Shown in pieces: positions 1 through 64,000 of a DNA stretch of 64,000 nt. Both the position numbers and the translations under genes were made by a program. The stretch is from Promethearchaeia archaeon (GTDB lineage: Archaea; Asgardarchaeota; Lokiarchaeia; Sigyniarchaeales; SOKP01): positions 1 through 64,000 of the forward strand of contig JAHQWJ010000107.1 of the NCBI GenBank assembly GCA_029856125.1, written 5' to 3'. The notes beneath the pieces were generated by a model. It had not been told where the DNA came from. It was given only the letters and a program-made list of their open reading frames with translations, and ran no database searches. Each line of letters starts with the position of its first letter. The stretch's first letter is position 1.

Positions 1-167
1 TCGCTTAACCTTGCTAATTCCATGGTGGGAACTCCCGAGCCACATCCAATGTCCAATATTCGGGGTTTCTCCATTTTTGGAAGTTTTTGAAAGGCTTCTA
101 TGGTGTACTTATTGAATACTTCTCTAAGGTGGTCTAAATCAAGCTCCTTTAATATATCTTCAGACAT
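1..167 (-). CDS. Class I SAM-dependent methyltransferase (5' part; runs off window start)
   Basis: Manual translation from ATG at 167: MSEDILKELDLDHLREVFNKYTIEAFQKLPKMEKPRILDIGCGSGVPTMELARLS; ILDIGCGSG is SAM motif I. Confidence 0.85.
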   Translation of the reverse strand, partial: MSEDILKELDLDHLREVFNKYTIEAFQKLPKMEKPRILDIGCGSGVPTMELARLS

Positions 168-260
168 GAGTTACCAATCCATTGAAATTATAAGTAAACC
201 ACTCATTTAAATGTCGTGGATAAAAGTAAGAATACAATAAAAGTTTAAGTTTGTGCTTAT

Positions 261-731
261 TCAAGTTGTCTTTCTGTTTAGTTTTTCTTTTAAATTAGTT
301 AACGCAGCTGACCACGCATTTTCAAAATAATCGCGAGCTTTTTGCCAATCTGGATCATCTCTCCAACCAGAGTGGAAGAGAAAGAGTGTTGTTTTTTTCG
401 GATCATCAGAACTAGATGAAAAAACGACTACCACATGCGTCAAAGGATTGCAGAAATTCATAAAAGATTGAAATCTTTCTGGACCTTTCCATTCGAATGA
501 AATAAATTTATCTTTTTTGAAGCTAGTAATGTTACATCCTATTGTACTATTAATTTCCCGATTCTTGGGGTCAAAAAACAGTTCGTATTTTCCCCCAACT
601 TTAGGATCGACTTCTGCTTTCTCAGGCAGCCACGATTCTAATTTTTTGTTAATAGTGAAGAAATTGAACGCTTCTGAGATGTCACAGCTCAATTCCATTT
701 CAATATGAATAATTTTTTGCATTATATTCAC
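261..731 (-). CDS. SRPBCC/AHSA1 (START-like) domain protein
   Basis: Typical pattern LESW..AEVDPKVGGKY..ISFEW..LFHSGW..W..ALTNLK. Confidence 0.8.
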   Translation of the reverse strand: MNIMQKIIHIEMELSCDISEAFNFFTINKKLESWLPEKAEVDPKVGGKYELFFDPKNREINSTIGCNITSFKKDKFISFEWKGPERFQSFMNFCNPLTHVVVVFSSSSDDPKKTTLFLFHSGWRDDPDWQKARDYFENAWSAALTNLKEKLNRKTT

Positions 732-776
732 TCTAAAGTAGAGTAACTATAAGAAAGTAAGTTAATTTTTAATTTT

Positions 777-1442
777 TTAATAGATAAACGGTATAAGTTT
801 TTTACTTTTCTTTTTATAATTAGTGAATTCTTCCCCAAAAACCTCAAAAAGAAGTCTTTCTTCTTCATCTATTCTCATTTTAAATACAATAAAATAGAAA
901 ATCGAAACGAATAATAGCGTAATTATACTTCTAAAGACTAAACCGAACCCAATAACAGCTATTAATGCCCCAGAATACATTGGATTACGAATGTGTTTGT
1001 AAACCCCTCCGGTGAAAAGTTTGTGATCTTCCTCCTTTATTAATTCACCTGAACCGAACTTACCAAGCTGAACTCGTCCTACAATAACTAAGATGCCTGC
1101 GGAGAGATAAATGACAAATCCAATATAACTAACAACAGGATTATCCCAGAATGGTAGTATCGATGATATTAGAAGCTTATTCTCATAAAAAGCAGCAATT
1201 AATAAAAACGGTGATAACAAAAACATCAACAATATTAAAAAACTATATATTTTTGAAGGATTTCGCTCTTTCGTTAGAGGGCGTATCAATGTATCTGTAA
1301 AAGCAATTATATAATTCGTTAACAAATATAAAACATAAATGGGTGCTGTAAAAATTTCTGGAACAAGCAGAATATAGAATATACTTGGATACGTAATCTG
1401 CAATATTAAAAAGAGTAAGATTTTTTTACTAATGTCTTTCAT
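777..1442 (-). CDS. Isoprenylcysteine carboxyl methyltransferase (ICMT/PEMT) family membrane protein
   Basis: HKLFTGGVYKHIRNPMYSG, EEERLL..FGEEF..Y, KKLIPFIY motifs; several TM helices. Confidence 0.85.
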   Translation of the reverse strand: MKDISKKILLFLILQITYPSIFYILLVPEIFTAPIYVLYLLTNYIIAFTDTLIRPLTKERNPSKIYSFLILLMFLLSPFLLIAAFYENKLLISSILPFWDNPVVSYIGFVIYLSAGILVIVGRVQLGKFGSGELIKEEDHKLFTGGVYKHIRNPMYSGALIAVIGFGLVFRSIITLLFVSIFYFIVFKMRIDEEERLLFEVFGEEFTNYKKKSKKLIPFIY

Positions 1443-1535
1443 CTTTAATCTCTCTTATAATACAATAATAATTTACTAATCTATATAGTGAAACTAAAGA
1501 ATAAAAAATATGTTGAAAATAAAAATTACTAAAAA

Positions 1536-2309
1536 TTAGGTTTCTTCTTCCTCGCTAGATTCCCTGCCTAACAAGCGCATAACAGAATCAGCAAGTTTAT
1601 TTTGGCTACGACTCATGATTCCCTTAATCTTCCCCTCTTTTCCAAGAACGCGTAGCATAATGCCATTCCATACGGAGGAAGGATTACCTTTAACTTTCAT
1701 GAATTTGTCTCTGTGTATTTCAACACTAATATTGTCGTAGTTTTTTGAAGCGTCAGAGCATTTAAAACATAATATACATTTATCTATGTCTACTGCTATG
1801 TCCTTACCTTCACGCGACATAGCGTCCACAGCACACTCCTTAGTAAAAGCGTCAATTACTTTGGTATCTTTCTCAGTACAATTAAATTTAATTGAACCGT
1901 GTACAACCTTGCGGACTTTATGACCGTTTTCTAAAGTGCGAACTTCTTCGTCAAACTCTGCAAGAGACCCATTTTCTACTAATAATATCTTATTTTCCCC
2001 ATTGATTAGCAATTCTAATGTATATCCTGGACAAATCCACGTACAACTGCCGCACCAAATACACTTTTCCGTATCTACGACAATCTTCTTGTCGGATTCG
2101 ATTCTCATTTCTTCTGGTGTTCCGATAGCTGTTCGTTTTAATGGTTCGTCGTAAATAGATATAGTTACAGGACAAACTCTATGACAAAATCCGCACTCAA
2201 CGCACTTACTTTCGTCATATTTAAGGATACTTTCATGCGAGAGCATTTTATAAACAAAATGAGTAATATTTTCATCAATCTCGATTGTTTTCTTAGCTGG
2301 TAACGACAT
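1536..2309 (-). CDS. Polyferredoxin / multi-[4Fe-4S] protein (FwdF/MvhB-like)
   Basis: CVECGFCHRVCP, CIWCGSCTWICP and a degenerate CILCFKC motif; last gene of the hdrA-mvhD-fdhB run. Confidence 0.75.
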   Translation of the reverse strand: MSLPAKKTIEIDENITHFVYKMLSHESILKYDESKCVECGFCHRVCPVTISIYDEPLKRTAIGTPEEMRIESDKKIVVDTEKCIWCGSCTWICPGYTLELLINGENKILLVENGSLAEFDEEVRTLENGHKVRKVVHGSIKFNCTEKDTKVIDAFTKECAVDAMSREGKDIAVDIDKCILCFKCSDASKNYDNISVEIHRDKFMKVKGNPSSVWNGIMLRVLGKEGKIKGIMSRSQNKLADSVMRLLGRESSEEEET

Positions 2310-2399
2310 AATCCTTCACTTTAAGTTTTCTTTCTTTAATTAAAAATATTTTTTTGTATTTTTAAGAATTTATATCCAAACTTTTTGACCAAATTAGAA

Positions 2400-3539
2400 T
2401 TACGTTTTTCCTAATTCCATTTGACTAATCGCTTTCCCAGACCTGAACGGTATATCGTCTAGACTCTCACCTGCGCTATAACCAAATTTTTCCTTAAAGG
2501 AATCGTTTAACGATTGGAAGTAAAGTGATAGTGGAAGATGTTGTGGGCAATTATTATCACAATTACCACATTCTATGCACCGGTCTGCGACATGAGCAAT
2601 CCTTGTTAATTGATAAGATTCCTTATTGATAATCTTTTCCTTCCGCTTTTTCATTAGAATGCAATCAACGCAGTAACACACAGGACATCCACGAATGCAC
2701 ATATTACACATTGTACATTTTTGGAACCTTTCCAATTTATCTTCCTGAGAAAGCTTGTCCCATTCTTCTAAATCCTTTGCTCTCTTTGCTAAAGCAGTAT
2801 CTTTGATTTTTCTAAGAGTTTCGGTGTGTTTTGTTCTCAAATCCTCAGGTAAGGTTTTTTTGTTGATCTTTGATTTTTCTACGAGATCTGCACCTTTATC
2901 TGAATATACTATTAGGAGAATTTCGTCTGAATCAATAGGTAATACCAGATCGCTAACACTGATATCAGCAACAACGGGGACTTTTCTGATACAACGCGTA
3001 CAATTCTCTGCTATATCTAATCCAACTTCTTTAGTGCTACCATCTTCAAATTTAAGAATTAATCCATTATCGCCGACTTTTTCTTTAACTACTTTAGTTA
3101 AATCGAGTCCTTCTACTTTCTTCAATTGACGCGAAACATTTATTACCATCCCTCTATCCTCAAAGCCAACAACGAAAAGATTATCCATGTTAATCTGTCT
3201 AATCTTTGCTAACTCAATTATTCCGCGAGTATCACAGGGACGAGCAATAACTCCGACTTTTTCGTTCTTAGCCCCATCAACTGATTTATGTAAGAATTTC
3301 GCAGCCGTATCCGTTCTAGCGTATCCATATGCAATTAAATTTGTTAAAGGAAAAGTTGTAAGGTCTTCTGGTTTTTCAACAATTACTGGAGATACAGTAA
3401 ATCTATCTATAGCCCCAGATTTCTTATCTACTTTCAATTTTGCTCCAATAATCTTATCTACGAATTTTTCTTGCAAGAGCGTCGCTAATAGCTTAGGAAA
3501 ATCTTCAATCTTAATTAAATATTCATCTAATGCATCCAT
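2400..3539 (-). CDS. fdhB: FdhB-like (F420-binding FrhB/FdhB family) flavo-iron-sulfur subunit
   Basis: RPCDTRGIIELAKIRQINMDN, CTRC, CTMCNMCIRGCPVCYCVDC, RCIECGNCDNNCP match the FdhB layout. Confidence 0.75.
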   Translation of the reverse strand: MDALDEYLIKIEDFPKLLATLLQEKFVDKIIGAKLKVDKKSGAIDRFTVSPVIVEKPEDLTTFPLTNLIAYGYARTDTAAKFLHKSVDGAKNEKVGVIARPCDTRGIIELAKIRQINMDNLFVVGFEDRGMVINVSRQLKKVEGLDLTKVVKEKVGDNGLILKFEDGSTKEVGLDIAENCTRCIRKVPVVADISVSDLVLPIDSDEILLIVYSDKGADLVEKSKINKKTLPEDLRTKHTETLRKIKDTALAKRAKDLEEWDKLSQEDKLERFQKCTMCNMCIRGCPVCYCVDCILMKKRKEKIINKESYQLTRIAHVADRCIECGNCDNNCPQHLPLSLYFQSLNDSFKEKFGYSAGESLDDIPFRSGKAISQMELGKT

Positions 3540-3638
3540 GTTATTTCAACTCAAATTAATAAAGACTTTTTTTCAATTTTTTTTTTAATTATTTTTTAAT
3601 TATTTTTTACATAACTATTACTTTTTAAATTTTTTTTT

Positions 3639-3712
3639 ATGTGTTATATGGTGCTCCCATATCTTCAGCTGAGTTCTCATTTTTTTTAACTCAGCCTCAT
3701 TAGCTAACACAT
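3639..3712 (-). promoter_or_regulatory. Eukaryote-like SECIS element 1 (3' of mvhD; likely serves hdrA and mvhD)
   Basis: Minus strand: AUGUGUU-AGCUA-AUGA-G-GCUGAGUU-[AAAAAAAAUGAG]-AACUCAGC-U-GA-AG-AUAUGG-GAGCA-CCAUAU-AACACAU; perfect 8-bp upper helix and 7-bp lower helix, starting immediately after the mvhD stop. Confidence 0.9.
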
Positions 3713-4147
3713 TTATTTTTTTGAGGAGTTATTATTTTTTTTCCGTAATGGGCTCGGTCCAAGTTTCCGTATTTCTTCATCAAAAGAAGTTGCTACTTTT
3801 CGATATTTCGAACCTTCCGCTGAACTGCAATATTCCATTTTTAATCTTTTTGGGTTAAGTCCAACGGCTTTAACCACTTCTTTTATATAAGCAATTGACC
3901 TATGTGCAAAATAGTTACCTTTTTCATAATCACATTCTCCAGGATATCATCCAACAACGAGTATTCCGTCAGCACCTCTCCCAAAACTTCTCATAATTAC
4001 ATCCGCACCAACTCTTCCTGTACATGGAACTAACACGGTTCTTAAAGATATGGGGTATTGAGCTCTAATAGTTCCCGCCATATCAGCTGCACCATAGCCT
4101 CATTTTAAACATAAAAAGGATAGAATTTTAATATCGTCGTCTCTCAT
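3713..4147 (-). CDS. mvhD: MvhD/VhuD [2Fe-2S] subunit, selenoprotein with 2 Sec (U16, U67), 144 aa; missing from ORF track
   Basis: MRDDDIKILSFLCLK-U-GYGAADMAGTIRAQYP...VPCTGRV...GADGILVVG-U-YPGECDYEKGN...SSAEG...LGPSPL; TGA at 4100-4102 and 3947-3949 occupy conserved MvhD Cys positions; TAA stop at 3713-3715. Confidence 0.93.
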
Positions 4148-4160
4148 TTTAATTTCCTCT

Positions 4161-6122
4161 TTAATCTTCTATTGGCAATAATTCGTCAATATAAACTGAA
4201 TATTGAACGTCTTTGTAATGCGCTAAATCTATTGCTTTAGAAGGGCATATTGCAGTGCAAATTCCACAACCTCTGCAACTTATTACATCTACAACAATCT
4301 TTCCTTCATCATTAATAGAAATTGCATTGTATGGACAAGCATCAATACATTTATAGCATTTTGCACATCTTTCGTCTATTGGTTGGGCGCGTATTAATTC
4401 AATAATGTATTCTCCCTGTCCCATTGGAATGCCTGCTGAAGATGCTGCTCCTTTAGCCTGGCTTACAGTAAGTTCAATAGACTTCTGACCTTGACAAGAA
4501 CCTGCTAAATAGATACCTGGAACCTTAGTTTTGATTGGTTCTAGACGCGGATGAACTTCTTTTAGAAACCCATCTGATGATTTTTCGATATTCATTATAG
4601 CAGCAATTTCATTTGTGCCTTGAGATGGTAGTGATGCCGATGACAAAACAACCATATGAACTTCCATTTTTACTAGCGTATCAGTCCCAACAGGTTCAAA
4701 TTGAACGATAAGATTCTTTGTTAAAGGGTCTTCTTCTATTTTTCCTATCATCCCTTTAACAAAAAGAATTCCTGCATCTCTGGCTCTTTTGTAATACTCT
4801 TCATACATCTTCCCCGCACATCTCATATCTATATAACATACTGTAATTTCGGAATCGGGATATTCAGAGATTATAAGTTTGGAATTCTTAACAGATAAAT
4901 TACAGCAAACTACGCTACAATATGCATTCTTTTTTATATCTCTTGATCCTACGCAGTTAATGAATAATATTTTCTTTGGACGTTTTCTATCTGAGGGGCG
5001 TACCAAATGACCGAACATAGGACCATTTGGAGCAAGGATTCTTTCTAGTTGGATTTGTGTGATTACATTCTCGTATTTCCCGTACCCATAATCGTCTTCT
5101 TGATATATGTCCCACCCTGTTGCCACAATTATTGTTCCTATTTCAAGTTCTACTATTTCATCTTGTTGGCTAAAGTCAATTGCTTCCAAATCACAAGACT
5201 CGACACATGCAAAACATTCTACACACGATTCCCTTACAATATCATAAACTGCCGGAACTGCTTGAGCAAATGAAATATCGATGCACTTACGAGCTGACAG
5301 ATTTTCATCAAAATAATTAGGAACATATATAGGACATACTTCCGTACATGCACCACAGCCAGTACATTCGCTTTCAATGACAAATCGAGCTTTTCTGTTT
5401 ACATGGGCTCTAAAGTTACCTATGTATCCTTCGACTTTTACTACTTCACTATAAGTAAGCATTTCAATATTTGGATGGCGATCAGCTTCAAGCATCTTAG
5501 GTCCGAGAATTCATATTGAACAATCATCCGTGGGGAATGTTCTATCTAACTGAGACATACGACCACCGACTGTTGTCTTCTTTTCAACTAAATAAACTTT
5601 ATATCCCGCATCTCCCAAATCAATTGCAGCACTTAAACCAGCAATCCCTCCACCAATAACCAAACAAGTAGGGTTTACATCTACTGTTTTTGTAGGTATC
5701 TCTTCTAAAAATTGCGACCTTGAAATCCCTGCTTTTACTAATTCTATTGCTTTAAGTGTAGCGTCATCTCTTACTTCCATTGCTTGATGAACGTAACTAC
5801 AATGTTCTCTAATGTTTACAAATTCCAAATATCTCTGTGGTAATCCTGCTTCTTTTAAAATAGCGTGAAATACTGGTTCATGTGTTATTGGAGTTCAAGC
5901 AGCCAAGATAATTCTGTCGAAGCCTTTTTCGTCTATTTGTTCTTTCATAAATTCAGCTCCTCCAGACGTACACAAATTTAAATACTCGTAAGCGTAAACA
6001 TCATCGAGTTTATCAATTTCTTCTACAATTTTAGGCACATCTAAAATGCCTCCAATATTAACTCCTCATCTACATATAAATGCTCCGATTTTGTGTTTAC
6101 TATTGGTCTGTTCTTCAGACAA
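4161..6122 (-). CDS. hdrA: Heterodisulfide reductase subunit A, selenoprotein with 3 Sec (U19, U76, U204), about 653 aa; joins ORFs 5511..5828 and 4161..5495 with an unannotated N-terminus
   Basis: One frame from TTG 6122 (or GTG 6131): KIGAFICR-U-GVNIGG..NLCTSGG..DRIILAA-U-TPITHEP..EFVNIREHCS..GGGIAG..TFPTDDCSI-U-ILGPKM..; TGA at 6066-6068, 5895-5897 and 5511-5513; also CVGSRD, YCSVVCC and ferredoxin motifs. Confidence 0.93.
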
Positions 6123-6378
6123 ATTTTCCACCTTTTGTATTTGTATCCTCCTAATTTTAAATGTATCTTCTTATAACGATTTTTATTAATTGTACTTGAT
6201 TAAATAAATATGATCATGCAAATGGTTCTTATTATTAAAATTCAATTATTATTAGTTTTATACCGATTATTTTTGATTTTAAGACTTTCATCATTGCTGT
6301 TATAGTTGAAAATAACCAAATCAGATTTAAATAAAATAAACATAATATAGATCATATCTTTTTAGTAGGTGAATATTC

Positions 6379-7191
6379 ATGGCAGAATCTCAAAAATCTA
6401 ATAAAAAATCAAAATACACAATTGATTCGATTCAAAGGAAAGCGTTAATTAGTAGAATATATCCTATCCTCTTGGTGGGGTCAATAGTTTGGTTGTCGGG
6501 AGAATATTTGTTTAGCTTTCTTTTCTCAGATTTGGATTTTACAGGACAAAATTTATTGTACTATGTAATCATTGTAATAGTAGAAGCGATTTTATTTATC
6601 TCGTTTTTCTTTGCCTCTAATAATAATAAAATATTATTGAGTATCTTCTTCTTTATAGCATTCAGTTTTCTTGCAGGAATTTTAAGTTTACCCGTAGTGA
6701 TCTTTACAGAATTTATACCACAAGTTCACATGCTTGTCAGTTTGTCAGTTGGTGCAAATTTTATAGTTTACTTCTTAAGTCTCTTTTTAAGGGAAAAGTA
6801 CTTTGCCAAAGGATATATTTGGACGCATATCTTATTATACCTAATTGGAGTTGCCATAGTAGAAATCATTTTTATTGTTATTTTCAATATCCAAAACTTA
6901 TTACTAACAATACCTATCTCACTGGCATACATTTTGATTGTTTCCTTAATTTTGATGTTTTGGGGCACCCGTACCATTAAAAAAACTGAAAAAGAGAATT
7001 GGATATATGCATTATTTAAAATTCTTGGAATTTTACTAATAGCGCTTGTCTTAGCTGTCGTTGTTGTAGTTATTGTACTTTTAATTATTGCACTAGCAAT
7101 TATATCTGAAGGAAATTTTGATTTGAGCGGGATAGGTTCTGGAGGGGGTGGAGGAATTGGAAGTAAAAAGAAGAAGCAACAGCAAATCTAA
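6379..7191 (+). CDS. Polytopic membrane protein, possibly Bax inhibitor-1/YccA-like fold
   Basis: About 7 hydrophobic segments; Gly-rich and Lys-rich C-terminus; GGTGA RBS upstream. Family call is tentative. Confidence 0.45.
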   Translation: MAESQKSNKKSKYTIDSIQRKALISRIYPILLVGSIVWLSGEYLFSFLFSDLDFTGQNLLYYVIIVIVEAILFISFFFASNNNKILLSIFFFIAFSFLAGILSLPVVIFTEFIPQVHMLVSLSVGANFIVYFLSLFLREKYFAKGYIWTHILLYLIGVAIVEIIFIVIFNIQNLLLTIPISLAYILIVSLILMFWGTRTIKKTEKENWIYALFKILGILLIALVLAVVVVVIVLLIIALAIISEGNFDLSGIGSGGGGGIGSKKKKQQQI

Positions 7192-7281
7192 CTCTTTTTC
7201 TATCTTTTTATAAATGAAAATTCTACTATAGTTAGAAGAATTGAATAAAGAAATTAAATAAAAAAAATAGATAAAAAAAAA

Positions 7282-7839
7282 TTACTTTCCGCCAAATTCC
7301 GAAACATCGCCAAATAAACGCTTTATAGCTTCCAATCTGGTTTCTTCGCCAATTTGTTCGACATTTTTCAGACTTATTGCTTCTTTTGGGCAAACCGCAA
7401 TACATTGAGGTTCTGTTCTACCAACTTCAGGATCGATGAAATCTTCTTTCATACCATCGCAGAGGTCACATATTAAGGCTTTTTGAGTTTCAATGTGTAA
7501 GTTTATAACTCCGAATTCGCAAGCGCGGATACAATAAGCACATCCATTGCACTTGTCATCGTCTACGATTATTGATCCCGTCTCTGGATTTTTCTCCAAA
7601 GCCTTTTCTGGGCAACTACGAATGCATGGAGCCTCTTCGCACTTCTGACACGCTAGAGCGATGTTAAAAACAGGTTCAATTCGGACTCTATGAATTCGGG
7701 TGTTAATAGGGTTAAATTCACCATCGTGGACAAACGAGCATACTGATTCGCATGTTTCGCATCCAGTACATAAATCTGGGTCAATAATTATGAATTGATG
7801 CATCTTCCCGCCACGCTTCTTTAATGATGATCTTGACAT
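7282..7839 (-). CDS. 4Fe-4S dicluster electron-transfer subunit of AOR (DmsB/HydN-like)
   Basis: CTGCETCESVC, CQKCEEAPCIRSCP, CNGCAYCIRAC, CDLC..QCIAVCP; 4 nt downstream of aor. Confidence 0.88.
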   Translation of the reverse strand: MSRSSLKKRGGKMHQFIIIDPDLCTGCETCESVCSFVHDGEFNPINTRIHRVRIEPVFNIALACQKCEEAPCIRSCPEKALEKNPETGSIIVDDDKCNGCAYCIRACEFGVINLHIETQKALICDLCDGMKEDFIDPEVGRTEPQCIAVCPKEAISLKNVEQIGEETRLEAIKRLFGDVSEFGGK

Positions 7840-7843
7840 TTTC

Positions 7844-9775
7844 CTATTTACCTCCAGCTGGTTTTAACTTACCAATTACAAAATCTAAACCCAAACTCTT
7901 TAGAGTTGCATCAGTAGGAATCCCTGTTTTCGTATCCCAACCTCGAGCTTCGTAGTATCCGCTTAGAAGTTTTTGATATCCTTCTTCTTTTAAGGTGACA
8001 CCTTTAGCAGGTCCTTTTGTGTGTGCTTCTTTGAAGAACCTCTCTGGAGGATGATCGTCCGCTCTGGTCCACCCTTCTCGAATATTAAAACATTTTGAAA
8101 GGTTTAAGATAGCAGCTCCTCTTTTATTAATGGATTCTTCGGTGTGTGGAATACCAGTTACTAACTCATAGACTTTCGCCATCTCTGCATCGTTTTCATA
8201 AATTCCACGAGTGAACTTACAAATTACATAAGAGTCAATAATTGCATAGATATCCTCAAGCCCTATGATTGCTTTACCACGTTCAAGTGGTTTGTCGTAT
8301 CCGAATCTATCGAATTTACCTTTAGCATCAAGTCCATAAGCGCCATTCCTTAAATGGCAAGCTCCTCTAATAGATACGCTTTCTCCTACAGCAAAACTTG
8401 TCATTCCGTGAAGATCAAAAGCAGGCATTTCTAATCCTTTTATATGCATTCCATAATAGCCAGCGTTCTTTATTCCCTTTTCTTCCAATCTAATACCAGC
8501 TTGTTTACAGCCATCTCCAAAGATTTCATTAGCAAAACCTTTACCAAGAATCATTTCTTCTGTAAATCGTGCTAGATTAGTGGTGGAACCAAATGGGAGT
8601 TCAAAACCAAGGTCTTTTTTCGTTATTAGTCCTAGATCATATAATTCGCAAGCCATACTGGCTGTTACCCCACCACTAATGGCGTCAATTCCCAAATCAT
8701 CACATAAAGAGACGCATTTGAAAATAGTAGGCCAGTCAGCGCATCCAGTGTTAGTACCAAAGGAATAACACATTTCTACATCAATTGAAGCGACTAAATT
8801 TGGATATTCAGGGTGAGTTTTAGGTACTCTCGCGAGATGATCGCAAGCGATGGAGCATTGAGAGCAAGCAACTTTTTTAACAACCCAATCTTCGTTTAGT
8901 GTATCTCCAGTAAAGGCTCCATTATCAATCTCTTCCCATGTGCCTTCGCGATAGTTCATGGTAGGCATCATTCCGAGTTTGTTGTAACTGGTTATTCCTG
9001 CAGGAGTGCCTAAATCACGATATTTTGCAGTTGCAGGACCATTAGCTACTTTAATTAATTTCTTAGCTAACTTGTAAAATTCAGCGGGATAAGCAACTTT
9101 GAGACCTTTCGTACCCCGAAAAGCTATTGCTTTCAGATTTTTACTTCCCATTACTGCTCCCATACCAGTTCGACCAGCTTGTCTGTTTCTATCGTTAGTA
9201 ATACACGCTAATTTACTTAATCGTTCTCCTGCTTGTCCGATTGACATCACTGCTAATCTTTGATCTTGGAATTCTTCTCTCAGAATTTCTTCCGTTTCAA
9301 AATTACCTTTTCCCCAGACAGTTTTTTCACATGGTTCTAGGTAGTAATCGTCATCATCTACAACCAGGTAAACGGGTTCAGAAGCTTTTCCTTTGATCAC
9401 GATCGCATTGACTCCAGCGCGTCGCGCTTGTGCTCCAACAGAACCTGAGGAAATAGACATACCAAACATTCCTGTTAACGGTGATTTAGCAAATACGCCG
9501 TACTTTGAACTAGTAGGTAGTATCGTAGTTGGAAAAGGGCCTATAGACCACACAAATATGTTTTCTGGACTTAATGGGTCTATACCTGGTTTTAATTCAT
9601 CCCAGAGGATTTTAGCACCAAATCCATAACCACCAATCCAGTCGCGGCAGAATTCTCCAGATAAAGTAGATTTACCAATTTTTCCACTGGTTAAGTCGAC
9701 ATCGAGTCTCACTTGAGAGTATCCTTTGACATCGTCGGGTAAAGTTATTTCTTTAGATTTACTCATGTTTTTCAC
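7844..9775 (-). CDS. aor: Tungsten-dependent aldehyde:ferredoxin oxidoreductase family protein
   Basis: KSPLTG, SIGQAGE, AGRTGMGAVMGSKNLKAI, CSQCSIAC, DDLGIDAIS, RGACH, YYEARGWD. Confidence 0.9.
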   Translation of the reverse strand: MKNMSKSKEITLPDDVKGYSQVRLDVDLTSGKIGKSTLSGEFCRDWIGGYGFGAKILWDELKPGIDPLSPENIFVWSIGPFPTTILPTSSKYGVFAKSPLTGMFGMSISSGSVGAQARRAGVNAIVIKGKASEPVYLVVDDDDYYLEPCEKTVWGKGNFETEEILREEFQDQRLAVMSIGQAGERLSKLACITNDRNRQAGRTGMGAVMGSKNLKAIAFRGTKGLKVAYPAEFYKLAKKLIKVANGPATAKYRDLGTPAGITSYNKLGMMPTMNYREGTWEEIDNGAFTGDTLNEDWVVKKVACSQCSIACDHLARVPKTHPEYPNLVASIDVEMCYSFGTNTGCADWPTIFKCVSLCDDLGIDAISGGVTASMACELYDLGLITKKDLGFELPFGSTTNLARFTEEMILGKGFANEIFGDGCKQAGIRLEEKGIKNAGYYGMHIKGLEMPAFDLHGMTSFAVGESVSIRGACHLRNGAYGLDAKGKFDRFGYDKPLERGKAIIGLEDIYAIIDSYVICKFTRGIYENDAEMAKVYELVTGIPHTEESINKRGAAILNLSKCFNIREGWTRADDHPPERFFKEAHTKGPAKGVTLKEEGYQKLLSGYYEARGWDTKTGIPTDATLKSLGLDFVIGKLKPAGGK

Positions 9776-10098
9776 TAATTTTAATTTTTGATTTTTTTAG
9801 TATAGAGAATTAATACTTAATATAAAAAATTACCATTTATTAGGTTATTTGTTAATGTAAACAACCTCTATCCTAATCTACCCAAAATTAAAACCAAAAT
9901 TAAGAATTTGATTTCCCTCTTCTCAAAATCTTCCCTAAATAAAATTCCGAAATGGCTTCTTTAAACATTCTGATTTATTGATTTTATCTCAACTTATGTA
10001 ATTTTCTAGTCCAAAATGCTTTTTAACAATAATAATAGCATATTTAAAGTGGTTTAGATTATATTTAACAACAGTATAAAGACCGTAATGTGATTCAT

Positions 10099-12861
10099 AT
10101 GACTGTAACTACAGATAAAAATGTAAGTAAGAAAAATGACAGAATACTTTCAAGTGACATCATTAAAAATGTTATTGCGAACGCAAATTACTGCTATAAT
10201 TGTAACCGTTGCGTTAATGTGTGCCCTGTCTCTTACTTAGATTTGTTTTACCCGAGAAATTTAATTACTGATTTAACTTTTTTATCTCCAGAGGAAGCAT
10301 TACAAAATAATAATATTTGGGATTGCCTAACCTGTGGGTTGTGCACCGAATATTGTCCAATGACTAAAGATAAGGTTGGAGTAAATTTTACAGAAATTAT
10401 TAAGGAACTCAGAGCATTAACTTCGGAATACGAGCCTTTACAAGAGACTTTACGAAGCTGTAATCACGATCGCGTTTATTCAAGTATACCAAAATTAATG
10501 GCAGACGATAAGATTAAATTTACCAATAAACTTGGATTTTTAGAAGGTACTGGATTAAAAATAAAAAGCGAAGGGGAACTCGCTTACTTTATGGGTTGTG
10601 TACCGTTTTTAACTGGAACGGCGCCTTGCGTCGTAGGATGTCCGGCAGGAGTAGATGTTCAAGGATATGTGTCCTTAATCTCCGAAGGAAAATTTCAAGA
10701 ATCTATCGACTTAATAAGAGAAATGAACCCCTTACCTTATTTATGTGGAAGAATTTGCACAGCTCAGTGTGCTTTGAATTGTAATCGTCAACATCACGAT
10801 GATCCCGTAGCAATCCGAGAGTTAAAACGTTTCGTATCTGATTATGAAGCTGCACATCCAAATAAGAGTAAAATAAAACCAGTTAAACAAACCAAAGAAA
10901 AAGTAGCAATAATCGGAGCTGGTCCAGGAGGTTTATCTGCAGCTTACTACCTCGCAAGATTGGGGTACAAACCAACAATTTTCGAGAAAGGTGATAAAAC
11001 CGGTGGAGTCGTAAGATATGGTGTCCCTCAATATAGGCTTTCTGACGAGGCGTTAGACCACGATGTAGAATTTATAAAAAATATGGGCGTTGAAATCGTA
11101 CTCAACAAGGAGTTTGGTGCAAATTTTACTCTTGAAGATCTTAAAGAAGAAGAGTTCAAAGCAACATTTATTGCGGTAGGTCTGTATGTCCCAAAAACTT
11201 TGCGACTTGAAGGTGAAGATTTGCCTAACGTTCATGTTGCTATAGATTTTCTCTTGGATCGGAAATATGGTTGCGCAGAAGACCCCGAAGAATTTAAAGG
11301 TAAAAATTTTGGAATTATTGGGGGCGGAGCAGTCGCTGTTGATGTAGGCGAAACTGCTGTGAGATTAGGTGCTACGAAAGCTGATTTCGTAGACATATTA
11401 ACGGAGGAAGCGCTTAAAAATGTGCTGAAAGATTTGCACGAAGCCGAAAGAGAAGTAATGGAATATCATTTTACTACTTCAACAAAAAACATAACCCAAG
11501 AACCCAATGGAAAATTAGCCTTAAATTGTTATAAAATTGAATGGGGTGAACCTGATCCTGAAACGGGAAGAAGACCTTTGAATAAAGTGGAAGGTTCTGA
11601 TTATAAAATCGTTGTTGATCATGTAGTCACTGCTATCGGGCAAGGACTTGACGTAGTCCCTATTAATGCTGCAACTGAAAACAAGTTAAAAATTGATCGA
11701 GGCAGAATTATAGTTGATCAAGTAACTTTTGAAACTAACATTCCCGGCGTTTTTGCTGGTGGAGACATCATTAATGATTCACTTATGTGTGCCGTTGATG
11801 CTATCGGAAATGGTAGAGAAGCTGCATATTCAATCGATCGCTTCTTCCGTGGAATTGATTTAAAAGATGGTAGGATTATAAAGAAAGAATTGAAGCGTTC
11901 TACTATCCCTAAAAAATACATTCAAGTAAATTCTTGCCAAGAAATGAATTTCATACCCGGAGAAGAAAGATTGGTATGTTTTGATGAAATGGAGTTAGGA
12001 TATACCGAAGAACAAGCAATAAAGGAGGCAAATCGTTGCTTAAATTGTAATTGTTGTAGTAATAGCGATCAAATCCCTGAAGATTATAACGCAGCTTTAG
12101 ATTCCTCGGGAGTAATGATTGCAAACTATGGGAACCAAGCTAACATGCATTCTTATAACTCTCCAGATTATTTAACTATCCCTAAGAGTGTAATTGGAAT
12201 CCTAAATCAAAACGATATTGTGCCAGTTGTTTTACCTGAAGAAAAATGTTGTGGTCACGATATAATATGGCAAGGCGATACGGAGTCCTTTGAGAAGTTA
12301 GCGAGGTATAATGTCAAGTTGTTTAAAGACTCTGGTGTAAAAACAATTGTATTCAGCTGCCCTGAAGGGTATTATACTTGGAAAAACGAGTATAAAAAAC
12401 TGTTTAAAAAAGGGGAAGATTTCGATTTTGAGATTTATCACATTTCAGAATATATCTTGAAAGAAAATCTTCTAGAGGATATAACTTTTCCAAACTTGGG
12501 AGATGTTAAGGTTACTTATCATGATCCTTGTAGACTAGGTAGAATGAGTAATGTTTATGACGCTCCTCGTGAAGTATTGAATAAAATCCCGGGCATAAAA
12601 CTCCTTGAAATGGAAAATAATAGGGTAGACGCTGATTGTTGTGGTGTTTCGGCCTACATTTCATGCAACCAAAATTCCAAACTACTACAAGAATCAAGAA
12701 TAAAACAAGCAATTGAAACTGGAGCGGAATATTTAATTACTACTTGCCCGAAGTGTTTAACGCATTTTAACTGCTATTTGAATGAAAATAAGGAACTTAA
12801 GAACAAAATTCAAGTAATAGACCTACTAACTTTTATGGGTAAAATGCTTTTTATGCAGTAA
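10099..12861 (+). CDS. HdrD-like protein (HdrC-type 2x[4Fe-4S] plus CCG domains) with an inserted GltD/NfnB-like FAD/NAD(P) module
   Basis: CYNCNRCVNVCP and CLTCGLCTEYCP; YFMGC; then APCVVGCPAG..CGRICTAQCALNC..GAGPGG..GGGAVA..FAGGD..EANRCLNC; then EKCCG, FSCPEG, YHDPCRLGR, CCG, CPKC. ATG 10099 follows a GTGAT RBS (track start is GTG 10090). Confidence 0.8.
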   Translation: MTVTTDKNVSKKNDRILSSDIIKNVIANANYCYNCNRCVNVCPVSYLDLFYPRNLITDLTFLSPEEALQNNNIWDCLTCGLCTEYCPMTKDKVGVNFTEIIKELRALTSEYEPLQETLRSCNHDRVYSSIPKLMADDKIKFTNKLGFLEGTGLKIKSEGELAYFMGCVPFLTGTAPCVVGCPAGVDVQGYVSLISEGKFQESIDLIREMNPLPYLCGRICTAQCALNCNRQHHDDPVAIRELKRFVSDYEAAHPNKSKIKPVKQTKEKVAIIGAGPGGLSAAYYLARLGYKPTIFEKGDKTGGVVRYGVPQYRLSDEALDHDVEFIKNMGVEIVLNKEFGANFTLEDLKEEEFKATFIAVGLYVPKTLRLEGEDLPNVHVAIDFLLDRKYGCAEDPEEFKGKNFGIIGGGAVAVDVGETAVRLGATKADFVDILTEEALKNVLKDLHEAEREVMEYHFTTSTKNITQEPNGKLALNCYKIEWGEPDPETGRRPLNKVEGSDYKIVVDHVVTAIGQGLDVVPINAATENKLKIDRGRIIVDQVTFETNIPGVFAGGDIINDSLMCAVDAIGNGREAAYSIDRFFRGIDLKDGRIIKKELKRSTIPKKYIQVNSCQEMNFIPGEERLVCFDEMELGYTEEQAIKEANRCLNCNCCSNSDQIPEDYNAALDSSGVMIANYGNQANMHSYNSPDYLTIPKSVIGILNQNDIVPVVLPEEKCCGHDIIWQGDTESFEKLARYNVKLFKDSGVKTIVFSCPEGYYTWKNEYKKLFKKGEDFDFEIYHISEYILKENLLEDITFPNLGDVKVTYHDPCRLGRMSNVYDAPREVLNKIPGIKLLEMENNRVDADCCGVSAYISCNQNSKLLQESRIKQAIETGAEYLITTCPKCLTHFNCYLNENKELKNKIQVIDLLTFMGKMLFMQ

Positions 12862-13003
12862 GTACTTACCCGTTATTCATCTTTATTTTTTTCTAAACTC
12901 ATTCTTTTCCCGCTAATTATATCAACCTTAAATAATTCCTATACTTTAAATCAAATAGAAATAAGGTAAAAATGTCTTAATTAAATAAGTATCACGATAA
13001 AAA

Positions 13004-13888
13004 TTGCCGTATGAGATTTTAGAGAAAAAGGAACTAGGAAGTAGTGGAGCGATTTATGAAATGGTTTTACGCACACCATTAATTGCTAAGAAAGCTCACG
13101 CCGGTAATTTCGTTCTTCTAAGAATCAACGAAACTGGAGAGAGAATTCCATTGACTATTGCCGATTATAATAGAGAAAAAGGGACGATAACAATGGTAAT
13201 TCAAGTGGTGGGTAAAAGTACAAAGTTAATCTGCAATCAAAATGTCGGAGATCAAATACTTGACGTCATAGGACCGTTAGGAAACAAAATACATATTCAA
13301 AAATATGAGGATCCTATAGTAGTTATTGGGGGTGGAATCGGTATAGCTCCTTGTTATCTTCAAGCAAAAGAGCTTAAAGATGCGGGAAATGAAATTATTA
13401 CCATTTTAGGAGCCCGAAGCAAAGGTCTTCTTATTTGGAAAGAAAAAATGGAAACTGTGAGCAATCAATTAATTATTACAACTGACGATGGAAGCGAAGG
13501 AATGAAGGGAGTTGTTACAGATTCACTTAAAAAAATTATGCAAGAGAGGAAAATAAGTCTTGTAATCGCAATTGGACCATTAATTATGATGAAGTATGTT
13601 GCTCTTACTACTAATGGCTCTGGAGATTTGCCTAAAGTGAAAACATTCGTCTCTCTAAACACAATCATGGTTGACGGGACGGGAATGTGTGGTAGTTGTC
13701 GTTTTTCTACGATAGATGGTGATATTCAGTTTGCGTGCGTTGACGGTCCAGATGTCGATGGACACATAGTTGATTTTGATAACTTATTAAAGCGCGCTCG
13801 TCGATTTCTTGATCAAGAGAAAGAATCTTTGGAATGTTACGACGACGAATGTAGAGCATTAGAACAACTGAAGAGAGAGGTTGTGTAG
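13004..13888 (+). CDS. nfnA: NADH-dependent ferredoxin:NADP+ oxidoreductase small subunit (NfnA/SudB)
   Basis: ERIPLTIAD, GPLG, GGGIGIAP, TDDGSEG, MVDGTGMCGSCR..FACVDGP. Confidence 0.9.
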   Translation: MPYEILEKKELGSSGAIYEMVLRTPLIAKKAHAGNFVLLRINETGERIPLTIADYNREKGTITMVIQVVGKSTKLICNQNVGDQILDVIGPLGNKIHIQKYEDPIVVIGGGIGIAPCYLQAKELKDAGNEIITILGARSKGLLIWKEKMETVSNQLIITTDDGSEGMKGVVTDSLKKIMQERKISLVIAIGPLIMMKYVALTTNGSGDLPKVKTFVSLNTIMVDGTGMCGSCRFSTIDGDIQFACVDGPDVDGHIVDFDNLLKRARRFLDQEKESLECYDDECRALEQLKREVV

Positions 13889-13968
13889 CAAAATAATAAT
13901 AAGATCTACGATTAAAATATTAACTGATAACAAGAACAAGATTTTAAAAGCTGGGAAACTCAAGGAAG

Positions 13969-15441
13969 ATGAAAAAGATCGAAGAAGATAATAAAGTTGT
14001 CAAACAACCTAATAGAATAGCAAAGTCCAAATCAAAAAGCCGTAAAGGACTTAACCGCGTTGAAATGAAACTCCAAGATCCAAAGGTAAGGATCACAAAT
14101 TTCGAAGAAGTAGCACTTGGCTTAACCGAAGAAATGGTTGAATATGAAACTCAACGGTGTTTACAATGTGAAAATCCTCTCTGCGTTTCTGGGTGCCCCG
14201 TTAATATCAAAATCCCTCAATTTATCAAGTTACTACAAGAAAAAAAATATATTAAAGCTCTCTACAAGATTAAGACAGATAACTTGTTACCTGCTATTTG
14301 CGGGCGAGTGTGTCCTCAAGAAATTCAATGTGAACAAGCGTGCATTTTGAATAAACTTGGAAAGCCAATAGCTATAGGTTACCTAGAGCGTTTCATAGCA
14401 GATTGGGAGAGAAAAAATAATCTTAAAGAGTGTCCCGAATGCGCAGTTCCAAAAGGGCTTAAGGTAGCAGTTATAGGAGCGGGACCAGCAGGATTAGCTT
14501 GTGCTGGAGAATTGGCGATGAGAGGTTATAATGTTACTATTTTTGAAGCGTTCCACACCAGTGGCGGAGTTCTGAGTTATGGAATTCCCGAATTCAGATT
14601 ACCCAAAGAAATTATTAAAAGTGAAATTGAAACTTTAGAGATGCTCAATGTTAAATTTGAATATAACGTAATTATTGGTAAAACTTTGACAATTGAAGAT
14701 TTAAAAGAAATGGGTTTTAAAGCCTTTTTTATTGGAGTTGGAGCAGGACTCCCAATATTTGTAAAATTGCAGGGATTAACCTTAAACGGCGTCTTAACTG
14801 CTAACGAATTCCTCACTCGATCAAATTTAATGAAAGCTTTTAAGTTTCCTGATTACGATACTCCTATCAAAATTGGAAAAATTGTAACTGTTATAGGAGG
14901 GGGAAACGTCGCATTAGATTCTGCTAGAACCGCCTTGCGATTAAATGCTGAAAAAGTTATAGTTGTTTATCGCAGGTCCGAAGCAGAAATGCCTGCGAGA
15001 AGAGAGGAATATCATCACGCGTTAGAAGAAGGCGTTATTTTTCAATTCTTAACAAATCCAGTGAGATTTATCGGAGATGAAAACGACGATCTTAAACAAA
15101 TGGAAGTTATTAAAATGGAATTAGGGGAACCTGACGAATCTGGACGTAAACGTCCCATTCCAATCGAAAATTCAAATTATCTAATCGAAACAGATACGAT
15201 CATTATAGGCATAGGAACAAGAGCAAATCCAATCATAACTAAATCAATTCCGGAATTGAAAATATCCAAACGGGGTTACATCGAAACGGATGAAAATTTT
15301 CAAACCAACATTGAAGAGATATTCGCTGGTGGAGATATCGTAACGGGATCCGCTACTGTAATTTCTGCTATGGGAGCGGGCAAGCGAGCAGCTCGCGGAA
15401 TTGATAAGTATTTACAAGAAAAATATTTAGATAAAAAATAG
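13969..15441 (+). CDS. nfnB: NfnB/SudA large subunit (GltD-like)
   Basis: RCLQCENPLCVSGCPV, CGRVCPQEIQCE, GAGPAG, YGIPEFRLPK, GGGNVALD, YRRS, FAGGDIVTGSATVISAMGAG; adjacent to nfnA. Confidence 0.9.
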   Translation: MKKIEEDNKVVKQPNRIAKSKSKSRKGLNRVEMKLQDPKVRITNFEEVALGLTEEMVEYETQRCLQCENPLCVSGCPVNIKIPQFIKLLQEKKYIKALYKIKTDNLLPAICGRVCPQEIQCEQACILNKLGKPIAIGYLERFIADWERKNNLKECPECAVPKGLKVAVIGAGPAGLACAGELAMRGYNVTIFEAFHTSGGVLSYGIPEFRLPKEIIKSEIETLEMLNVKFEYNVIIGKTLTIEDLKEMGFKAFFIGVGAGLPIFVKLQGLTLNGVLTANEFLTRSNLMKAFKFPDYDTPIKIGKIVTVIGGGNVALDSARTALRLNAEKVIVVYRRSEAEMPARREEYHHALEEGVIFQFLTNPVRFIGDENDDLKQMEVIKMELGEPDESGRKRPIPIENSNYLIETDTIIIGIGTRANPIITKSIPELKISKRGYIETDENFQTNIEEIFAGGDIVTGSATVISAMGAGKRAARGIDKYLQEKYLDKK

Positions 15442-15460
15442 ATTTTTATTACAAATTAGC

Positions 15461-16324
15461 TTATTTACTCCCTTGGGGACACACTTTTAAACAGTTAGAG
15501 CAATAGTTGTTGTTCAACAGACTTTCCATGCACTTTGAACGGTCTATGTGAGTGAAAATGCCAGAACCTTTTACCCTCTCAATTGGTTCTTCGTAAATAG
15601 CTCCACCTAAACATTTTTCTATACAAACACCGCAATTCTCGCAAAAATCTTCCATATCGCTAAGATCTACTTTCTTTGTTTCGGGGATATTAGCATCCGT
15701 AGTTATAGCGCTCCACCTTTGTCTCATACCGAACTCGGGACTAATAATCAACCCGTTCCGTCCCATTACTCCTAACCCCGCAGCTACAGCGTGAGCTGTA
15801 AACAAGAGTTTTCCTCCAAAAGGATGATGAGCTTCCGTCTTGTAACCTTTTTCTTGCAGAAATCGTGTTAACTCGATTGTTTTTTCTCCTAAGTCGTAAT
15901 ATACTCTAAATGCCTCAATGCTAACATGAATACTTGGAGCTGTTTTGATCTTATCCCAATCCATTTCCATCCCAAGAATTATCGTGTTCTTTCCTACAAT
16001 TGGAAGATTTTTGAAAATATAGTTTTCTAACACGGGCGTATAACCAATAAGTTCAATGCCTTTTTCTTTAGCTAAATTCTCAAACTCTGTCCAAAATTCA
16101 AGTATCGTTTCGGTCTTGTTATTATCGCCATTTTGATATTTCGTTTTGTTCGCCTTTTGAAAGCCTTTAAATGTTCCTGTTAAATACTTACTGTATTCTT
16201 TTGCGGTTTCGCGGTCCAATTTTTGTTCGGTTGATAATTTCATCGTAAAAAGCTCTTTTGGAACAACAAAGACTAAATCCTCATTTTTTCCGATGTAAGT
16301 AGGTTCAACTTTTTCTTTCTCCAT
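15461..16324 (-). CDS. QueG/reductive dehalogenase-like Fe-S protein (putative cobamide-binding)
   Basis: AVAAGLGVMGRNGLIISPEFGMRQRWSAITTD followed by FCENCGVCIEKC and CSNCLKVCP. Confidence 0.7.
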   Translation of the reverse strand: MEKEKVEPTYIGKNEDLVFVVPKELFTMKLSTEQKLDRETAKEYSKYLTGTFKGFQKANKTKYQNGDNNKTETILEFWTEFENLAKEKGIELIGYTPVLENYIFKNLPIVGKNTIILGMEMDWDKIKTAPSIHVSIEAFRVYYDLGEKTIELTRFLQEKGYKTEAHHPFGGKLLFTAHAVAAGLGVMGRNGLIISPEFGMRQRWSAITTDANIPETKKVDLSDMEDFCENCGVCIEKCLGGAIYEEPIERVKGSGIFTHIDRSKCMESLLNNNYCSNCLKVCPQGSK

Positions 16325-16406
16325 AATGATATCTCAATAATTTATAATACTAAAATTTTTACTTTACTCTATCATACCCAGAATTAATAGAGAGAAAATT
16401 AATTAC

Positions 16407-19400
16407 ATGATTAACAACATAAGGGCTCTTAAATATGAGTGCCCATTTTGTAACAACTCGTTAGAATCAAGATTCACTAAGTGCTTTAATGTTTATTGTC
16501 AAGGCCATAAATTTAGCACAGATAATTTAGTCACTTTTAGGCTAAACCCTAAGTTGGGTGTTGGGCGAATTGTTAAGAAAATAGAAATCCCCGCATCGAG
16601 GTCGTTAGATGATGATGATACTTATTTTCTAACAAAATACAAAGTTAAATTTGATAACAATAATGTAAAAGTAATTCACCCTCTCGATCTTATCCATTAT
16701 GTTTTTGAGATTAATGATAGAATAGTTACGAAAACCAAAATTGGAACAATCAACTCGAGCAATTTTCTAATAAAAGATGGTATTATATCTTATGAAGTTC
16801 TGCTCACAAATGGAAAAAAAACTCAAATATACGAATCAGAAATAATTTCAAAATACCAAACTCCAATAAAAAGAATAATCGCAGCCCAGAGAAGTGATCC
16901 TCCAAAGAATTTCCTCGTAAAGTATTGGGCTAATCTTTTCTATTCGTATTATTCTTCTTATCAAATTAAATGTATTACCAATTCTAGACTTTCTTTAATG
17001 CCACATCAAATAAATGTTGCCCATAGATTATCCGAAGAGTACTTTCCTCGCATAATTTTAGCTGATGAAGTAGGATTAGGAAAAACAATTGAAGCAGGTA
17101 TTTATATCAAAGAAATGATGGCAAGAAATCTCGCTGAAAGAATTCTAATAGTTGTTCCTGCTACACTTGTAAATCAATGGCAATTTGAAATGCAAAATAA
17201 GTTTAATATCGAATTTACTCTTTACGATGGGAAAAAAATAAAGGAAATAACTAGAAAGGGAAGCAATGCAAGTGATAAGAAAGTGCAAAATCCATTTTAT
17301 TATAATAACCTTATTATATGCTCACTACAATTTGCACGAAATAGGAAATATATAAACTTACTTTCTCAAATATCTTGGGATGTAGTAGTTTTTGACGAAT
17401 CGCATCATTTAAGGCGATATTTAGTTAATGCAACAACTGGTAATTACCGAGAAACTTTAAATTATGAGCTAGCAAGAAATTTAAGCGCTTCATCTGAATC
17501 GCTACTATTACTCTCAGCAACTCCGTTGCAATTACATTCGTTCGAATTATACTCACTCATCGAGTTAATCCAGAGAGAATCTTTTGACAGCTTTTCAGAA
17601 TTTGAACATTTTCGGAAAGATATGCCGTTTATAAATATGTTAATAGCTAATGTTAACCAAATAGATAATCTAAACAATTTCGAAGTAAAAAATACCATAA
17701 AACTCCTAAAAACTTTGAATTATGTTAATAAAGACAATAACGAGTCTGAAATACTAAATAGATTGAAGAGCGACAATTTTAAATTAAATTTGCTAAAAAA
17801 AATCGAAAAAGACCATACTTTATCCAAATTCCTAATTAGAAATCGTAAGAAGAACATATTTTCGGAAGAATTCCTAAACGAGAGAGTTGTTAAAACCATC
17901 GTAGTTAATCTTACAAAACAAGAATTAGCTCTTTATCAAGAAATTCGGTTATACCTCGCTAAAATCTATAATTTATCAACCAATAAAGAAAATCTAGGAA
18001 TTGGATTTATTATTACCACTCTTCAAAAATTATTAACTAGTTCTAAGTTTGCATTTTTAAAAAGCTTAGAAAGGAGATTAGAACAAATAGAACGCCAAAA
18101 AAGCATTTCTTTCGAATTGGATGTTCTAAGAAAAACTGATCCCGAATATTATGAATTAGGTTTAGAAGACGAGTATTTAGATTCAGAATTAATATTAGAT
18201 AATGGAAGTAAATCAAGAACCGAGGATTTAAGCCCTTCTATGAATTTACTTAACCACGAAAAAATACTAAATGAATTTTATGATAAGTTAACCGCTTTAC
18301 CATACGATTCTAAGTGTCAAAAACTTGTAGAACTGATTAACCAGATATATCTTCAAAATCCAAACGAAAAAGTCCTAGTATTTACTCAATTTGTCGACAC
18401 TTTGTTATTTTTAAAAGATTTATTGAACGCTCAAGAAGAAAAATATGCGGTAGAAACTTTTTACGGTGGATTAGATAAGGTTGAAAAAGAACAAGCTGTT
18501 GAGAGATTTCGAACAAGCGAAGGATTTGGAATCCTAATATCTACAGAAGTAGGGGGCGAAGGTCGTAATTTCCAGTTTGCCCGTGTTATGATTAATTACG
18601 ATCTCCCCTGGAATCCAATGAAACTAGAACAACGCATAGGAAGAATCGATAGAATCGGCCAAAAATCCAAAAAAGTGTATATTTATAATTTTTATATAGA
18701 GGGGACCATTGAAACAGACATTATTTTTGCTTTAGATAAAAGAATTCACTTATTTGAAGAATCAATTGGTCAATTAGAACCAATTATCGGAACTATTGAA
18801 AAAGACATTAAAAACATCATTTTTACCGAAAACGAGGGTAAGAGGAGAAAGAAAGTAAATGAATTTAATAGAAAACTAGATATTGAAGTAAAAAAAGCAA
18901 AAGAGATGGAAATGCAGCTTGATGATCTGCTAATAGACAAAAAATCATTTAAAATGGACGACCTTATTACTTCATTGGATGCGTGTCGAGAAGTTAAATT
19001 AACTCATAACGAATTATATCTTTTAGTTAACAGTTTTTTTAAATTGAATGATAAAAAATATGGTTCATTAAATATTCTTGAGGAAGGACTTCATGAAAAT
19101 ATTGGATTTAAAACTGAAATAAATCTTAGCAACGACTTTTTTTATAAAATCCAAGATTATAAATTACTCAAAAATTATTTTGGTACGTTTAATTTAGATT
19201 TAGCTAAAGAAAAAGAAGAAATTGATTTTTTTGCCCTGGGACATCCATTAATTAATGCAATACTAAATTTCTGTAGATCAGATACATTCGTTGGTACTTT
19301 TACTCGATTTCACATGAAAAGAGAGATGTTACCTGAGCATTTTAGAAAGACTTTAGTATCTCAAAACCAAATTTATTTATTTATCTTTGTAATTAAATTT

Positions 19401-20012
19401 CAAGGTTACATCCTAGAAAATCAGTATTCTGCTGTCGTTATTGATAAAAATGGAAGAGAACTGGAAAATTTAGCTGATCTAATACTTAATATTAATGCCT
19501 TTGAAAAATTGTATGATTTCAGAAATGAGAGTCTTATTGAAAACGATATAGACATAACTATTATCGAGAATCTAAGAAAAAAAGCAAAATCACTAGTCAA
19601 ATGGAAAACTTCCCAATGGAAAACAGAAATCAAAGCTTTAAACGATAAAATCTTCGAAATAGAGCAAAAGAAGAAAGAGAAAATATTTACTCATAATAAA
19701 AGACTACTAGCTTTCAAACTCGAATCCTTAAAATTAAAATTAGAGAAAAAAGAAAGTAAAAAACCGACAGAACGACAACTACTAAATATTAAAAGTATAG
19801 ATGACCCGCAAATAAGGCAAGAACGCCTAGATAAAATCAATAAATTAAAAGAAGAAATACATTTTCTTGAAAAGGATATAGCAAAAGTTGAAATAAAGAT
19901 AGACAATTTAGCTTTCGATTACGACGACTTAAAAACTGATATGAACAAGAGGAATTTAGCTAAATTTTATACTAATTTAGATGCGTTTGCAGAAATTACC
20001 TTTTATGGCTAA
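16407..20012 (+). CDS. SNF2-family helicase/ATPase, RapA/HepA-like
   Basis: [61 protein letters not shown]; N-terminal CxxC...CxxxxC; C-terminal coiled coil. Confidence 0.88.
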   Translation: [1201 protein letters not shown]

Positions 20013-20094
20013 ACACGATTTTGAGATAAGCAAGAAATGTATTTAAATGAACTTCAATATTATTTACTAATAATAATTTCCGGCTCTAAATATC

Positions 20095-20973
20095 ATGAAA
20101 ATAAGTAGTCAATTTATCAACACTCCATTAAAGGAATATAAGGTTCAAGTTGATTGGCGGAGTATTATGAATTATGCTGCAGCCGTAAATGATGATAATC
20201 CAAAATATTTTAATGATGAGAGCGAAAGTGGTATTGTAGCTCATCCTATGTTTCCTGTGGCGGTTACCTGGCCTATAATGGAACACATATCAGATTACAT
20301 TTATTCAGATAACTTTCCTATAAGAATATTTGCCACAGTAGTCCACTATTACGAACACTTGAAAATTTATCGTTTAATTAGACCCAATGACGAGATTAAA
20401 GTCCAAGGTAAAATTATCGCTATTTTACCTCATAGAGCTGGAACTCACGTTACACTTCAACTAGATGCTACAGATAAAAACAATAATCTCATATTTACTG
20501 AGTACAACGGTGGAATGCTAAGAGGCGTAAAATGCTTGGGAGGTGGTAAAGGGGAGGAATCACTTCCTATACGCACAATCCTTAAAAGCGAGGATGAACC
20601 TGTTTGGAAGAAAAGTGTATATATTGATAAATTAAGATCTTTTGTGTACGATGGTTGTACTGACATAGTTTTCCCTATTCACACGTCAAAAAAATTTGCT
20701 CATTTTGTGGGGTTGCCAGATATTATCCTGCAAGGCACTGCAACATTGGCTTTTGCTGTAAAAGAAATTCTTAATCACGAATCAGATAGAGACCCAAATA
20801 GAGTGCGAGAGATTGTATGTAATTTCTCAGGCATGGTCAATCTTGATTCAAACATATCGATTCAAGTGAAAAAGAAGAAAGAAACAGGAAACAGTAAAGA
20901 AATCTTTTTTGAGGTTTATAATCACGAAAATCAAAAAGCGATAAGAAATGGGTATATCTTATTAAAGAAATGA
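20095..20973 (+). CDS. MaoC-type double hotdog (R)-enoyl-CoA hydratase/dehydratase
   Basis: YAAAVNDDNP, D..FPIHT..FAH..GLPDIILQGTAT. Confidence 0.75.
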   Translation: MKISSQFINTPLKEYKVQVDWRSIMNYAAAVNDDNPKYFNDESESGIVAHPMFPVAVTWPIMEHISDYIYSDNFPIRIFATVVHYYEHLKIYRLIRPNDEIKVQGKIIAILPHRAGTHVTLQLDATDKNNNLIFTEYNGGMLRGVKCLGGGKGEESLPIRTILKSEDEPVWKKSVYIDKLRSFVYDGCTDIVFPIHTSKKFAHFVGLPDIILQGTATLAFAVKEILNHESDRDPNRVREIVCNFSGMVNLDSNISIQVKKKKETGNSKEIFFEVYNHENQKAIRNGYILLKK

Positions 20974-21045
20974 TTTCAACAGCTATAAGCGAACACAATT
21001 CAACACGATAATTAATTAGAAAAAAGAAGTAGTAATAAGAATTTA

Positions 21046-22497
21046 TTACTTAACTTTTTGTAGAGCGTCTTTTAGAGTTAGTTCGAAGTTTTCTAATATA
21101 AAATTGGTATCTTCTTCCGTAACAACTAAAGGAGGTTTGATTTTTGTTACGTTCCTTCGTCTTAGTTTACCTGTGGCGGTTAAGATCGGCATACTAGGTC
21201 CTAAATATAAGTTGTGCTTCGGTGCGAGTAAAATCATTTCCTCAGACAGTTCCGTAAAAGGTTCGCGAGTTTCTCTATCTTTCACGAATTCTACTCCAAT
21301 AAATAATCCAGGACCTCTGATATCTCCAATTTCTTCGTATTCTTCTTGCATTTCGAATAATCGTTTAGTGATCTTATTACCCATTTTTTCGCAGTTCTCA
21401 CCGTATTTTGCTTTTTCAATAACTTTAATTGCTGCTAAGGATGTAGCCATTGATAATGGATCAGAGCTAAAGGTGGTGTGCTCTTCCGAAGGACCAAATC
21501 TTTTCTTGATTTTTGGAGATGCAACCAAAACTCCTAACGGAAACCCACCTCCGATTCCTTTAGTAAATGTCATCATATCTGGGGAAACATCCAAGTTCAA
21601 TTCCTTTTGATATCGCTCTGTTATTGTGAAATATTTTCCACATCTCCACATGCTCGTTTGACATTCATCGTAAATTAAAAAGACCTTTTCCTCTTCACAG
21701 ACTTCTTTTAATTTAACCAAAAATTCGGGGGGTGCTGGTATTTGGCCTCCAGCTGCTTGAATTGGCTCAAGCATAATTCCTGCAAATCTTTTTGGTGCCA
21801 TACCAAGTATATAATTTTCTACTAAATCAAAACATTCCAGATTACAGCTAGGATCTTTTTTACCGTTTAATCCACCTTTATAATTCCACATACATCTATA
21901 ACAGTACGGATAAGGCATTCGTGTGAAGTGTTCGTGACCAAAACTAGTGAAACGGTTTACTCCATGCATTGGTTGAGTGGCCGTAGCCATTACTAAAGTG
22001 GAACCGTGATAACCACCCCAAAAAACTCCAAAATGGTCAGCTCCTCTGGATGCCATCATTGCTAATTTGATCGCTGCTTCATTTGCTAACCCTCCACCTT
22101 GATTATTTAACGAAACCCTTCCTCCTTTGAGTTTTCCTGGCGCTAATTCTGCGATTTTATTTACTAATTTTGCTCTAGCAGGAGTTAACACGTTATACCT
22201 TACGTGATTTAGTCTAATCATTTGTTGATAAGCTGCATAATTAACATCCGGGTGTGCAAAGCCGAGAGATAAAGTCCAATTCATGGAAGTTGCATCAAGT
22301 ATCTCTTTTACATTGCCTTCCTTATCAATTACTTTCACCCACGAAGAGCCCGGTTCTTTTGCTTCTATAGCTATTAAAGCTTCATAAAAAGAATTAAGTG
22401 CGTGTTTATCAAACTCTACAAGTTCTTCCTCGTTAATTCCGGATGGAATTCGCTCAATTTCTTCTTTAGTTAAAATTTTAGGTTCAATTTCCTTCAT
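21046..22497 (-). CDS. Class III PLP aminotransferase (GabT/ArgD-like)
   Basis: GGYHGST, EPIQAAGG, DECQTSMWRCG, PDMMTFTKGIGGGFPLG, DIRGPGLFIGVE, KPPL. Confidence 0.88.
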   Translation of the reverse strand: MKEIEPKILTKEEIERIPSGINEEELVEFDKHALNSFYEALIAIEAKEPGSSWVKVIDKEGNVKEILDATSMNWTLSLGFAHPDVNYAAYQQMIRLNHVRYNVLTPARAKLVNKIAELAPGKLKGGRVSLNNQGGGLANEAAIKLAMMASRGADHFGVFWGGYHGSTLVMATATQPMHGVNRFTSFGHEHFTRMPYPYCYRCMWNYKGGLNGKKDPSCNLECFDLVENYILGMAPKRFAGIMLEPIQAAGGQIPAPPEFLVKLKEVCEEEKVFLIYDECQTSMWRCGKYFTITERYQKELNLDVSPDMMTFTKGIGGGFPLGVLVASPKIKKRFGPSEEHTTFSSDPLSMATSLAAIKVIEKAKYGENCEKMGNKITKRLFEMQEEYEEIGDIRGPGLFIGVEFVKDRETREPFTELSEEMILLAPKHNLYLGPSMPILTATGKLRRRNVTKIKPPLVVTEEDTNFILENFELTLKDALQKVK

Positions 22498-22577
22498 AAT
22501 AAATATAATGATATTTTTTTATTTTAAATTAAACTTGAAAGTAAAGTTTTTAAAATTAATGGTATAATCTTTAGATC

Positions 22578-23807
22578 ATGAAACCGTTTTCCTTATTAAT
22601 CAAACCCGCTTCGGCAGATTGTAACCTAAGATGTGAATATTGTTTTTATATAGATCATCTCGAAAATGGAAAAAAAAATCCTCGAATGACTGTTGACACA
22701 TTAGAAATCATGATAAAAAGTTACATGAGTACGGATCAGAACAAACAATACGCTTTTGGATGGCAAGGTGGAGAACCTACTTTAATGGGTTTAGATTTCT
22801 TTAAGAAGGTCGTCGAATTCCAACTGAAATACGCTTCGCCAGGTTCTTCAATTAGTAATGGAATTCAAACTAACGCAACAATAATTACAGAAGAGTTAGC
22901 TAAGTTCTTTGGAGAATACAAATTTCTCCTTGGGGTAAGCTTGGATGGTCCAGAATATCTTCACGATTTTTACAGGAAAACCATTGGTCAGAAGCCGAGT
23001 CATGCGCTAGTGATGCGTGGTATAGAGCGTCTAAAGCAAAATAGCGTTGAATTTAATATTTTAACTTTAATTAACAATCAGACTGTAAAAAAAGCTAAAG
23101 AAATTTATCTTTACCTTTGCGAAATGGGTTTTTATTTCCATCAATATATTCCTTGTGTTGAGTTTAATGAAAATGGTAGTATTAAGCCCTTTTCTATTAC
23201 CGGAGAAGAGTGGGGGATGTTTCTATCCGAATTGTTCGACGAGTGGATAAAGGAAGATATAAATAAGGTATCTATTCGATTATTTGACTCTATTATGGAA
23301 TATTTAGTTTATGGGAGATATAATGTTTGCTATATGCAGGATAACTGTGTTCAATATTTTGTGGTAGAATATGATGGGGGGGTTTATCCATGTGATTTCT
23401 TTGTCAAGGATAATCTAAAATTGGGAAATATTAATAATAATTCATGGGAAGAACTCTATAATTCTCAAACCTATCACAATTTTGGAAATCAAAAATCTAA
23501 TTGGAATGACGAGTGCAATTTATGCCCCTATCTTAACTTATGTCATGGAGATTGCCAAAAATTTCGCTATGGAGCAACAAAGCATTCTAAGCAATTAAGT
23601 AATCTATGTAGAGGTTGGAAAATATTTTATACAAGAAAACTTCCTCGTTTTAAAATTATTGCTGATAAATTTAAGAAAGAAAATAACATAAATGGAATAT
23701 CTTCATTTAAAATACCTAAATTTGGTAGAAATGAGCTGTGTATATGTGGAAGTGGTAAAAAATATAAAAACTGTTGCGGATCGCCTAAAATTGCTAATGA
23801 ACCATGA
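22578..23807 (+). CDS. Anaerobic sulfatase maturase-like radical SAM/SPASM protein with C-terminal SEC-C motif
   Basis: CNLRCEYCFY, WQGGEPTL, VYPCDFFV, CNLC..CHGDC, GRNELCICGSGKKYKNCC. Confidence 0.88.
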   Translation: MKPFSLLIKPASADCNLRCEYCFYIDHLENGKKNPRMTVDTLEIMIKSYMSTDQNKQYAFGWQGGEPTLMGLDFFKKVVEFQLKYASPGSSISNGIQTNATIITEELAKFFGEYKFLLGVSLDGPEYLHDFYRKTIGQKPSHALVMRGIERLKQNSVEFNILTLINNQTVKKAKEIYLYLCEMGFYFHQYIPCVEFNENGSIKPFSITGEEWGMFLSELFDEWIKEDINKVSIRLFDSIMEYLVYGRYNVCYMQDNCVQYFVVEYDGGVYPCDFFVKDNLKLGNINNNSWEELYNSQTYHNFGNQKSNWNDECNLCPYLNLCHGDCQKFRYGATKHSKQLSNLCRGWKIFYTRKLPRFKIIADKFKKENNINGISSFKIPKFGRNELCICGSGKKYKNCCGSPKIANEP

Positions 23808-23925
23808 TAGCATTCTTGTTTCTTAATATTACTTTTTTGTTAGTAATTTCATTAATGCTGGAACCAATAATCAAAAAGTATTTCAATTTTTTTACTTTTT
23901 CATACCTACTGAATACACCATTATC

Positions 23926-25374
23926 ATGAGCGAACTAACAACCCGCCGCGAATTACACGGAAAGCGATTATTTGGATACACTTTTGGAGATTTGGGCTTT
24001 ACTTTACCTAATATGTTTACTGGGGTATTCTTATTCCAATATTATGTTTACACAATAAATTTAAATGCTATATTTGTAGCTGTAGGAGTAACAACTCAGT
24101 TAATTATTGGAGCAATTTCCGCTATTATTTTTGGTGTTATAATTGATAATAAAAAGCCTGGTAAATTTGGAAAACGACGACCATTTCTTCTATATGGATT
24201 GCCTGTATGGGTTATTACATCTATTCTTATTTGGTTCCCTCAAAATTGCCCTCAAGATAATTCGCTTTATTTACCTACGGCAATTTTCTTCTGGGTTGTG
24301 ACTATTGTTAGATCAATTTCTAGATCTCTAATATTTAATGTTTATCTATCAATGCTTCCTGAACAGTCCCAAACATTGAAAAATAGAGAAAAAATTGCTA
24401 GTCTCCAATCTGCCTTTGCAATAATAGCGTCTGTATTCGCTCTACTTCTACCATTAATAGTACAAAGTTTTCTTGAGAATCCTGCAAATGTGAAATGGTG
24501 GGAACCTTCAGGAAAAGTTATTTTATTTTATATTCCTATAATAGGAATCACATTTACGATTATTGGAGTAGTTACCGTGCTATTAATTTACATTTCCGTT
24601 GATGAAAGTTTCCATAATAACAAATCCAATGAAAAAATAGAAAAAACTACAATTATTCAGGCTTTTGCGAGAATGGCTATGCCCGTGAAAGATAGAAATT
24701 ATCTTAAGCTGATTATTTCAAGTTTCTTTATTGGCATTAGCGGTAAAATCGTAGGTCTCCTAGTTTTCCCCTTTCAGACATATGTTATGCATTTTGAATC
24801 CGTTGAATTTTACATCTATATTTTTATCTCGATTTTCGGAAAATTTGCATGGTATTTTATTTGGAAGAAACTACTTAAAAGAAATCATATCCTCTCATCT
24901 TATTCAATTTGTATATTAATAGCCGTTATTTCATCGTTTTTTGATATACTCTTCTTTTTTAGTGGACTTCCTTATGGGATAAAAATGGCATTATATATAA
25001 TATCCTGGAGTACCGTTTTAGGTTCTATGTATGCGTATCCACTGTTTTCTATACCCATTATGGCTTCGCTTGTTCATGATGCAGCTGTTAAGATAGATAA
25101 ATCCAATGTTGACAACGCTATGTCTAAAATTTCCGGCTCTTATTATGGTTTAGCTTCATTCGTTAGATCAATGGGCCCTTCCTTTGCTTCTATCTTTGTA
25201 GGAATTCTTCTTTCTGGTACAAATGAGGAAAATTCTTTTGCTATAACATTTGTTTTTCTTTCAGTTGGTATTTTTTATCTAATTGCCTTCTTTTTTGTAT
25301 CAAGGATTAAACTGTCAAAAGATTCCTATTATAGCAAACAAGAAATAAAAGAAGAAGAAATCTTTTTAGAATAA
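23926..25374 (+). CDS. MFS transporter, glycoside-pentoside-hexuronide (MelB-like) family
   Basis: GYTFGD, IIDNKKPGKFGKRRPFLL, about 12 TM segments. Confidence 0.8.
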   Translation: MSELTTRRELHGKRLFGYTFGDLGFTLPNMFTGVFLFQYYVYTINLNAIFVAVGVTTQLIIGAISAIIFGVIIDNKKPGKFGKRRPFLLYGLPVWVITSILIWFPQNCPQDNSLYLPTAIFFWVVTIVRSISRSLIFNVYLSMLPEQSQTLKNREKIASLQSAFAIIASVFALLLPLIVQSFLENPANVKWWEPSGKVILFYIPIIGITFTIIGVVTVLLIYISVDESFHNNKSNEKIEKTTIIQAFARMAMPVKDRNYLKLIISSFFIGISGKIVGLLVFPFQTYVMHFESVEFYIYIFISIFGKFAWYFIWKKLLKRNHILSSYSICILIAVISSFFDILFFFSGLPYGIKMALYIISWSTVLGSMYAYPLFSIPIMASLVHDAAVKIDKSNVDNAMSKISGSYYGLASFVRSMGPSFASIFVGILLSGTNEENSFAITFVFLSVGIFYLIAFFFVSRIKLSKDSYYSKQEIKEEEIFLE

Positions 25375-25439
25375 TATTTTTATACTTGCTAAAATCAAAT
25401 AATCATATCAATTTAATATTTTAAAAGAGTGATTTTTAA

Positions 25440-27200
25440 ATGACAGTACCTAAATGGTATGTTGAAGATAGTAAACCTTGGTTTAAGAAATACCAAGATG
25501 GCGTCCCAAAACATCCAGAGTTTCCAGTTATTAGTTTAGGAGACTGGTTTGACCAAAAGACTGAGGAATTTGCAAAGAATAAGTGTATTTATTTCTCAAA
25601 AACATTCATGAATTATAGAGTATTGCGAAAATACACAGATTCTCTCGCTACCTCTTTATCACGGCAAGGAGTAAAAAAAGGTGATGTTGTAGCAATTCTA
25701 CTTCCAAATTGTTTCCAATTTACAATAACCTATTTTGCGACTGTTAAGTTAGGAGGAATCGTAATCCCGATTAATCCTACATATAAACCGCTAGAAATCC
25801 TTCATGTACTACAGCAAGTAAAACCTAAGGGATTGATTTGTATGGATGTAATGTATGGCCTTATTAAACCCATACAAGATAAATATAAATTTGATTTCGT
25901 GATTTCTACCTGTATTGTCGATTTAGCTGCGATTCCGCCTGCCGTTAAAGAACAATTAATTGCGGACGGAACAATTCCTAAAGGAGAAGTTCCTGGAGCC
26001 ATAGAATTTTTAGATGTATGCCAAAAACGTGGCGAAGTTGATATTCCCGAAGTGAAAATTGATCCTTTAAATGATCCGGCAGTTTATTTAATGACTGGAG
26101 GAACAACAGGTGTTCCCAAACCTGCTATTATCACTCACTATAACGCTGTTACTAATGCGAAACAAAATGTAATGTGGATGCCTGATGCATCTCACCCAAT
26201 GGCATGTATCGGTATTTTACCCATGTTCCACGCTTTTGGGATGACAATTGTTCAAAATGTGGTAATAGAAGGAGGAGACTTTAACATCCTTTACGCAAAA
26301 AGAGAACTTGACTTAAAAGAAGTTGTTGATATGATTGTAGAGGTTGGTCCTGAAGGGGGCGTTATTCTTCCAGGAGTTGAAAATCTTTTCATTGGTCTAA
26401 CTCGCTACTTAAAAGCAAATCCCGAGCCTAGATTGGAAAACATGTTTCGACTATGTGTTAGTGGTGCGGGACCGCTTCATAAACCCGTAAAGGATGCGTT
26501 TGAAGCAATTAGTAATGGAAAGCTTGTTGAGGCTTATGGACTTACAGAATGTACAACTGCAGTAAGTGTAGGCCCATTTGACGGGACGGATACACCAGGA
26601 ACCATTGGTTTACCACTACCAGGTGTTGATTGGGCTATATTCGATTCAGAAGATTTCAGTAAGGGACCATTACAGGGTTATGGAATCGACTTTACAGGAG
26701 AAATATGTGTTTGCGGTCCACAAGTAATGAAGGGTTATTTAAATAGACCTGAAGCCACAGCAGAAAATTTAAAGGAGTGGGACGGGCGAATTTGGTGTTT
26801 AACAGGAGATATTGGATACATGGATGAACATGGACAAATGGTTATTCGAGATAGAAAGAAGCAAATGATTAAATATAAGGGTTATTCAGTTTTTCCAAAA
26901 GAAGTAGAAGACTTATTAGGATCTCACCCTGCTGTAATGGAAGTAGCAGTTTCTGGGTTGCCTGATGTTGAGACGGGAGAATTAGTAAAAGCATGGGTCC
27001 AATTAGAAGACGAATCAGTGGGTAAAGTTACCTCTGAAGAGCTAATTGTTTGGAGCAAAGAAAATATTTCGCATTATAAATGCCCGAAACAAATTGAAAT
27101 TATAGACGAAATTCCAAAATCTATGGTTGGAAAAGTGCAGAGAAGGGTTTTACAAATCAACGATCCAATCTGGAAAGAGAAATACGGAGAAACTCAATAG
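25440..27200 (+). CDS. Long-chain fatty acid-CoA ligase (AMP-forming)
   Basis: MTGGTTGVPK, EAYGLTE, GPQVMKGY, TGDIG, DRKKQMIK, PKSMVGKV. Confidence 0.9.
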   Translation: MTVPKWYVEDSKPWFKKYQDGVPKHPEFPVISLGDWFDQKTEEFAKNKCIYFSKTFMNYRVLRKYTDSLATSLSRQGVKKGDVVAILLPNCFQFTITYFATVKLGGIVIPINPTYKPLEILHVLQQVKPKGLICMDVMYGLIKPIQDKYKFDFVISTCIVDLAAIPPAVKEQLIADGTIPKGEVPGAIEFLDVCQKRGEVDIPEVKIDPLNDPAVYLMTGGTTGVPKPAIITHYNAVTNAKQNVMWMPDASHPMACIGILPMFHAFGMTIVQNVVIEGGDFNILYAKRELDLKEVVDMIVEVGPEGGVILPGVENLFIGLTRYLKANPEPRLENMFRLCVSGAGPLHKPVKDAFEAISNGKLVEAYGLTECTTAVSVGPFDGTDTPGTIGLPLPGVDWAIFDSEDFSKGPLQGYGIDFTGEICVCGPQVMKGYLNRPEATAENLKEWDGRIWCLTGDIGYMDEHGQMVIRDRKKQMIKYKGYSVFPKEVEDLLGSHPAVMEVAVSGLPDVETGELVKAWVQLEDESVGKVTSEELIVWSKENISHYKCPKQIEIIDEIPKSMVGKVQRRVLQINDPIWKEKYGETQ

Positions 27201-27257
27201 GCCTTATTCAATTTTTTTTTATTTATTAGTTATATTTTTTAATCTTATTTGTACAAG

Positions 27258-27701
27258 TTATTCTTTAAGAGTGTAAATTGTGTCACAATGTAAATCTCCT
27301 GCCGCAACACTTTTAAGAATCTTAAGTTCGATCTTATCGCTAACCGCTTCGCGAAAATACTCGTGGTCGATTGCCATAACGGCTTCGCATAACTCCCTAG
27401 ATGTATTTTCAAGTCCAAAAGGGCACACGGTACCTTGAATGTGAAAAATTTCATCTGAACTAGAAATTATTTTAACAAAATTCGGATCAAAGCTCTTCGA
27501 AAAAGCCCGTGCTACAGTTGTTAATTTATTATCTGGTAACTTTTTCATTACTTTTAAGCCTAAAGCACGACCTTGTGTTCCACAAACCTTTTCTATAATA
27601 GGTAGTGCTTCCTTTCCGAATTTTTTATAAAATTCTTTTATCAATAGACCTTGAGCTTCTATTGGATTACTCGGCAATTTTTCTGAATTTTTTTGCCCCA
27701 T
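27258..27701 (-). CDS. Small V4R/ATC-hydrolase-like protein
   Basis: CPFG..LC..D..SVAAGDLHC pattern. Confidence 0.55.
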   Translation of the reverse strand: MGQKNSEKLPSNPIEAQGLLIKEFYKKFGKEALPIIEKVCGTQGRALGLKVMKKLPDNKLTTVARAFSKSFDPNFVKIISSSDEIFHIQGTVCPFGLENTSRELCEAVMAIDHEYFREAVSDKIELKILKSVAAGDLHCDTIYTLKE

Positions 27702-27736
27702 TATCTTATCAACCTTAGTAAATATACTTAAGACTT

Positions 27737-28549
27737 CTAATGTTTAATAAAATTGTATTTTCTTCCAAAGTTCTTAAAGTATTTCGTTCCGCCACCCTCT
27801 TGCAAAATCTTAACTGTTGATTTAGAGTCGGTAAAAGTCATCCCTCCAACGATATCCACTCCTTTATCAAATAAAATATCAGGCAAAAAACTAATTGTCG
27901 GTCCTATTAATACAATGCATTTAGCTCTCTTTCTAAATATAGATAATATCCCTTCTAGAGTATTGTTGATTAACGAGGTCCCAGTGCAAAAAAGAATATC
28001 TACTGGTAAATCGCTTTCCTTTAAATCTTCAATATCTTTTAGTATTGGGATATTTTGATAAGAACCCTTAATCAAAGGATTGTTATCAATTATGTTAATG
28101 AATTTTGTTTTGTTCAAAATCTTTCTTATCATAGGTTTCATGAAACCAATGAAGAGTATTTTTGTATCTTGCTTTATTTTTAAAAAATCTACTAAATCTC
28201 CTTCAATCTCTTTATATGGGGATTTCACTGCTAAAATATGTTGAGATGCAGCATTTAAAGTTGCAATACCAATAATTCTTTCTAAACTAGGAGGTTGATA
28301 TGACCAACTCATTAATTCCTTAAAAGACTTATTAGTTAAGTTTCCTGCAAAATCGATATTGGTACAATTTGTTGATCGTATAATGTTGGGTAGAGTAGAG
28401 GCTAATCCTAAAAAAGGATCATAAGCGTAACTGATTAACTCGACACCCGTATACCCTAAGCCGAGAATCACTTTACTTACTTTTGGTGGTAAAATTTTAC
28501 GATATTTGTAGATATCTAATACGAGTTTAACGGTATTCTCTAAAATCAT
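27737..28549 (-). CDS. DUF364/DUF4213 Rossmann-like protein
   Basis: IGIATLNAASQ, FIGFM.P, TGTSLINNTL, IGPT..P..LF..GVDIVGG. Confidence 0.75.
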   Translation of the reverse strand: MILENTVKLVLDIYKYRKILPPKVSKVILGLGYTGVELISYAYDPFLGLASTLPNIIRSTNCTNIDFAGNLTNKSFKELMSWSYQPPSLERIIGIATLNAASQHILAVKSPYKEIEGDLVDFLKIKQDTKILFIGFMKPMIRKILNKTKFINIIDNNPLIKGSYQNIPILKDIEDLKESDLPVDILFCTGTSLINNTLEGILSIFRKRAKCIVLIGPTISFLPDILFDKGVDIVGGMTFTDSKSTVKILQEGGGTKYFKNFGRKYNFIKH

Positions 28550-28680
28550 AAAATTTCAACCTTGTATTCTCTTATTATCTTCTTTTTATTATGTTTAATA
28601 ATCTTATTGTTTATTAAAACTCTGTTTAAATATGAAAGGTAATTATCTAATGTAATATTCCTTATTTTAGTGATTATTCT

Positions 28681-29061
28681 ATGGATTACATAATTATTGA
28701 AAACGAGAAAATTGGTCAAATCAAAGCTAAATTACTGGTTGACAAAAATCCTGAAACCTGTAAATCAATATGGGAAAATCTCCCTTTTAAATTGAACTTA
28801 TCTAGGTGGGGCGAAGAATTGTATGGGGAAATCCCCGTCTCAATTGGTGAGGAAAATTCACAAGTTGATTGTGAAGTAGGTGATATTGGATACTGGCCTG
28901 ATGGGAAAGGATTCTGCATCTTTTTTGGCCCTACTCCCGCGAGTAAGGATGACAAACCAAAGGCAGCATCTCCAGTGAACCTCTTTGCCAAAATTGAAGG
29001 AGATTCCAATATATTTAACCAATTTTCATCCTTTAAAGGAATGGCAAGAAAAGGAAATTAA
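28681..29061 (+). CDS. Cyclophilin-like fold protein (DUF369/TM1367-like)
   Basis: LPF..RWGEELY, GDIGYWPDGKGFCIFFGPTP, ASPVN. Confidence 0.8.
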   Translation: MDYIIIENEKIGQIKAKLLVDKNPETCKSIWENLPFKLNLSRWGEELYGEIPVSIGEENSQVDCEVGDIGYWPDGKGFCIFFGPTPASKDDKPKAASPVNLFAKIEGDSNIFNQFSSFKGMARKGN

Positions 29062-29186
29062 AGAATTTCTAATTTTTCTAAGAAATAAGACTTTTAAAAA
29101 TTGTACTAGACCATTATTATTTATCAATTAAATTAACGTATTATACAAAAAGAGAAAAGAAAAAAAAGAATTTCTTCATGGTGTTT

Positions 29187-30890
29187 TTATGAAGTTCTAA
29201 CCCTCAGATGCGAGGCACGACTAGTGACAACATCAACTACCGTAGGTTTATCACTTTTAAAACCTTTTTCAAGGGCAGGTCGAAGATCATCTAGTTCTTC
29301 AACACGAATTCCTTCCACACCCATTGAATTTGCGATATCGGCAAAATTTGTTTCAGGGTACTCTGCAAGAGGTCTACTTTTTCTAGAAAAGAAATCTCGT
29401 ACATTTCCTAAGCTTTGATTGTTAAACACTACGTACATGAGAGGTATGTTATATTGCTTCACAGTTTCAAAGTTATAAAGAGACATCATCATACCGCCAT
29501 CTCCAACCGCACTGACAACTTTTCCCTGCTTATTTAGCAGTTGAGCGGCCACCGAAGCACTGGGACCCCAAGCCATTCCAGCCGCACCACCAGGACCGAT
29601 TACCTGTCCGGCTTTTTTAGATTTGAACATTTTACAGAACCATATTCTGTTGTTCCCGGCATCCAAAACAAGCAGATCTTCTTCTCTAATTAGTTCATTG
29701 AGTTCTTTTACGATCCTTTCAGGTTCTATAGGTACTTTAGTTGAATCATACCATTTATTGGTGAAAAACTCATTTTCGGTTTTAGCCTTTAATTCCAGTA
29801 TGGTTGAAATCCTCTTTTGTACATCAATTTGTGGATTTTTTGCCTTAATAGTGTTAATTATCGCCCTTAAACCTAATTTTGCATCCGAAGTTGCACCTAG
29901 AGTTGCCGGATATGTCCAGGCTGCATTGCGGGGTTCAATATCAATATGGAGTAGTTTCTGATTTTCAACATCAATAAATTTTTTACTACAATCATTAGTA
30001 TTATCGGGAGCAAGGCAAGTTCCTACGGCAAGAATGGTATCTGCCTTACCTATAAGATCTGTAGCTAACTTCTGTCCCCGACCGGCCATCACACCTAAAG
30101 CGAGGTCGTGAGTTTCTGCAATACTACTTTTTCCCATATAACTTGTAGCAACGGGCATTCCGATCAGTTCGGCAAGTTCTTGTACTTCTTCATAAGCACT
30201 TGAAACATGAATTCCCCTCCCGCATATTAAGACAGGGTTCTCTGCGTTGATTAAATAATCTACCATCTTCTCAGCATCAGATTTTGCTATGCTTGGTGGA
30301 CTCACGCTAAGATATCCTTTTGTTGGATATATTGGTGGATCTAAACCGGCGGGATCATCAATAAATCCTCCAATGGAAGTCATTTTGGTGATTACTGCAG
30401 CTGGACCCGGTCTTCCAGAAATTGCGTGTTTTATCGCAATTTGCACACCGTAAACGACGTCTTTAGGTGAGGTTGCAAATGTAGTAAATTTTGTCATCGA
30501 ACGAAACATATTTGGCAGATCAACGGAACCATATGCCCCCGATCCGCATTGATATGGACCGCGAAGACTCAAGTTGCTCCAATCTGAAACATCTGTTATT
30601 ATCAGCATCGGAGAGCCAGCAAGAAAGGCTTCAACTATACCGAATGCTCCATTAGTGCCTATCCATAATCCTTGACCTAATAAAAGACCAGGTTTTTTAG
30701 TAATCCTTCCGTAAATATCTGCCATCGCAGAAGCACCACCTTCGTGACGGGTGACGATTACATTAATTTTATCACTGTGTTGATAGAGCGCTTCTATTAG
30801 AAATTGAGTATAACCCCCCGGTAAACAAAAAGCGTGGTCTATTCCTGCTTGAGTGATTGCCTTAACAACTAAATCTATAACTCTTGGCAT
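29187..30890 (-). CDS. Thiamine pyrophosphate-binding enzyme, acetolactate synthase large subunit-like
   Basis: TRHEGGAS, GRPGP, GDGG..NN TPP motif. Confidence 0.85.
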   Translation of the reverse strand: MPRVIDLVVKAITQAGIDHAFCLPGGYTQFLIEALYQHSDKINVIVTRHEGGASAMADIYGRITKKPGLLLGQGLWIGTNGAFGIVEAFLAGSPMLIITDVSDWSNLSLRGPYQCGSGAYGSVDLPNMFRSMTKFTTFATSPKDVVYGVQIAIKHAISGRPGPAAVITKMTSIGGFIDDPAGLDPPIYPTKGYLSVSPPSIAKSDAEKMVDYLINAENPVLICGRGIHVSSAYEEVQELAELIGMPVATSYMGKSSIAETHDLALGVMAGRGQKLATDLIGKADTILAVGTCLAPDNTNDCSKKFIDVENQKLLHIDIEPRNAAWTYPATLGATSDAKLGLRAIINTIKAKNPQIDVQKRISTILELKAKTENEFFTNKWYDSTKVPIEPERIVKELNELIREEDLLVLDAGNNRIWFCKMFKSKKAGQVIGPGGAAGMAWGPSASVAAQLLNKQGKVVSAVGDGGMMMSLYNFETVKQYNIPLMYVVFNNQSLGNVRDFFSRKSRPLAEYPETNFADIANSMGVEGIRVEELDDLRPALEKGFKSDKPTVVDVVTSRASHLRVRTS

Positions 30891-31007
30891 CTTATAATTT
30901 CCTTTTATTCTAATTAGATTTAATTATATTTTAAGTCATTTGAATTTATAATTATTCTTATATTAGATTTTTTAATTCAGAAGAGAATACCAATTATAAG
31001 AGATTAA

Positions 31008-31352
31008 TTAAATATAAGAGGAGATATCTTCAAATTTGATCTTATAAATCTCACTCCAAGTATCAAACTCTTCTTGTGTCAATAAATGAAATTCAAACGG
31101 ATGACTAAGCGGTAATCCCGATTTTTCTTCTATGTTGGCAATTATTTCTGCTCTTTTTAAATGTTTTTTAGGGACTTCTGCAATAATTAGAATATCGATA
31201 TCACTAGCAGCTACTAAATTTCCTTCAAGTATGCTCCCAAAAAGATATATTTGAGATTCTTTTAAAACAAGTTTAATGTTCTTGTTGATTATTTTCAAGT
31301 ATTTCCTATGATTTTTAATCATTTCTTTTGTTTTAATCAATAAATCTAACAT
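31008..31352 (-). CDS. Minimal nucleotidyltransferase (MNT) antitoxin
   Basis: IYLFGS..SDIDILII; overlaps the HEPN gene by 20 nt. Confidence 0.85.
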   Translation of the reverse strand: MLDLLIKTKEMIKNHRKYLKIINKNIKLVLKESQIYLFGSILEGNLVAASDIDILIIAEVPKKHLKRAEIIANIEEKSGLPLSHPFEFHLLTQEEFDTWSEIYKIKFEDISSYI

Positions 31353-31716
31353 TTTCTACAATTTTTTTTATTTCTTCAGCAATTTTTATAGCTTCTTCAG
31401 CATCTTCTTTCTCATAAGTAAAATTAAAATATCGAGAATTCAGGTAAGCACTTTCAAGAAATAGTAGAGCTTTTCTATCATATTTAAACTCATCATACTC
31501 TGTTAACTCATATAATAATGCAAATAATTTTCTAACCGAATGAGTTTTGGGTAATTCTCCTCCTTTTTCAAGGATGATGGCTTTTGTTATAAGTTGAACA
31601 GATTGCTCTGCCATAAAACATGTTAAATCCCAATCTTCTTTTTGAAATCTCTCTTTCGCTCCATCTAAAAAGTTTTTAGCACGTTTTAGAAAAAGCTCTA
31701 CTTCATCTTTATGCAT
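31333..31716 (-). CDS. HEPN domain protein (toxin of HEPN-MNT pair)
   Basis: FMAEQSVQLITKA, PKTHSVRKL, AYLNSRY, DAEEAI. Confidence 0.85.
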   Translation of the reverse strand: MHKDEVELFLKRAKNFLDGAKERFQKEDWDLTCFMAEQSVQLITKAIILEKGGELPKTHSVRKLFALLYELTEYDEFKYDRKALLFLESAYLNSRYFNFTYEKEDAEEAIKIAEEIKKIVENVRFID

Positions 31717-31939
31717 ATATAATAAGATTATTTTCTAACTATATAATTTTACTTCAGTATCTAAGGTTAAAGATTATTATACCTATAAAAAAAAACGCTA
31801 GAAGAAGAAAAATTAACCCTCTTTTTTTTAAGGAAAAAATGGTAAAATTGACTATATATAATCATAAAACTTAAATTAATTACTTATCTCTCTAATAAAA
31901 CCTAATTTTGAACTCAAATTTATAAAAAAGTGAAGACCT

Positions 31940-33196
31940 ATTCATACAACAGCACCAGATCAAGACAAGAAGTTCGATAATCGCCTATTAATCATTTTCC
32001 TGATTCAATTTACTGAGATTTTAGGATTCAGTAGTGTGATGCCCATTATCCCATTTTTAGGGGTATCTTTAGGTTTGAATGAGTTTCAAGTTGGTTTAAT
32101 TCTAAGCATTTTTAGCATGTGTCAACTTTTCGCTAGTCCAATCACTGGCAAACTTAGTGATAGATATGGAAGAAAACCGTTGCTTCTATTCAGTCAAACA
32201 AGCACACTAATAGGATTTTTTCTCCTTGGAATAGCAAATAATGTCTGGATATTAGTTGCAGCTCGTCTTGTAGACGGTCTTCTTGGAAGCAATATGACCG
32301 TTGCACAAGCGTATATTAGTGATGTGACAAATCCAAAATACCGAACTAAAACATTTGGTTATTCAAGCGCGGTTTTTGGTGCTGGTTTAATATTTGGGCC
32401 TGTAATTGGTGGAATATTATCAACAATCAACTATTCGGTTCCCATGTTTTTTGCTGCTGGAGTTAGCCTTCTTTCTATAATATTAGTACTATTGTTTTTA
32501 CCCGAATCATTAAATAAAGAAGAGAGAGAAAATAAATTGGATTTTAAGTTCGGTGATATAATTCCTATTAAGGAAACTAAACGATTCTTTAAATCTGCCA
32601 AAATTCGGGGCACTTTAGTGGTTTTCTTCCTCTATACACTCGCATTTTTTATATTTATTACAACATTTGCTCTTTTTGCCAAAAAACAAATCAATGTTAC
32701 TGTCCAAGAGCTTAGTTTTTATATGGCTTGGATTGGAATTCTTAGGGTCATTTTTCAAAGTGTGCTCATCAATCCATTATTGAAGAAGTTAAGTGAAAAT
32801 ACAACTCTGAAATTAGGTGTCATTGCTATGATTTTCACAATGACATTTCTGATTTTTGCCAATAACTACTGGATCGTATATATTCCCCTTAGTTTTTTAG
32901 CATTTGGATCAGGTGTAATTCGCCCCATTCTTACAAGTAAATTAACAAAAACTGTTAAACGAGAAGAAACTGGAAGTTTAATGGGTGTAAATAACGCGTT
33001 AATCAGTATTGGTCAAATAATAACTCCTATTCTTGGTGGGTTAATCTTAATATTTCTACCTTCCCAAATGCTTCCATTCTTTTCAGCTGTTGTATTCGCG
33101 CTCATATTTCTTGTGTGGCGTTGGGCATTTGTCAAACCATTTCAAAGCGAAAAACAACAATCAGTAGAGTCAAAGGAACAAATTATTAATTTATAA
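31940..33196 (+). CDS. MFS drug:H+ antiporter (TetA/DHA1-like); start probably upstream of the track start at 32036
   Basis: GKLSDRYGRKP motif A, ARLVDG, GLIFGPVIGG motif C; TM1 (RLLIIFLIQFTEILGF) is encoded in frame upstream of 32036. Confidence 0.8.
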   Translation: MHTTAPDQDKKFDNRLLIIFLIQFTEILGFSSVMPIIPFLGVSLGLNEFQVGLILSIFSMCQLFASPITGKLSDRYGRKPLLLFSQTSTLIGFFLLGIANNVWILVAARLVDGLLGSNMTVAQAYISDVTNPKYRTKTFGYSSAVFGAGLIFGPVIGGILSTINYSVPMFFAAGVSLLSIILVLLFLPESLNKEERENKLDFKFGDIIPIKETKRFFKSAKIRGTLVVFFLYTLAFFIFITTFALFAKKQINVTVQELSFYMAWIGILRVIFQSVLINPLLKKLSENTTLKLGVIAMIFTMTFLIFANNYWIVYIPLSFLAFGSGVIRPILTSKLTKTVKREETGSLMGVNNALISIGQIITPILGGLILIFLPSQMLPFFSAVVFALIFLVWRWAFVKPFQSEKQQSVESKEQIINL

Positions 33197-33444
33197 TTGA
33201 TCTAATTTTAGTTTTCAATTCTCCATAATATCACCATAATATCAAGGTAATATTGGTATATATACATTTAATCGTGAAACTCAGCTTTCACGAAGAAAAA
33301 AAAAAACTAAGTCAAAACCTACTTTGTCTTATCATTTGAATACTTTTTATAGAACAAATGAGAGAAATTTAAGTAGTTAGAATTCTATGAAATCTTTAAT
33401 AGTATTTAACTACTAAAAAAATATTTCCAAAATGGTCGAAACCT

Positions 33445-34410
33445 ATGGCAATACAAATAACTAAAATGATTATGCACGGCATTCTAAGCGCTGTTCTCTA
33501 CATTGCCTTACCTTTGATTCTCTTTGAAGTAATCTCTATGATGGGCCTTATGACTTTTACTCAAGAGTTTAAAACGACTATCATAATAATAGGGATTATA
33601 GGTGTTGTTTTTTCAATGCTAAGCCACGCATTTCCTAAGGACACATCAGCAAATCGCCTTATAGCATTCGGATCAACTATTTATTCTGGTATATATTTGT
33701 TTTATCTTTTCGGTGGCTTTACGCCGGGAGTTCAATTAGGAAATTATTCAATAAATGTGCCTCCTATTCAAGTACTTCTAGGTTTGCAGGTAATTGCTTG
33801 GTTATTGTTAGGTTCTTCAGGATTAAGAGCGTTAAAGTATTTAATCGAAGCAATTGAGTTACGGAAGAATAAGGAATATCGCGTAAAAAAGAAATTTAAA
33901 CTTAGTAAATTTTTTAAAGTATTAGGGACGATACTCGGGCTAATTATATTTGGGTATCTTGGTAGCATCGCTTACAGCGGGATGAACCTAGGTTTTCATT
34001 TTCATCCCACTTTTGATGTAGATCACGATGCAGGCGTTCTACCTCTTGATCCGATTGATGATACCGTTAACATCACTATTACTTTTGATCTCAACAACCA
34101 AGGATTTTACGCGATTTATGATGTTTATATTGACGCAGAATTTCGTACATTGACTAGCGCGAATGAGTCAGCACTCCCTGTAGGTGTTAAAGTAGGAGGA
34201 GCATCAAATGCCTATTTTAGTACGTTTCATTCCTTCACAAATAATACCAATAATAACATAACGCTTGTAATGGACCCAACTTATATGGTAGGATTAGCTA
34301 CTACAGATGCAACTTTAGCGCTGAAAATCTCATTTGCTACACTTTATGCTGCAATACTCATTAATTTGAATATAACAATAAACGATATCCCATGGACCGC
34401 ATTAATCTAA
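33445..34410 (+). CDS. Hypothetical membrane protein with C-terminal beta-rich extracellular domain
   Basis: About 5 TM helices followed by an Asn/Thr-rich beta-strand region. Confidence 0.6.
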   Translation: MAIQITKMIMHGILSAVLYIALPLILFEVISMMGLMTFTQEFKTTIIIIGIIGVVFSMLSHAFPKDTSANRLIAFGSTIYSGIYLFYLFGGFTPGVQLGNYSINVPPIQVLLGLQVIAWLLLGSSGLRALKYLIEAIELRKNKEYRVKKKFKLSKFFKVLGTILGLIIFGYLGSIAYSGMNLGFHFHPTFDVDHDAGVLPLDPIDDTVNITITFDLNNQGFYAIYDVYIDAEFRTLTSANESALPVGVKVGGASNAYFSTFHSFTNNTNNNITLVMDPTYMVGLATTDATLALKISFATLYAAILINLNITINDIPWTALI

Positions 34411-34521
34411 TTTCTTAAATTTTCTATTTCTTTTTTTTTATTCGTATTACCTCATCAAATCGTATTCTTTCTTAGAGAATTAATATTTTTTAGCCAATCA
34501 CTTTAAATTTGAAATCATTTT

Positions 34522-35040
34522 ATGAATAATATGAACGAAGAACCGCCAAGGCCTAGTGGATTACCAGCGGGTTCTATAGCACCTATCTTTGATACTCAAG
34601 ACATCTACGGAAAAAAAATGAATTTAGAAAGCTTGCTTGAAGAATACGACGGAGTGTTGATTGATTTCTTTAGAGGAAACTGGTGAAGTCATTGCAAAAA
34701 ACATTTAACGCTACTAACCGAAAAAATATCTGAATTTGAGAAAAGGAATATTAAACTTATGTCAATAGCAAGCGATAGCGAAAGACTTTTAAAGAAATTT
34801 AAGGAAGAAAATAATTTTGCTGTTGATATGATCTCTGATCGTGGAGCTAAAATCGCAAAAGAATACGATGTTTACTGGTTTGCTCCCGGTGGAGGAGGAA
34901 CTTTAAATGTTAAACAAGCGGTGCCAAGCAAGTTTCTGATAAACAAGGACAGAAAAATCTTATGGACATACATAGGCAAAGATAAAACCGACAGGCCTTC
35001 TATAAAAATGATGACAGACATCATAGACGAAAAAATTTAG
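34522..35040 (+). CDS. Peroxiredoxin-like (AhpC/TSA) selenoprotein with UxxC motif
   Basis: From ATG 34522 or 34531: ..GLPAGSIAPIFDTQDIYGKKMNL..VLIDFFRGNW-U-SHC-KKHL.., continuing in frame into ORF 34759..35040; TGA at 34684-34686. Confidence 0.92.
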
Positions 35041-35043
35041 TCC

Positions 35044-35110
35044 CCCATAAGAATGAATCGTGAGTGAAAATTTTAGACTCCCGACGACGAACCTAGCAAG
35101 GTTTCATGGG
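35044..35110 (+). promoter_or_regulatory. Eukaryote-like SECIS element 2
   Basis: CCCAU-AAGA-AUGA-A-UCGUGAGU-[GAAAAUUUUAG]-ACUCCCGA-C-GA-CG-AACCU-AGCA-AGGUU-UC-AUGGG; 7 of 8 bp in upper helix; starts 3 nt after the stop and is followed by a U-tract. Confidence 0.88.
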
Positions 35111-35145
35111 TTTTTATTTTTTAGAAAAAAAAAGATAAGAAGTAA

Positions 35146-35958
35146 TTAGTAAGTATAAAATCCTTTCTTCGTTTTTTGTCCAAGAACGCCACTATCAACT
35201 AGATCTTTTAAAGCTTGAGGAGGTTTATCATCTTCTAGACCACTATTTTTATAGTAGGACATTTCAATATGATAAACCACGTCCAACCCGATTTGATCCA
35301 TAAATTCGAAGGGACTTAAACCCATATTCACGAATATTTTCCACGCTTTATCAACTTCTTCTAAATCAGCAAATCCCCCTGCCCAGATTTTCAAGCATTC
35401 TTTCTTAATAGCACGCCATACTCTATTAAACACAAACCCATAGCATTCCTTTTTAACTATTAGAGGTGTTATGTCAATATTCTCAACCCATTTTTTACCT
35501 TTTTCGAAAGTCTCATCGCTGGTTTTGGTCCCTCTCATGATGTCTGCCATTGGCATAGTAAAAAGGTCATAAAAATGGATATTTAACAATTTGTCTTTTC
35601 GAGTTACCACATCCTCTAATTTAGAGACTGGTATTGAGGAACTATTCGTCGCAATAATAGCATTAGGTTGAGCTGCTTCGTCAATTAGCTTAAAGATTTC
35701 TCTTTTTAATTCTAATAATTCTGGAACTGCTTCGATAATTAAGTCTGCGTCTTTTACAGCGTCTTCAATGGTTTCATGTGAAGTTATTTCTTCTGGTGTT
35801 TTTTTCATTTTCTTTAATTTTTTAGAGAATTTTTCTAAATCTTCTACATTTGTATCGTAAAGACGTATTGTATATTCTTTTAATGCTGTCTTCTCAGCTA
35901 TTTGTTTACCTAAATAGCCAGTGCCTATTATAGAAATAATTTTTATACCTTCGCTCAT
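35146..35958 (-). CDS. 3-hydroxyacyl-CoA dehydrogenase family protein
   Basis: IIGTGYLG, IEAVPE, ATNSSS, HF, GFVFNR, MDQIGLD, LGQKTKKGFY. Confidence 0.88.
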   Translation of the reverse strand: MSEGIKIISIIGTGYLGKQIAEKTALKEYTIRLYDTNVEDLEKFSKKLKKMKKTPEEITSHETIEDAVKDADLIIEAVPELLELKREIFKLIDEAAQPNAIIATNSSSIPVSKLEDVVTRKDKLLNIHFYDLFTMPMADIMRGTKTSDETFEKGKKWVENIDITPLIVKKECYGFVFNRVWRAIKKECLKIWAGGFADLEEVDKAWKIFVNMGLSPFEFMDQIGLDVVYHIEMSYYKNSGLEDDKPPQALKDLVDSGVLGQKTKKGFYTY

Positions 35959-36051
35959 TGATAATCATTATTTAAATTTATTTTGATAATTTTATTTTGA
36001 ACGAGATCATATAATAATTTAATTAAACTAAAATTGAACTTGTGATTTAGA

Positions 36052-36999
36052 TTGATAGAAATACACGATTTGGAAAGTATCTTAATAATTGGAGCAGGTA
36101 CTATGGGACATTCAATAGCCCAAGTATACGCTCAAGCTGGTTTTGAAGTAGATCTCGTCGATACAGATAAAAAGAAACTTGATCACGCTCTAAAATTAAT
36201 TAAAGCAAACCTTGATGTTTTAGCAGAATTTAATAGGGTAAAAATGGAAGAGATTCCTTCAATTATCTCAAGGATTCACCCTAAAACTAACATTAAAGAG
36301 GCTGCAAGCGACAAACTTTTTGTATTGGAAGCAGTAAATGAAGTTGTAGAACTAAAAAAGAAAATTTTTGACCAATTATCCGAATTTTGTCCTGAGAATG
36401 CAATTCTCGCAAGTAATACCTCCTCTTTAGATATCTTTCAAATTACTAGAGGTGTAAAAAATAGAAGTCGAGTAATAGCTCATCATTGGTTTTCGCCACC
36501 GCATATAATCCCAGTTGTAGAAGTAGTACCAGGTAGAAAAACATCCCAAGAAGTTGTAGATTTTTCTGTTAATTTAATTCAAAAAATAGGAAAAAAACCA
36601 ATTATAATTAAGAAATTTATTCCCTCATATATAGTAAACCGTATTCAAAATGCATTATATAGCGCTATGTATGAATTATTAGCTAGGAAAATAGCAACAC
36701 CAGAACAAATTGATCTTGCGATTAAATCGACTTTAGGTATTAGATTACCAATTGTGGGTATTGCACAATCTCAAGACTTTACTGGACTTGATTTAGTATT
36801 AGATATTATAAAATCTAAAGGAGGAACCTTAGGTTTAATCCAAGATAAAGTAGATAAAAATCATCTTGGAGCTAAAACTGGGAAAGGGTTTTACGATTAT
36901 TATGGAAAAAGCGAGGAAGAGATATTGAAAAAGCGAGACAGACTTTATTTGCGCCAACTTGAATTTCTTGACAAATTAACTTCTTTTAAACGTATTTAA
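36052..36999 (+). CDS. 3-hydroxyacyl-CoA dehydrogenase family protein (divergently transcribed paralog)
   Basis: IIGAGTMG, LEAVNE, ASNTSS, HWFSPP, YIVNR, LGAKTGKGFY. Confidence 0.9.
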   Translation: MIEIHDLESILIIGAGTMGHSIAQVYAQAGFEVDLVDTDKKKLDHALKLIKANLDVLAEFNRVKMEEIPSIISRIHPKTNIKEAASDKLFVLEAVNEVVELKKKIFDQLSEFCPENAILASNTSSLDIFQITRGVKNRSRVIAHHWFSPPHIIPVVEVVPGRKTSQEVVDFSVNLIQKIGKKPIIIKKFIPSYIVNRIQNALYSAMYELLARKIATPEQIDLAIKSTLGIRLPIVGIAQSQDFTGLDLVLDIIKSKGGTLGLIQDKVDKNHLGAKTGKGFYDYYGKSEEEILKKRDRLYLRQLEFLDKLTSFKRI

Positions 37000-37203
37000 T
37001 ATCTTGTTTAAGTAGCTGTTAGTTTTAATGAATCCTCGAAAAAATTTCGATAAATAACCCTCTACAAATATGTCTAATTGCTCCATAAGTATATATTCAA
37101 GTTTATATCCAATAAATTATAATCAAAAAGATACAAAAATTTATTTTGAAAATCTAATTTTGAACTAAAGAAAATATGAACTCTTCAAGGAGTTTAGATT
37201 AAA

Positions 37204-38496
37204 ATGGTGGAAAAAAAATTAGCTTGGTATGAAGCGACAATAATTAAAGATATGATGGGATTAATGGGTGGCAGAGCTTTAAGAGGAGGTATGTCAACCT
37301 ATATATCATCTAAAATCTATCAAGGAAAAGCATCATTACTTCGAGTAGCTAACTTGTTAGAGGCAACAATAGATCTAGAAGAAAGACGAGCGCTGATCAT
37401 AACGGATTCTTTTACTCAAAAATTTACCAAATATATAACAAAATACCTTGATAATATCAAAATGGAATATAAAATATGGTCTGGTGCAGAGCCAGAAGTA
37501 CCTATTTCGACTATTTACGAAGGAGCTAAGATTTGCGAGGAATTTAAACCACAAGTGTTAATTGCGATAGGAGGCGGTAGTGTAATGGATACAACAAAGA
37601 TGGTAATGGTCATATATGAAAAACCGGAAGTAAACCTTTTCATGATATTACCTTATTTTGGCTGTGTAGGATTACGAAAGAAATTCAAATATTTTATAGC
37701 GATCCCCACAACATCTGGGACTGGTTCAGAGGTAACTCAAGTTGCTGTAATTACTGACACTGATCGAGACCCTCCAAAAAAGCTTGAAGTGCTAAGCGAT
37801 GAGTTGGCTGCAGACATTACAATATTATTTACGGATTTTGTGAAGGATATGCCTCCATTTCTGACTATGGCTACAGGTTTGGATGCTTTTTCTCATGCTA
37901 TTGGAAGTTTTGTATCGAATTGGGGTAGCCCATATGTAGATGCAATGAATTCAACTGCGATAAAAGAAATACTAAAATACCTACCGCGCGCATATAAATA
38001 CGGTGCGAAAGATATCGAAGCGAGGGAACACATGCAGATGGCTTCGCTGATGGCGGGAGTAGGATTTGGCAATACCGCACCCGGAATAGACCATTCGTTA
38101 GGACATAGTTTTGGCAAAATTTTCAATGTTCATCATGGGCTTAGTGTAGGCTTATTCACGGTTTATTCCATTGCATTTCAAGCAAAAATAACTGACCGGT
38201 GGAAATTATTGTGTCCTATTTTCAATATACAAGAAGAAAACAAGAGTCGAAAAGAATTACTTACTGAATTTCTTCAAGCTGTACGAGATTTTATTGTATC
38301 TCTTGACGCACCAATACGCGTAAAAGATATGAAGGATCCTGTAATTACTCAAGAAGAATACAATGACAAACTTGATTTATTAACTAACTATGCTGCTGAC
38401 GATGCTGTGGCTCTGACCTCTTTTCGAACGATGAGTGAAAAACTATTCAAGACCATTTTTGAATATGCCTGGGATGGGCAAGATATAGATTTTTGA
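37204..38496 (+). CDS. Iron-containing alcohol dehydrogenase
   Basis: AIGGGSVMD, IPTTSGTGSEVT, GLDAFSHA, HSLGH..HHG. Confidence 0.9.
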   Translation: MVEKKLAWYEATIIKDMMGLMGGRALRGGMSTYISSKIYQGKASLLRVANLLEATIDLEERRALIITDSFTQKFTKYITKYLDNIKMEYKIWSGAEPEVPISTIYEGAKICEEFKPQVLIAIGGGSVMDTTKMVMVIYEKPEVNLFMILPYFGCVGLRKKFKYFIAIPTTSGTGSEVTQVAVITDTDRDPPKKLEVLSDELAADITILFTDFVKDMPPFLTMATGLDAFSHAIGSFVSNWGSPYVDAMNSTAIKEILKYLPRAYKYGAKDIEAREHMQMASLMAGVGFGNTAPGIDHSLGHSFGKIFNVHHGLSVGLFTVYSIAFQAKITDRWKLLCPIFNIQEENKSRKELLTEFLQAVRDFIVSLDAPIRVKDMKDPVITQEEYNDKLDLLTNYAADDAVALTSFRTMSEKLFKTIFEYAWDGQDIDF

Positions 38497-38505
38497 GGGA
38501 AAAAA

Positions 38506-40383
38506 ATGAGTGAAAATTTAATTGGATATAATGGAAAAATAGCATATGTTAACTTAACTGACGAAAAAGTTGATGTTAAAGAGTTAGATCCTCAAATTGC
38601 GAAAGATTACCTTGGAGGTACGGGTTTGAGCGCTAAAATAACATACGATCTGTTATCGGAAACCGATTACGGAACTTTAAAAAACGATCCTTATTCTGAG
38701 ATAAATCCTTTAATATTTGCTACCGGACCAGTTACAGGAACGACTCGGCCATCTTCAGGAAGATATTCAGTAACAGCAATCTCACCTCTCACAGGAATTT
38801 GGGGGGAAGGCACTTCTGGAGGTTATTTCCCAATTTCTCTACGAAATAGCGGTTTTGATGCGATAGTGATTACCGGAAAATCTAAAAAACCTACCTATCT
38901 CTACATTCACGACGAAATCATTGAATTTAAGGATGCTATTACTATTTGGGGAAAAGATACTTACGAAAGTCAATCAATTTTGAAATCAGAACTTAATAAC
39001 GATAAAGCTCGGATTGCTACGATAGGAATCGCTGGTGAAAATCTCGTGAAATACGCGGGAATCATTAACGACGAAGGACGCGCTATAGGACGATCTGGTA
39101 TGGGCGCCATTATGGGGTCAAAAAACTTGAAAGCATTAGCAATTCACGGAACTAAAAGAGTTCAAATCGCAGACAATGCTGTAGGCAAAGAATTGTTAAA
39201 GCAAGAAGAGGATGTTAAACGCAAAGACCTACTTAAAACATTGGTCCCATTTCTTTTCACGCTGTATGGGACGAATTGTTATCTAGATATGGGAATGGCT
39301 CTGGGCGATACTCCCGGTTATTATTTCACTAGAAACGAGTTCTTTGCCGATAAACTTACGGGAAAAACGTTACGAGAAGAATACCCCGTTTTAGATTATG
39401 GTTGTGCCGGATGTACTATGAGGTGTGGTAAGACAACTATTATAGAGAACAATGGTAAAGAGATTAAAGTAGATGGTCCGGAATACGAATCAGTAGCTGC
39501 TTTTGGACCATTATGCGGCGTCTTTGATTCTAAGAAAGTAATCCTTTCCAATCACATGTGCAATGTCTATGGTTTTGATACAATTTCAAGTGGAGTTTCG
39601 ATCGCTTTCTTAATTTATTTAGTAGAAAACAACCTAGGGATTGAGAACATTAAGCAACACTTAAAGGATATTAATATTGGAGACATAAAATGGGGAAACG
39701 GAGATGTAGTGTTAAAATTACTTGATAAAATTGCGATCAGAGAGGATATAGGTAAAATTCTCGCAGATGGAGTAAAAGCAATGGCAAAAGAGCTTAATGT
39801 GGATCCTGAGCTAGCAGCCCACGTAAAAGGTTTAGAGATACCAATGCACGATCCAAGAGCATTTTCCGGACAAGCATTGAGCTATATGACCTGTTATATG
39901 GGCGCTAACCACGAAAAGTGCGATTGGTTTGGTGCGGAATTATTGCTCTTTAAATATCCGAAAATCAGAGTAAAATCGGGAGATAGAGTTGCAATCAGAG
40001 GTAGAGAAAAAGGGGTTATATCCTTACAAGATTTAAGAGCAATTGATGACTCCGCCACTAATTGTAATTTCATAAACCCCCCACTCGACCACATTATCAA
40101 ATTTATCAACGCATCTACAGACTTTAACTATAGCAAAAAATCCTTAATGCTTGTTGGAGAACGAATAAATACTCTTAAAAGGCTCATAAGTTGTAAACTA
40201 GGAACAACCAGGCAAGATGACCGATTACCAAAACATGTTCTCAAGGAATTAAAATCGGGTAAAACAGGGGGCGTAAAATTAGACTTAGAAGGGAGTTTAG
40301 AAACATATTATAAAATTCGTGGATGGGCTTGGGAGACTGGTTGGCCATCAAAAGAAAAACTCGAAGAACTAAATATACAATAA
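38506..40383 (+). CDS. aor: Tungsten-dependent aldehyde:ferredoxin oxidoreductase family protein (second copy)
   Basis: SPLTG, IGIAGE, GRSGMGAIMGSKNLKA, CAGCTMRC, GPEYES, GFDTIS, KGLEIPMHDPR. Confidence 0.9.
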   Translation: MSENLIGYNGKIAYVNLTDEKVDVKELDPQIAKDYLGGTGLSAKITYDLLSETDYGTLKNDPYSEINPLIFATGPVTGTTRPSSGRYSVTAISPLTGIWGEGTSGGYFPISLRNSGFDAIVITGKSKKPTYLYIHDEIIEFKDAITIWGKDTYESQSILKSELNNDKARIATIGIAGENLVKYAGIINDEGRAIGRSGMGAIMGSKNLKALAIHGTKRVQIADNAVGKELLKQEEDVKRKDLLKTLVPFLFTLYGTNCYLDMGMALGDTPGYYFTRNEFFADKLTGKTLREEYPVLDYGCAGCTMRCGKTTIIENNGKEIKVDGPEYESVAAFGPLCGVFDSKKVILSNHMCNVYGFDTISSGVSIAFLIYLVENNLGIENIKQHLKDINIGDIKWGNGDVVLKLLDKIAIREDIGKILADGVKAMAKELNVDPELAAHVKGLEIPMHDPRAFSGQALSYMTCYMGANHEKCDWFGAELLLFKYPKIRVKSGDRVAIRGREKGVISLQDLRAIDDSATNCNFINPPLDHIIKFINASTDFNYSKKSLMLVGERINTLKRLISCKLGTTRQDDRLPKHVLKELKSGKTGGVKLDLEGSLETYYKIRGWAWETGWPSKEKLEELNIQ

Positions 40384-40452
40384 TTTATTTTTTTTTATGG
40401 TTAAATTAAAAATAACCCCTCATAGCAAATATCTAAATAAAATTATTTCTTT

Positions 40453-41436
40453 TCAATCTCTATTTTGATAAGTAATTTCTTCTAAAGCTTCTAAAAAATA
40501 ATCGTTTTCTTTTCTAGTTCCTATTGTAACCCGAAAATATTCTGAACCAAGTTGTTTTGATACGTCGAGTACCAATACTCCTTGCTCGATTAATTTTTTT
40601 GAAATGTTAGGTATTTTTGTTTTCATTAATAAAAAATTCGAATAACTTTTAAAAACTGAGATATCTAATTTTAAAGCAACACTTCTAATTCGATTTTTTT
40701 CTTTTTCGACTATTTTAATATATTCTATTGCATAGTTTTTATTTTTCAAGGCACTTATGCCAGCTACTACGCTTGGATAAGGGAGCATTGTATTAATTCC
40801 GAGAAACCTCTTTTGGATAGTCTCTCCTCCAATTATATATCCTATTCCTAGCCCAGACAATCCAAACCCCTTACTTAATGTTCTTAAAATAGCTAGATTA
40901 GGGTGATCTGCGATTAAATTAGCATATGTTACATTTGAAAATTCAAAATAAGCTTCGTCTACTAAAAAAATGTTGTTTTCATTTTCTAAAATCAACTTTA
41001 CTTCATTTTTATCTAAAATTATATTTCCAGTTGGATTGTTAGGGTTATCTAAAATAATTAATGTTGGTTTTTTTAACTCATCAATTAGCGGTACAATTGA
41101 AAATTTAAATTCAGGTTCTTTTAATCTTATCTTTAAAATTGAAGAATAGGTCTTTCGACAGGTCGCGTTAATTAAAAAAAATGACGGATCAGCGAGAATA
41201 ATTTGTCTATTTTTCGAAAAAAGATAAATAAATTCTTTAAGCAAGATATCAGATGCGGAACTAAGAATAATTGAATCTTTAGGAGAGTTCGTATAAATAT
41301 TTAATAAGGATAATAATTCGTCTGCTTTACTTTGAGGAGTATATCGATTTAAGAATCCTATGCTTTTTTTGATAGGATCGGTAATCGCTCTTGGGAGCTT
41401 TATAGACATTTCGTTTCGATCCAATCTAATTAACAT
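40453..41436 (-). CDS. HisC/CobC-like class I/II PLP aminotransferase
   Basis: LDRNE, DNPNNPTG, DEAYFEF, RTLSKGFGL. Confidence 0.8.
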   Translation of the reverse strand: MLIRLDRNEMSIKLPRAITDPIKKSIGFLNRYTPQSKADELLSLLNIYTNSPKDSIILSSASDILLKEFIYLFSKNRQIILADPSFFLINATCRKTYSSILKIRLKEPEFKFSIVPLIDELKKPTLIILDNPNNPTGNIILDKNEVKLILENENNIFLVDEAYFEFSNVTYANLIADHPNLAILRTLSKGFGLSGLGIGYIIGGETIQKRFLGINTMLPYPSVVAGISALKNKNYAIEYIKIVEKEKNRIRSVALKLDISVFKSYSNFLLMKTKIPNISKKLIEQGVLVLDVSKQLGSEYFRVTIGTRKENDYFLEALEEITYQNRD

Positions 41437-41519
41437 TTTTTAATCCCTAATATATTAAAATTGCTTTTATTATTCGTTTACCCTCTTCTAATATATGAAA
41501 TATACTAAAAATTAAATGC

Positions 41520-42626
41520 TTAACATTCAATTTCTATTATTAGCTCTTCCTTGTATCCGATTATCACTTTTGCAAGTCCTTTAAGCATTTCATCGGTTTT
41601 AATATCGCCAGTATCTACCATTAAACATCTTAAACCTTTAATTTTTTCTTCAGTTGAAACTATTTTAATATTATTTTTTCCAATTCTTTTTAGAATATTA
41701 GGAGTAATCTGCTTATTACCTCTTCCAAAAATAAATCCTTGCCCACCTATTGGCGAAACGATAATTTTTGCCTTTTTACATTTATTCAGAAGTTCTAGGA
41801 TTCCACGTTCATTTAAATCAACACCAATAATCTTATCGTTATAAAGAGCATCAACTCCAAGTAAGCTTTTTGTTAGATTTAACTGATCAGTGATTGCTTT
41901 TACAGTTGTACCAGGTCCAAGTAAATATAGTGTATCATCTTCTAAATTTTCAATAACATGTTGAGCAATTTCATTTTTATTTTCTTTAATGGATCTTCCT
42001 ATTTTAGAACTATCTTTCCCAGCCTGTAGAAGATTTATAACTTTAGGAACATTTAAGTATCCGTATAGTCTTGAATCTAAAATTCCTTCTCGAAACGATT
42101 CTTCATTAATATCTAAAACCTCATTTTCCTGAAGTTCTACTATTTCATTTATGAATTTATCAACAATTTCGGCAGCAGCTCTAGGGTTAATGGCAAAAAC
42201 AGAGCTGAACATTTTAACGCCAGAAGGTATTGCCACAACAGGTATGGATATGCCAATGGCATCGTGAATATCTCTGGCTGTCCCGTCTCCGCCACAAAAA
42301 ATCAATAATTCAATATTTTGTTGCTTCATCATTTTAGCTATTCTTTTTGTATCTTCAGCAGTAGTTTCTTGATTGATATCACCAATTATTTCGAAATTAA
42401 TGCCAGTTTCTTTCACAATATTAGCGCCCATATTTCCTGGAGCAACCAATAAATGAATTTTACCTTTGGTTTTTATCTTAGAAAGAAAAGAGCGAATTCT
42501 ATCAGGGGTTATTGGTTTAGCACCCATTTTAATAGCTTTCTTAAATGTGTCACCATCTGTTCCTTTTAGCCCTACGCTACCGCCCATCCCTGCGATTGGA
42601 TTTACTATGAGCCCAATTTTCTTCAT
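41520..42626 (-). CDS. ATP-NAD kinase family protein
   Basis: NPIAGMGGSVGLKGTDG, GGDGTARD, IPSGVKMFS, GGQGFIFGRGN. Confidence 0.8.
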   Translation of the reverse strand: MKKIGLIVNPIAGMGGSVGLKGTDGDTFKKAIKMGAKPITPDRIRSFLSKIKTKGKIHLLVAPGNMGANIVKETGINFEIIGDINQETTAEDTKRIAKMMKQQNIELLIFCGGDGTARDIHDAIGISIPVVAIPSGVKMFSSVFAINPRAAAEIVDKFINEIVELQENEVLDINEESFREGILDSRLYGYLNVPKVINLLQAGKDSSKIGRSIKENKNEIAQHVIENLEDDTLYLLGPGTTVKAITDQLNLTKSLLGVDALYNDKIIGVDLNERGILELLNKCKKAKIIVSPIGGQGFIFGRGNKQITPNILKRIGKNNIKIVSTEEKIKGLRCLMVDTGDIKTDEMLKGLAKVIIGYKEELIIEIEC

Positions 42627-42827
42627 ATTGATATTTTACCCTTGTAAGAGGTCGAGATAGTTTCACTTATGATTTGAATTTAAACTTTTATTTCCTATTA
42701 CAAACAATATAATTTAGGATTCCTTACTTTTATAATTTTAAATTAAAAAATGAAAGGAGAAGAAAATACGCGCAATAATGAAATCTTCAGTAATTTGTTT
42801 TACACCTAGAAATTAACCAACTGTGAG

Positions 42828-43031
42828 TTAATTATTCAATTTATCATAGCAATTTTGGCAGAAAAAGATTTTCCGCCCTTTTGAAATGTCCTTAACCATA
42901 TAACCTTTCTTATGCGCAGTCTCACAACCCCAACACAGCTTAGTAATATGAGTTTCAACGATGTGATATTCTTTTTTATCAAATTTATCTTCTTTTATGA
43001 GTTCCTTATAACTTGACAATATTTCGCTCAA
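42828..43031 (-). CDS. Small zinc-finger hypothetical protein
   Basis: CWGC...FCQNC, 67 aa, TTG start. Confidence 0.55.
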   Translation of the reverse strand: MSEILSSYKELIKEDKFDKKEYHIVETHITKLCWGCETAHKKGYMVKDISKGRKIFFCQNCYDKLNN

Positions 43032-43276
43032 CTTTAGGTTTTATAATTATGAATGAGTTTTCGAATAATCATTCAATATATTTTATTATTTGAATAGAAT
43101 CATATGAGATATTTAAATATTATGAGTGCGTAATATTGGTAGTTATAAGGATTCTAATAAAAGCCTTGGTTGAAATTTATCGGCGAAAGTTGAAAGAAGA
43201 GTGAACTCTACTTTTGTTAATATAATTTTCTTGTAGATCAAAAAAAGCATATTTAGTAAGGAAAATTACTCTTTTT

Positions 43277-43903
43277 ATGGAATATTGGGAAAAGCGTTTC
43301 TTAGATGGCGGTAAAATCTGGGGAGAAAAGCCTAGTAAAACCGCTATTCACGCTCTTGAGCTTTTTCAAAGGCACGATGTTAACAAAATTTTGGTTCTGG
43401 GAGCAGGTTATGGTCGAAATACGAAATTATTTACGGATGCTAATTTAGAAGTAGTAGGAATTGAAGTTTCTGAATCCGCTATAAAAATAGCGAGGAATTT
43501 GAACCCAAAAACTCAATTTTTTCACGGATCAGTATTAGACATGCCTTTTAACGACGAACAATACGATGGTATCTATAGCTGTAATGTATTGCATTTATTC
43601 CTGAAAGACGATCGAATTTCTTTCTTGAAGAAATGTTATAAACAATTGAAGACAAAAGGTTTTGTCTTTTTTGTGGTATTTTCTGACAAGGAAATAAGTT
43701 TTGGAAAGGGAAAACGAGTTGAAGAAAATACCTACGAAATTAAACCTTGGAGACCCGCTCACTATTTCACAGAAATCGATTTACGAGACCATTTTAAGGA
43801 ATATTCAGTAATTAAAACGGGATTAATCGAAGATGTAGAAAACCATGGAGATTTAGGTCCTCATTCGCATATTCTTAGATATATTTTTGCCCAAAAGGAG
43901 TAA
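43277..43903 (+). CDS. Class I SAM-dependent methyltransferase
   Basis: ILVLGAGYGRN, GSVLDMPF. Confidence 0.85.
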   Translation: MEYWEKRFLDGGKIWGEKPSKTAIHALELFQRHDVNKILVLGAGYGRNTKLFTDANLEVVGIEVSESAIKIARNLNPKTQFFHGSVLDMPFNDEQYDGIYSCNVLHLFLKDDRISFLKKCYKQLKTKGFVFFVVFSDKEISFGKGKRVEENTYEIKPWRPAHYFTEIDLRDHFKEYSVIKTGLIEDVENHGDLGPHSHILRYIFAQKE

Positions 43904-44140
43904 ATACTTAGAGAGTAAACATTATTTCATGTATAAGTTAATAAAAATGTTAAGGAATACATAGGACACAATCCTATCGTTCATCTTCCACTATCATTTT
44001 CTGAAAGATTTCAATCTTCTTCAAGATTTATTCCTATTAGGTTTAAAATAATGAGAAAAAGTTTCATTTTCCTTTCCGTATTTTGTTAAAATTATCCTCT
44101 TAAATGTTCCTATATCCAATCGATTTTTCACTTTTTCTCA

Positions 44141-44501
44141 TCAACATCCAACATCTTGTTGTAATTCAATAATAGTATCCGGATATAAATTGAATTTGAT
44201 ATCTTCTCTTATTGGATTAAATTTTCTGTAAAGACCTTGATCATCAGGAGCATAAGGAGATAACCCGACATCGTCGTAAATTGTTTCGTCATCCAAATTT
44301 ACAAATAGTTGCAGATAGTTGTGGATATATCCTTCATGAATAGGAAAAATTTTATTCTCTAAACTTTCACTTTCCATTTTGTCAACCAACGCTAATGTTT
44401 CAATAAAATTTGCTTCATCCTTAATCTCAAGATCGTAGTCCTTTCCACTTTGCAAGCCTTTTATCGGAATTGATATTTTAAATTTTAGCTTTTTGACTCA
44501 T
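44141..44501 (-). CDS. Putative ubiquitin-like/MoaD-fold protein ending in Gly-Cys; apparent 1-nt frameshift near the start
   Basis: ATG at 44499-44501 is out of frame by one base in an A5 run (44490-44494). Removing one A gives MSQKLKFKISIPIKGLQSGKDYDLEIKDEANFIETLALVD..NYLQLFVN..LYPDTIIELQQDVGC. Confidence 0.5.
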
Positions 44502-44550
44502 CTCACCTCTAATTGATTATAAGTGTTATAATTCTTAAAAAAAAAAAAAA

Positions 44551-45414
44551 TTAAATCTTTTTGCCCATCTTCTTTCGAGCTTTTTTAAGATCGCTATCGG
44601 TGAATTTATGTACAAGCTTGGGAAATAATCTCATTAATCTCCAATATATTTTAGATGATCCTGCATGAATATAGAGCTTCTCTTTCAATACGCCCTTGAT
44701 AATAACTTCAGCTACTTCATCGGGTTGCATAAGTCCTCCTCTTTCAGCAATTATATTTAACTCTTCAGGTCTGCTCTTTGCTTCTTCGTGGAGTCCGAAT
44801 GTATCAGTATCAGGAGGGTATACTATAGAAACTTTGATGTTATATTGTTTGTATTCATTTCTCAGGACCTCACTTAGTCCTACAATCGCAAATTTAGTGG
44901 GGGTGTACGCAGCATAACCCATTAAACCAATGTATCCTGAAATAGAAGACATGTTAATAAAATGACCCTCTTTTCGTTCCATATAATAAGGCAATACTGT
45001 TAAAATTGGATTTAATTGACCAAAAAAATTGGTATCCATATGAAATTTATAATTCTCGATAGTCAATTTATCTGTATAATCTGGATAAGATATACCTACG
45101 ATATTAAATAAGTAATCTGGAACACCAAACTCTTTAATGTGCTTTTTAAATAACCTTTCAACTTGTTCCATATTAGACATATCGCAGGAAATCACTTCCA
45201 CTAATTGATTTTCGTTTACTTTCAAGCTATTAATCTCTTCATAGGCATCGTTTAATGTTTCTAAAGTTCTTGCTACTATACACACGTTCCCGCCTAATTG
45301 TACGAATAATTTTGCTGTGGCTTTCCCAATCCCTTTTGAACCACCACTAATTATTGCCCATTTTCCTTTAAACGGTTGTTTTTTTATTAGTTTTTCTTTT
45401 ACCATTTGATTCAC
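44551..45414 (-). CDS. SDR oxidoreductase, 3-ketodihydrosphingosine reductase (KDSR)-like
   Basis: SGGSKGIG, YTPTK (YxxxK), YPPDTDTFGLHEEAKSRP. Confidence 0.75.
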   Translation of the reverse strand: MNQMVKEKLIKKQPFKGKWAIISGGSKGIGKATAKLFVQLGGNVCIVARTLETLNDAYEEINSLKVNENQLVEVISCDMSNMEQVERLFKKHIKEFGVPDYLFNIVGISYPDYTDKLTIENYKFHMDTNFFGQLNPILTVLPYYMERKEGHFINMSSISGYIGLMGYAAYTPTKFAIVGLSEVLRNEYKQYNIKVSIVYPPDTDTFGLHEEAKSRPEELNIIAERGGLMQPDEVAEVIIKGVLKEKLYIHAGSSKIYWRLMRLFPKLVHKFTDSDLKKARKKMGKKI

Positions 45415-45458
45415 TATTTCTGTTTATATTTTACTAATCTTACTTATTTTTAGTTTTA

Positions 45459-45854
45459 TTAAAAATTTATAAAACCATATACCATGTATAGTATCCCAAA
45501 AATGACGCAATATAAGTTAATAACTAAGCTCATTATTGTATCAGACGTACTCTTCTTATATCCACCATTTTGAGCATTAAAAGATATGTCTAATAGCCCT
45601 AAAAATAAAATAGCACTTCCTGCAGCTATGGAAAAAAACACACCATATCTTTCACCAGTCAATAGACCTATTGCTGCAAGTAATAGAGCAGGTGTCGCCC
45701 AAAATACATCTGGAATTGGAAATGACCTTTCAAAAGCAAGAAAAACTTCAGTATTTTCAGGATTTTTATTCTCTACTAAGAAAAAATATATCCAGAATCC
45801 CCCAATGCCGATAGCTCCAATTATTTGAAATATTGCAATTATCACATTTATCAT
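45459..45854 (-). CDS. Small 4-TM hypothetical membrane protein
   Basis: Hydrophobic helices, FERSFPIPD motif. Confidence 0.65.
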   Translation of the reverse strand: MINVIIAIFQIIGAIGIGGFWIYFFLVENKNPENTEVFLAFERSFPIPDVFWATPALLLAAIGLLTGERYGVFFSIAAGSAILFLGLLDISFNAQNGGYKKSTSDTIMSLVINLYCVIFGILYMVYGFINF

Positions 45855-45877
45855 TTTTTTTCACCTCTTATTATATA

Positions 45878-46690
45878 TTAGATATCCGATTTAAAATAAT
45901 ATGCTGGAACTCCAACTTCAGTTATTCCTCCATCAATAGGGAAATTATGTCCTGTTATAAAATCCGATAAATGAGATGCTAAAAATAGGAGTACATTCAC
46001 GACATCCTCAACTGTTCCTAATCTGTTTAAAGGAGTTTTGACGTGTCCATCATCCATTATCATTTTAATAGCATCTTCCCTATTATCATAAATACCAGTT
46101 ATATGATATCCTGGAGATATTGAATTAACTGTAACTTTTGGAGCAAGACTTTGAGCCAACATCTGAACCATAGCAATAATTCCAACCTTACTAATAGTAT
46201 AAACTGGAGTTTTATTATCAACTTTCATTCCCGCTATTGATGCTGTATGAATGATTTTTCCTGCTATAGGTTCAAACGTTTGTTTTTTCATTTTTTTTGA
46301 CACTGATTTAGACACTAGCCATTCCCCCTTAAGATTTACATCTAAAATTCTATCCCAATCTTTTTCTTTTGTTCTTAACAAGTCAGCTCCATATGGATAT
46401 CCGACACCTGCATTATTAAATAATACAAAAACATTATCTAATTCTTGAAAGGCTTGTTTTGCCATTGCTTCTACTTGGTCTGACTTTGAAACATCACATA
46501 TTATTGGGATTACCTTTTGGCTAGTTTCTTTTTCAATATCTTTAGATGTCTCTTCTAGAAGCTCTTTATTTATATCTACTAAAACTAAATTTGCTCCTCG
46601 TTCAGCAAAGGCATACGCTACACCCTTTCCAAATCCAGAAGCACCACCTGTAATTATAGCTCCTTTTCCTTCTAAAAATTTACCTTCCAT
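45878..46690 (-). CDS. SDR family oxidoreductase (FabG-like)
   Basis: TGGASGFG, NNAG, YTISK, NSISPG, TPLNRLG, DGG. Confidence 0.9.
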   Translation of the reverse strand: MEGKFLEGKGAIITGGASGFGKGVAYAFAERGANLVLVDINKELLEETSKDIEKETSQKVIPIICDVSKSDQVEAMAKQAFQELDNVFVLFNNAGVGYPYGADLLRTKEKDWDRILDVNLKGEWLVSKSVSKKMKKQTFEPIAGKIIHTASIAGMKVDNKTPVYTISKVGIIAMVQMLAQSLAPKVTVNSISPGYHITGIYDNREDAIKMIMDDGHVKTPLNRLGTVEDVVNVLLFLASHLSDFITGHNFPIDGGITEVGVPAYYFKSDI

Positions 46691-46824
46691 ATCTTTTCAT
46701 CTTTTATATCAAATATCTTATATGATTTATTTGTTGTTAAATCATTTAAATATTTAATTCAAGTAGTGAATATCAAAAAAAGAGGAAAATAATAATCAGT
46801 TTTCCTAATATAATATAGTAATAT

Positions 46825-46884
46825 TTGATAACCCGTGCAAGGTAGTCCTCAAGCGTCTAGAATTTATACACTTGAATCATTCAA
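46825..46884 (-). promoter_or_regulatory. Eukaryote-like SECIS element 3
   Basis: Minus strand: UUGA-AUGA-U-UCAAGUGU-[AUAAAUUCUAG]-ACGCUUGA-G-GA-CU-ACCU-UGCAC-GGGU-UA-UCAA; 8 of 8 bp in upper helix including one G-U. Confidence 0.87.
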
Positions 46885-46899
46885 TTTTTATTTTTGGAA

Positions 46900-47406
46900 T
46901 TAATTTTGTAAATAAGTATCAATCGCGTTTAGAATATCTTGAATTTTAGGTCTATCTGTTTTAGTACCGATATAACGCCACACGATTTTACCATTTCGAT
47001 CTATTAGGTAAGTTGAAGGAATTGCGAGCTCACTTTTGATCGTATCATAATCTATTGGTATTCCAAAGACATTATAATCTTTTGAAATCTTTGCTTGTTC
47101 GTCCGCAATTATCGAAAATTTATAGTTTTCCTTGTCGGCAAGCCGTTTTAAAAGTCTTGCTCTATCCGTTGCGATTGACACAAATTTTACATTTCTCATT
47201 TCAATTTCAGATATATCGTTGTTAAGTTTTAATAATTGTTCCTTTCAATAGTGTCACCAAGCACCTCTGAAAAAATCGATTAATAATCCGCGGTATTCTT
47301 GAAGAACATCTGTTGAATTGATTTTAGCTCCATGGATATCAACAGTATCAATCACTGGTGCCATGCTCCCTGTCTTTAAACCTTTTTCAGAATTTGAGAC
47401 AGTCAT
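46900..47406 (-). CDS. Peroxiredoxin-like (AhpC/TSA) selenoprotein with UxxU motif (U51, U54), 168 aa
   Basis: MTVSNSEKGLKTGSMAPVIDTVDIHGAKIN..LLIDFFRGAW-U-HY-U-KEQLLKL..EIEMRNVKFVSIATD..; TGA at 47254-47256 and 47245-47247, in frame with ORF 46900..47199. Confidence 0.9.
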
Positions 47407-47551
47407 TATACCGTTGAAAAAAATGCATTGAATTTAAAAAAAATTCTGATGAATTATAAAACTTGCCCAGTAAGAAGAAAAACTAGAGGCAAATATTTAT
47501 TTACATAGCTCATTTTAAGATTTAATATAGATAACCCAAGTGATTAAAAAA

Positions 47552-49132
47552 ATGGTAGACAAAGTTATTCCATTTCTTATAAATGTGGGGGAGGTTATTC
47601 CTACTCGCTCTAAAGCTACATTGTTAGACGAGATGGCGATGGCATTAAATGAATGCATAAACATTTATGGAAAAACTATTAAGAAGTTAGGAAAAATTAA
47701 TAGAATCTCATTATGTTTTTGGCCCGTTCGTTTAATTCCTTTAAGCGATACTCGTGCCTGTGTTTGTAGTTACTTACTCAATAAACAAGAAAAATTAAGT
47801 GTTGGTAAATTCTCCCAAACACCTCCCAATCCCAATAATATTATTCAAGGGGCAGATCCCGCTTCCTTTTTGAATTCGCTAACCTCATATAATGCTACTT
47901 ATTTAAAAAAACCAAAAAATTATAAGAGAGGTACGGCTATTCAAGAAGCTCTATTTAGTTCTAGTGAAGTTGATTATTTTAAGAACTTTTTCTTGAATCA
48001 ATACAATGTTAGTTCATTTAACGAGCCATATTTTCTTTTAGAAGGAGGGCCAATACCAAAAAGCATTAATCAAGCAAAAATTATTCCAGAGGTATTTGAG
48101 TTCATCTCGCAAACGGATGTTAAAATGTTAGCTAATTATGGTCAAAATATTATAAAATTATGCGATAGGTGGATTCAGAGAGGTTCTCAAGAAACAGACA
48201 AATTAAAAACAAAAAAAATTGACACCAGTGAAGAAGAAAAGCAGCTAACTCAAATTACCAGAGAACTCGAGGCTGAAAAAAATCGGAAAATCGAAGCTAC
48301 TCCAGAGGAATTAGTTAAAAGTGGAAAATATAAGATCAGCGATAAGACTGGCGATCTTTATAATAATCTTAGTGCTTCTAAAAATTCCGTTGATCGTCTT
48401 AAGAATGCTATCAATAAAAACGATTTATTTGAAGTGGAAGAAGCATTGAAAGATTTAAACATAAAATACAAGGATTTAGGAAACACGATTGGTAGATATC
48501 AAACTGAAATTACTCAAGTAAAGAAGAACATACAAAAAGAATTAAATGATTTAGAAAGATCAAAGCAACAAAGAATAAGAGAGCTTGAAAGAAAAAAATC
48601 TGAGATAGAAAGTACAATTCAAACAAAACACAGCGAGCTTAGTGGTGATCTAAGTTCTGCCGAAGATACTGTAGCAAGGATCAAACAGGAAAAGCAATCT
48701 TGCTTGGATAATATCGATAGAATCAGGGACATTGAGATGACTAGCGTACAAAACTTCTTCAATACTTATTCTATCGAGATAAGAACTAAAGATGTTGTGG
48801 TAGGTGTGCCTATGTTCGTTTTCTATTTTATCGATCCGAATACACGTCGAACTACTGAAAGAGCTCCCGTATTACCTATACTAATCGAAAATGGAAAGAT
48901 CCACCGAACAAAAGTGACCGATTCATTTAGAAGTAAGCTACGGAATCTAATGAACAAGGACAATGCGATGATAAATTTAGTTGAAAACGGAGGAGAAACG
49001 GGAAATTTAATGGAGATCAAAAATGTAGATTCTAAACTCGAGGATGCAATTAATGATTTACGAGTAAGGAAAGTTTTAGGTAAGAAGGAAGCTGAAAGAG
49101 ATAAAGATATTATTTATAATCTAGTTTGGTAA
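47552..49132 (+). CDS. Hypothetical protein with long central coiled coil
   Basis: Heptad-rich E/K/Q region at about aa 215-395 between two globular ends; ATG 47552 follows GTGAT. Confidence 0.7.
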   Translation: MVDKVIPFLINVGEVIPTRSKATLLDEMAMALNECINIYGKTIKKLGKINRISLCFWPVRLIPLSDTRACVCSYLLNKQEKLSVGKFSQTPPNPNNIIQGADPASFLNSLTSYNATYLKKPKNYKRGTAIQEALFSSSEVDYFKNFFLNQYNVSSFNEPYFLLEGGPIPKSINQAKIIPEVFEFISQTDVKMLANYGQNIIKLCDRWIQRGSQETDKLKTKKIDTSEEEKQLTQITRELEAEKNRKIEATPEELVKSGKYKISDKTGDLYNNLSASKNSVDRLKNAINKNDLFEVEEALKDLNIKYKDLGNTIGRYQTEITQVKKNIQKELNDLERSKQQRIRELERKKSEIESTIQTKHSELSGDLSSAEDTVARIKQEKQSCLDNIDRIRDIEMTSVQNFFNTYSIEIRTKDVVVGVPMFVFYFIDPNTRRTTERAPVLPILIENGKIHRTKVTDSFRSKLRNLMNKDNAMINLVENGGETGNLMEIKNVDSKLEDAINDLRVRKVLGKKEAERDKDIIYNLVW

Positions 49133-49183
49133 TTGGATCTACTCTACTTTTTTTTATTCTATTTACATCAATTTACACATCAA

Positions 49184-49357
49184 TTAAACTTCCATAAAGT
49201 TCATCTTTTGACCGCAGCATTCTGGAATTGGTTGATAACCACACTCTTCCGATTGGCAACAACATAACAAATAATTGTCTTTGACCATCATAGATTGTTC
49301 ACAACATACTGGCACATCAGTTTCATTTCCACAAATGTCACATTTTAATTTTGGCAT
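49184..49357 (-). CDS. Cys-rich mini-protein, tandem desulforedoxin-like metal-binding motifs
   Basis: MPKLKCDICGNETDVPVCCEQSMMVKDNYLLCCCQSEECGYQPIPECCGQKMNFMEV; 10 Cys in 57 aa. Confidence 0.7.
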   Translation of the reverse strand: MPKLKCDICGNETDVPVCCEQSMMVKDNYLLCCCQSEECGYQPIPECCGQKMNFMEV

Positions 49358-49661
49358 TACTATCAACTCCTACTCATAAATTTCCTATCTTTCAGATAAT
49401 ATTATGAGCAGAAAAAAGCTTGTTTTATATAATATAAATTTATTTTATATCTCCTTTTTAAATAAAAAGCAAATTAATTAGTTGTACTAGATAATAAAAT
49501 AAAATTCTTATTTGTCTGTCAAATCAATTTTCCATTAAAACAACAAATTTTTAAAGATTATTGTAACACTGAAAATAAAAGAAATCTTTAATTTCATAAG
49601 ATAATATTGAAATTAGATTATAATTTTGTCTTAAGAAAAAAAATAAAAGGAATGATTCGGT

Positions 49662-50045
49662 ATGAAATCATTAATTAGAGTAAGGATGAGTTTAAATGAT
49701 GCTCATTATGGAGGAAATTTAGTTGATGGAGCTAAAATATTAGAATTATTTGGGGATGTTGCTACTGAGTTATTAATTAAAAATGATGGCGATGAGGGTT
49801 TATTTCGGGCTTATGACAGCATTGAATTTTTAGCTCCCGTTTATGCTGGTGATTATATTGAGGCAGAAGGAAAAATTATTGAAATAGGTAACACTTCAAG
49901 AAAGATGATTTTTGAGGCTAGAAAGGTTATCATATTAAAACCAGAGATAAATGATTCTGCGGCCGATTTCTTAAATGAACCTATTGTAGTATGCAAAGCA
50001 AGTGGAACTTGTGTTGTTCCAATAGAGAAACAAAGAAAAAAGTAA
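49662..50045 (+). CDS. kal: 3-aminobutyryl-CoA ammonia-lyase (hotdog fold)
   Basis: [56 protein letters not shown]; next to kce. Confidence 0.88.
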
Positions 50046-50046
50046 T

Positions 50047-50880
50047 ATGATGTGTATGGAAAAATTAATTATAACAGCTGCTATATGTGGTGCTGAAGTA
50101 ACAAAAGAATATAATCCTAACGTACCTTATACTGTTAGGGAAATCGGTATCGAAGCAGAAAAATCGTTCTTAGCTGGTGCCAGTATTATTCATCTACATG
50201 TAAGAGAAGACGATGGTATGCCTACTCAGAATCTAAAACGATTCCAAGAGTGTGTCAACGAAATCAAAAACAAATGTCCTGATGTCATCGTTCAGCCATC
50301 AACTGGAGGTGCTATTGGTATGAGCAATGAAGAGAGACTTCAACCTATTTTTATGAATCCACACCCAGAAATGGCTACACTCGATTGCGGAACAATGAAT
50401 TTTGGTGGAGATGAAATTTTCGTTAACACAGAAAATACAATTATCCACTTTGCTAATGAAATGAATTCGCGCGGAATTAAACCCGAGTTAGAGTGCTTTG
50501 ATAAGGGAATGATCGATATGGCATTGAGACTTAATAAGAAAGGATATATTAAAGAACCAATGCATTTCAACTTTGTATTGGGAGTTAACGGTGGGATTGC
50601 CGCAACACCACGGGATTTAATTTATATGGTAAATAGCATACCAAAAAGTTCTACATTTACCGTTTGCGCTATCGGAAGACATGAGTTTCCTATGGTTACG
50701 ATATCAATAGTTCTAGGGGGGCATGCGCGAGTAGGGTTTGAAGATAACATCTATCTTTCAAAGGGAGTCTTAGCTCAGTCCAACAAGGAACTAGTAGAAA
50801 AAGTAGTAAGGATTTCAAAAGAGTTAGATCGGGATATCGCATCCCCTTACGAAGCAAGAAAAATTTTAAGTTTGGATTAA
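50047..50880 (+). CDS. kce: 3-keto-5-aminohexanoate cleavage enzyme
   Basis: KLIITAAICGAE, IIHLHVR, QPSTGG, TLDCGTMNFG, PELECFD, RVGFEDN. Confidence 0.9.
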   Translation: MMCMEKLIITAAICGAEVTKEYNPNVPYTVREIGIEAEKSFLAGASIIHLHVREDDGMPTQNLKRFQECVNEIKNKCPDVIVQPSTGGAIGMSNEERLQPIFMNPHPEMATLDCGTMNFGGDEIFVNTENTIIHFANEMNSRGIKPELECFDKGMIDMALRLNKKGYIKEPMHFNFVLGVNGGIAATPRDLIYMVNSIPKSSTFTVCAIGRHEFPMVTISIVLGGHARVGFEDNIYLSKGVLAQSNKELVEKVVRISKELDRDIASPYEARKILSLD

Positions 50881-50904
50881 AGAAAAAAAGAGGGTTAATA
50901 AATT

Positions 50905-51612
50905 ATGTATAAAAAATTAGCCAAATACTACGATTTGATTTATCATTGGAAAGATTACGAGAAAGAAGCCTATTCCATTAAAAATTTAATAAAAAAATAT
51001 AAAAAATCAGACGGCAACCAGTTGCTTGATGTTGGATGTGGGACGGGAAAGCATTTAGAATGTTTTTTAGACGAGTTTTCCTGTACAGGTATCGATATTA
51101 ACAACGAAATGGTGGAGGTTGCTAAAGCTAAATTTAAAGACGCGATTTTTGAACAAGGGGATATGATAGATTTTAATCTTAAAACTGAATTTGATGTAAT
51201 TCTAAGTTTATTTAGCTCAATCGGTTATGTAAAAACATATTCTAATCTAGAAAAAACGATGTTGAATTTTAAAAACCACTTAAAGAAAGGTGGCGTTCTA
51301 ATAATCGAGCCTTGGTTTACTAAATCTGCGTACTGGGTTGGAACGCCCGGCATGACTACTTACGATGGAAAGGATGTTAAAATCGCAAGACTTAATACAA
51401 CAAAAATAGAAGGAGACTTATCAATAATGGAGATGCATTATTTAATTGCTGAAAAAGATAAAGATATTATACATTTTGCCGATACTCATGAATTAGGTTT
51501 ATTTGAGACTGATAAAACTCTTGATTTTATGGAAAAAGCCGGTCTTAAAGCAGAATTTCTGAAAGATGGCTTAATGGAGGATAGAGGGTTGTTTATCGGA
51601 GTAAAATTGTAG
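50905..51612 (+). CDS. SAM-dependent methyltransferase (TylM1/DesVI-like)
   Basis: YDLIY..KDY..E, LLDVGCGTGKH, LFSSIGY, IEPWF, RGLFIG. Confidence 0.8.
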   Translation: MYKKLAKYYDLIYHWKDYEKEAYSIKNLIKKYKKSDGNQLLDVGCGTGKHLECFLDEFSCTGIDINNEMVEVAKAKFKDAIFEQGDMIDFNLKTEFDVILSLFSSIGYVKTYSNLEKTMLNFKNHLKKGGVLIIEPWFTKSAYWVGTPGMTTYDGKDVKIARLNTTKIEGDLSIMEMHYLIAEKDKDIIHFADTHELGLFETDKTLDFMEKAGLKAEFLKDGLMEDRGLFIGVKL

Positions 51613-51694
51613 TTGAAATAGCTCTGATAAATATTTTAATTATTTTTAAAAGTATAATAAAAAACTTAAATAAATAAGGGGATTTATCTAATTC

Positions 51695-52243
51695 ATGAAA
51701 ATTCTAATCACCTATTTTAGCCAGACGGGTAATACTGAAAAGATAGCTCAAGCAATTCACGAAGTTTCGTCGAAAAATCATGAATCTACCTTGAAAAGGT
51801 TAAAAAAAGTTAAAATTGAAGAATTGGAGGATTACGATTTGGTCTTTATAGGTTCTCCTTGTCATGATTCTGATTTAGCTAAACCTGCTTTACGATTTCT
51901 TAAAAAAGTCCCAAATTCTCCTAAATTCGCAATTGCCGGTTTTTATACTCACTCCACTTTTTTACCAGAAGGAGATGAAAGGATTAAAAAGTTATCTGAG
52001 CAATGGTCAGGTAAATGTATTGCGACATTTGAAGATGTAAAAAAAGAAAAGAATGCCAACTTTAAGGGTTATTTCAGATGCCAAGGAATCCCATCACCTC
52101 CTATCGAACAATTTATCCATAAAACAATTATAAAAGATGATGAAGAATGGGCAGATTTCATCGAAGAAGTGAAAAAACATCCAAATGAGAAGGATATAGA
52201 AGATGCAAAAAAATTTGCCCAAGATATTTTAAATGAATTCTAA
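51695..52243 (+). CDS. Flavodoxin family protein
   Basis: YFSQTGNTEKIAQAI, YDLVFIGSP, HPNEKD. Confidence 0.85.
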   Translation: MKILITYFSQTGNTEKIAQAIHEVSSKNHESTLKRLKKVKIEELEDYDLVFIGSPCHDSDLAKPALRFLKKVPNSPKFAIAGFYTHSTFLPEGDERIKKLSEQWSGKCIATFEDVKKEKNANFKGYFRCQGIPSPPIEQFIHKTIIKDDEEWADFIEEVKKHPNEKDIEDAKKFAQDILNEF

Positions 52244-52276
52244 TTACTTTTATAACATAAGAAATGTGAAACCTGC

Positions 52277-53107
52277 TTAGTCTATAATAACGTAAGCATT
52301 ACTTAAAACAACGGCTCTCTCGGTTTTAACTTGAATTAAATAACGTCCATTATCTTTCCACCCTTCTGTTGTTAACGATTCCCCAGGATACACCACATTA
52401 GTAAATCGTACTTTAAATTCTTTAAAGCGTGAGATATCTCCATCACATAGACTGTGTAGGATCGCTCTTGTTGTAAAACCATAAGTGCATAACCCGTGTA
52501 AAATTGGTTTTTCTTGACCTCCAAGGCGAGCAAGGTCCGGATCAATGTGAAGAGGATTTAAATCTCCGCTAAGACGATATAAAGCCGCTTGGTTTTCAGT
52601 AGTTTTATATGTAACGCTAAAATCTGGCTGAATTCCTTCTGGAGGTGTAATTTTCTCTATTTTCGGACCCCTGTCTCCACCAAATCCCCCCGCACCTAAA
52701 TAGAAAAACGAGGATTCGACTTCGAATAGAGGACTCCTATCTTTAGTAAGACTTGTAAATGTTATATTTATAACAGCTGCTTTACCTTTATCGTAAATAC
52801 TGGTTACCTCACTAAAGCAGATTATTTCTCCTTGTGACGGAATAGGCTTATGTAATCTTATTAGTTCTTCACCGTGGATAAATTTAGGATAAAAAATTTT
52901 CCCTAAATTAGGGAAAGCTACACGTCTTGGGATTGTTGCAAAACTAGGGAATACTTTTAATCCTCTTGAAACTCCCTCGTAGATAAATTGAAGTTCAGAA
53001 ATTTGAGCTCCAATCCCTAAAGCATATAGAATTACATCTTTATTGGTATATTTATAAATTTTTTCCGGATTTTTTTTTCCAACTACACTAAAATCTAATC
53101 CCGACAT
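52277..53107 (-). CDS. MaoC/hydratase-2 (MFE-2-type) enoyl-CoA hydratase
   Basis: DVILYALGIGA, HGEE, YRLSGDLNPLHIDP, ILHGLCTYG. Confidence 0.88.
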   Translation of the reverse strand: MSGLDFSVVGKKNPEKIYKYTNKDVILYALGIGAQISELQFIYEGVSRGLKVFPSFATIPRRVAFPNLGKIFYPKFIHGEELIRLHKPIPSQGEIICFSEVTSIYDKGKAAVINITFTSLTKDRSPLFEVESSFFYLGAGGFGGDRGPKIEKITPPEGIQPDFSVTYKTTENQAALYRLSGDLNPLHIDPDLARLGGQEKPILHGLCTYGFTTRAILHSLCDGDISRFKEFKVRFTNVVYPGESLTTEGWKDNGRYLIQVKTERAVVLSNAYVIID

Positions 53108-53172
53108 GTTATATCATTTGTATTATTTATTTAAAAACTTTAAAGTTTTACTTGATCTTATAATTTTTATAA

Positions 53173-54675
53173 TTATATTCTTACTAAAATATCATAATTG
53201 TTCATAAACTCTTTCAAATCCTGGATTCTTAGAAGGTTAAAATGAAATAGGGAAGCAGCCAATACAGCTTCAGCTCCGTTATTGATTGCTTCTACAAAAT
53301 GCATTTTATTTCCTGCTCCTCCTGACGCTATCACAGGTACAGGCACAATATGCGTGATAGCTTGGATTAAATCAAGATCATATCCCGATTTAGTACCATC
53401 TTTATCCATACTTGTAACTAATAGTTCTCCTGCTCCCTTATCTACAACTGTTTTTACCCATTCTAACACATCGAGTCCAGTAGGTTCTGTGCCACTATGT
53501 GAATATACTTCCCAAGATTCACCTTTTCTTTTTGCGTCGATAGCGACAACAATACATTGAGATCCAAATTTTATTGCACCTTTAGTAATTAAGGATGGAT
53601 CAGTTATGGCTGCTGAATTTATACTAACTTTTTCTGCTCCTGCCTTAATAATTACAGTCATATCTTCAATTGTTTTAATTCCACCACCTACAGTTAATGG
53701 AATGAAGATTTCTTCAGCTACAGATCGAATTGTATTAAGCATGCTCTTTCGTCCTTCTAGAGTTGCCGAAATATCTAAGAAAACTAATTCGTCAGCACCA
53801 TTTTCGTTATAATATCGTGCTAAATCAACTGGATCTCCACTATCTCTTAGATTTTTGAATTTGACCCCCTTTACTACTCTTCCATTTTTTACATCCAGAC
53901 AAGGGATAATCCGTTTTACTAATCGAGATTTATGAAGATCGTCAAGGAAGGAGCTTAAAAGTTTGAGAGGAATATTTCGATTATATAACGCTTTTCCTAC
54001 AATAACTCCATCAGCATACTCTAGTGCTTTAGTTACATCATTTATGCTTGAGATTCCGCCTGAGGCAATTATTCTAGTATTAGGTTTTTTCTCCTTTCTT
54101 AATTCTAAATAAAGATTTGTATTTAAACCAGTCGAAGTCCCATCCTTCATTATATCTGTGACAATAAAATCTTGAATTCCCAAATTCTCCAATTTAGAAA
54201 AAACTTTAAATATATCTAAGTTCGTATCAAATTGCCATCCCTTCGTACGGATCGTTTTATTGGAAGAATCTAATGCGATTGCAATCTTGCTTCTATACTG
54301 TTTAGATAAAACCTTTAAAAGGATGTTATCATCAAAAGCTATGGTACCTAGGATTATACGGTCAGTTCCCAGATCTATTAATTCCTCAATTGTTTCAATA
54401 CTCCGTATTCCCCCTCCAATCTGAATTTTGATCCCAGCTTGTTTAGAAAGTTTTATCAGATTCAAAATAACGGGATAACTAAGATTTTTTCTAAAATCTC
54501 CTGTTAATGCACCATCTAAATTAACAACATGAATCCACCAAGCACCAGCTTTGATAAATTGTCTTAGAATGGTTATAGGGTCATTAGAATATGTGATTTG
54601 TTTAGAAAAGTCACCCTGAGTAAGTCTGACTACTTTTCCTTCTCTTATATCCATTGCAGGAATTACAGTTTTCAT
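53173..54675 (-). CDS. hisA/hisF: Bifunctional HisA-HisF fusion (ProFAR isomerase plus IGP synthase cyclase subunit)
   Basis: N-half: [41 protein letters not shown]-half: [58 protein letters not shown]. Confidence 0.92.
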
Positions 54676-54677
54676 GT

Positions 54678-55280
54678 TTATATCACCCGTTTTTCTAAAG
54701 AATTAACCCAATATTTCAGTATGCTTTCTCCAGTTGTTTTACTTTTTTCTGGATGAAATTGTATTGCTAAAATTGTCCCATACTTAAAAATAACTCCAAA
54801 TTTTACTCCGTGTAAAGTAAATGCAATAATCATATTCTCATCTACTGCATCACAATAATATGTGTGGTTAAAATATGCAAAACCAGAGAAATACGGCTCT
54901 TTCAATGCAATTACTCGGTTCCACCCCGTATGTGGGACACGAATAGAATTAGTGGGTGTTAACTTCTTCACTTTTCCAGAAAAAATGCCTAATCCCTCAA
55001 CACCTGGACTTTCTTCAGAATTATTGAATAATAACTGTAATCCTAAACATATTCCTAATGTTGGTTTTGTTGGTATAATTTGTTTTAATAGGTTAAAGAG
55101 CCCTTTTCGCTTTAATTCTTCTACAGCATCTCCAAAAGCTCCCACACCTGGTAGAACAATACCATTTGCTTTTTCAATCTCTTCTCTTTCATTAGTTATT
55201 ATTACATCTGAATAATATCGTTGTAATGATCGCTGGACAGATCGTAAATTTCCAATCCCATAATCAATTATTGTAATCAT
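54678..55280 (-). CDS. hisH: Imidazole glycerol phosphate synthase glutaminase subunit
   Basis: [31 protein letters not shown]. Confidence 0.95.
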
Positions 55281-55320
55281 GAATAACTCCTCGAATATTT
55301 AAAAAGTGCACCTTATTGTT

Positions 55321-55926
55321 TCATAAAATTCCCTTCGTAGATGGGATACTGCCTCTTCGTTTAAGATCTAACCGAGAAGCTTTATCCAGTGAAGATCCGA
55401 GAGCTTTAAAAACCGACTCTGCCATGTGGTGATCATCTTTCCCATAAAGCACTTTCACATGTAGCGTTATACTAGCATGGATCGCAAATGTCTGTAAAAA
55501 ATGTTCTATCAATGTGAGAGGTATCAATTCGTCTTGATTCTTTCCAAAATATTTACCCGTCCAAGGGATATTAATAATTGAATAGGGACGATTGGAAAAA
55601 TCAACAACAACTAATGCTAGAGCTTCATCCATAGGAACGTAAGAGTGTCCAATGCGGCTAATTCCTGATTTATCTCCGATTGCATGCTTAAAAGCTTTTC
55701 CTAACACTATCCCTACATCCTCTATGGTATGATGAGTATCGACATGCAGATCTCCAGTAGCTTTCACCTCAATGTCAAAAATTCCATGAATAGCGATGTG
55801 ATTTAACATATGATCGAAAAATCCTATACCTGTATTTATGTTTGCATTTCCAGAGCCATCTAAGTTAAGCGAAACATTAATAGTAGATTCTTTCGTTTTT
55901 CTTTCTTGTTCTGATTGACGATTCAT
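55321..55926 (-). CDS. hisB: Imidazoleglycerol-phosphate dehydratase
   Basis: TGIGFFDHML, GDLHVDTHHTIED, PMDEAL, HHMAE, PSTKG. Confidence 0.95.
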   Translation of the reverse strand: MNRQSEQERKTKESTINVSLNLDGSGNANINTGIGFFDHMLNHIAIHGIFDIEVKATGDLHVDTHHTIEDVGIVLGKAFKHAIGDKSGISRIGHSYVPMDEALALVVVDFSNRPYSIINIPWTGKYFGKNQDELIPLTLIEHFLQTFAIHASITLHVKVLYGKDDHHMAESVFKALGSSLDKASRLDLKRRGSIPSTKGIL

Positions 55927-55927
55927 T

Positions 55928-57058
55928 TTAATTTCCTCCTTTTAAAAATAATTTGAGTTCATCAATAACTTTAACCATATTTTCTTGGAGTCCGATACTG
56001 ATTCTTAGGTTGTTAATCATGTCTGATGACGAATAATACCTTACAAGAATGCCTTTTGAATAGAGATATTCGTAAAGGGTTTTTGGAATCTCTGGAGATT
56101 CGAAAGTGAGTAAGACATAACAAGCTTCGCTAGGATGGATCCAAAAATTTTTAAATTGATTTTGAAGCAAACTTAGTTGATTGATGAACCATTCTCTTAT
56201 TTTTTTCATTTCTGTAATTCTCGTATCAACTAGTGGGCTAGATAATGCCGCAAGAGCAGCTTTTTGACCAGCAATGTTTACATTATAAGGTTGTTTAATT
56301 GATACTATAACTTTTCGAATCTCGTCTGGCATAATTCCATATCCCACTCGGAGCCCTCCTAAACCATAAGCCTTACTAAAAGTTCGAAGAACAACGAGAT
56401 TCTCGTAATTAGGAACCCATTTAGCAAGAGATTGGGAATCTGAGAACTCTATGTAAGCTTCGTCAATGACCACTAAGACTGGTAGAGAGACTAAATGTTC
56501 AATGAAACTTTCTGATACAACGCTTCCGTCTGGATTATTTGGTCGGGCTATAAAAATGATTTTAGACTTTAGCGCTTCTTCTAAAAATTGGTCTTCGTTA
56601 AGTACATAATGAGCAAACGACTCTTTTTTGACTAATTTTTGAGAGACAGCTAAATTTTTAATTCCATTTACTTGAGCTAAGAACGAAATCATCCCAAATG
56701 TAGGGGATACAGAGAGAATTTTGTCAGAAGGGTTAGCGTATGCTTTCATTATAAGTTCTATGAGCTCATCCGAACCTGAACTAATTATAAAATTTTTGGT
56801 GTCTATTTTTTCTTTTTTCCCTAAGGCTTGTATTAGATTTGAACACAGCATGTCTGGATAATTACCAATATTTGTGAGGGACCTTAATGCTCCCAGAACT
56901 TCTGGAAGTGGATCGAAAGGATTTTCGTTACCATCAAGTTTTATTATTTGTTCAAGTGGGATATTAAGTTCTTTTGCAATGGCCTCTAAAGGTTTAACTC
57001 CACTATAAGTCTTTATTGAAGCGAGGTGATCTGCAGTTTTGATTTTAGGTATTAGCAT
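55928..57058 (-). CDS. hisC: Histidinol-phosphate aminotransferase
   Basis: KLDGNENP, GSDELI, PNNPDG, DEAY, RTFSKAYGLGGLRVGY; within the his operon. Confidence 0.92.
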   Translation of the reverse strand: MLIPKIKTADHLASIKTYSGVKPLEAIAKELNIPLEQIIKLDGNENPFDPLPEVLGALRSLTNIGNYPDMLCSNLIQALGKKEKIDTKNFIISSGSDELIELIMKAYANPSDKILSVSPTFGMISFLAQVNGIKNLAVSQKLVKKESFAHYVLNEDQFLEEALKSKIIFIARPNNPDGSVVSESFIEHLVSLPVLVVIDEAYIEFSDSQSLAKWVPNYENLVVLRTFSKAYGLGGLRVGYGIMPDEIRKVIVSIKQPYNVNIAGQKAALAALSSPLVDTRITEMKKIREWFINQLSLLQNQFKNFWIHPSEACYVLLTFESPEIPKTLYEYLYSKGILVRYYSSSDMINNLRISIGLQENMVKVIDELKLFLKGGN

Positions 57059-58374
57059 CTCCTCCTAGCCGCTTCTGAGTGAGCAGTAAGCTCTTCGCTA
57101 ATAGCTAATTTCTCAGCTAAAGGAGCTATAGACTTAACTGTTTTAGTATCTAAAGCTATAAGACTGGTAATTTTGAGAAAATCTATTACTGATAATGGAG
57201 ACGAAAATTTAGCTGCACCACCCGTTGGCATTACATGACTGGGACCGGCAACATAATCACCCATCACTTCACAAGATGATTCTCCCAAGAAAATTCCTCC
57301 CGCATTTTTAATTCGGGGTAAGATTTTTTCTTGATCCTTCGTAATGATAGATAAGTGCTCTGGGGCAAAATCGTTAATTGCTAATATAGCATCTTTAGTG
57401 TTAGTTACTAAAATTATTCCGCCATTATTTTCGATTGCGTATCGAGCTTTATCAGCGCGAGACAGTTTTGGTATTTGCTCTTCAACTGAATCTCTGACTT
57501 TATTTGCGATATCTTGACTTGTTGTAAGTAAAATTGGAATTGATAAAAAATCGTGTTCAGCTTGTGCGAGTAAATCTGAGGCAATTAAATGAGGATCCGC
57601 AGATTCATCGGCTAATATAACTGCCTCTGTTGGACCAGTGATACCATCAATTCCTACAATCCCATATACTTCTCGCTTAGCTAAGGTAACGAAGATGTTA
57701 CCGGGTCCAACAATTTTATTAACTTTTGGAACTGATTCAGTACCAAAAGCTAATGCCGCAATTGCTTGAGCTCCTCCTATCTGGAAAACCCTAAGGTTAA
57801 CTTTATAATCACGCATTAAATTACAAGTAGCTAAAATTATAGGAGAAATTGGAGACGGACTTACAATTATTACTTCTTCAACTCCCGCTACAATTGCAGG
57901 GCAAACGCTATGAATAACCGTAGATGGAAGCGGAGCAGATCCTCCAGGTACGTAAAATCCGACTCTTTGGATTGGAGTTATTATCTGCCCTAAAGTTCCT
58001 CCTAAATCACTTGTAGTCCAAGAAGATATAGGTTGTTTTTTGTGAAACGCTAATATTCTATGTATCGTTTTATCTAAAACCTCTTTAATTTTAGTGTCGA
58101 TAGAATTTAACGCCGCTTCCATTTGCTCTACTTCGATTTCAATTGAATTAGTAATATCATTTTTTTCTAATTTTTTAGTCCATTCAATTAGAGCTAGATC
58201 GCCATTTTTTATTACATCGTCAATTATACTTTTAACAACTTCTTGTGGTGTTAAGGGTTTACCGAAAATCTTAATAATCTGCTCGTTAGTTTGGGGTGAT
58301 ACTTGAGTATTAATAATTGATTTGCGTATTAATATAGATTTTTGTGCTTCCTCTAAGGAATATAGTGGAATCAT
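57052..58374 (-). CDS. hisD: Histidinol dehydrogenase
   Basis: [53 protein letters not shown]. Confidence 0.95.
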
Positions 58375-59384
58375 TAATTATCCTCCAGATTCTTGACCAA
58401 ATCTTTATAGCGCTTTGGTTCTTCTTCAAAAATGAATAATGTCGGACTGACAACAACTCCGCTTCCACCAATATCTCTCAATGCTCTTATAGTTTCCGTT
58501 AACTTCTTCTTTTCAACAATTATATGAATAGCAAACCAAGATCCTCCCTTAGAAGATATAACAGGTGAAATCGTTGGACCTTGAAGGCCTTTTAGACTTT
58601 CGTTAGTAAACATTTTTTGAGCTACATCTTCAGGATCATTCCCCCGCATATTTATGAAAACTGAAACATAGTCTTTTGCTCTTATAGTCGCTTCAAAGTA
58701 TTCAAGAAATGTCCGAGAAATATCCAAAACAATTTGATTTTCTTTTAAGTTTTTACGGTTTGCGATAAAACAAGCTTGGGATTGAAGAATACAACCATCT
58801 TGTAACCGCTTCAACCTATTATCTTTGAGTGTTTGTCCAGAGGAGACTAACTCGACAATTATATCCGAATATCCTAATGTAGGAGCAACCTCAATAGTGC
58901 CTTCAGCCTTAAATAATTTAAAATCAAGTTCGTGCTTATTAAAAAAGTCTTCTGTCAATAGAGGAAACTTAGAAGCAACCCGTAAAATTTCATTTCGATG
59001 TTTCAAATCTTTCATCGAGTTTTCTTTCCAGTTTTCAGGTATCGATACTTCTAGGGTACATGCCCCAAATTCTAAATTATCGTGAATAATTACAATTTTA
59101 TCTGGATCTTTAAGTGTTAACTCGGTTAGTATATCCAAACCAACAATACCAAAAGCTAAATTCCCATTAAATACGCCATTTATAATATCTTTTTGCCGCT
59201 GAAATACTACTTGTATATTTGGGAATCCTTCTAACCATCCAATGTATTGTTGCCTATTTCTTTTTAGTTTGAAACCACACGAATTAAGAAATTCTTGTGT
59301 TTCAGACGCCATACGGCCTTTTGATGGTATTCCGATTCTTACCAATTGTGAATCTGATTTTTCTTTCTCATTTTTAGCTTCCAT
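58374..59384 (-). CDS. hisG: ATP phosphoribosyltransferase, long form
   Basis: IPSKGRM, GIVGLD, VASKFP, GTIEVAP, ELVSSGQTLKDNRL, C-terminal regulatory domain GLQGPTISPV. Confidence 0.93.
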   Translation of the reverse strand: MEAKNEKEKSDSQLVRIGIPSKGRMASETQEFLNSCGFKLKRNRQQYIGWLEGFPNIQVVFQRQKDIINGVFNGNLAFGIVGLDILTELTLKDPDKIVIIHDNLEFGACTLEVSIPENWKENSMKDLKHRNEILRVASKFPLLTEDFFNKHELDFKLFKAEGTIEVAPTLGYSDIIVELVSSGQTLKDNRLKRLQDGCILQSQACFIANRKNLKENQIVLDISRTFLEYFEATIRAKDYVSVFINMRGNDPEDVAQKMFTNESLKGLQGPTISPVISSKGGSWFAIHIIVEKKKLTETIRALRDIGGSGVVVSPTLFIFEEEPKRYKDLVKNLEDN

Positions 59385-60567
59385 AATTTCTTCTACTCCA
59401 TAGTTCGTTTAATATATCTTGAAGGTTAATTTCTTTTTTAGCCATTAAAACCATAATAAAATACAATAAATCTGCAATTTCCCAAACTAAATTTTCATCA
59501 TTAGTGTAATTAATGACTTCATTGCTTTCTTCTCGAATTTTTTCCATAATTGATTGATCGTCTTTTGAGATTTTGCTCGTATATGAATTAGCGGTTGGAT
59601 TTAAAATTCTATCTTGAATAATTTCATATAAATCTGATAATTCGAATTCTTTATTGCCAAAACAGGAATATCTCTGCAAATGACACGCAACTCCCTCTTG
59701 ACGAACATTAAATAACAAGGTATCTTGATCGCAGTCATATCTTGCCGTATTTAGCGTCTGGCGATTTCCCGACGTTTCTCCTTTAACCCAAATTGATTTT
59801 CGAGAACGACTATAATAAACGCCTTTCTTTTGAATTAAGGCTTGAGTTAAAGACTCCTGAGAGGAAAAGGCAAGCATTAAAACTTGACCGTGTTCGTCTT
59901 GAACAATAGTAGGAATTAAACCCTCGAGTTTCTGAAAATCTAAGGTAGATTTAAAGATTCGAAGCATTTCCTTATTTTTAAATACACCAGATGAACAAAT
60001 CAATGGATTTACTCCTTTTTTCTCTAGTAGTTCAGTAAATGTATTATTAGCATCAAGAAAAGTTAGTGGATAATTATTAAAATCCGAGATGTAGTTTAAC
60101 ACTTCAGCAACGATACTTTCATCAATAGTAAAATCTGGGTCATAATCAATCAGAAGTTCTGAACAATAAGGAACTACTTTTGTAACTATTTTTTTTAACT
60201 CTGTTTTTAGACCAGTTAAATTGTTATTAAGGAGTGAGGTTTTTCGAAGCGTAATTCTTGCTATTATAATCTTTTTTGATATGCTTTTGCTTATTTCTTC
60301 GACCTTATTCTCAGGAATTATAATTTTTTTCACGCCCTTCTGCAACACTAATCTTACTGTTTCTACAGTAGGCGAGTTTATCATTAAATTGCATTCGGCA
60401 ACCTTACAAATCCCCTTCAAAAGGTTATAAGAGTCAATATCATTTGCTACTACACTACCAAAATAATTAATACTTTTTGCATAGTTAATTATAAAATTCT
60501 CATCGACTTTTGACTGATTTTCAAATGATGATTTAATTTTGCTGATATTCAACTCAAATTTTAACAT
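59374..60567 (-). CDS. hisIE: Bifunctional PR-AMP cyclohydrolase/PR-ATP pyrophosphatase with an extra N-terminal domain of about 200 aa
   Basis: GLIPTIVQD, YYSRSR..WVKGETSGN, DCDQD, ACH..SCF (HisI); SYTS, KIREE, EIADLLY (HisE). Confidence 0.9.
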   Translation of the reverse strand: MLKFELNISKIKSSFENQSKVDENFIINYAKSINYFGSVVANDIDSYNLLKGICKVAECNLMINSPTVETVRLVLQKGVKKIIIPENKVEEISKSISKKIIIARITLRKTSLLNNNLTGLKTELKKIVTKVVPYCSELLIDYDPDFTIDESIVAEVLNYISDFNNYPLTFLDANNTFTELLEKKGVNPLICSSGVFKNKEMLRIFKSTLDFQKLEGLIPTIVQDEHGQVLMLAFSSQESLTQALIQKKGVYYSRSRKSIWVKGETSGNRQTLNTARYDCDQDTLLFNVRQEGVACHLQRYSCFGNKEFELSDLYEIIQDRILNPTANSYTSKISKDDQSIMEKIREESNEVINYTNDENLVWEIADLLYFIMVLMAKKEINLQDILNELWSRRNYGS

Positions 60568-60724
60568 AAAAACAGTTGCTATAAGTTAATTCTATTGCTG
60601 TATAGTTACTTATCATTCTCGTGGAGTTATAAATCTTATTTCTAATTTTCTATTCAGATTAACAAAATTTATAATTCAAACGAATCTTAAGTAAGATCAG
60701 ATATTGTAAGGTGGAGTAAGTTAT

Positions 60725-61765
60725 ATGGTAAAAGGGAATAAATATGGAACGCATAGAGTTATTGAGCCTAAAGGTACGCTTCCTCAACCGGCGTTAAAAA
60801 TTTCGAATGATATGTCTATATTCGACAATGAAATATTAATAAATGTTGAATATTTGAACATCGATTCCGCAAGCTTTACTCAATTAAAGGAAGAAGCGGG
60901 AGGAGATGTTGAAAAAATAAAATCTAAAATCTTGGAAATTGTTCAAGAGCGGGGAAAAATGCAAAACCCAGTTACTGGTTCAGGTGGAATGCTAATAGGA
61001 AAAGTAGAAAAGATAGGTACTGACTTACAAGATAAAATCGATTTACACATAGGAGATAGGATTGCATCACTTGTCTCTCTCTCGTTAACTCCCCTCAAAA
61101 TTGAAAAAATCTTAGATATTAATCCAGATATAGATCGAGTCGAGATTGAGGGAAAAGCTATCCTTTTTGAAAGCGGAATTTACGCAAAATTGCCTGGAGA
61201 TGTGGAAGCCACACTCGCGTTAGCCGCCCTTGATGTTGCCGGTGCTCCAGCACAAGTAAAGAATCTGGTGAAGGAAGGCAATAATGTTCTCATTCTTGGT
61301 GCTACGGGAAAATCTGGACTTATGTGTTCGTACATGGCTAAAAAAATGGTTGGGAATGGAGGAAAAGTTATAGGACAGGCTAGAAACGAGGCTCGAGCCG
61401 AATTTCTTAGAGAAACCGAGTTTTGCCACGAAGTTATTGTTGCTGATGTATTAAATCCAATAAATATCCTAGAAGAAACTCTAAAAGCTAATGGGGGGCG
61501 TGAAGTAGATATAACCATTAATTGCTTGAGTATCCCAAACTCAGAATTATCTTCTATCCTTCCCGTAAGAGATAATGGTATTGTATATTTCTTTTCAATG
61601 GCCACCAGCTTTACTAAAGCAGCTTTGGGAGCTGAAGGAATAGGTAAAGATGTAATGATGATAATTGGCAATGGGTATACTAAAAATCACGCACAAATTA
61701 CCTTAGATTTATTACGAGAATCTGGTACTCTTAGAAGAATTTTTAAGGAAAAATATACAAAATAA
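60725..61765 (+). CDS. kdd: L-erythro-3,5-diaminohexanoate dehydrogenase
   Basis: YGTHRVIEPKGTLPQPA, LNIDSASF, RGKMQNPVTGSGGML, LVSLSLTPL, LDVAGAP, FFSMATSF..AALGAEG. Confidence 0.9.
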   Translation: MVKGNKYGTHRVIEPKGTLPQPALKISNDMSIFDNEILINVEYLNIDSASFTQLKEEAGGDVEKIKSKILEIVQERGKMQNPVTGSGGMLIGKVEKIGTDLQDKIDLHIGDRIASLVSLSLTPLKIEKILDINPDIDRVEIEGKAILFESGIYAKLPGDVEATLALAALDVAGAPAQVKNLVKEGNNVLILGATGKSGLMCSYMAKKMVGNGGKVIGQARNEARAEFLRETEFCHEVIVADVLNPINILEETLKANGGREVDITINCLSIPNSELSSILPVRDNGIVYFFSMATSFTKAALGAEGIGKDVMMIIGNGYTKNHAQITLDLLRESGTLRRIFKEKYTK

Positions 61766-61811
61766 AAGTTTAATCTAAATCTAAAAAAAAAGAAATTTTA
61801 ATATTAGTTTA

Positions 61812-62135
61812 TTATCCGGGTGGAGTTTGTCCAATTGATGAATAGGCTTCTTCTATAGTGGCCCACGTCTCTATTGAATATTTAAATCCAGGGACTGTTA
61901 AATACATGTTTACCATAGCCATAGCACGTCTTCTAATTGCTTCTAATTTCCCTTCCTTTACCAGTATTACACTAAGTGATTTTATACCGTCCATATCGGC
62001 ATTTATAGCATTAGGCACAAGATCATCCCCAAGACTATCATCTGGTGGAAATTTTTTATTAACTTCAATAGCTTTTTTTACCATCTCTGCTGTCGACTCA
62101 CCAGGCCAACGAACAAAGGTAACTAAATAGGGCAT
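61812..62135 (-). CDS. Small hypothetical protein
   Basis: Clean 107-aa ORF with GAGG RBS-like sequence upstream; no recognisable motif. Confidence 0.6.
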   Translation of the reverse strand: MPYLVTFVRWPGESTAEMVKKAIEVNKKFPPDDSLGDDLVPNAINADMDGIKSLSVILVKEGKLEAIRRRAMAMVNMYLTVPGFKYSIETWATIEEAYSSIGQTPPG

Positions 62136-62381
62136 TTTTAATTCCTCTTTAGATTATTACATTTTTGTATGGATTTTAAATAACTTGCAATTAAAATTAA
62201 TTCAGATCTCTTATTTAAATATTTACATTCTTGTCAATATTAAATTAAATTTTATTTTAAATTAAATTTTGTGAGATGTGAGACGAACATGAACCTTAGA
62301 ATATTTCTCCCTCAAACTCCTAAACTTTAACAAATAAAAAAAATTAGTTACGATAATAAATTAAGATTTCTGGAAACTATC

Positions 62382-63620
62382 ATGAAAGTAAATAGGCGAA
62401 TGGAGCTATTTGGGAAAGTAAGCGACGAAGATTGGAACAACTGGAGATGGCAATTTAGAAATAGGATTACTACTCTCGAGGATCTCAAAGAATTCATTCC
62501 ATTAACCAAGGAGGAAGATGATCCTAGTATTTTGGAAAAGATGAGAATGGCTATCACCCCTTATTATTTATCATTAATCGATCCTCACGATCCATACGAT
62601 CCAATTCGCAAACAAGCAATCCCTACAATCCATGAACTCCATAAATCTTCTGCTGATTTGATAGATCCGCTTCACGAAGATGTTGACAGCCCTACTCCCG
62701 GGCTAACTCATAGATATCCTGATCGTGTATTATTTTTAATTACGGAAAATTGTAGTATGTATTGTAGACACTGTACTCGAAGGAGGTTTGCAGGTCATCA
62801 CGATAAAGCACCTCCAAAAGATCAGATAGATAAATGTATAGATTATATCCAGGAAACACCCTCAATTAGGGACGTCTTATTATCAGGAGGAGATGCGATG
62901 CTTATCTCAGATAAATTATTAGAGGATATCCTGATAAGATTAAAGGAGATCTCGCATGTGGAAATCGTTCGGTTAGGTTCTAGAAGTCCGGTTGTTATGC
63001 CACAGAGAATTACTCCTGATTTATGCGAGATGCTTAAACAATATCACCCCGTATGGTTTAACACTCACTTTAATCATCCGAACGAAATCACTGAAGACTC
63101 TAAGAGAGCATGTGAAATGCTAGCAAATGCAGGTATCCCCCTCGGAAATCAATCAGTATTATTAAGGGGCGTAAACGACTGTATTCATGTTATGAAAAAG
63201 CTGGTCCATGAACTAGTAAAAATTAGAGTTCGTCCATATTATATTTACCAATGCGATTTATCCGTAGGGCTTGGGCATTTCAGGACAAGTGTTGCTCAAG
63301 GAATTGAAATTATCGAGGGTTTAAGAGGTCACACGTCTGGTTTGTGCGTTCCCACATTTGTTGTTGATGCTCCGGGTGGGGGAGGAAAAATCCCTGTAAT
63401 GCCTGATTATACCATTTCTCAAGGAAACAGTAGAGTTGTTTTAAGGAATTTCGAAGGAGTTATAACGACCTACGAAGAACCTACGAATTACATACCAGAA
63501 TGTCATTGCGAAGATTGCGAACAACAAATAGGGGTTTCAGCATTATTAAGCGGTCAAAAGACGACTATTGAACCCGATGATTTAGAACGAAATATAAGAA
63601 AAAAAAGACTAAGTAAATAA
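62382..63620 (+). CDS. kamA: Lysine 2,3-aminomutase (radical SAM, PLP)
   Basis: WNNWRWQ, THRYPDRVL, CSMYCRHCTRRR, LLSGGD, NTHFNHP, LGNQSVLL, RPYYIYQCD, DAPGGGGKIP, CHCEDC. Confidence 0.95.
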   Translation: MKVNRRMELFGKVSDEDWNNWRWQFRNRITTLEDLKEFIPLTKEEDDPSILEKMRMAITPYYLSLIDPHDPYDPIRKQAIPTIHELHKSSADLIDPLHEDVDSPTPGLTHRYPDRVLFLITENCSMYCRHCTRRRFAGHHDKAPPKDQIDKCIDYIQETPSIRDVLLSGGDAMLISDKLLEDILIRLKEISHVEIVRLGSRSPVVMPQRITPDLCEMLKQYHPVWFNTHFNHPNEITEDSKRACEMLANAGIPLGNQSVLLRGVNDCIHVMKKLVHELVKIRVRPYYIYQCDLSVGLGHFRTSVAQGIEIIEGLRGHTSGLCVPTFVVDAPGGGGKIPVMPDYTISQGNSRVVLRNFEGVITTYEEPTNYIPECHCEDCEQQIGVSALLSGQKTTIEPDDLERNIRKKRLSK

Positions 63621-63770
63621 AAATTCTTTTTAAATTTTAGTAGAAAAACTTCTAAAGGGGAGAGTATTTAAATTATTTAATTTTAATAATTCCTATTTAA
63701 TGAAAAAAGACTACAATTAACAACTCTCGTGGGATATATTTTTAATTAAATAAATTAGAATGTGTTTATA

Positions 63771-64000
63771 ATGACAGAAAACTTAGCAAATCAACAAACA
63801 TTCAAAAATTATCTCTTTTTTTGGGCAGGGCAACTATTTTCAATATTAGGGTCATCAATCACTCAGTTTGTAATAATTTGGTGGATCACAATTACTACGG
63901 GAAGTATCTTAATTCTTTCTATAGCGAGTTTTATATATATTTTACCGATGACAATTGTAATTCCGATTGCGGGTGTATTAACGGATAAATGGAATCGTAA
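63771..64000 (+). CDS. MFS efflux transporter (MefA/DHA3-like), truncated by window end
   Basis: MTENLANQQTFKNYLFFWAGQLFSILGSSITQFVIIWWIT..IPIAGVLTDKWNR. Confidence 0.8.
   Translation, partial: MTENLANQQTFKNYLFFWAGQLFSILGSSITQFVIIWWITITTGSILILSIASFIYILPMTIVIPIAGVLTDKWNR

Follow-up and report, generated by a model that had tools for sequence, protein, structure and literature searches.

In bacteria, the SECIS is a SelB-binding hairpin located within the ORF, directly 3' of each UGA, and it acts locally, with one element per UGA. Eukaryotic mRNAs are monocistronic, with the SELENOP mRNA using two SECIS elements, and eukaryotic selenocysteine (Sec) insertion requires SBP2, for which we know of no archaeal homologue. 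To our knowledge, Asgard archaea are alone in having one RNA signal that recodes five or six stops, spans more than 2 kb and reaches past a cistron boundary.

The closest described systems are archaeal. A lokiSECIS shared by the two genes of HdrA-VhuD pairs was reported for Lokiarchaeota by Mariotti et al. 2016 (PMC4989117), who inferred a polycistronic mRNA, and pairs of hdrA and frhD with one common eSECIS-like structure were found in hundreds of Asgard genomes by Huang et al. 2024 (PMC11227280). In Methanococcales and Methanopyrus, the vhuD element has an AUGA motif and decodes two UGA codons separated by 50 codons (cited in PMC4989117); hdrA had its own SECIS there, which degenerated in Lokiarchaeota (PMC4989117). 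A lokiarchaeal SECIS was non-functional in Methanococcus maripaludis (PMC11881835).

Here we analysed a stretch of 64,000 nucleotides from a Promethearchaeia archaeon (GCA_029856125.1, contig JAHQWJ010000107.1), referred to below as the window. From its sequence, five UGA codons in hdrA and vhuD are very probably read as Sec via a single RNA signal past vhuD. The features are as follows.

6123-6250, minus strand: region upstream of hdrA
4161-6122, minus strand: hdrA, heterodisulfide reductase subunit A-like flavoprotein, ~653 aa, stop TAA at 4163-4161
6066-6068, minus strand: hdrA UGA 1 (U22 counted from GTG), aligned with Cys in 9sfi_A
5895-5897, minus strand: hdrA UGA 2 (U79), aligned with Cys
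5511-5513, minus strand: hdrA UGA 3 (U207), the canonical HdrA Sec position, aligned with X in 9sfi_A
4148-4160, minus strand: intercistronic spacer between hdrA and vhuD, 13 nt, with an AGAGG Shine-Dalgarno-like ribosome-binding motif
3713-4147, minus strand: vhuD/mvhD (FlpD family), 144 aa, stop TAA at 3715-3713
4100-4102, minus strand: vhuD UGA 1 (U16), aligned with Cys
3947-3949, minus strand: vhuD UGA 2 (U67), 249 nt upstream of the SECIS AUGA
3639-3712, minus strand: SECIS element (lokiSECIS, or Asgard type I eSECIS-like)
3540-3638, minus strand: A-rich spacer separating the SECIS from the frhB-like gene, longest T run 3, no U-tract
2400-3539, minus strand: FrhB/FdhB-like iron-sulfur protein gene, with Pfam PF04432 and Fer4 domains
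1536-2309, minus strand: polyferredoxin-like protein gene, next in the run

The preliminary description of this DNA had reported three TGA codons in hdrA and two in mvhD, the genes being 13 nt apart, with a SECIS inside the gene run ahead of fdhB. All of this was confirmed, the fdhB in question being the FrhB/FdhB-like gene downstream on the same strand.

With TGA read as U, the ORF at 4161-6131 on the minus strand contains three in-frame TGA codons. The start given earlier for hdrA, TTG 6122, is likely correct, since in several orthologs the upstream GTG (the alternative start, at 6131 in the window) runs directly into TAA. The hdrA product has Fer4 and FAD/pyridine-nucleotide oxidoreductase domains in Pfam and matched the HdrA chain 9sfi_A in the PDB with E = 3.5e-202. 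The alignment of UGA 3 with this chain falls in the motif DDC-x-X-IL-PK, whose X we take to be Sec, and the position is that of the canonical Sec of methanogen HdrA (PMC4989117). The vhuD product matched Pfam PF02662 (E = 6.5e-42) and MvhD/VhuD chains in the PDB (E = 9e-36). Thus, opposite all five TGA codons, the solved HdrA and MvhD structures have Cys or, at hdrA UGA 3 and as taken above, Sec.

The codons are also conserved to differing extents. UGA 1 is TGA in all 19 orthologous loci with an alignment covering the residue, and UGA 3 in 20/20; at UGA 2, only the closest orthologs (L043-L050) have TGA, and the others have TGC or TGT. The 97% of HdrA that follows the first UGA is open, with no other stops, and is 72-96% identical across the 19 orthologous loci, in 19 genomes, that have a full-length or nearly full-length hdrA. 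Two TGA codons are likewise present in vhuD of the listed orthologs.

The SECIS begins 1 nt past the vhuD TAA with helix I (3712-3705 paired with 3646-3639). Its core consists of AUGA (3700-3697) and GA (3666-3665), which directly flank the main stem on its 5' and 3' sides. This stem, helix II, is a perfect 9-bp helix (3696-3688 with 3675-3667) carrying an A-rich apical loop of 12 nt (3687-3676) that opens with A8, and a side hairpin is located at ~3662-3646. The element folds with an MFE of -22.2 kcal/mol (z = -5.7), and none of 200 shuffles was as stable. AUGA and GA are invariant in 21 orthologous SECIS elements, and eight of the nine helix II pairs show compensatory, both-side changes across 21 loci; about 92.5-93.7% of helix II cells are paired, versus 31-47% when the 3' partners are slid. 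The apical loop is 11 nt long in 19/20 orthologs; in the window its homopolymer is longer by one A. Counted from the first base of the vhuD stop, the AUGA is offset by 15 nt (15-24 nt in orthologs).

A covariance model of the orthologs (R2) scored 100.4 bits at 3634-3714. A second model (R1), built from 10 other SECIS elements of the same genome without the hdrA-vhuD element, gave 13.4 bits (E = 0.69) at this site, where loop and 3' flank are variant; this was its top match in the locus. The Rfam SECIS families yielded no match at the gathering threshold in the window or at E <= 10 in 3300-6500, and by the RF00031 model the element is not a member. Because of the low R1 score and the lack of an Rfam match, it is by its architecture, its position and its covariation that we identify it as a SECIS. 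The sole Rfam match in 3300-6500, to a snoRNA (22.7 bits, E = 3.2), was attributed to chance.

The locus resembles the published Asgard pairs (PMC4989117, PMC11227280) in gene order, common strand and very short gap, in a multi-Sec HdrA that includes the canonical position together with a two-Sec VhuD, in a single element with AUGA, 9-bp stem, A-rich loop and GA that occurs only after vhuD, in an hdrA stop that is never UGA, and in a predicted reach of about 2 kb on a polycistronic mRNA. The SECIS of this subfamily departs from the published lokiSECIS in its loop, where A7-8 and then [U/C]GAG stand in place of AAAAAUnAUAG, and in its 3' sequence, GAAGA instead of GAC. Unlike the pairs as described, the locus also has a conserved co-directional frhB-like gene behind the SECIS, with no U-tract. 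Methanococcales and Methanopyrus share with it the two selenoproteins VhuD and HdrA, their gene order and a 3' element that works from a distance, but their SECIS elements are of the archaeal GAA_A type, located in the 3' UTR, with a GAA_A bulge and G-C pairs and without the kink-turn AUGA/GA core and A-rich loop present here. The AUGA...GA kink-turn core and the unpaired apical-loop adenines are those of the eukaryotic SECIS (RF00031 SECIS_1, e.g., SELENOP), which likewise lies downstream of the ORF and acts on distant UGA codons and, as in SELENOP with its many UGA codons, on more than one. As in bacteria, UGA-to-Sec recoding would take place in polycistronic prokaryotic mRNAs; unlike in bacteria, none of the five UGA codons is followed by a stable hairpin.

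The preliminary description had proposed that one SECIS acts on both cistrons, and of the readings considered, this one has the best support from the sequence and from ~45 related loci. We judge it likely that the element serves hdrA and vhuD on a polycistronic mRNA, across the hdrA TAA stop. In such a mechanism, hdrA and vhuD would be translated from one mRNA with a single eukaryote-like SECIS just past the vhuD stop. The folded SECIS would recruit the Sec-specific elongation factor and Sec-tRNA(Sec), directly or via an adaptor, and would hand the complex through space to whichever ribosome on that RNA is pausing at a UGA. One element could then serve the three hdrA UGA codons, up to 2.4 kb away, as well as the two in vhuD. 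The distance from the first hdrA UGA to the SECIS AUGA, earlier put at ~2.4 kb, measures 2,368 nt. Because the signal would not act by scanning, neither the TAA stop of hdrA nor the 13-nt gap would be a barrier. We infer co-transcription, Sec insertion and this looping mechanism at hdrA-vhuD.

Stop codon usage bears on the same question. Among 43 distinct Sec-hdrA stop codons (21 + 5 + 19 read, with two loci counted twice), which come from relatives and are not independent, none is TGA, compared to a TGA share of 12.6% of stops genome-wide; the hdrA of the window ends in TAA. The vhuD stop is TGA in 4/30 orthologs. A UGA too near the SECIS, as in some of these vhuD stop codons, would be read as stop.

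The position of the element was compared among related genes. In the same genome, each of four Sec-type hdrA-vhuD pairs has a SECIS 0-21 nt past vhuD, and none of 12 vhuD copies without a Sec/Cys-aligned TGA has a SECIS behind it. In a Sec-hdrA subfamily that has no vhuD (9 genomes), the SECIS is found ~20 nt past the hdrA stop; in a sister subfamily, ~72% identical, that does have vhuD, the homologous SECIS is found only past vhuD. SECIS position thus tracks the end of the last Sec-containing cistron. Furthermore, hdrA-vhuD-SECIS of the window is 93-97% identical to genomes G026 and G028. The high-identity block starts ~70 nt upstream of hdrA and extends to where the SECIS ends, and identity falls sharply on either side of it. 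Compared with G007, the pattern is the reverse, and a recombination breakpoint falls within the A-rich spacer at 3540-3638. Judged by these identities, hdrA-vhuD-SECIS behaves as a cassette that is inherited or exchanged as one recombination block.

One alternative is that hdrA and vhuD are on separate transcripts or that the SECIS works in trans, so that the hdrA UGA codons would be decoded by SECIS elements on other RNAs. The genome has at least 12 SECIS elements, and an internal promoter in the 3' end of hdrA is compatible with the sequence. However, eukaryotic SECIS elements act very poorly in trans, and the gap between the genes (13 nt in the window, about 11-17 nt in orthologs), with its ribosome-binding motif GAGG(T), is kept in 30 orthologs and is typical of coupled cistrons. 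In addition, the SECIS adjoins hdrA where vhuD is absent, an arrangement that would be needless if trans action sufficed, and the hdrA-vhuD-SECIS block is inherited as a single unit. We consider separate transcripts or action in trans very unlikely.

It is also conceivable that hdrA has its own recoding signal of another kind, in the coding region, the 5' leader or the vhuD start, for example a type II or SPS-like SECIS or a bacterial-style hairpin beside each UGA, with the SECIS serving vhuD only. Divergent forms do exist, the SPS lokiSECIS having escaped the first model of Mariotti et al. (PMC4989117), and a SECIS of an unmodelled type would escape the covariance models used here. A second SECIS in or upstream of hdrA had been named beforehand as one of the observations that would tell against shared use; none was found in the window or in 24 related loci. 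With two covariance models and filters off, the scan of 3300-6700 on both strands recovered the element after vhuD and no other credible SECIS, and R2 gave nothing above ~11 bits elsewhere in this interval. Each related locus (20 orthologous and 4 paralogous loci, same-genome paralogs) had one SECIS match, always past the last Sec gene. The scans covered full hdrA and ~600 nt upstream as far as contig ends permitted. Of the 20 orthologous loci, three are cut short, the first inside hdrA, the second ~100 nt and the third ~450 nt upstream of it. No other model match recurred at a homologous site in the 24 loci, including R1 matches at 5666-5709 (11.3 bits, E = 2.3) and inside the hdrA of C124 (16.5 bits), which were rejected.

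A loose scan did show AUGA-stem-GA arrangements inside hdrA, but such patterns produced many chance matches in this AT-rich DNA, and only the one at 3700 survived. The candidate at 5881 lies 16 nt past UGA 2 and comprises AUGA, a 10-bp stem with one mismatch, a 31-nt loop and GA, with a folding z of +0.1. Its AUGA belongs to a His-Glu codon pair whose occurrence follows the clade, and its pairing decays to 6-7/10, uncompensated, in L049 and L050, which keep UGA 2; it was rejected as chance. We looked for bacterial-type hairpins and a 5'-leader SECIS by folding 76-nt windows, from 7 nt before to ~66 nt past each UGA, and the 5' region. These folded no better than shuffles (z from -1.4 to +0.9). 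The hdrA upstream region had no SECIS-like structure (z = +0.1 and +0.8) and no covariance-model match. RNAz had found no other conserved structure (PMC4989117), and in the Sec-hdrA subfamily without vhuD a lokiSECIS is retained right behind hdrA, which shows hdrA to depend on this type of element. A separate signal for hdrA is thus very unlikely. Ortholog comparison of the upstream region revealed conserved AAGGTG and ATTAGGAGGATA motifs and, ~100 nt upstream of hdrA, a conserved AATTGAAYTTTAATAA box, a possible promoter.

Finally, although gene callers break hdrA into fragments and many Cys-type hdrA paralogs in the genome could cover its function, it is extremely unlikely that the hdrA UGA codons are not Sec (a decaying pseudogene with truncated peptides, or readthrough as Cys or Trp), given the open and conserved 97% of the protein past the first UGA, the exact placement of the codons at Cys/Sec positions, the canonical Sec position of UGA 3 (PMC4989117) and the occurrence of SECIS elements only behind TGA-containing pairs. 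Among the proteins encoded in the genome are SepSecS, which scored above the curated cut-off, and one resembling PSTK. A tRNA-Sec was not found in the assembly, where Rfam RF01852 gave only ~30-bit matches below its cut-off and ARAGORN gave none; with 153 contigs, this does not speak for its absence. EFSec was not clearly singled out with a bacterial SelB model.

The preliminary description had spoken of three SECIS elements in the window; we count four SECIS-like elements. At 43972-44497, the window also has a gene of a protein family that is conserved but lacks annotation; it shows a C-U-U motif, encoded by tandem TGA-TGA, and has a SECIS of its own.

Turning to the single shared SECIS past vhuD, we asked where it stands relative to the genes that follow. 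An FrhB-family gene on the same strand starts 157-244 nt past the vhuD stop in 29/30 orthologs. In the window it begins 173 nt past this stop, at ATG 3539, and has no in-frame TGA; the alternative reading from TTG 3554 through a TGA is artefactual, with GAGTTGG, a conserved motif at that place, being non-coding. In a second hdrA-vhuD paralog group, an FrhB-family gene is found ~60 nt past the SECIS. Where a SECIS ends a gene run, a T5-T6 tract often follows immediately; such a tract follows 2/27 elements of the ortholog and FrhB-followed paralog groups, and none in the paralog group. Because the frhB-like gene follows in 29/30 orthologs with no U-tract between, the sequence tentatively suggests, though we would not favor it, that the SECIS is not a 3'-UTR element and instead lies between cistrons of a longer operon, hdrA-vhuD-[SECIS]-frhB-like-polyferredoxin. 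If so, it would still decode the five UGA codons upstream of it on an RNA from which the cistrons downstream are expressed as well. Equally possible is a promoter within the A-rich spacer ahead of the frhB-like gene. We found no discussion of a frhB-like gene behind the SECIS without a U-tract in the text of PMC4989117 or PMC11227280, and a literature search for Asgard transcript maps returned nothing usable.

The interpretation of one SECIS acting on a polycistronic mRNA across a stop codon is already known, since it matches the published inference (PMC4989117, PMC11227280); the position of the element between cistrons may be new, as a minor point. The hdrA-vhuD SECIS bears on the origin of the eukaryotic 3'-UTR SECIS from a prokaryotic, operon-based setting, a point already made in 2016 (PMC4989117). 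To this the window adds a clean, well-conserved example and fresh comparative support, namely that the SECIS tracks the last Sec cistron even where vhuD is missing, that the cassette appears to be exchanged as a unit, and that the element may be intercistronic.

The preliminary description had placed hdrA, with three TGA codons, 13 nt from mvhD (vhuD, FlpD family), with two, and had proposed that one SECIS behind the mvhD stop, about 2.4 kb from the first hdrA TGA, decodes all five. Translation with TGA read as Sec (U) confirmed the codons and the spacing, and the AUGA of the element lies 2,368 nt from the first hdrA UGA and 249 nt from the last vhuD UGA. Every observation in that description proved correct for this locus, which is part of a minus-strand run of four genes (hdrA, vhuD, an frhB/fdhB-like gene and a polyferredoxin gene).

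Features of the hdrA-vhuD locus
4161-6131 (-): hdrA, a single open frame with TGA read as U, three TGA codons
4148-4160 (-): hdrA-vhuD gap, 13 nt, with an AGAGG motif inside
3713-4147 (-): vhuD/mvhD, two TGA codons, TAA stop at 3715-3713
3639 to the vhuD TAA (-): predicted SECIS fold, beginning directly after the TAA; 3639 is the last base of the strand that closes helix I

HdrA matched PDB chain 9sfi_A (E = 3.5e-202), and VhuD matched Pfam PF02662 (E = 6.5e-42) as well as MvhD/VhuD chains in the PDB (E = 9e-36), matches that put the predicted identity of both proteins beyond doubt. Solved homologues carry Cys opposite all five TGA codons. The third hdrA TGA corresponds to the X within the DDC-x-X-IL-PK motif of 9sfi_A, a position that is the canonical Sec in methanogen HdrA (PMC4989117). 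The longest hdrA ORF begins with GTG at 6131; because that GTG runs directly into TAA in several orthologs, whereas the start nine bases downstream is conserved ([T/A/G]TG-TCT-GAA, with TTG/ATG at 6122 and AAGGTG ahead), TTG 6122 is most probably the true start, as had been suggested.

The element after vhuD consists of helix I, AUGA (3700-3697), a perfect 9-bp helix II, GA (3666-3665), a small side hairpin and a 12-nt apical loop (3676-3687) that starts with eight A. Its fold of -22.2 kcal/mol (z = -5.7) was equalled by none of 200 shuffles. We retrieved 30 orthologous loci, drawn from 28 related genomes, and each has the same element 15-24 nt past the vhuD stop. An alignment of 21 orthologous loci revealed compensatory changes in eight of the nine helix II pairs; 92.5% of helix II cells were paired, compared with 31-47% when the partners were slid, and no shuffle reached the observed covariation. 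Given this fold, conservation and covariation, the predicted element is a structured RNA, conserved across orthologs, and shows every feature that defines the published lokiSECIS, the eukaryote-like SECIS type of Lokiarchaeota. No Rfam model matched it. All orthologs but one have at most seven A in the loop; the extra A here lengthens the homopolymer by one base and is either genuine or an indel of the assembly.

We built two covariance models: R1 draws on ten further SECIS-like elements in the window's own genome (G000), found by pattern behind TGA-containing genes, and R2 on the orthologous elements. On the window, R1 scored two peroxiredoxin-like SECIS at 50-52 bits and the vhuD SECIS, at the correct site, at just 13.4 bits, because its sequence flavour differs, not its architecture. 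SECIS of this vhuD subfamily combine the loop A7-8-[U/C]GAG with a 3' flank of GAAGA; in the other elements these are AAAAAUnAUAG and GAC. Both flavours occur in one genome (in the window, 3657-3705 versus 35048-35095 and 46838-46885), and a model of one scores the other at 13-19 bits, so single-model SECIS searches could miss selenoprotein genes.

A second SECIS in or upstream of hdrA was the main observation set to refute the proposal. Both models were applied, unfiltered, to each strand of the whole window, 20 orthologous loci and four other Sec-hdrA loci of G000. The orthologous loci comprised full hdrA plus ~600 nt upstream where the contig allowed; three were shorter (L059 ends inside hdrA, and L049 and L043 have ~100 nt and ~450 nt upstream of it). 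Each locus gave one credible match, always behind the last Sec-containing gene, and neither model gave a recurrent match inside or upstream of hdrA at the window's locus, the 20 orthologous loci or the other four. The 76-nt stretches running from 7 nt before each UGA to ~66 nt past it folded like shuffled sequence, as did the 250-nt region upstream of hdrA. An AUGA-stem-GA candidate 16 nt past the second hdrA UGA was rejected: orthologs that retain this UGA lose pairs of its stem without compensatory changes.

Comparison of related loci bears on whether the element serves hdrA. All four TGA-containing hdrA-vhuD pairs of G000 have a SECIS after vhuD, and no SECIS was found for the twelve vhuD copies that lack a TGA aligned with Sec/Cys. 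A fifth Sec-hdrA of G000 (C129:11490-13610; L008, L063) has two TGA codons and no vhuD within 1.5 kb; a convergent gene comes next, and a SECIS lies 15 nt past its own stop. This solo Sec-hdrA with its own lokiSECIS (AUGA...AA core, ~15-20 nt past the stop) is kept in nine genomes (orthologs L064-L071). A sister subfamily, ~72% identical, does have vhuD, and its homologous SECIS, with the same AUGA...AA core and the same helix I, occurs only after vhuD. Each of 19 solo or sister loci had exactly one SECIS match. The position of the predicted SECIS thus follows the end of whichever Sec cistron comes last, as would be expected if hdrA needs a SECIS in cis. TGA stops were found in none of 43 distinct Sec-hdrA genes, a set of relatives rather than independent cases, versus 12.6% genome-wide. 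The vhuD stop, close to the SECIS, is TGA in 4 of 30 orthologs. Stop usage in both genes agrees with the minimal-distance rule of Mariotti et al. 2016 (PMC4989117).

The evidence best supports a polycistronic mRNA on which a single SECIS serves hdrA and vhuD. The Sec elongation factor, carrying Sec-tRNA, would be recruited by the single 3'-proximal SECIS and handed through space to a ribosome standing at any UGA of the same mRNA; since the signal would not scan, the hdrA stop would be irrelevant. We infer co-transcription, Sec insertion and an adaptor; to our knowledge, no SBP2 is known in archaea. SepSecS is encoded in G000 (C101, 450.9 bits, above cut-off). A PSTK-like gene also occurs (C136); its score of 168.6 bits is under the curated cut-off. 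For tRNA-Sec, neither Rfam at its cut-off nor ARAGORN gave a call in G000, and the bacterial SelB model singled out no EFSec candidate.

The proposed sharing of one SECIS is a correct rediscovery, since the exact inference for hdrA-vhuD pairs has been published (Mariotti et al. 2016, PMC4989117; Huang et al. 2024, PMC11227280). Mariotti et al. found only one lokiSECIS, downstream of VhuD, with HdrA always ending in UAA or UAG. Peiter et al. 2025 (PMC11881835) reported that a Loki SECIS was not functional in M. maripaludis.

The preliminary description also placed the SECIS inside the gene run, ahead of the fdhB-like gene, and this was borne out: a same-strand FrhB-family gene follows 157-244 nt past the vhuD stop in 29 of 30 orthologs, and in a second hdrA-vhuD paralog group it lies ~60 nt past the SECIS. 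We compared T tracts at window sites 35096-35130 and 43940-43971 and at L005, L006, L012, L063-L065 and L068 with the window's spacer at 3540-3638. T5-T6 occurs within a few bases after run-ending SECIS in 4 of 9 solo hdrA loci and 5 of 9 other elements, compared with 2/17 in the window's ortholog group and 0/10 in the other frhB-linked group; no T run in the window's spacer exceeds 3. The tract behind run-ending SECIS resembles an archaeal terminator, U-tracts being a known archaeal termination signal (PMC8716108). The downstream FrhB-family gene and the mostly missing T tract hint, no more, that the SECIS after vhuD may be intercistronic, within a conserved gene run. In almost all orthologs the frhB-like start is preceded, at a distance of 5-7 nt, by a GAGTTGG(A) motif (GAGTTGA in the window, 3545-3553), which is unlike the GAGG(T) motifs ahead of hdrA and vhuD.

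A fourth SECIS-like element was detected by R1 at 43972-44019 (-) (26 bits, UUGA for AUGA), where only three had been counted in the window. It follows this feature:

~44024-44497 (-): ORF of a C-U-U protein, tandem TGA-TGA in the conserved motif D-V-G-C-U-U-E-K

The family is ~120-160 aa long, and conserved coding continues past TGA-TGA (EKVKNRLDIG.FK...KYGK.NE.FAHYF). The window's gene has a TGA stop in place of TAA. There was no Pfam match. A search of 40 related genomes found homologues in 21 (22/41 with G000; 32 matches, each with two TGA), and every one had a SECIS behind its stop; they include a G000 paralog (C122:12091-12402, L011) ahead of the C122 SECIS, and L086-L093. Database entries are truncated 'hypothetical proteins' or called with TGA = W, and none of 83 database matches was a Cys form. 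The C-U-U proteins, which do not figure in the list of seven Asgard families given by Huang et al. 2024 (PMC11227280), are a candidate unlisted selenoprotein family.

Sliding identity revealed that hdrA-vhuD-SECIS (~6200 to 3620) is 93-97% identical to four genomes (G026, G028, G020 and G016) with which identity outside the cassette is 60-80% or alignment fails; at the frhB-like gene they reach 75-80%. G007, G031 and G010 show the opposite (cassette 57-78%, frhB-like gene 92-98%). One breakpoint falls ~70 nt ahead of hdrA and the other in the spacer immediately past the SECIS. This pattern (window ~3620-6200 versus 2400-3620; L014, L019, L036, L038, L039, L044-L047, L062) shows mosaic ancestry, with hdrA-vhuD-SECIS as one recombination block.

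The 2016 and 2024 papers (PMC4989117, PMC11227280) describe Asgard hdrA and vhuD as always paired, whereas the solo Sec-hdrA found here has its own SECIS and no vhuD. The solo Sec-hdrA subfamily, the cassette-like inheritance and the location of the SECIS within a conserved gene run go slightly beyond those papers.

Follow-up and report, generated by a model that had tools for sequence, protein, structure and literature searches.

A three-UGA hdrA gene from a Lokiarchaeial genome and the SECIS element that it probably shares with vhuD

Selenocysteine-containing HdrA proteins

HdrA proteins with several selenocysteine (Sec) residues have been described in Lokiarchaeota. Mariotti et al. (2016, PMC4989117) found HdrA proteins with as many as four Sec, distributed over five positions, that are encoded in tandem with vhuD and served by one common SECIS element, with an hdrA stop that is never UGA but UAA or UAG. 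Huang et al. (2024, PMC11227280) surveyed these HdrA-VhuD pairs again (HdrA.1-4/VhuD.1-4). The locus described here was found in a contig stretch of 64,000 nucleotides, called the window below. Like the published pairs, it has a Sec codon near residue 200 and extra ones at conserved Cys columns, a two-Sec vhuD directly next to hdrA on the same strand, a lone SECIS element (AUGA, 9-bp stem, A-rich loop, GA) that is found only past vhuD, an hdrA stop other than UGA, and an Asgard/Loki lineage. On all five counts it belongs to the Lokiarchaeota multi-Sec HdrA-VhuD pairs with a shared lokiSECIS; the apical loop, reported as 11 nt and 12 nt long here, makes no essential difference. The gene type has been known since 2016, and the original prediction, which was made from the letters of the window, overestimated its novelty.

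The HdrA of Methanococcales (that of Methanococcus maripaludis, known from the cryo-EM structure 9sfi, PMC13518236, and that of M. jannaschii) is alike in fold and cofactor motifs, with ~50% similarity over its full length. It shares the C-x-x-U Sec site (Sec197), and both Sec sites of vhuD are shared as well. It differs in having one Sec instead of three, in using an archaeal SECIS with a GAA bulge, and in belonging to a methanogen, where it works with HdrBC on CoM-S-S-CoB. The host organism here is not a methanogen, hdrBC is not adjacent, and a conserved FrhB-like neighbour is found instead. The Cys-only HdrA proteins of Methanothermococcus thermolithotrophicus, M. marburgensis and M. hungatei (5odc, 8rvu, 7bkb) match over the full length (E 1e-173 to 1e-194), but carry Cys at all three positions where our gene has TGA. 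A model of our N-terminal domain superimposes on these structures with TM 0.90-0.92 and rmsd 1.7 A. A bacterial relative is BamE/BamF of the Geobacter class II benzoyl-CoA reductase (bioRxiv 10.64898/2026.04.10.717634), in which an HdrA-type bifurcating module is likewise combined with an MvhD-like adaptor. The adaptor has a Sec at the position that matches U16 of VhuD, beside a Cys-x-x-Cys pair near the FAD. Unlike the locus here, this system has a fused double HdrA, and its HdrA-like subunit is without a reported Sec.

Our reading, held with high confidence, is that the window contains a functional Lokiarchaeial hdrA in which UGA codons 19, 76 and 204 are decoded as Sec via the lokiSECIS past vhuD, with selenium placed near the exit of the low-potential electron. 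If this holds, it is a further case of Asgard archaea with several Sec in the core of an electron-bifurcating enzyme. One eukaryote-like SECIS would then act over two cistrons and more than 2 kb, which bears on the origin of eukaryotic Sec decoding. The sole advance on the 2016 description comes from structures published later, which would put the extra Sec residues in the domain of the shuttle cluster and on the Cys/Sec docking pair. Natural Cys/Sec variants at those positions are a ready series for testing how electrons pass between the FAD and these centres.

An hdrA gene with three in-frame UGA codons

The hdrA gene lies on the minus strand at 4161..6122 and has 653 codons and a TAA stop (4163-4161); it starts with TTG, and AGGTGG is found ahead of the start. 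When the minus strand is translated from 6122 to 4161, the only type of stop inside the gene is TGA, at codons 19, 76 and 204; read on the plus strand, this interval is rich in stops. Under table 11 the gene appears as a 444-aa ORF, a 105-aa ORF and shorter pieces. Such splitting by standard ORF callers is a genome annotation issue. In a phmmer comparison with HdrA proteins of the PDB, residues 9-649 of the read-through product are covered (9sfi_A, E 3.5e-202; 5odc_A, the HdrA chain of M. thermolithotrophicus, E 2.7e-194). An HdrA with an intact frame of about 653 codons, fragmented by ORF callers, is what had been predicted, and translation, table 11 ORFs and phmmer all bear this out.

Pfam places Pyr_redox_2/NAD_binding_8 (FAD/NAD Rossmann) at 153-200, and also finds Fer4 domains. 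The conserved HdrA cysteines are present at 253/256/259/263, 300/303/306/310, 390/402/406/407 (with the CC pair), 586-596 and 616-626. Judged by its full-length homology, the FAD Rossmann motif, four ferredoxin-type Cys motifs and the cluster cysteines of the TrxR domain, the predicted product belongs to HdrA. It scores below the cut-offs of the NCBIfam methanogen equivalogs (HdrA2, 735.8 bits against 1100; HdrA, 616.5 against 1400), models of ~770 positions with a fused MvhD part, and it is therefore best called an HdrA-family protein rather than a methanogen equivalog.

All three UGA codons fall on cysteines of 5odc_A. Codon 19 (6066..6068, minus strand) lies in the N-terminal domain in the context ICR-U-GVN (C17-R-U19-G) and corresponds to Cys13, and codon 76 (5895..5897, minus strand), in the same domain in the context LAA-U-TP, corresponds to Cys71. 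Codon 204 (5511..5513, minus strand) is found in DCSI-U-ILGP (D-C201-S-I-U204) and corresponds to Cys197; in 9sfi_A it stands opposite an X (Sec197), the canonical HdrA Sec site. Further equivalents in M. thermolithotrophicus HdrA are Cys11 for residue 17, Cys46 for residue 51 and Cys194 for C201. The alignment of the read-through product thus agrees with the predicted placement of the TGAs on conserved HdrA cysteines, the last of them being the Methanococcales Sec site. The probability that three random stops would all be TGA and all fall on Cys columns is ~5e-6, a rough value that takes ~34 of the 653 columns to be Cys.

Across the TGA sites, contigs from two independent marine-sediment studies show the same sequence as the window (no difference in X5 records 24 and 22; a single one, at 6143, in X1 record 8). 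Gaps in the cover by these contigs, such as in X15 at 5427-5600 and in X1 near 5500, carry no evidential weight. The presence of the TGAs in independent assemblies, and in the orthologs described below, answers the question of their authenticity that had been raised with the original prediction. Contigs from an RNA library span the hdrA gene, its junction with vhuD and the SECIS; they come from relatives at 90-97% and may include DNA.

vhuD, the SECIS element and neighbouring genes

The original prediction overlooked vhuD, the SECIS and the strand, which is minus for all of these features. The vhuD/mvhD gene (3713..4147, minus strand, 144 aa) begins 13 nt past the hdrA stop and contains two UGA codons, 16 (4102-4100) and 67 (3949-3947). 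Its product matches MvhD/VhuD chains of the PDB with E 9e-36 to 9e-32. In M. maripaludis VhuD (9sfi_K) there is an X at both positions, which are the Methanococcus Sec sites, and U16 aligns with Cys16 of MvhD.

Directly after vhuD lies a Loki-type SECIS (3639..3712, minus strand) with a fold z-score of -4.2. All its parts are on the minus strand: a lower stem (3712-3706 with 3645-3639), the AUGA (3700-3697), a 9-bp main stem (3696-3688 with 3675-3667), an A-rich apical loop of 12 nt (3687-3676), where most copies have 11 nt, the GA (3666-3665) and a side hairpin (3662-3646). The motif is found at the equivalent site past vhuD in orthologs and paralogs. Among 47 sequences the main stem shows compensatory changes at 8 of its 9 pairs, a score that none of 500 shuffles reached. 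MAFFT misaligned the paralogous SECIS elements, and anchored counting together with an alignment of orthologs only was used in its place. Within the genome, the element lies behind each of the five TGA-bearing hdrA-vhuD pairs and behind no Cys-only pair. A motif search found no second SECIS elsewhere in the hdrA-vhuD locus, and an Rfam scan of 3400-6400 gave no SECIS family, its one match being to a snoRNA and due to chance (E=3); to our knowledge, Rfam does not hold a model of the Loki-type SECIS. We infer that hdrA and vhuD are transcribed together, and that on this bicistronic message the single eukaryote-like element just past vhuD would serve five UGA codons over ~2.4 kb.

Downstream of the pair follows an FrhB/FdhB-like gene (2400..3539, minus strand) with the Pfam domain FrhB_FdhB_C. 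It is a conserved neighbour that follows hdrA-vhuD in 77 of the 80 orthologous loci, and its product is likely a partner subunit. The neighbours of hdrA are vhuD, this FrhB-like gene and a ferredoxin, with a 923-aa protein with CCG domains 4 kb off; no hdrBC adjoins hdrA in the locus neighbourhood.

Conservation among relatives

For comparison, the 80 closest Asgard loci from species-level genomes were taken as orthologs (66-96% identity). They come from Promethearchaeota/Promethearchaeia MAGs including Loki_b31, while the titles of a few others name Hermod-, Hod- or Odinarchaeota, and some records are listed simply as "uncultured archaeon". HdrA-VhuD pairs are also carried by the cultured relatives 'Ca. 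Prometheoarchaeum syntrophicum' and 'Ca. Lokiarchaeum ossiferum'. In the 80 loci, TGA stands at codon 19 in 79/79 and at codon 204 in 80/80. The expectation that the TGAs would be conserved in relatives holds fully for these two and in part for codon 76, which is TGA in 15 of the 80 and Cys in the other 65; among orthologs with at least 80% identity it is TGA in every case (13/13). Five HdrA paralogs of the same genome and homologs from 40 relatives have between one and five TGAs, and these are confined to columns 19, 51, 76, 204 and 306. Column 204 is TGA in all TGA-bearing copies. The VhuD partners of Cys-only HdrA copies are Cys-only as well.

It is worth adding some observations on how Sec varies in this family. 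One relative has an HdrA with five Sec, and at sites 51 and 76 switching between Cys and Sec has occurred repeatedly. The hdrA-vhuD pair also shows an apparent recombinational swap; it looks as if whole hdrA-vhuD-SECIS cassettes were exchanged between lineages.

Proposed selenium at the N-terminal cluster

In the proposed mechanism, the hdrA product would be HdrA, an electron-bifurcating subunit that contains flavin and FeS clusters. The C-x-x-C/U pair next to the bifurcating FAD would have Sec204 as its canonical Sec/Cys. Sec19 and Sec76 would take the place of two of the four invariant cysteines of an MvhD-like N-terminal domain that holds a mobile shuttle [4Fe-4S] cluster. Selenium may thus be gathered at the point where the flavin releases the low-potential electron. 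In the docked state, the N-terminal cluster would probably be bound or touched by Sec204 of the partner protomer and by one or more of the N-terminal Sec. Cys197, the equivalent of U204, is reported to ligate the N-terminal [4Fe-4S] cluster of the partner protomer (PMC9012536). In our gene U19 and U76 make up two of just four invariant Cys/Sec columns of the N-terminal domain. The assignment of ligands is based on PMC9012536 and on this count of conserved cysteines, as the other papers examined give no residue list for the ligands of the N-terminal cluster. The selenium-rich N-terminal cluster of the original prediction is plausible.

A different role for the same Sec residues is possible, though we consider it the less probable one: instead of ligating FeS, Sec19 (perhaps Sec76 too) would be a redox-active selenol adjoining the cluster. 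It would form a transient selenenylsulfide or diselenide with C201/U204 of the partner and act as a relay or gate between two-electron and one-electron steps, as may be compared with the extra Cys16 of MvhD and Sec19 of BamF. In recent cryo-EM work (PMC13518236, PMC13580544) the C201/U204 pair is treated not as a fixed ligand but as a thiol/selenol relay that is dynamic. A selenosulfide is seen at Sec197 (PMC13518236), and the preprint on the class II benzoyl-CoA reductase places the BamF Sec at the matching position, with a nearby Cys-Cys disulfide in state 2 (bioRxiv 10.64898/2026.04.10.717634). In addition, three of the four invariant N-terminal Cys/Sec residues would be enough if Cys197 of the partner is the fourth ligand. 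In a profile alignment U19 of HdrA stands opposite U16 of VhuD, which in turn matches Cys16 of MvhD, but the similarity between VhuD and the N-terminal domain is weak and to be taken as a lead only (BLASTP E 0.063; hhalign E 0.0057, or about 0.006, with a probability of 6.5%; Foldseek TM 0.41). Moreover, a mobile cluster that leaves Cys197 of the partner needs a fourth ligand of its own, for which residue 19 is the obvious candidate.

Returning to Sec19 as a ligand, a more specific and rather speculative form of this idea, which we regard as unlikely in its full detail, is that the shuttle [4Fe-4S] cluster has a mixed S/Se make-up, with a fourth ligand that would alternate between Sec19 when undocked and the partner's Sec204 when docked beside the FAD, perhaps by way of a short-lived Se-Se or Se-S bond. 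The 2026 cryo-EM papers pose the passage of electrons between the FAD and these centres as an open question. If the alternating ligand were true, selenium would act as a tuner or gate of the low-potential branch in flavin-based electron bifurcation, and the switching at sites 51 and 76 together with the swapping of cassettes would be natural experiments on that tuning.

Decoding of UGA in the genome

Insertion of Sec at UGA 19, 76 and 204 would follow the archaeal/eukaryal-type pathway (tRNA-Sec, PSTK, SepSecS, SelD, EFSec). The genome (3.69 Mb, 32.7% GC, 153 contigs) contains a tRNA-Sec at G000:C101:1257-1406 (minus strand) with a UCA anticodon, a 9/4 fold and a long variable arm. In the raw genome it was missed by both the Rfam tRNA-Sec model and ARAGORN because it is interrupted by two introns, of 27 nt and 30 nt; ARAGORN calls the spliced form tRNA-SeC(tca). 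SepSecS was matched with 351.7 bits, and PSTK with 168.9 bits across the full model, where the equivalog cut-off is 290.5. There are two SelD genes (190 and 169 bits) with one TGA apiece, i.e. these are Sec-containing themselves. Of the machinery that the original prediction had called for, these parts are present, but EFSec was not found in the fragmented 153-contig assembly, either with the selB model or by tblastn with the EFSec of relatives. The best tblastn matches were EF-1alpha (29% identity), aIF2-gamma and a 366-aa protein on contig C32; the last was rejected as EFSec, as it lacks a P-loop and has only EF-Tu domain 2 in Pfam. EFSec is present in four relatives (229-247 bits). Among them are both of the tested genomes from the same genus (G016, G020), in which HdrA has 94-96% identity to the one here.

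That UGA instead encodes one of the standard amino acids (Cys, Trp or Gly), by a genome-wide change of the code or by read-through, is very improbable. Genome-wide, TGA is the stop of 256 among 1963 long open frames (13%), so there is no global reassignment. The in-frame TGAs are restricted to Cys columns of known selenoprotein families with a SECIS, and the tRNA-Sec(UCA), PSTK, SepSecS and SelD are all there; we reject this reading. Hardly credible is a pseudogene, or expression of fragments only with the TGAs as true stops: standard ORF calling does split the frame and EFSec is absent from the assembly, but every stop is a TGA on an invariant Cys column, one of them a known Methanococcus Sec site, the SECIS covaries, and this reading is contradicted, and rejected, by the conservation of the TGAs across as many as 80 species-level genomes, where neither frameshifts nor further stops occur in the frame.

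The hdrA gene and its in-frame TGA codons

The interval 4161-6122, where the original prediction placed an hdrA gene with three selenocysteine (Sec) codons, is correct, and the gene lies on the minus strand (6122..4161); translated on the plus strand, this interval is non-coding. The gene is a single frame of 653 codons, running from a TTG start, with AGGTGG 8 nt upstream, to a TAA stop. Its only in-frame stops on translation are TGA codons 19 (6068-6066), 76 (5897-5895) and 204 (5513-5511), all on the minus strand. Standard-code ORF calling splits this frame into ORFs of 444 and 105 amino acids and shorter pieces. According to Pfam the read-through product contains a FAD/NAD(P) Rossmann domain and ferredoxin domains, and among PDB sequences it matches HdrA of Methanococcus maripaludis (9sfi_A, E 3.5e-202) and Methanothermococcus thermolithotrophicus (5odc_A, E 2.7e-194) over its full length. 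Codons 19, 76 and 204 correspond to Cys13, Cys71 and Cys197 of 5odc_A, so the TGAs do fall on conserved HdrA cysteines, and codon 204 is opposite X (the known Sec197) in 9sfi_A, which bears out the prediction that the last TGA is the Methanococcal Sec site.

The three TGA sites are identical in contigs from two independent marine-sediment studies, and contigs from an RNA library, derived from relatives at 90-97% identity, span hdrA, its junction with vhuD and the SECIS. A genome-wide reassignment of UGA is ruled out, as TGA terminates 256 of 1963 long open frames in the genome.

Conservation across paralogs and relatives

Conservation of the TGAs in related genomes was followed through 80 orthologous loci, 66-96% identical, taken from named public MAGs. 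TGA occupies codon 19 in 79/79, codon 204 in 80/80, codon 76 in 15 (the other 65 have Cys) and codon 51 in 6 of the 80. Each of the 13 orthologs with 80% identity or more has Sec76, as do two distant ones, so this site has switched between Cys and Sec more than once. Of the full-length HdrA paralogs in the host genome, five have 2-4 TGAs and three have none, and HdrA homologs of 40 same-order relatives carry 1-5 each. In the alignment of these paralogs and homologs the TGAs are confined to columns 19, 51, 76, 204 and 306, column 204 being TGA in every TGA-bearing copy. The VhuD partners of Cys-only HdrA copies are likewise Cys-only.

Two further variants were seen. One ortholog (L135:3001-4941) has four Sec, at 19, 76, 204 and 253; Sec253 is found in this one of the 80 orthologs, and at this column the first cluster motif of the inserted ferredoxin domain has its first Cys, a classical ferredoxin-motif ligand. 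An HdrA paralog in a same-genus genome (L067, G011:C5:1590-3512, minus strand) carries TGA in frame at five columns (19, 51, 76, 204 and 306), one above the 2016 maximum of four; column 306 belongs to the classical ferredoxin ligands of a CxxCxxCxxxC motif.

vhuD, the SECIS element and the known gene type

The vhuD/mvhD gene (4147..3713, minus strand, 144 codons) starts 13 nt past the hdrA stop and has TGA at codons 16 and 67, exactly where VhuD of M. maripaludis (9sfi_K) has X. Directly 3' of its stop lies a Loki-type SECIS hairpin (3712-3639, minus strand), in which AUGA is followed by a 9-bp stem, a 12-nt loop opening with eight A's, and GA; a lower stem closes the element, which also bears a small side hairpin (fold z-score -4.2). 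Its core lies 13 nt past the vhuD stop and is separated from the first UGA by 2.37 kb. The motif is found at the equal position 3' of vhuD in orthologs and behind the four other TGA-bearing HdrA paralogs of the genome; none was found behind the three Cys-only paralogs. Among 19 distinct stems there are many double compensatory changes at positions 2-9. In a 47-sequence ortholog alignment, 8 of the 9 main-stem pairs have changed on both sides, 95.6% of cells are paired (31-43% in slid controls), and the covariation score was reached by 0 of 500 shuffles. The side hairpin (3646-3662, minus strand; 4-6 bp stem, loop of about 5 nt, GAGCA here) lies past the GA core and ahead of the lower stem's 3' strand, so that the element forms a three-way junction; its stem is invariant in the 47 orthologs, and paralogs have hairpins of other sequence at the equivalent position.

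hdrA-vhuD is an intact bicistronic unit with five UGAs at Cys columns and a single covarying SECIS. All five UGAs would be decoded as Sec from one mRNA, as Mariotti et al. (2016, PMC4989117) proposed for such pairs in Lokiarchaeota. The defining features of those pairs (up to four Sec at five positions, a tandem vhuD, one lokiSECIS after vhuD, and an hdrA stop that is not UGA) are all present here, and the three-Sec HdrA is therefore a real but already known gene type. In the 1439 Asgard selenoproteins of Huang et al. (2024, PMC11227280), HdrA and FrhD/VhuD are the most numerous.

Possible selenium at the N-terminal cluster

The sole, modest addition is the mapping of the extra Sec sites to the shuttle-cluster domain. 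Written before the HdrA structure, the 2016 paper stated that these Cys do not ligate a cluster (PMC4989117). The chemistry of the Cys/Sec residues is taken from published structures. In the crystal structure Cys197, which matches U204, is reported to ligate the N-terminal FeS cluster of the partner protomer (PMC9012536). Cryo-EM places the Cys/Sec pair (Cys202/205 in M. marburgensis, Sec197 in M. maripaludis) with FAD on one side and the MvhD [2Fe-2S] or N-terminal "shuttle" cluster on the other; the pair holds an unknown ligand or is joined in a selenosulfide (PMC13580544, PMC13518236). The N-terminal domain as modelled (pLDDT 91) matches solved HdrA N-domains with a TM of 0.92; the next-best matches include MvhD chains (E 7.6e-4, TM about 0.4) and lumazine synthases.

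The original prediction had all three Sec probably at this cluster. Just four Cys/Sec columns of the domain (17, 19, 51 and 76) are invariant; column 108 varies among paralogs. If three of these four ligate alongside Cys197 of the partner protomer, Sec19 and/or Sec76 must be a ligand, and selenium would then provide two or more of the ligands or contacts of the docked-state cluster. It is also possible, if less likely, that Sec19 is a relay selenol and not a cluster ligand. A profile alignment sets C17/U19/C51/U76 of HdrA opposite C13/U16/C42/U67 of VhuD, although weakly (E 0.006), and VhuD U16 corresponds to the "additional" non-ligand Cys16 of MvhD (PMC13580544), a position that is Sec19 in BamF (bioRxiv 10.64898/2026.04.10.717634).

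Sec machinery and host

The genome (3.69 Mb, 32.7% GC, 153 contigs) belongs to a Lokiarchaeial Asgard archaeon of marine sediment, since the closest loci are in records titled Promethearchaeota or Promethearchaeia MAGs, including Loki_b31. Of the Sec machinery that the prediction required, SepSecS (351.7 bits), SelD (two genes, one TGA apiece), PSTK (168.9 bits across the full model length, below the equivalog cut-off) and tRNA-Sec are present, but EFSec is not in the assembly. The tRNA-Sec gene (L005, G000:C101:1257-1406, minus strand), outside the window and directly upstream of SepSecS, was located with the tRNA-Sec sequences of relatives. Two introns interrupt it, a 27-nt one in the anticodon loop and a 30-nt one in the T-loop; Mariotti et al. 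(2016) reported the T-loop intron alone. Unspliced, it gives no Rfam or ARAGORN match; spliced, ARAGORN calls it tRNA-SeC(tca), and its acceptor stem has 9 bp and its variable arm is long. The Rfam match is missing in half of the same-genus genomes, possibly due to introns likewise.

EFSec/aSelB was not found in the assembly despite at least 5 multi-Sec HdrA genes. The nearest search match outside EF1A and aIF2-gamma, a 366-aa protein with EF-Tu domain 2 (C32:34688-35788), was rejected as a candidate as it has no P-loop. Four relatives, including both same-genus genomes tested, do have EFSec. Because the contig with tRNA-Sec and SepSecS is only 3.6 kb long, the absence is read as an assembly gap.

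Neighbouring genes and apparent recombination

Downstream of hdrA-vhuD are an FrhB/FdhB-like gene (2400-3539, minus strand) and a ferredoxin gene; upstream of hdrA are genes for a ferredoxin and an aldehyde:ferredoxin oxidoreductase (AOR). The FrhB-like gene follows in 77/80 orthologous loci, which suggests a conserved HdrA-VhuD-FrhB-like module. This module may serve for F420- or flavin-linked electron input, the analogy being with Elp/Fdh modules. No hdrBC adjoins hdrA. The window also encodes, at 10090-12861 (plus strand), a 923-aa protein with ferredoxin, GltD/NfnB-like FAD/NAD(P) and two CCG (HdrB/HdrD-type) domains, followed by NfnA-like and GltD-like genes; it is a possible disulfide-reductase partner of HdrA, replacing HdrBC.

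Judged by sequence identities, the hdrA-vhuD pair appears to have a history unlike that of its flanks, a recombination mosaic covering about 3720-6270 of the window. The genome closest by flanks, L131 (AOR 98%, FrhB-like 95% amino acid identity), has 92-95% DNA identity there as against 65-75% across hdrA-vhuD, and its HdrA and VhuD (73% and 59% amino acid identity) represent an allele with a different Sec pattern, U19/U51/U204. L076 shows the opposite, with 90-98% identity across hdrA-vhuD and about 77% in the flanks; the alleles closest to the pair (96%/90%) sit in genomes with flanks of only about 80% identity. Breakpoints fall near 3720 and 6150-6270. Between hdrA and the upstream ferredoxin/AOR genes lies a 270-aa ORF (6379-7191, plus strand) with no Pfam match; it is matched in only 4/80 orthologous loci, L131 not among them, which suggests that it was inserted at the recombination boundary.

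What the first reader, a model, noticed from the sequence alone, without database searches (positions are those of the whole stretch)
46825..47406. UxxU (potential diselenide) thioredoxin-fold selenoprotein, paralog of the UxxC gene
Seen: FFRGAW-TGA-CAC-TAT-TGA-AAG gives U-H-Y-U. It aligns residue for residue with the paralog's W-U-S-H-C, so the second TGA replaces the resolving Cys. A SECIS follows about 15 nt after the stop. Established: UxxU motifs are rare; the best-known case is SelL, which forms a very low-potential diselenide. Inference: the two paralogs, 12 kb apart, show a Cys/Sec switch at one site and form a natural selenenylsulfide versus diselenide pair. Two UGAs three codons apart must be decoded by one SECIS.
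Basis: partly seen in the sequence, partly recalled or inferred. Interest (0 to 1): 0.85.

Follow-up and report, generated by a model that had tools for sequence, protein, structure and literature searches.

The report
Asgard two-selenocysteine Prx-like redox protein
This is a real gene for a small redox protein whose two active-site cysteines are both replaced by selenocysteine, but exactly this protein type (PrxL.1, next to a one-selenocysteine paralog PrxL.2) was already described in Lokiarchaeota in 2016, so it is a confirmation, not a discovery.

Summary
The minus-strand ORF 46900-47406 (168 aa) reads FFRGAW-U-H-Y-U-KEQ, with in-frame TGAs at codons 51 and 54. A Loki-type SECIS follows, with its AUGA starting 20 nt after the stop.

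Evidence that both TGAs are real and translated:
- They are kept in five same-genus orthologs (83-93% identity) and in more distant ones.
- Contigs from three other sediment studies show no difference at either codon.
- dN/dS is 0.12-0.34 on both sides of the TGAs.
- TGA is an ordinary stop elsewhere in this genome.

The genome is an Asgard (Lokiarchaeia / Promethearchaeota) MAG. It has SepSecS, a PSTK-like gene and two Sec-containing SelD genes. I did not find tRNA-Sec or EFSec in this draft.

Mariotti et al. 2016 (PMC4989117) described Lokiarchaeota PrxL.1 (UxxU, diselenide proposed, compared with SelL) and PrxL.2 (UxxC), each with one lokiSECIS.

- About a third of 120-odd PrxL genes in 400 genomes of the phylum are UxxU.
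- The first position is Sec in all 78 genes checked.
- The second position switched between Cys and Sec at least five times.
- The two window genes are old paralogs, not a recent switch.

Whether Sec is actually inserted and whether a diselenide forms remain untested.

The parts
46900..47406 (-). PrxL.1-type selenoprotein CDS: 168 aa, ATG at 47406, TAA stop at 46900-46902, AhpC/TSA-Redoxin fold
   Evidence: translation. (PF00578 2.3e-22, PF08534 1.1e-18). (AF2 pLDDT 93). (BCP/PrxQ and AhpE folds, TM about 0.8).
47254..47256 (-). First in-frame TGA = Sec51, the position of the nucleophilic Cys of a WCxxC box, at the N-cap of helix 52-63
   Evidence: It aligns to the first Cys of the ResA CxxC. 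This position is Sec in 78 of 78 Asgard PrxL genes checked.
47245..47247 (-). Second in-frame TGA = Sec54, the position of the resolving Cys of CxxC, which is also the peroxidatic Cys position of true Prx
   Evidence: Kept in orthologs L025-L032. No difference in contigs of runs X4, X7, X8 and X16.
46818..46894 (-). Loki-type SECIS. Helix I 5' strand UUGA 46884-46881; AUGA 46880-46877; helix II 5' arm 46876-46868; apical loop AUAAAUUCUAG 46867-46857; 3' arm 46856-46848; GA 46847-46846; small side hairpin about 46844-46829; helix I 3' strand UCAA 46828-46825
   Evidence: CM R1 scores it 72.7 bits (it was in the training set). Covariation over 68 elements: helix II 90.8% paired, 9 of 9 pairs changed on both sides, 0 of 500 shuffles as high.
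34522..35040 (+). Paralog, PrxL.2 type, W-U55-S-H-C (TGA at 34684-34686), 172 aa
   Evidence: Orthologs carry the same UxxC box.
35039..35115 (+). Loki-type SECIS of the paralog: AUGA, 9-position stem with two mismatches, loop GAAAAUUUUAG, GA, side hairpin, helix I CCCAU/AUGGG
   Evidence: 66.2 bits.

Best explanation
The gene encodes a cytoplasmic member of the Asgard Prx-like (PrxL) selenoprotein family, of the PrxL.1 type. It has a peroxiredoxin-shaped thioredoxin fold. Its active site is a thioredoxin/TlpA-style W-C-x-x-C box plus a cis-Pro loop, with both Cys replaced by selenocysteine (W-U51-H-Y-U54). Both UGA codons, three codons apart, are recoded by the single eukaryote-like SECIS in the 3' UTR about 370 nt downstream; this step is inferred from conservation. 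Sec51 sits at the N-cap of the first helix and is Sec in every family member checked, so it is the likely attacking nucleophile. Sec54 occupies the position that toggles between Cys and Sec in evolution and most likely resolves the intermediate, forming an intramolecular diselenide; the paralog would form a selenenylsulfide. The substrate and the reductant are unknown. The most likely role is a low-potential thiol/selenol-disulfide oxidoreductase or a hydroperoxide/disulfide reductase in an anaerobe. This chemistry is inferred, not shown.
For: Sequence and frame. Fold and motif: Pfam AhpC-TSA/Redoxin. AF2 pLDDT 93, with the helix starting at residue 52. Best structural matches are BCP/PrxQ and AhpE. 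Best sequence match is ResA, with U51/U54 aligned on its CxxC and the invariant P130 on its loop Pro. Both TGAs real and selected: kept in 5 same-genus orthologs, where dS reaches 0.69 and dN/dS is 0.12-0.34 on both sides. Kept in more distant orthologs at 57-61% identity. Kept in contigs of three other studies. Read as W-W in code-4 gene calls of other metagenomes. TGA is a normal stop here: 256 of 1963 long ORFs. SECIS: it matches every published lokiSECIS feature. These are AUGA, a 9-bp stem, an 11-nt A-rich loop ending AG, and GA. The strict motif gives 9 genome hits against 0-1 in shuffles, and one of the hits follows HdrA plus VhuD in this window. Covariation is strong. Sec trait: SepSecS 451 bits, a PSTK-like gene, two SelD genes with an in-frame TGA. 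Nucleophile assignment: position 1 is Sec in 78/78, position 2 is Sec in 38 and Cys in 40. Literature: PMC4989117 describes the same family, motif, SECIS and diselenide proposal.
Against: There is no protein-level evidence of Sec insertion or of a diselenide. tRNA-Sec and EFSec were not found in this 153-contig draft. In Lokiarchaeota the tRNA carries a T-loop intron and lies about 6 kb from EFsec, so one assembly gap could hide both. Helix I of this gene's SECIS is weak: 4 contiguous AU-rich pairs. Single-sequence folding energy is not better than shuffles (z = -1.17). Neighbouring genes (SDRs, an unknown 530-aa protein) give no functional context. The only RNA-labelled run that covers the gene is flagged as probably DNA.
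Confidence: 0.9

Rival explanations
1. It works as a selenium peroxidase in the Prx manner. Sec54, which aligns with the peroxidatic Cys of BCP/PrxQ, attacks the hydroperoxide, and Sec51 (at the Thr/Ser position of TxxC) resolves or assists. On this reading the enzyme is not a thioredoxin-like disulfide exchanger.
For: The overall fold is closest to BCP/PrxQ and AhpE. U54 aligns with the Cp of A. pernix BCP. The bacterial selenoprotein Prx carries TxxU (table quoted).
Against: The Prx catalytic Arg position is a near-invariant Ser131 preceded by the invariant Pro130, as in ResA/TlpA. The Thr/Ser of the Prx motif is absent. The invariant selenium is at position 1, while position 2 is Cys in half of the family, which fits a position-1 nucleophile.
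Confidence: 0.2
2. The in-frame TGAs are decoded, but not as selenocysteine: for example near-cognate Cys/Trp read-through, or translation ends at codon 50 with a separate 99-aa product starting at Met70, as public annotation has it.
For: Databases annotate only the 99-aa C-terminal fragment ('TlpA family protein disulfide reductase', 'peroxiredoxin'). tRNA-Sec and EFSec were not found in this draft.
Against: The N-terminal 50 codons are under the same purifying selection, in the same frame, as the C-terminal part. A 99-aa fragment would lack the active site and half of the fold. A covarying SECIS follows nearly every family member. SepSecS, a PSTK-like gene, Sec-type SelD genes, and HdrA/VhuD genes with in-frame TGAs are all present.
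Confidence: 0.04
3. It is a pseudogene or an assembly/sequencing artefact carrying two nonsense mutations.
For: None beyond the two stop codons under table 11.
Against: Both TGAs stay at identical codons in orthologs of 57-93% identity from many genomes and studies. dN/dS is well below 1. They fall exactly on the two redox-box positions.
Confidence: 0.01

Closest known systems
Lokiarchaeota PrxL.1 / PrxL.2 (Mariotti et al. 2016, PMC4989117). [quoted passage not shown] Found in 43% of Sec-using Asgard archaea (PMC11227280).
   Same: Same fold. Same redox box with Sec at both positions (PrxL.1) or at the first only (PrxL.2). No other Cys in the protein. One lokiSECIS (AUGA, 9 bp, 11-nt loop, GA) right after the stop. 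Same host group. The diselenide hypothesis and the SelL comparison are already stated there.
   Different: Nothing essential; this is another genome's copy. Added here: the frequency of UxxU (about a third), invariance of Sec at position 1, repeated Cys/Sec switching at position 2, and the old age of the window's UxxU lineage.
SelL (eukaryotic Prx-like selenoprotein with UxxU; Shchedrina et al. 2007, cited in PMC4989117 and PMC2398784)
   Same: A Prx-like/thioredoxin-fold protein with a U-x-x-U box. Two UGAs two codons apart are served by one 3'-UTR SECIS. A diselenide was shown for SelL (from the literature, not tested here).
   Different: SelL is found in aquatic eukaryotes, this gene in Asgard archaea. 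No orthology was shown: the NCBIfam model 'SelL-related redox protein' scores 43 bits against a cut-off of 120 and covers only the N-terminal half. No SelL sequence was available to place on the tree.
ResA / TlpA family thiol-disulfide oxidoreductases (PDB 4nmu, 1st9)
   Same: Best sequence match in the PDB (E = 1.4e-9). A W-C-x-x-C box at the helix N-terminus and a conserved Pro loop.
   Different: Those proteins are Cys enzymes, membrane-anchored and extracytoplasmic. This one has Sec at both positions and no N-terminal hydrophobic segment. Its overall fold is nearer to BCP/PrxQ.
BCP/PrxQ and AhpE peroxiredoxins (PDB 3hjp, 2cx3, 1xvw)
   Same: Closest three-dimensional fold (TM 0.75-0.83). 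U54 aligns with the peroxidatic Cys.
   Different: It lacks the Thr/Ser of the PxxxT/SxxC motif and the catalytic Arg; the aligned position is Ser131 after Pro130.

Membership tests
Asgard PrxL selenoprotein family (Mariotti 2016) | AhpC/TSA (Prx-like) thioredoxin fold | tested here: met
   PF00578 at 79.7 bits against a cut-off of 26. AF2 pLDDT 93 with Prx-fold matches.
Asgard PrxL selenoprotein family (Mariotti 2016) | CxxC-type redox box with Sec at the first position (PrxL.2) or at both (PrxL.1), and no other Cys in the protein | tested here: met
   W-U51-H-Y-U54. No further Cys or Sec in the 168 residues.
Asgard PrxL selenoprotein family (Mariotti 2016) | lokiSECIS just after the stop: AUGA, 9-bp stem, 11-nt loop with an A-rich start and a final G usually preceded by A, then GA | tested here: met
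   AUGA, UUCAAGUGU, AUAAAUUCUAG, ACGCUUGAG, GA, with 9 of 9 pairs. Covariation across 68 elements. Features as listed.
Asgard PrxL selenoprotein family (Mariotti 2016) | Host is a Sec-using Asgard (Lokiarchaeia) archaeon with full Sec machinery | tested here: inconclusive
   Relatives are named 'Promethearchaeota archaeon'. SepSecS, a PSTK-like gene, two Sec-type SelD genes, and HdrA/VhuD genes with in-frame TGAs are present. tRNA-Sec and EFSec were not found in this draft.
SelL / SelL-related redox proteins | Sequence membership (NCBIfam NF040769, SelL_rel_redox) | tested here: not met
   43.4 bits against a cut-off of 120; only residues 19-113 match.
SelL / SelL-related redox proteins | UxxU box that forms an intramolecular diselenide | not testable with these tools
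   The motif is present. Bond formation needs protein chemistry.
Canonical peroxiredoxin (BCP/PrxQ type) | PxxxT/SxxCp motif and the conserved catalytic Arg | tested here: not met
   In the alignment to 2cx3, Ser of SxxC falls on U51, Cp falls on U54, and the Arg falls on Ser131. P130 is invariant and S131 is at least 90% conserved across 60 PrxL.
TlpA/ResA thiol-disulfide oxidoreductases | WCxxC at the helix N-terminus plus a cis-Pro loop | tested here: met
   U replaces C in the box. The box and P130 align to ResA 4nmu. The helix starts at residue 52. The cis conformation itself was not checked.
TlpA/ResA thiol-disulfide oxidoreductases | Membrane anchor or signal peptide; extracytoplasmic location | tested here: not met
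   The N-terminus MTVSNSEKGLKTGSMAPVID has no hydrophobic segment. This was read by eye; no predictor was run.

The most novel reading that the evidence does not exclude
The Asgard PrxL family is a natural replicated experiment. The attacking residue is always Sec, while the resolving residue has switched between Cys and Sec at least five times. The window's gene belongs to an old lineage fixed as UxxU that coexists in the same genomes with UxxC paralogs. If the two states differ in function rather than being near-neutral (diselenide meaning a much lower redox potential or a different partner), the family would give matched natural pairs for measuring what a second selenium buys. I did not find the repeated switching stated in the papers I read.
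Probability: 0.4. Interest if true: 0.45.

Novelty: already known. Interest (0 to 1): 0.25.

Why it matters
Diselenide redox boxes are rare, and how one SECIS recodes two nearby UGAs is of interest for selenoprotein biology. Both points were already made for exactly this protein family in Lokiarchaeota in 2016.

The practical value here is in annotation. Public records carry this gene as a 99-aa 'TlpA/peroxiredoxin' fragment, or as a W-for-TGA mistranslation.

There is also a modest new evolutionary picture: Sec is obligate at position 1, and position 2 toggles repeatedly between Cys and Sec. That picture points to good natural pairs for redox-potential measurements.

Tried and rejected
- **Rfam scan:** a gathering-threshold scan of the whole window found no family, so the eukaryotic SECIS models do not see these elements.
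- **Single-sequence folding:** MFE folds of the two 3' UTRs are not better than shuffles (z = -1.17 and -0.53). The evidence for the SECIS comes from comparison, not from folding energy.
- **tRNA-Sec:**
  - RF01852 on the genome gave only tRNA-Leu genes at about 30 bits.
  - ARAGORN at default, with introns and at lowered thresholds gave nothing credible.
  - Two scans of my own, for a UCA anticodon arm plus a 9-bp acceptor stem, found nothing.
  - The published Loki tRNA-Sec has a 31-nt T-loop intron, so this is 'not found', not 'absent'.
- **EFSec:** the TIGR00475 hits are aEF1A, aIF2-gamma, larger GTPases, and a 366-aa EF-Tu-domain-2 protein without a P-loop (C32, P0006). None looks like EFSec.
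- **Other read-through ORFs in the window** (37204-40383, 40369-41436, 55192-55926) are ordinary TGA stops between or after genes, not selenoproteins.
- **Gene neighbourhood:** SDRs, a 3-hydroxyacyl-CoA dehydrogenase and proteins with no Pfam match suggest no redox partner.
- **Expression:** the only metatranscriptome-labelled run covering the gene (X16) is flagged as probably DNA, so I make no claim.
- **Huang et al. 2024 supplements:** the held files contain none of the terms UxxU, Prx-like or diselenide.
- **Helix I of the SECIS:** my longest-run statistic against shuffled tails discriminates poorly in this AT-rich sequence (7.1 against 5.5).

Full report
**1. What is in the sequence**

On the minus strand, 47406 to 46900 is an ATG-to-TAA frame of 168 codons that is open only if two TGAs are read through. 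It gives ...LIDFFRGAW-U51-H-Y-U54-KEQLL.... The TGAs lie at 47254-47256 and 47245-47247.

About 12 kb away, 34522-35040 (+) gives a 172-aa paralog with one in-frame TGA, FFRGNW-U55-S-H-C-KKH. The two proteins are 48% identical and align without a gap across the motif, so the second TGA falls exactly on the paralog's Cys.

Both proteins are AhpC/TSA-Redoxin proteins. Other frames in the window that open under TGA=U are just neighbouring genes or run-on after ordinary TGA stops. TGA ends 256 of 1963 long ORFs in the genome, so there is no genome-wide reassignment.

**2. Are the TGAs real and translated?**

A six-frame search of 400 genomes of the same phylum found the family in 93 of them. That includes 85 of 134 genomes in the window's own family-level group.

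- Every full-length hit better than about 1e-19 contains at least one in-frame TGA. The two TGA-free hits in that range are fragments that do not reach the redox box.
- Five same-genus genomes hold orthologs of 83-93% identity, with TGA at both codons.
- Three more distant orthologs (57-61% identity) also keep both TGAs.
- Among five full-length orthologs (the window's gene and four of these), dS reaches 0.69. dN/dS is 0.12-0.34 in codons 1-50 and 0.14-0.34 in codons 55-168, in one frame.
- Contigs from three other marine-sediment studies cover both codons without any difference, although they differ elsewhere at 7-29 positions.
- In the big protein collection the gene appears in two forms. 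One is a 99-aa fragment starting at Met70, named 'TlpA family protein disulfide reductase' or 'peroxiredoxin'. The other is a full-length product with W at both sites, which is code-4 gene calling and again shows TGA-TGA.

**3. The SECIS**

The AUGA starts 20 nt after the stop. The UTR there reads AUGA, UUCAAGUGU, AUAAAUUCUAG, ACGCUUGAG, GA, with 9 of 9 pairs. The paralog has the same layout with 7 of 9 pairs.

This matches every feature that Mariotti et al. list for the lokiSECIS:

- AUGA before the stem
- a 9-bp stem
- an 11-nt loop with an A-rich start and a final G preceded by A
- GA after the stem

A strict form of the motif hits the 3.69-Mb genome 9 times against 0-1 in shuffles. One of those hits, at 3700 (-), follows an HdrA gene (3 in-frame TGAs) and a VhuD/FrhD gene (2 in-frame TGAs) in this same window, just as published.

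Across 68 elements aligned without reference to structure, helix II is 90.8% paired. All nine pairs show changes on both sides, and none of 500 shuffles reached the observed values. A covariance model built from them finds exactly three elements in the window.

Single-sequence folding energy is not informative, and Rfam has no matching family.

**4. Host and machinery**

The closest public records are 'MAG: Promethearchaeota archaeon', the current NCBI name used for these Asgard MAGs. The DNA recurs in marine sediment, cold seep and subsurface metagenomes.

The genome has SepSecS (451 bits), a PSTK-like gene (169 bits, below the curated cut-off) and two SelD genes, each with an in-frame TGA.

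I did not find tRNA-Sec or EFSec. In Lokiarchaeota the tRNA has a 31-nt intron in the T-loop and lies about 6 kb from EFsec. A single gap in this 153-contig draft could therefore hide both; that is an inference.

**5. What kind of enzyme**

AlphaFold2 with 60 family members gives pLDDT 93.

- **Fold.** The best structural matches are BCP/PrxQ and AhpE peroxiredoxins (TM 0.75-0.83). ResA appears further down the list.
- **Sequence.** The best solved relative is ResA. U51 and U54 align on its CxxC, and the invariant Pro130 aligns on its loop proline.
- **Against BCP.** U51 falls on the Ser/Thr of the Prx motif and U54 on the peroxidatic Cys. The Prx catalytic Arg falls on a near-invariant Ser131.

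The scaffold is therefore Prx-like, but the active site is thioredoxin/TlpA-like, as the name 'Prx-like' implies.

Sec51 sits at the N-cap of helix 52-63. In 78 Asgard PrxL genes, position 1 is always Sec, while position 2 is Sec in 38 and Cys in 40 (the sample was enriched for two-TGA hits). That pattern fits Sec51 as the nucleophile and residue 54 as the resolving partner. On that reading this gene would form a diselenide and the paralog a selenenylsulfide. This chemistry is inferred and was not tested. The Prx-type alternative, with Sec54 as the peroxidatic residue, keeps about 0.2.

**6. Comparison with what is known**

Mariotti et al. 2016 (PMC4989117) report two Prx-like genes in Lokiarchaeota. 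PrxL.2 has one Sec at the first Cys of the redox box, and PrxL.1 has Sec at both. They note that the proteins have no other Cys and that a lokiSECIS follows each gene. They propose a diselenide whose only other known case is SelL, and they point out that one SECIS serves nearby UGAs.

Huang et al. 2024 (PMC11227280) find Prx-like selenoproteins in 43% of Sec-using Asgard archaea. Reviews list the family as 'UxxC, UxxU'.

The finding is therefore correct and already known. It is not a SelL family member by the one model available (43 against 120 bits).

- In the 400-genome sample, about 39 of roughly 120 PrxL hits carry two or more in-frame TGAs (my count). All 37 of those that I fetched are UxxU at the aligned columns.
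- On a quick maximum-likelihood tree of 79 genes, the window's gene lies in a clade of 9 with 99% SH-aLRT support. All nine are UxxU, and they span two genera.
- The UxxC paralog lies in a separate 43-member clade of mixed states.
- Parsimony needs 9-10 changes of state, and well-supported branches force at least 5.
- Holding all UxxU genes together is rejected (AU p = 1.4e-38).
- In a sister genus the two types often sit in tandem, each with its own SECIS.
- No Cys/Cys form was found inside the Asgard family.

I saw no statement of the repeated switching in the papers I read. The tree used a quick search and should be repeated with a careful one.

**8. Verdict**

The gene is a real PrxL.1-type selenoprotein with a UxxU box and its own SECIS. 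Interest is low to moderate.

Noticed in passing
window 46825-46845 (-), 35089-35112 (+), 3638-3660 (-); own-genome loci L094-L099: Every Loki-type SECIS in this genome has a small hairpin after the 3' GA (consensus xACCyuGyraGGGUx). It is followed by a strand that pairs with the 5' flank before AUGA, which makes a three-helix junction. On the 68-element alignment the hairpin is 83.6% paired and helix I 64% (limited by alignment register). The main text of Mariotti 2016 does not mention it, and Huang 2024 models only an internal loop and a lower stem.
   Followed up: partly
window 46881-46894 and 46818-46828 (-); L025-L028: In the window's UxxU gene and its same-genus orthologs, helix I of the SECIS is much weaker than in most other PrxL genes, which have AAUCCCA/UGGGAUU. 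Here the 5' flank is almost all A/U and only UUGA/UCAA pair contiguously.
   Followed up: no
window 3638-6131 (-): An HdrA gene (4161-6131, three in-frame TGAs) is directly followed by a VhuD/FrhD-type gene (3713-4147, two in-frame TGAs). A single Loki-type SECIS lies after the second gene (3638-3714). This is the published shared-SECIS arrangement.
   Followed up: partly
G000 contig C24:553-2855 (L006, L007): Two adjacent SelD (selenophosphate synthetase) genes, each with one in-frame TGA.
   Followed up: no
G000 contig C32:34502-35602 (L019:1315-2415, P0006): A 366-aa EF-Tu-like protein with domain 2 but a degenerate G domain (no P-loop GxxxxGK[ST]). It is the third-best hit of the SelB model and its role is unknown. 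It does not look like EFSec.
   Followed up: partly
L030, L036, L059, L078 (relatives): Some PrxL genes end in TGA as the true stop codon, a few codons to about 20 nt before their own SECIS. In these mRNAs one or two UGAs are read as Sec and a third, close to the SECIS, terminates.
   Followed up: no
L054 (G143:C1:3622700-3624000), 3' UTR: In a more distant family of the same order, the PrxL 3' UTR seems to hold a SECIS with a longer helix II (about 11-12 bp) and AA instead of GA on the 3' side. This was read by eye in one sequence only.
   Followed up: no
G000 contig C84:111342-116233: Three near-identical tRNA-Leu(UAG) genes lie within 5 kb.
   Followed up: no
window 37204-40383 (+): An iron-type alcohol dehydrogenase and an aldehyde:ferredoxin oxidoreductase lie in the same frame, separated only by a TGA stop. 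They look like one ORF under TGA=U but are two genes.
   Followed up: partly
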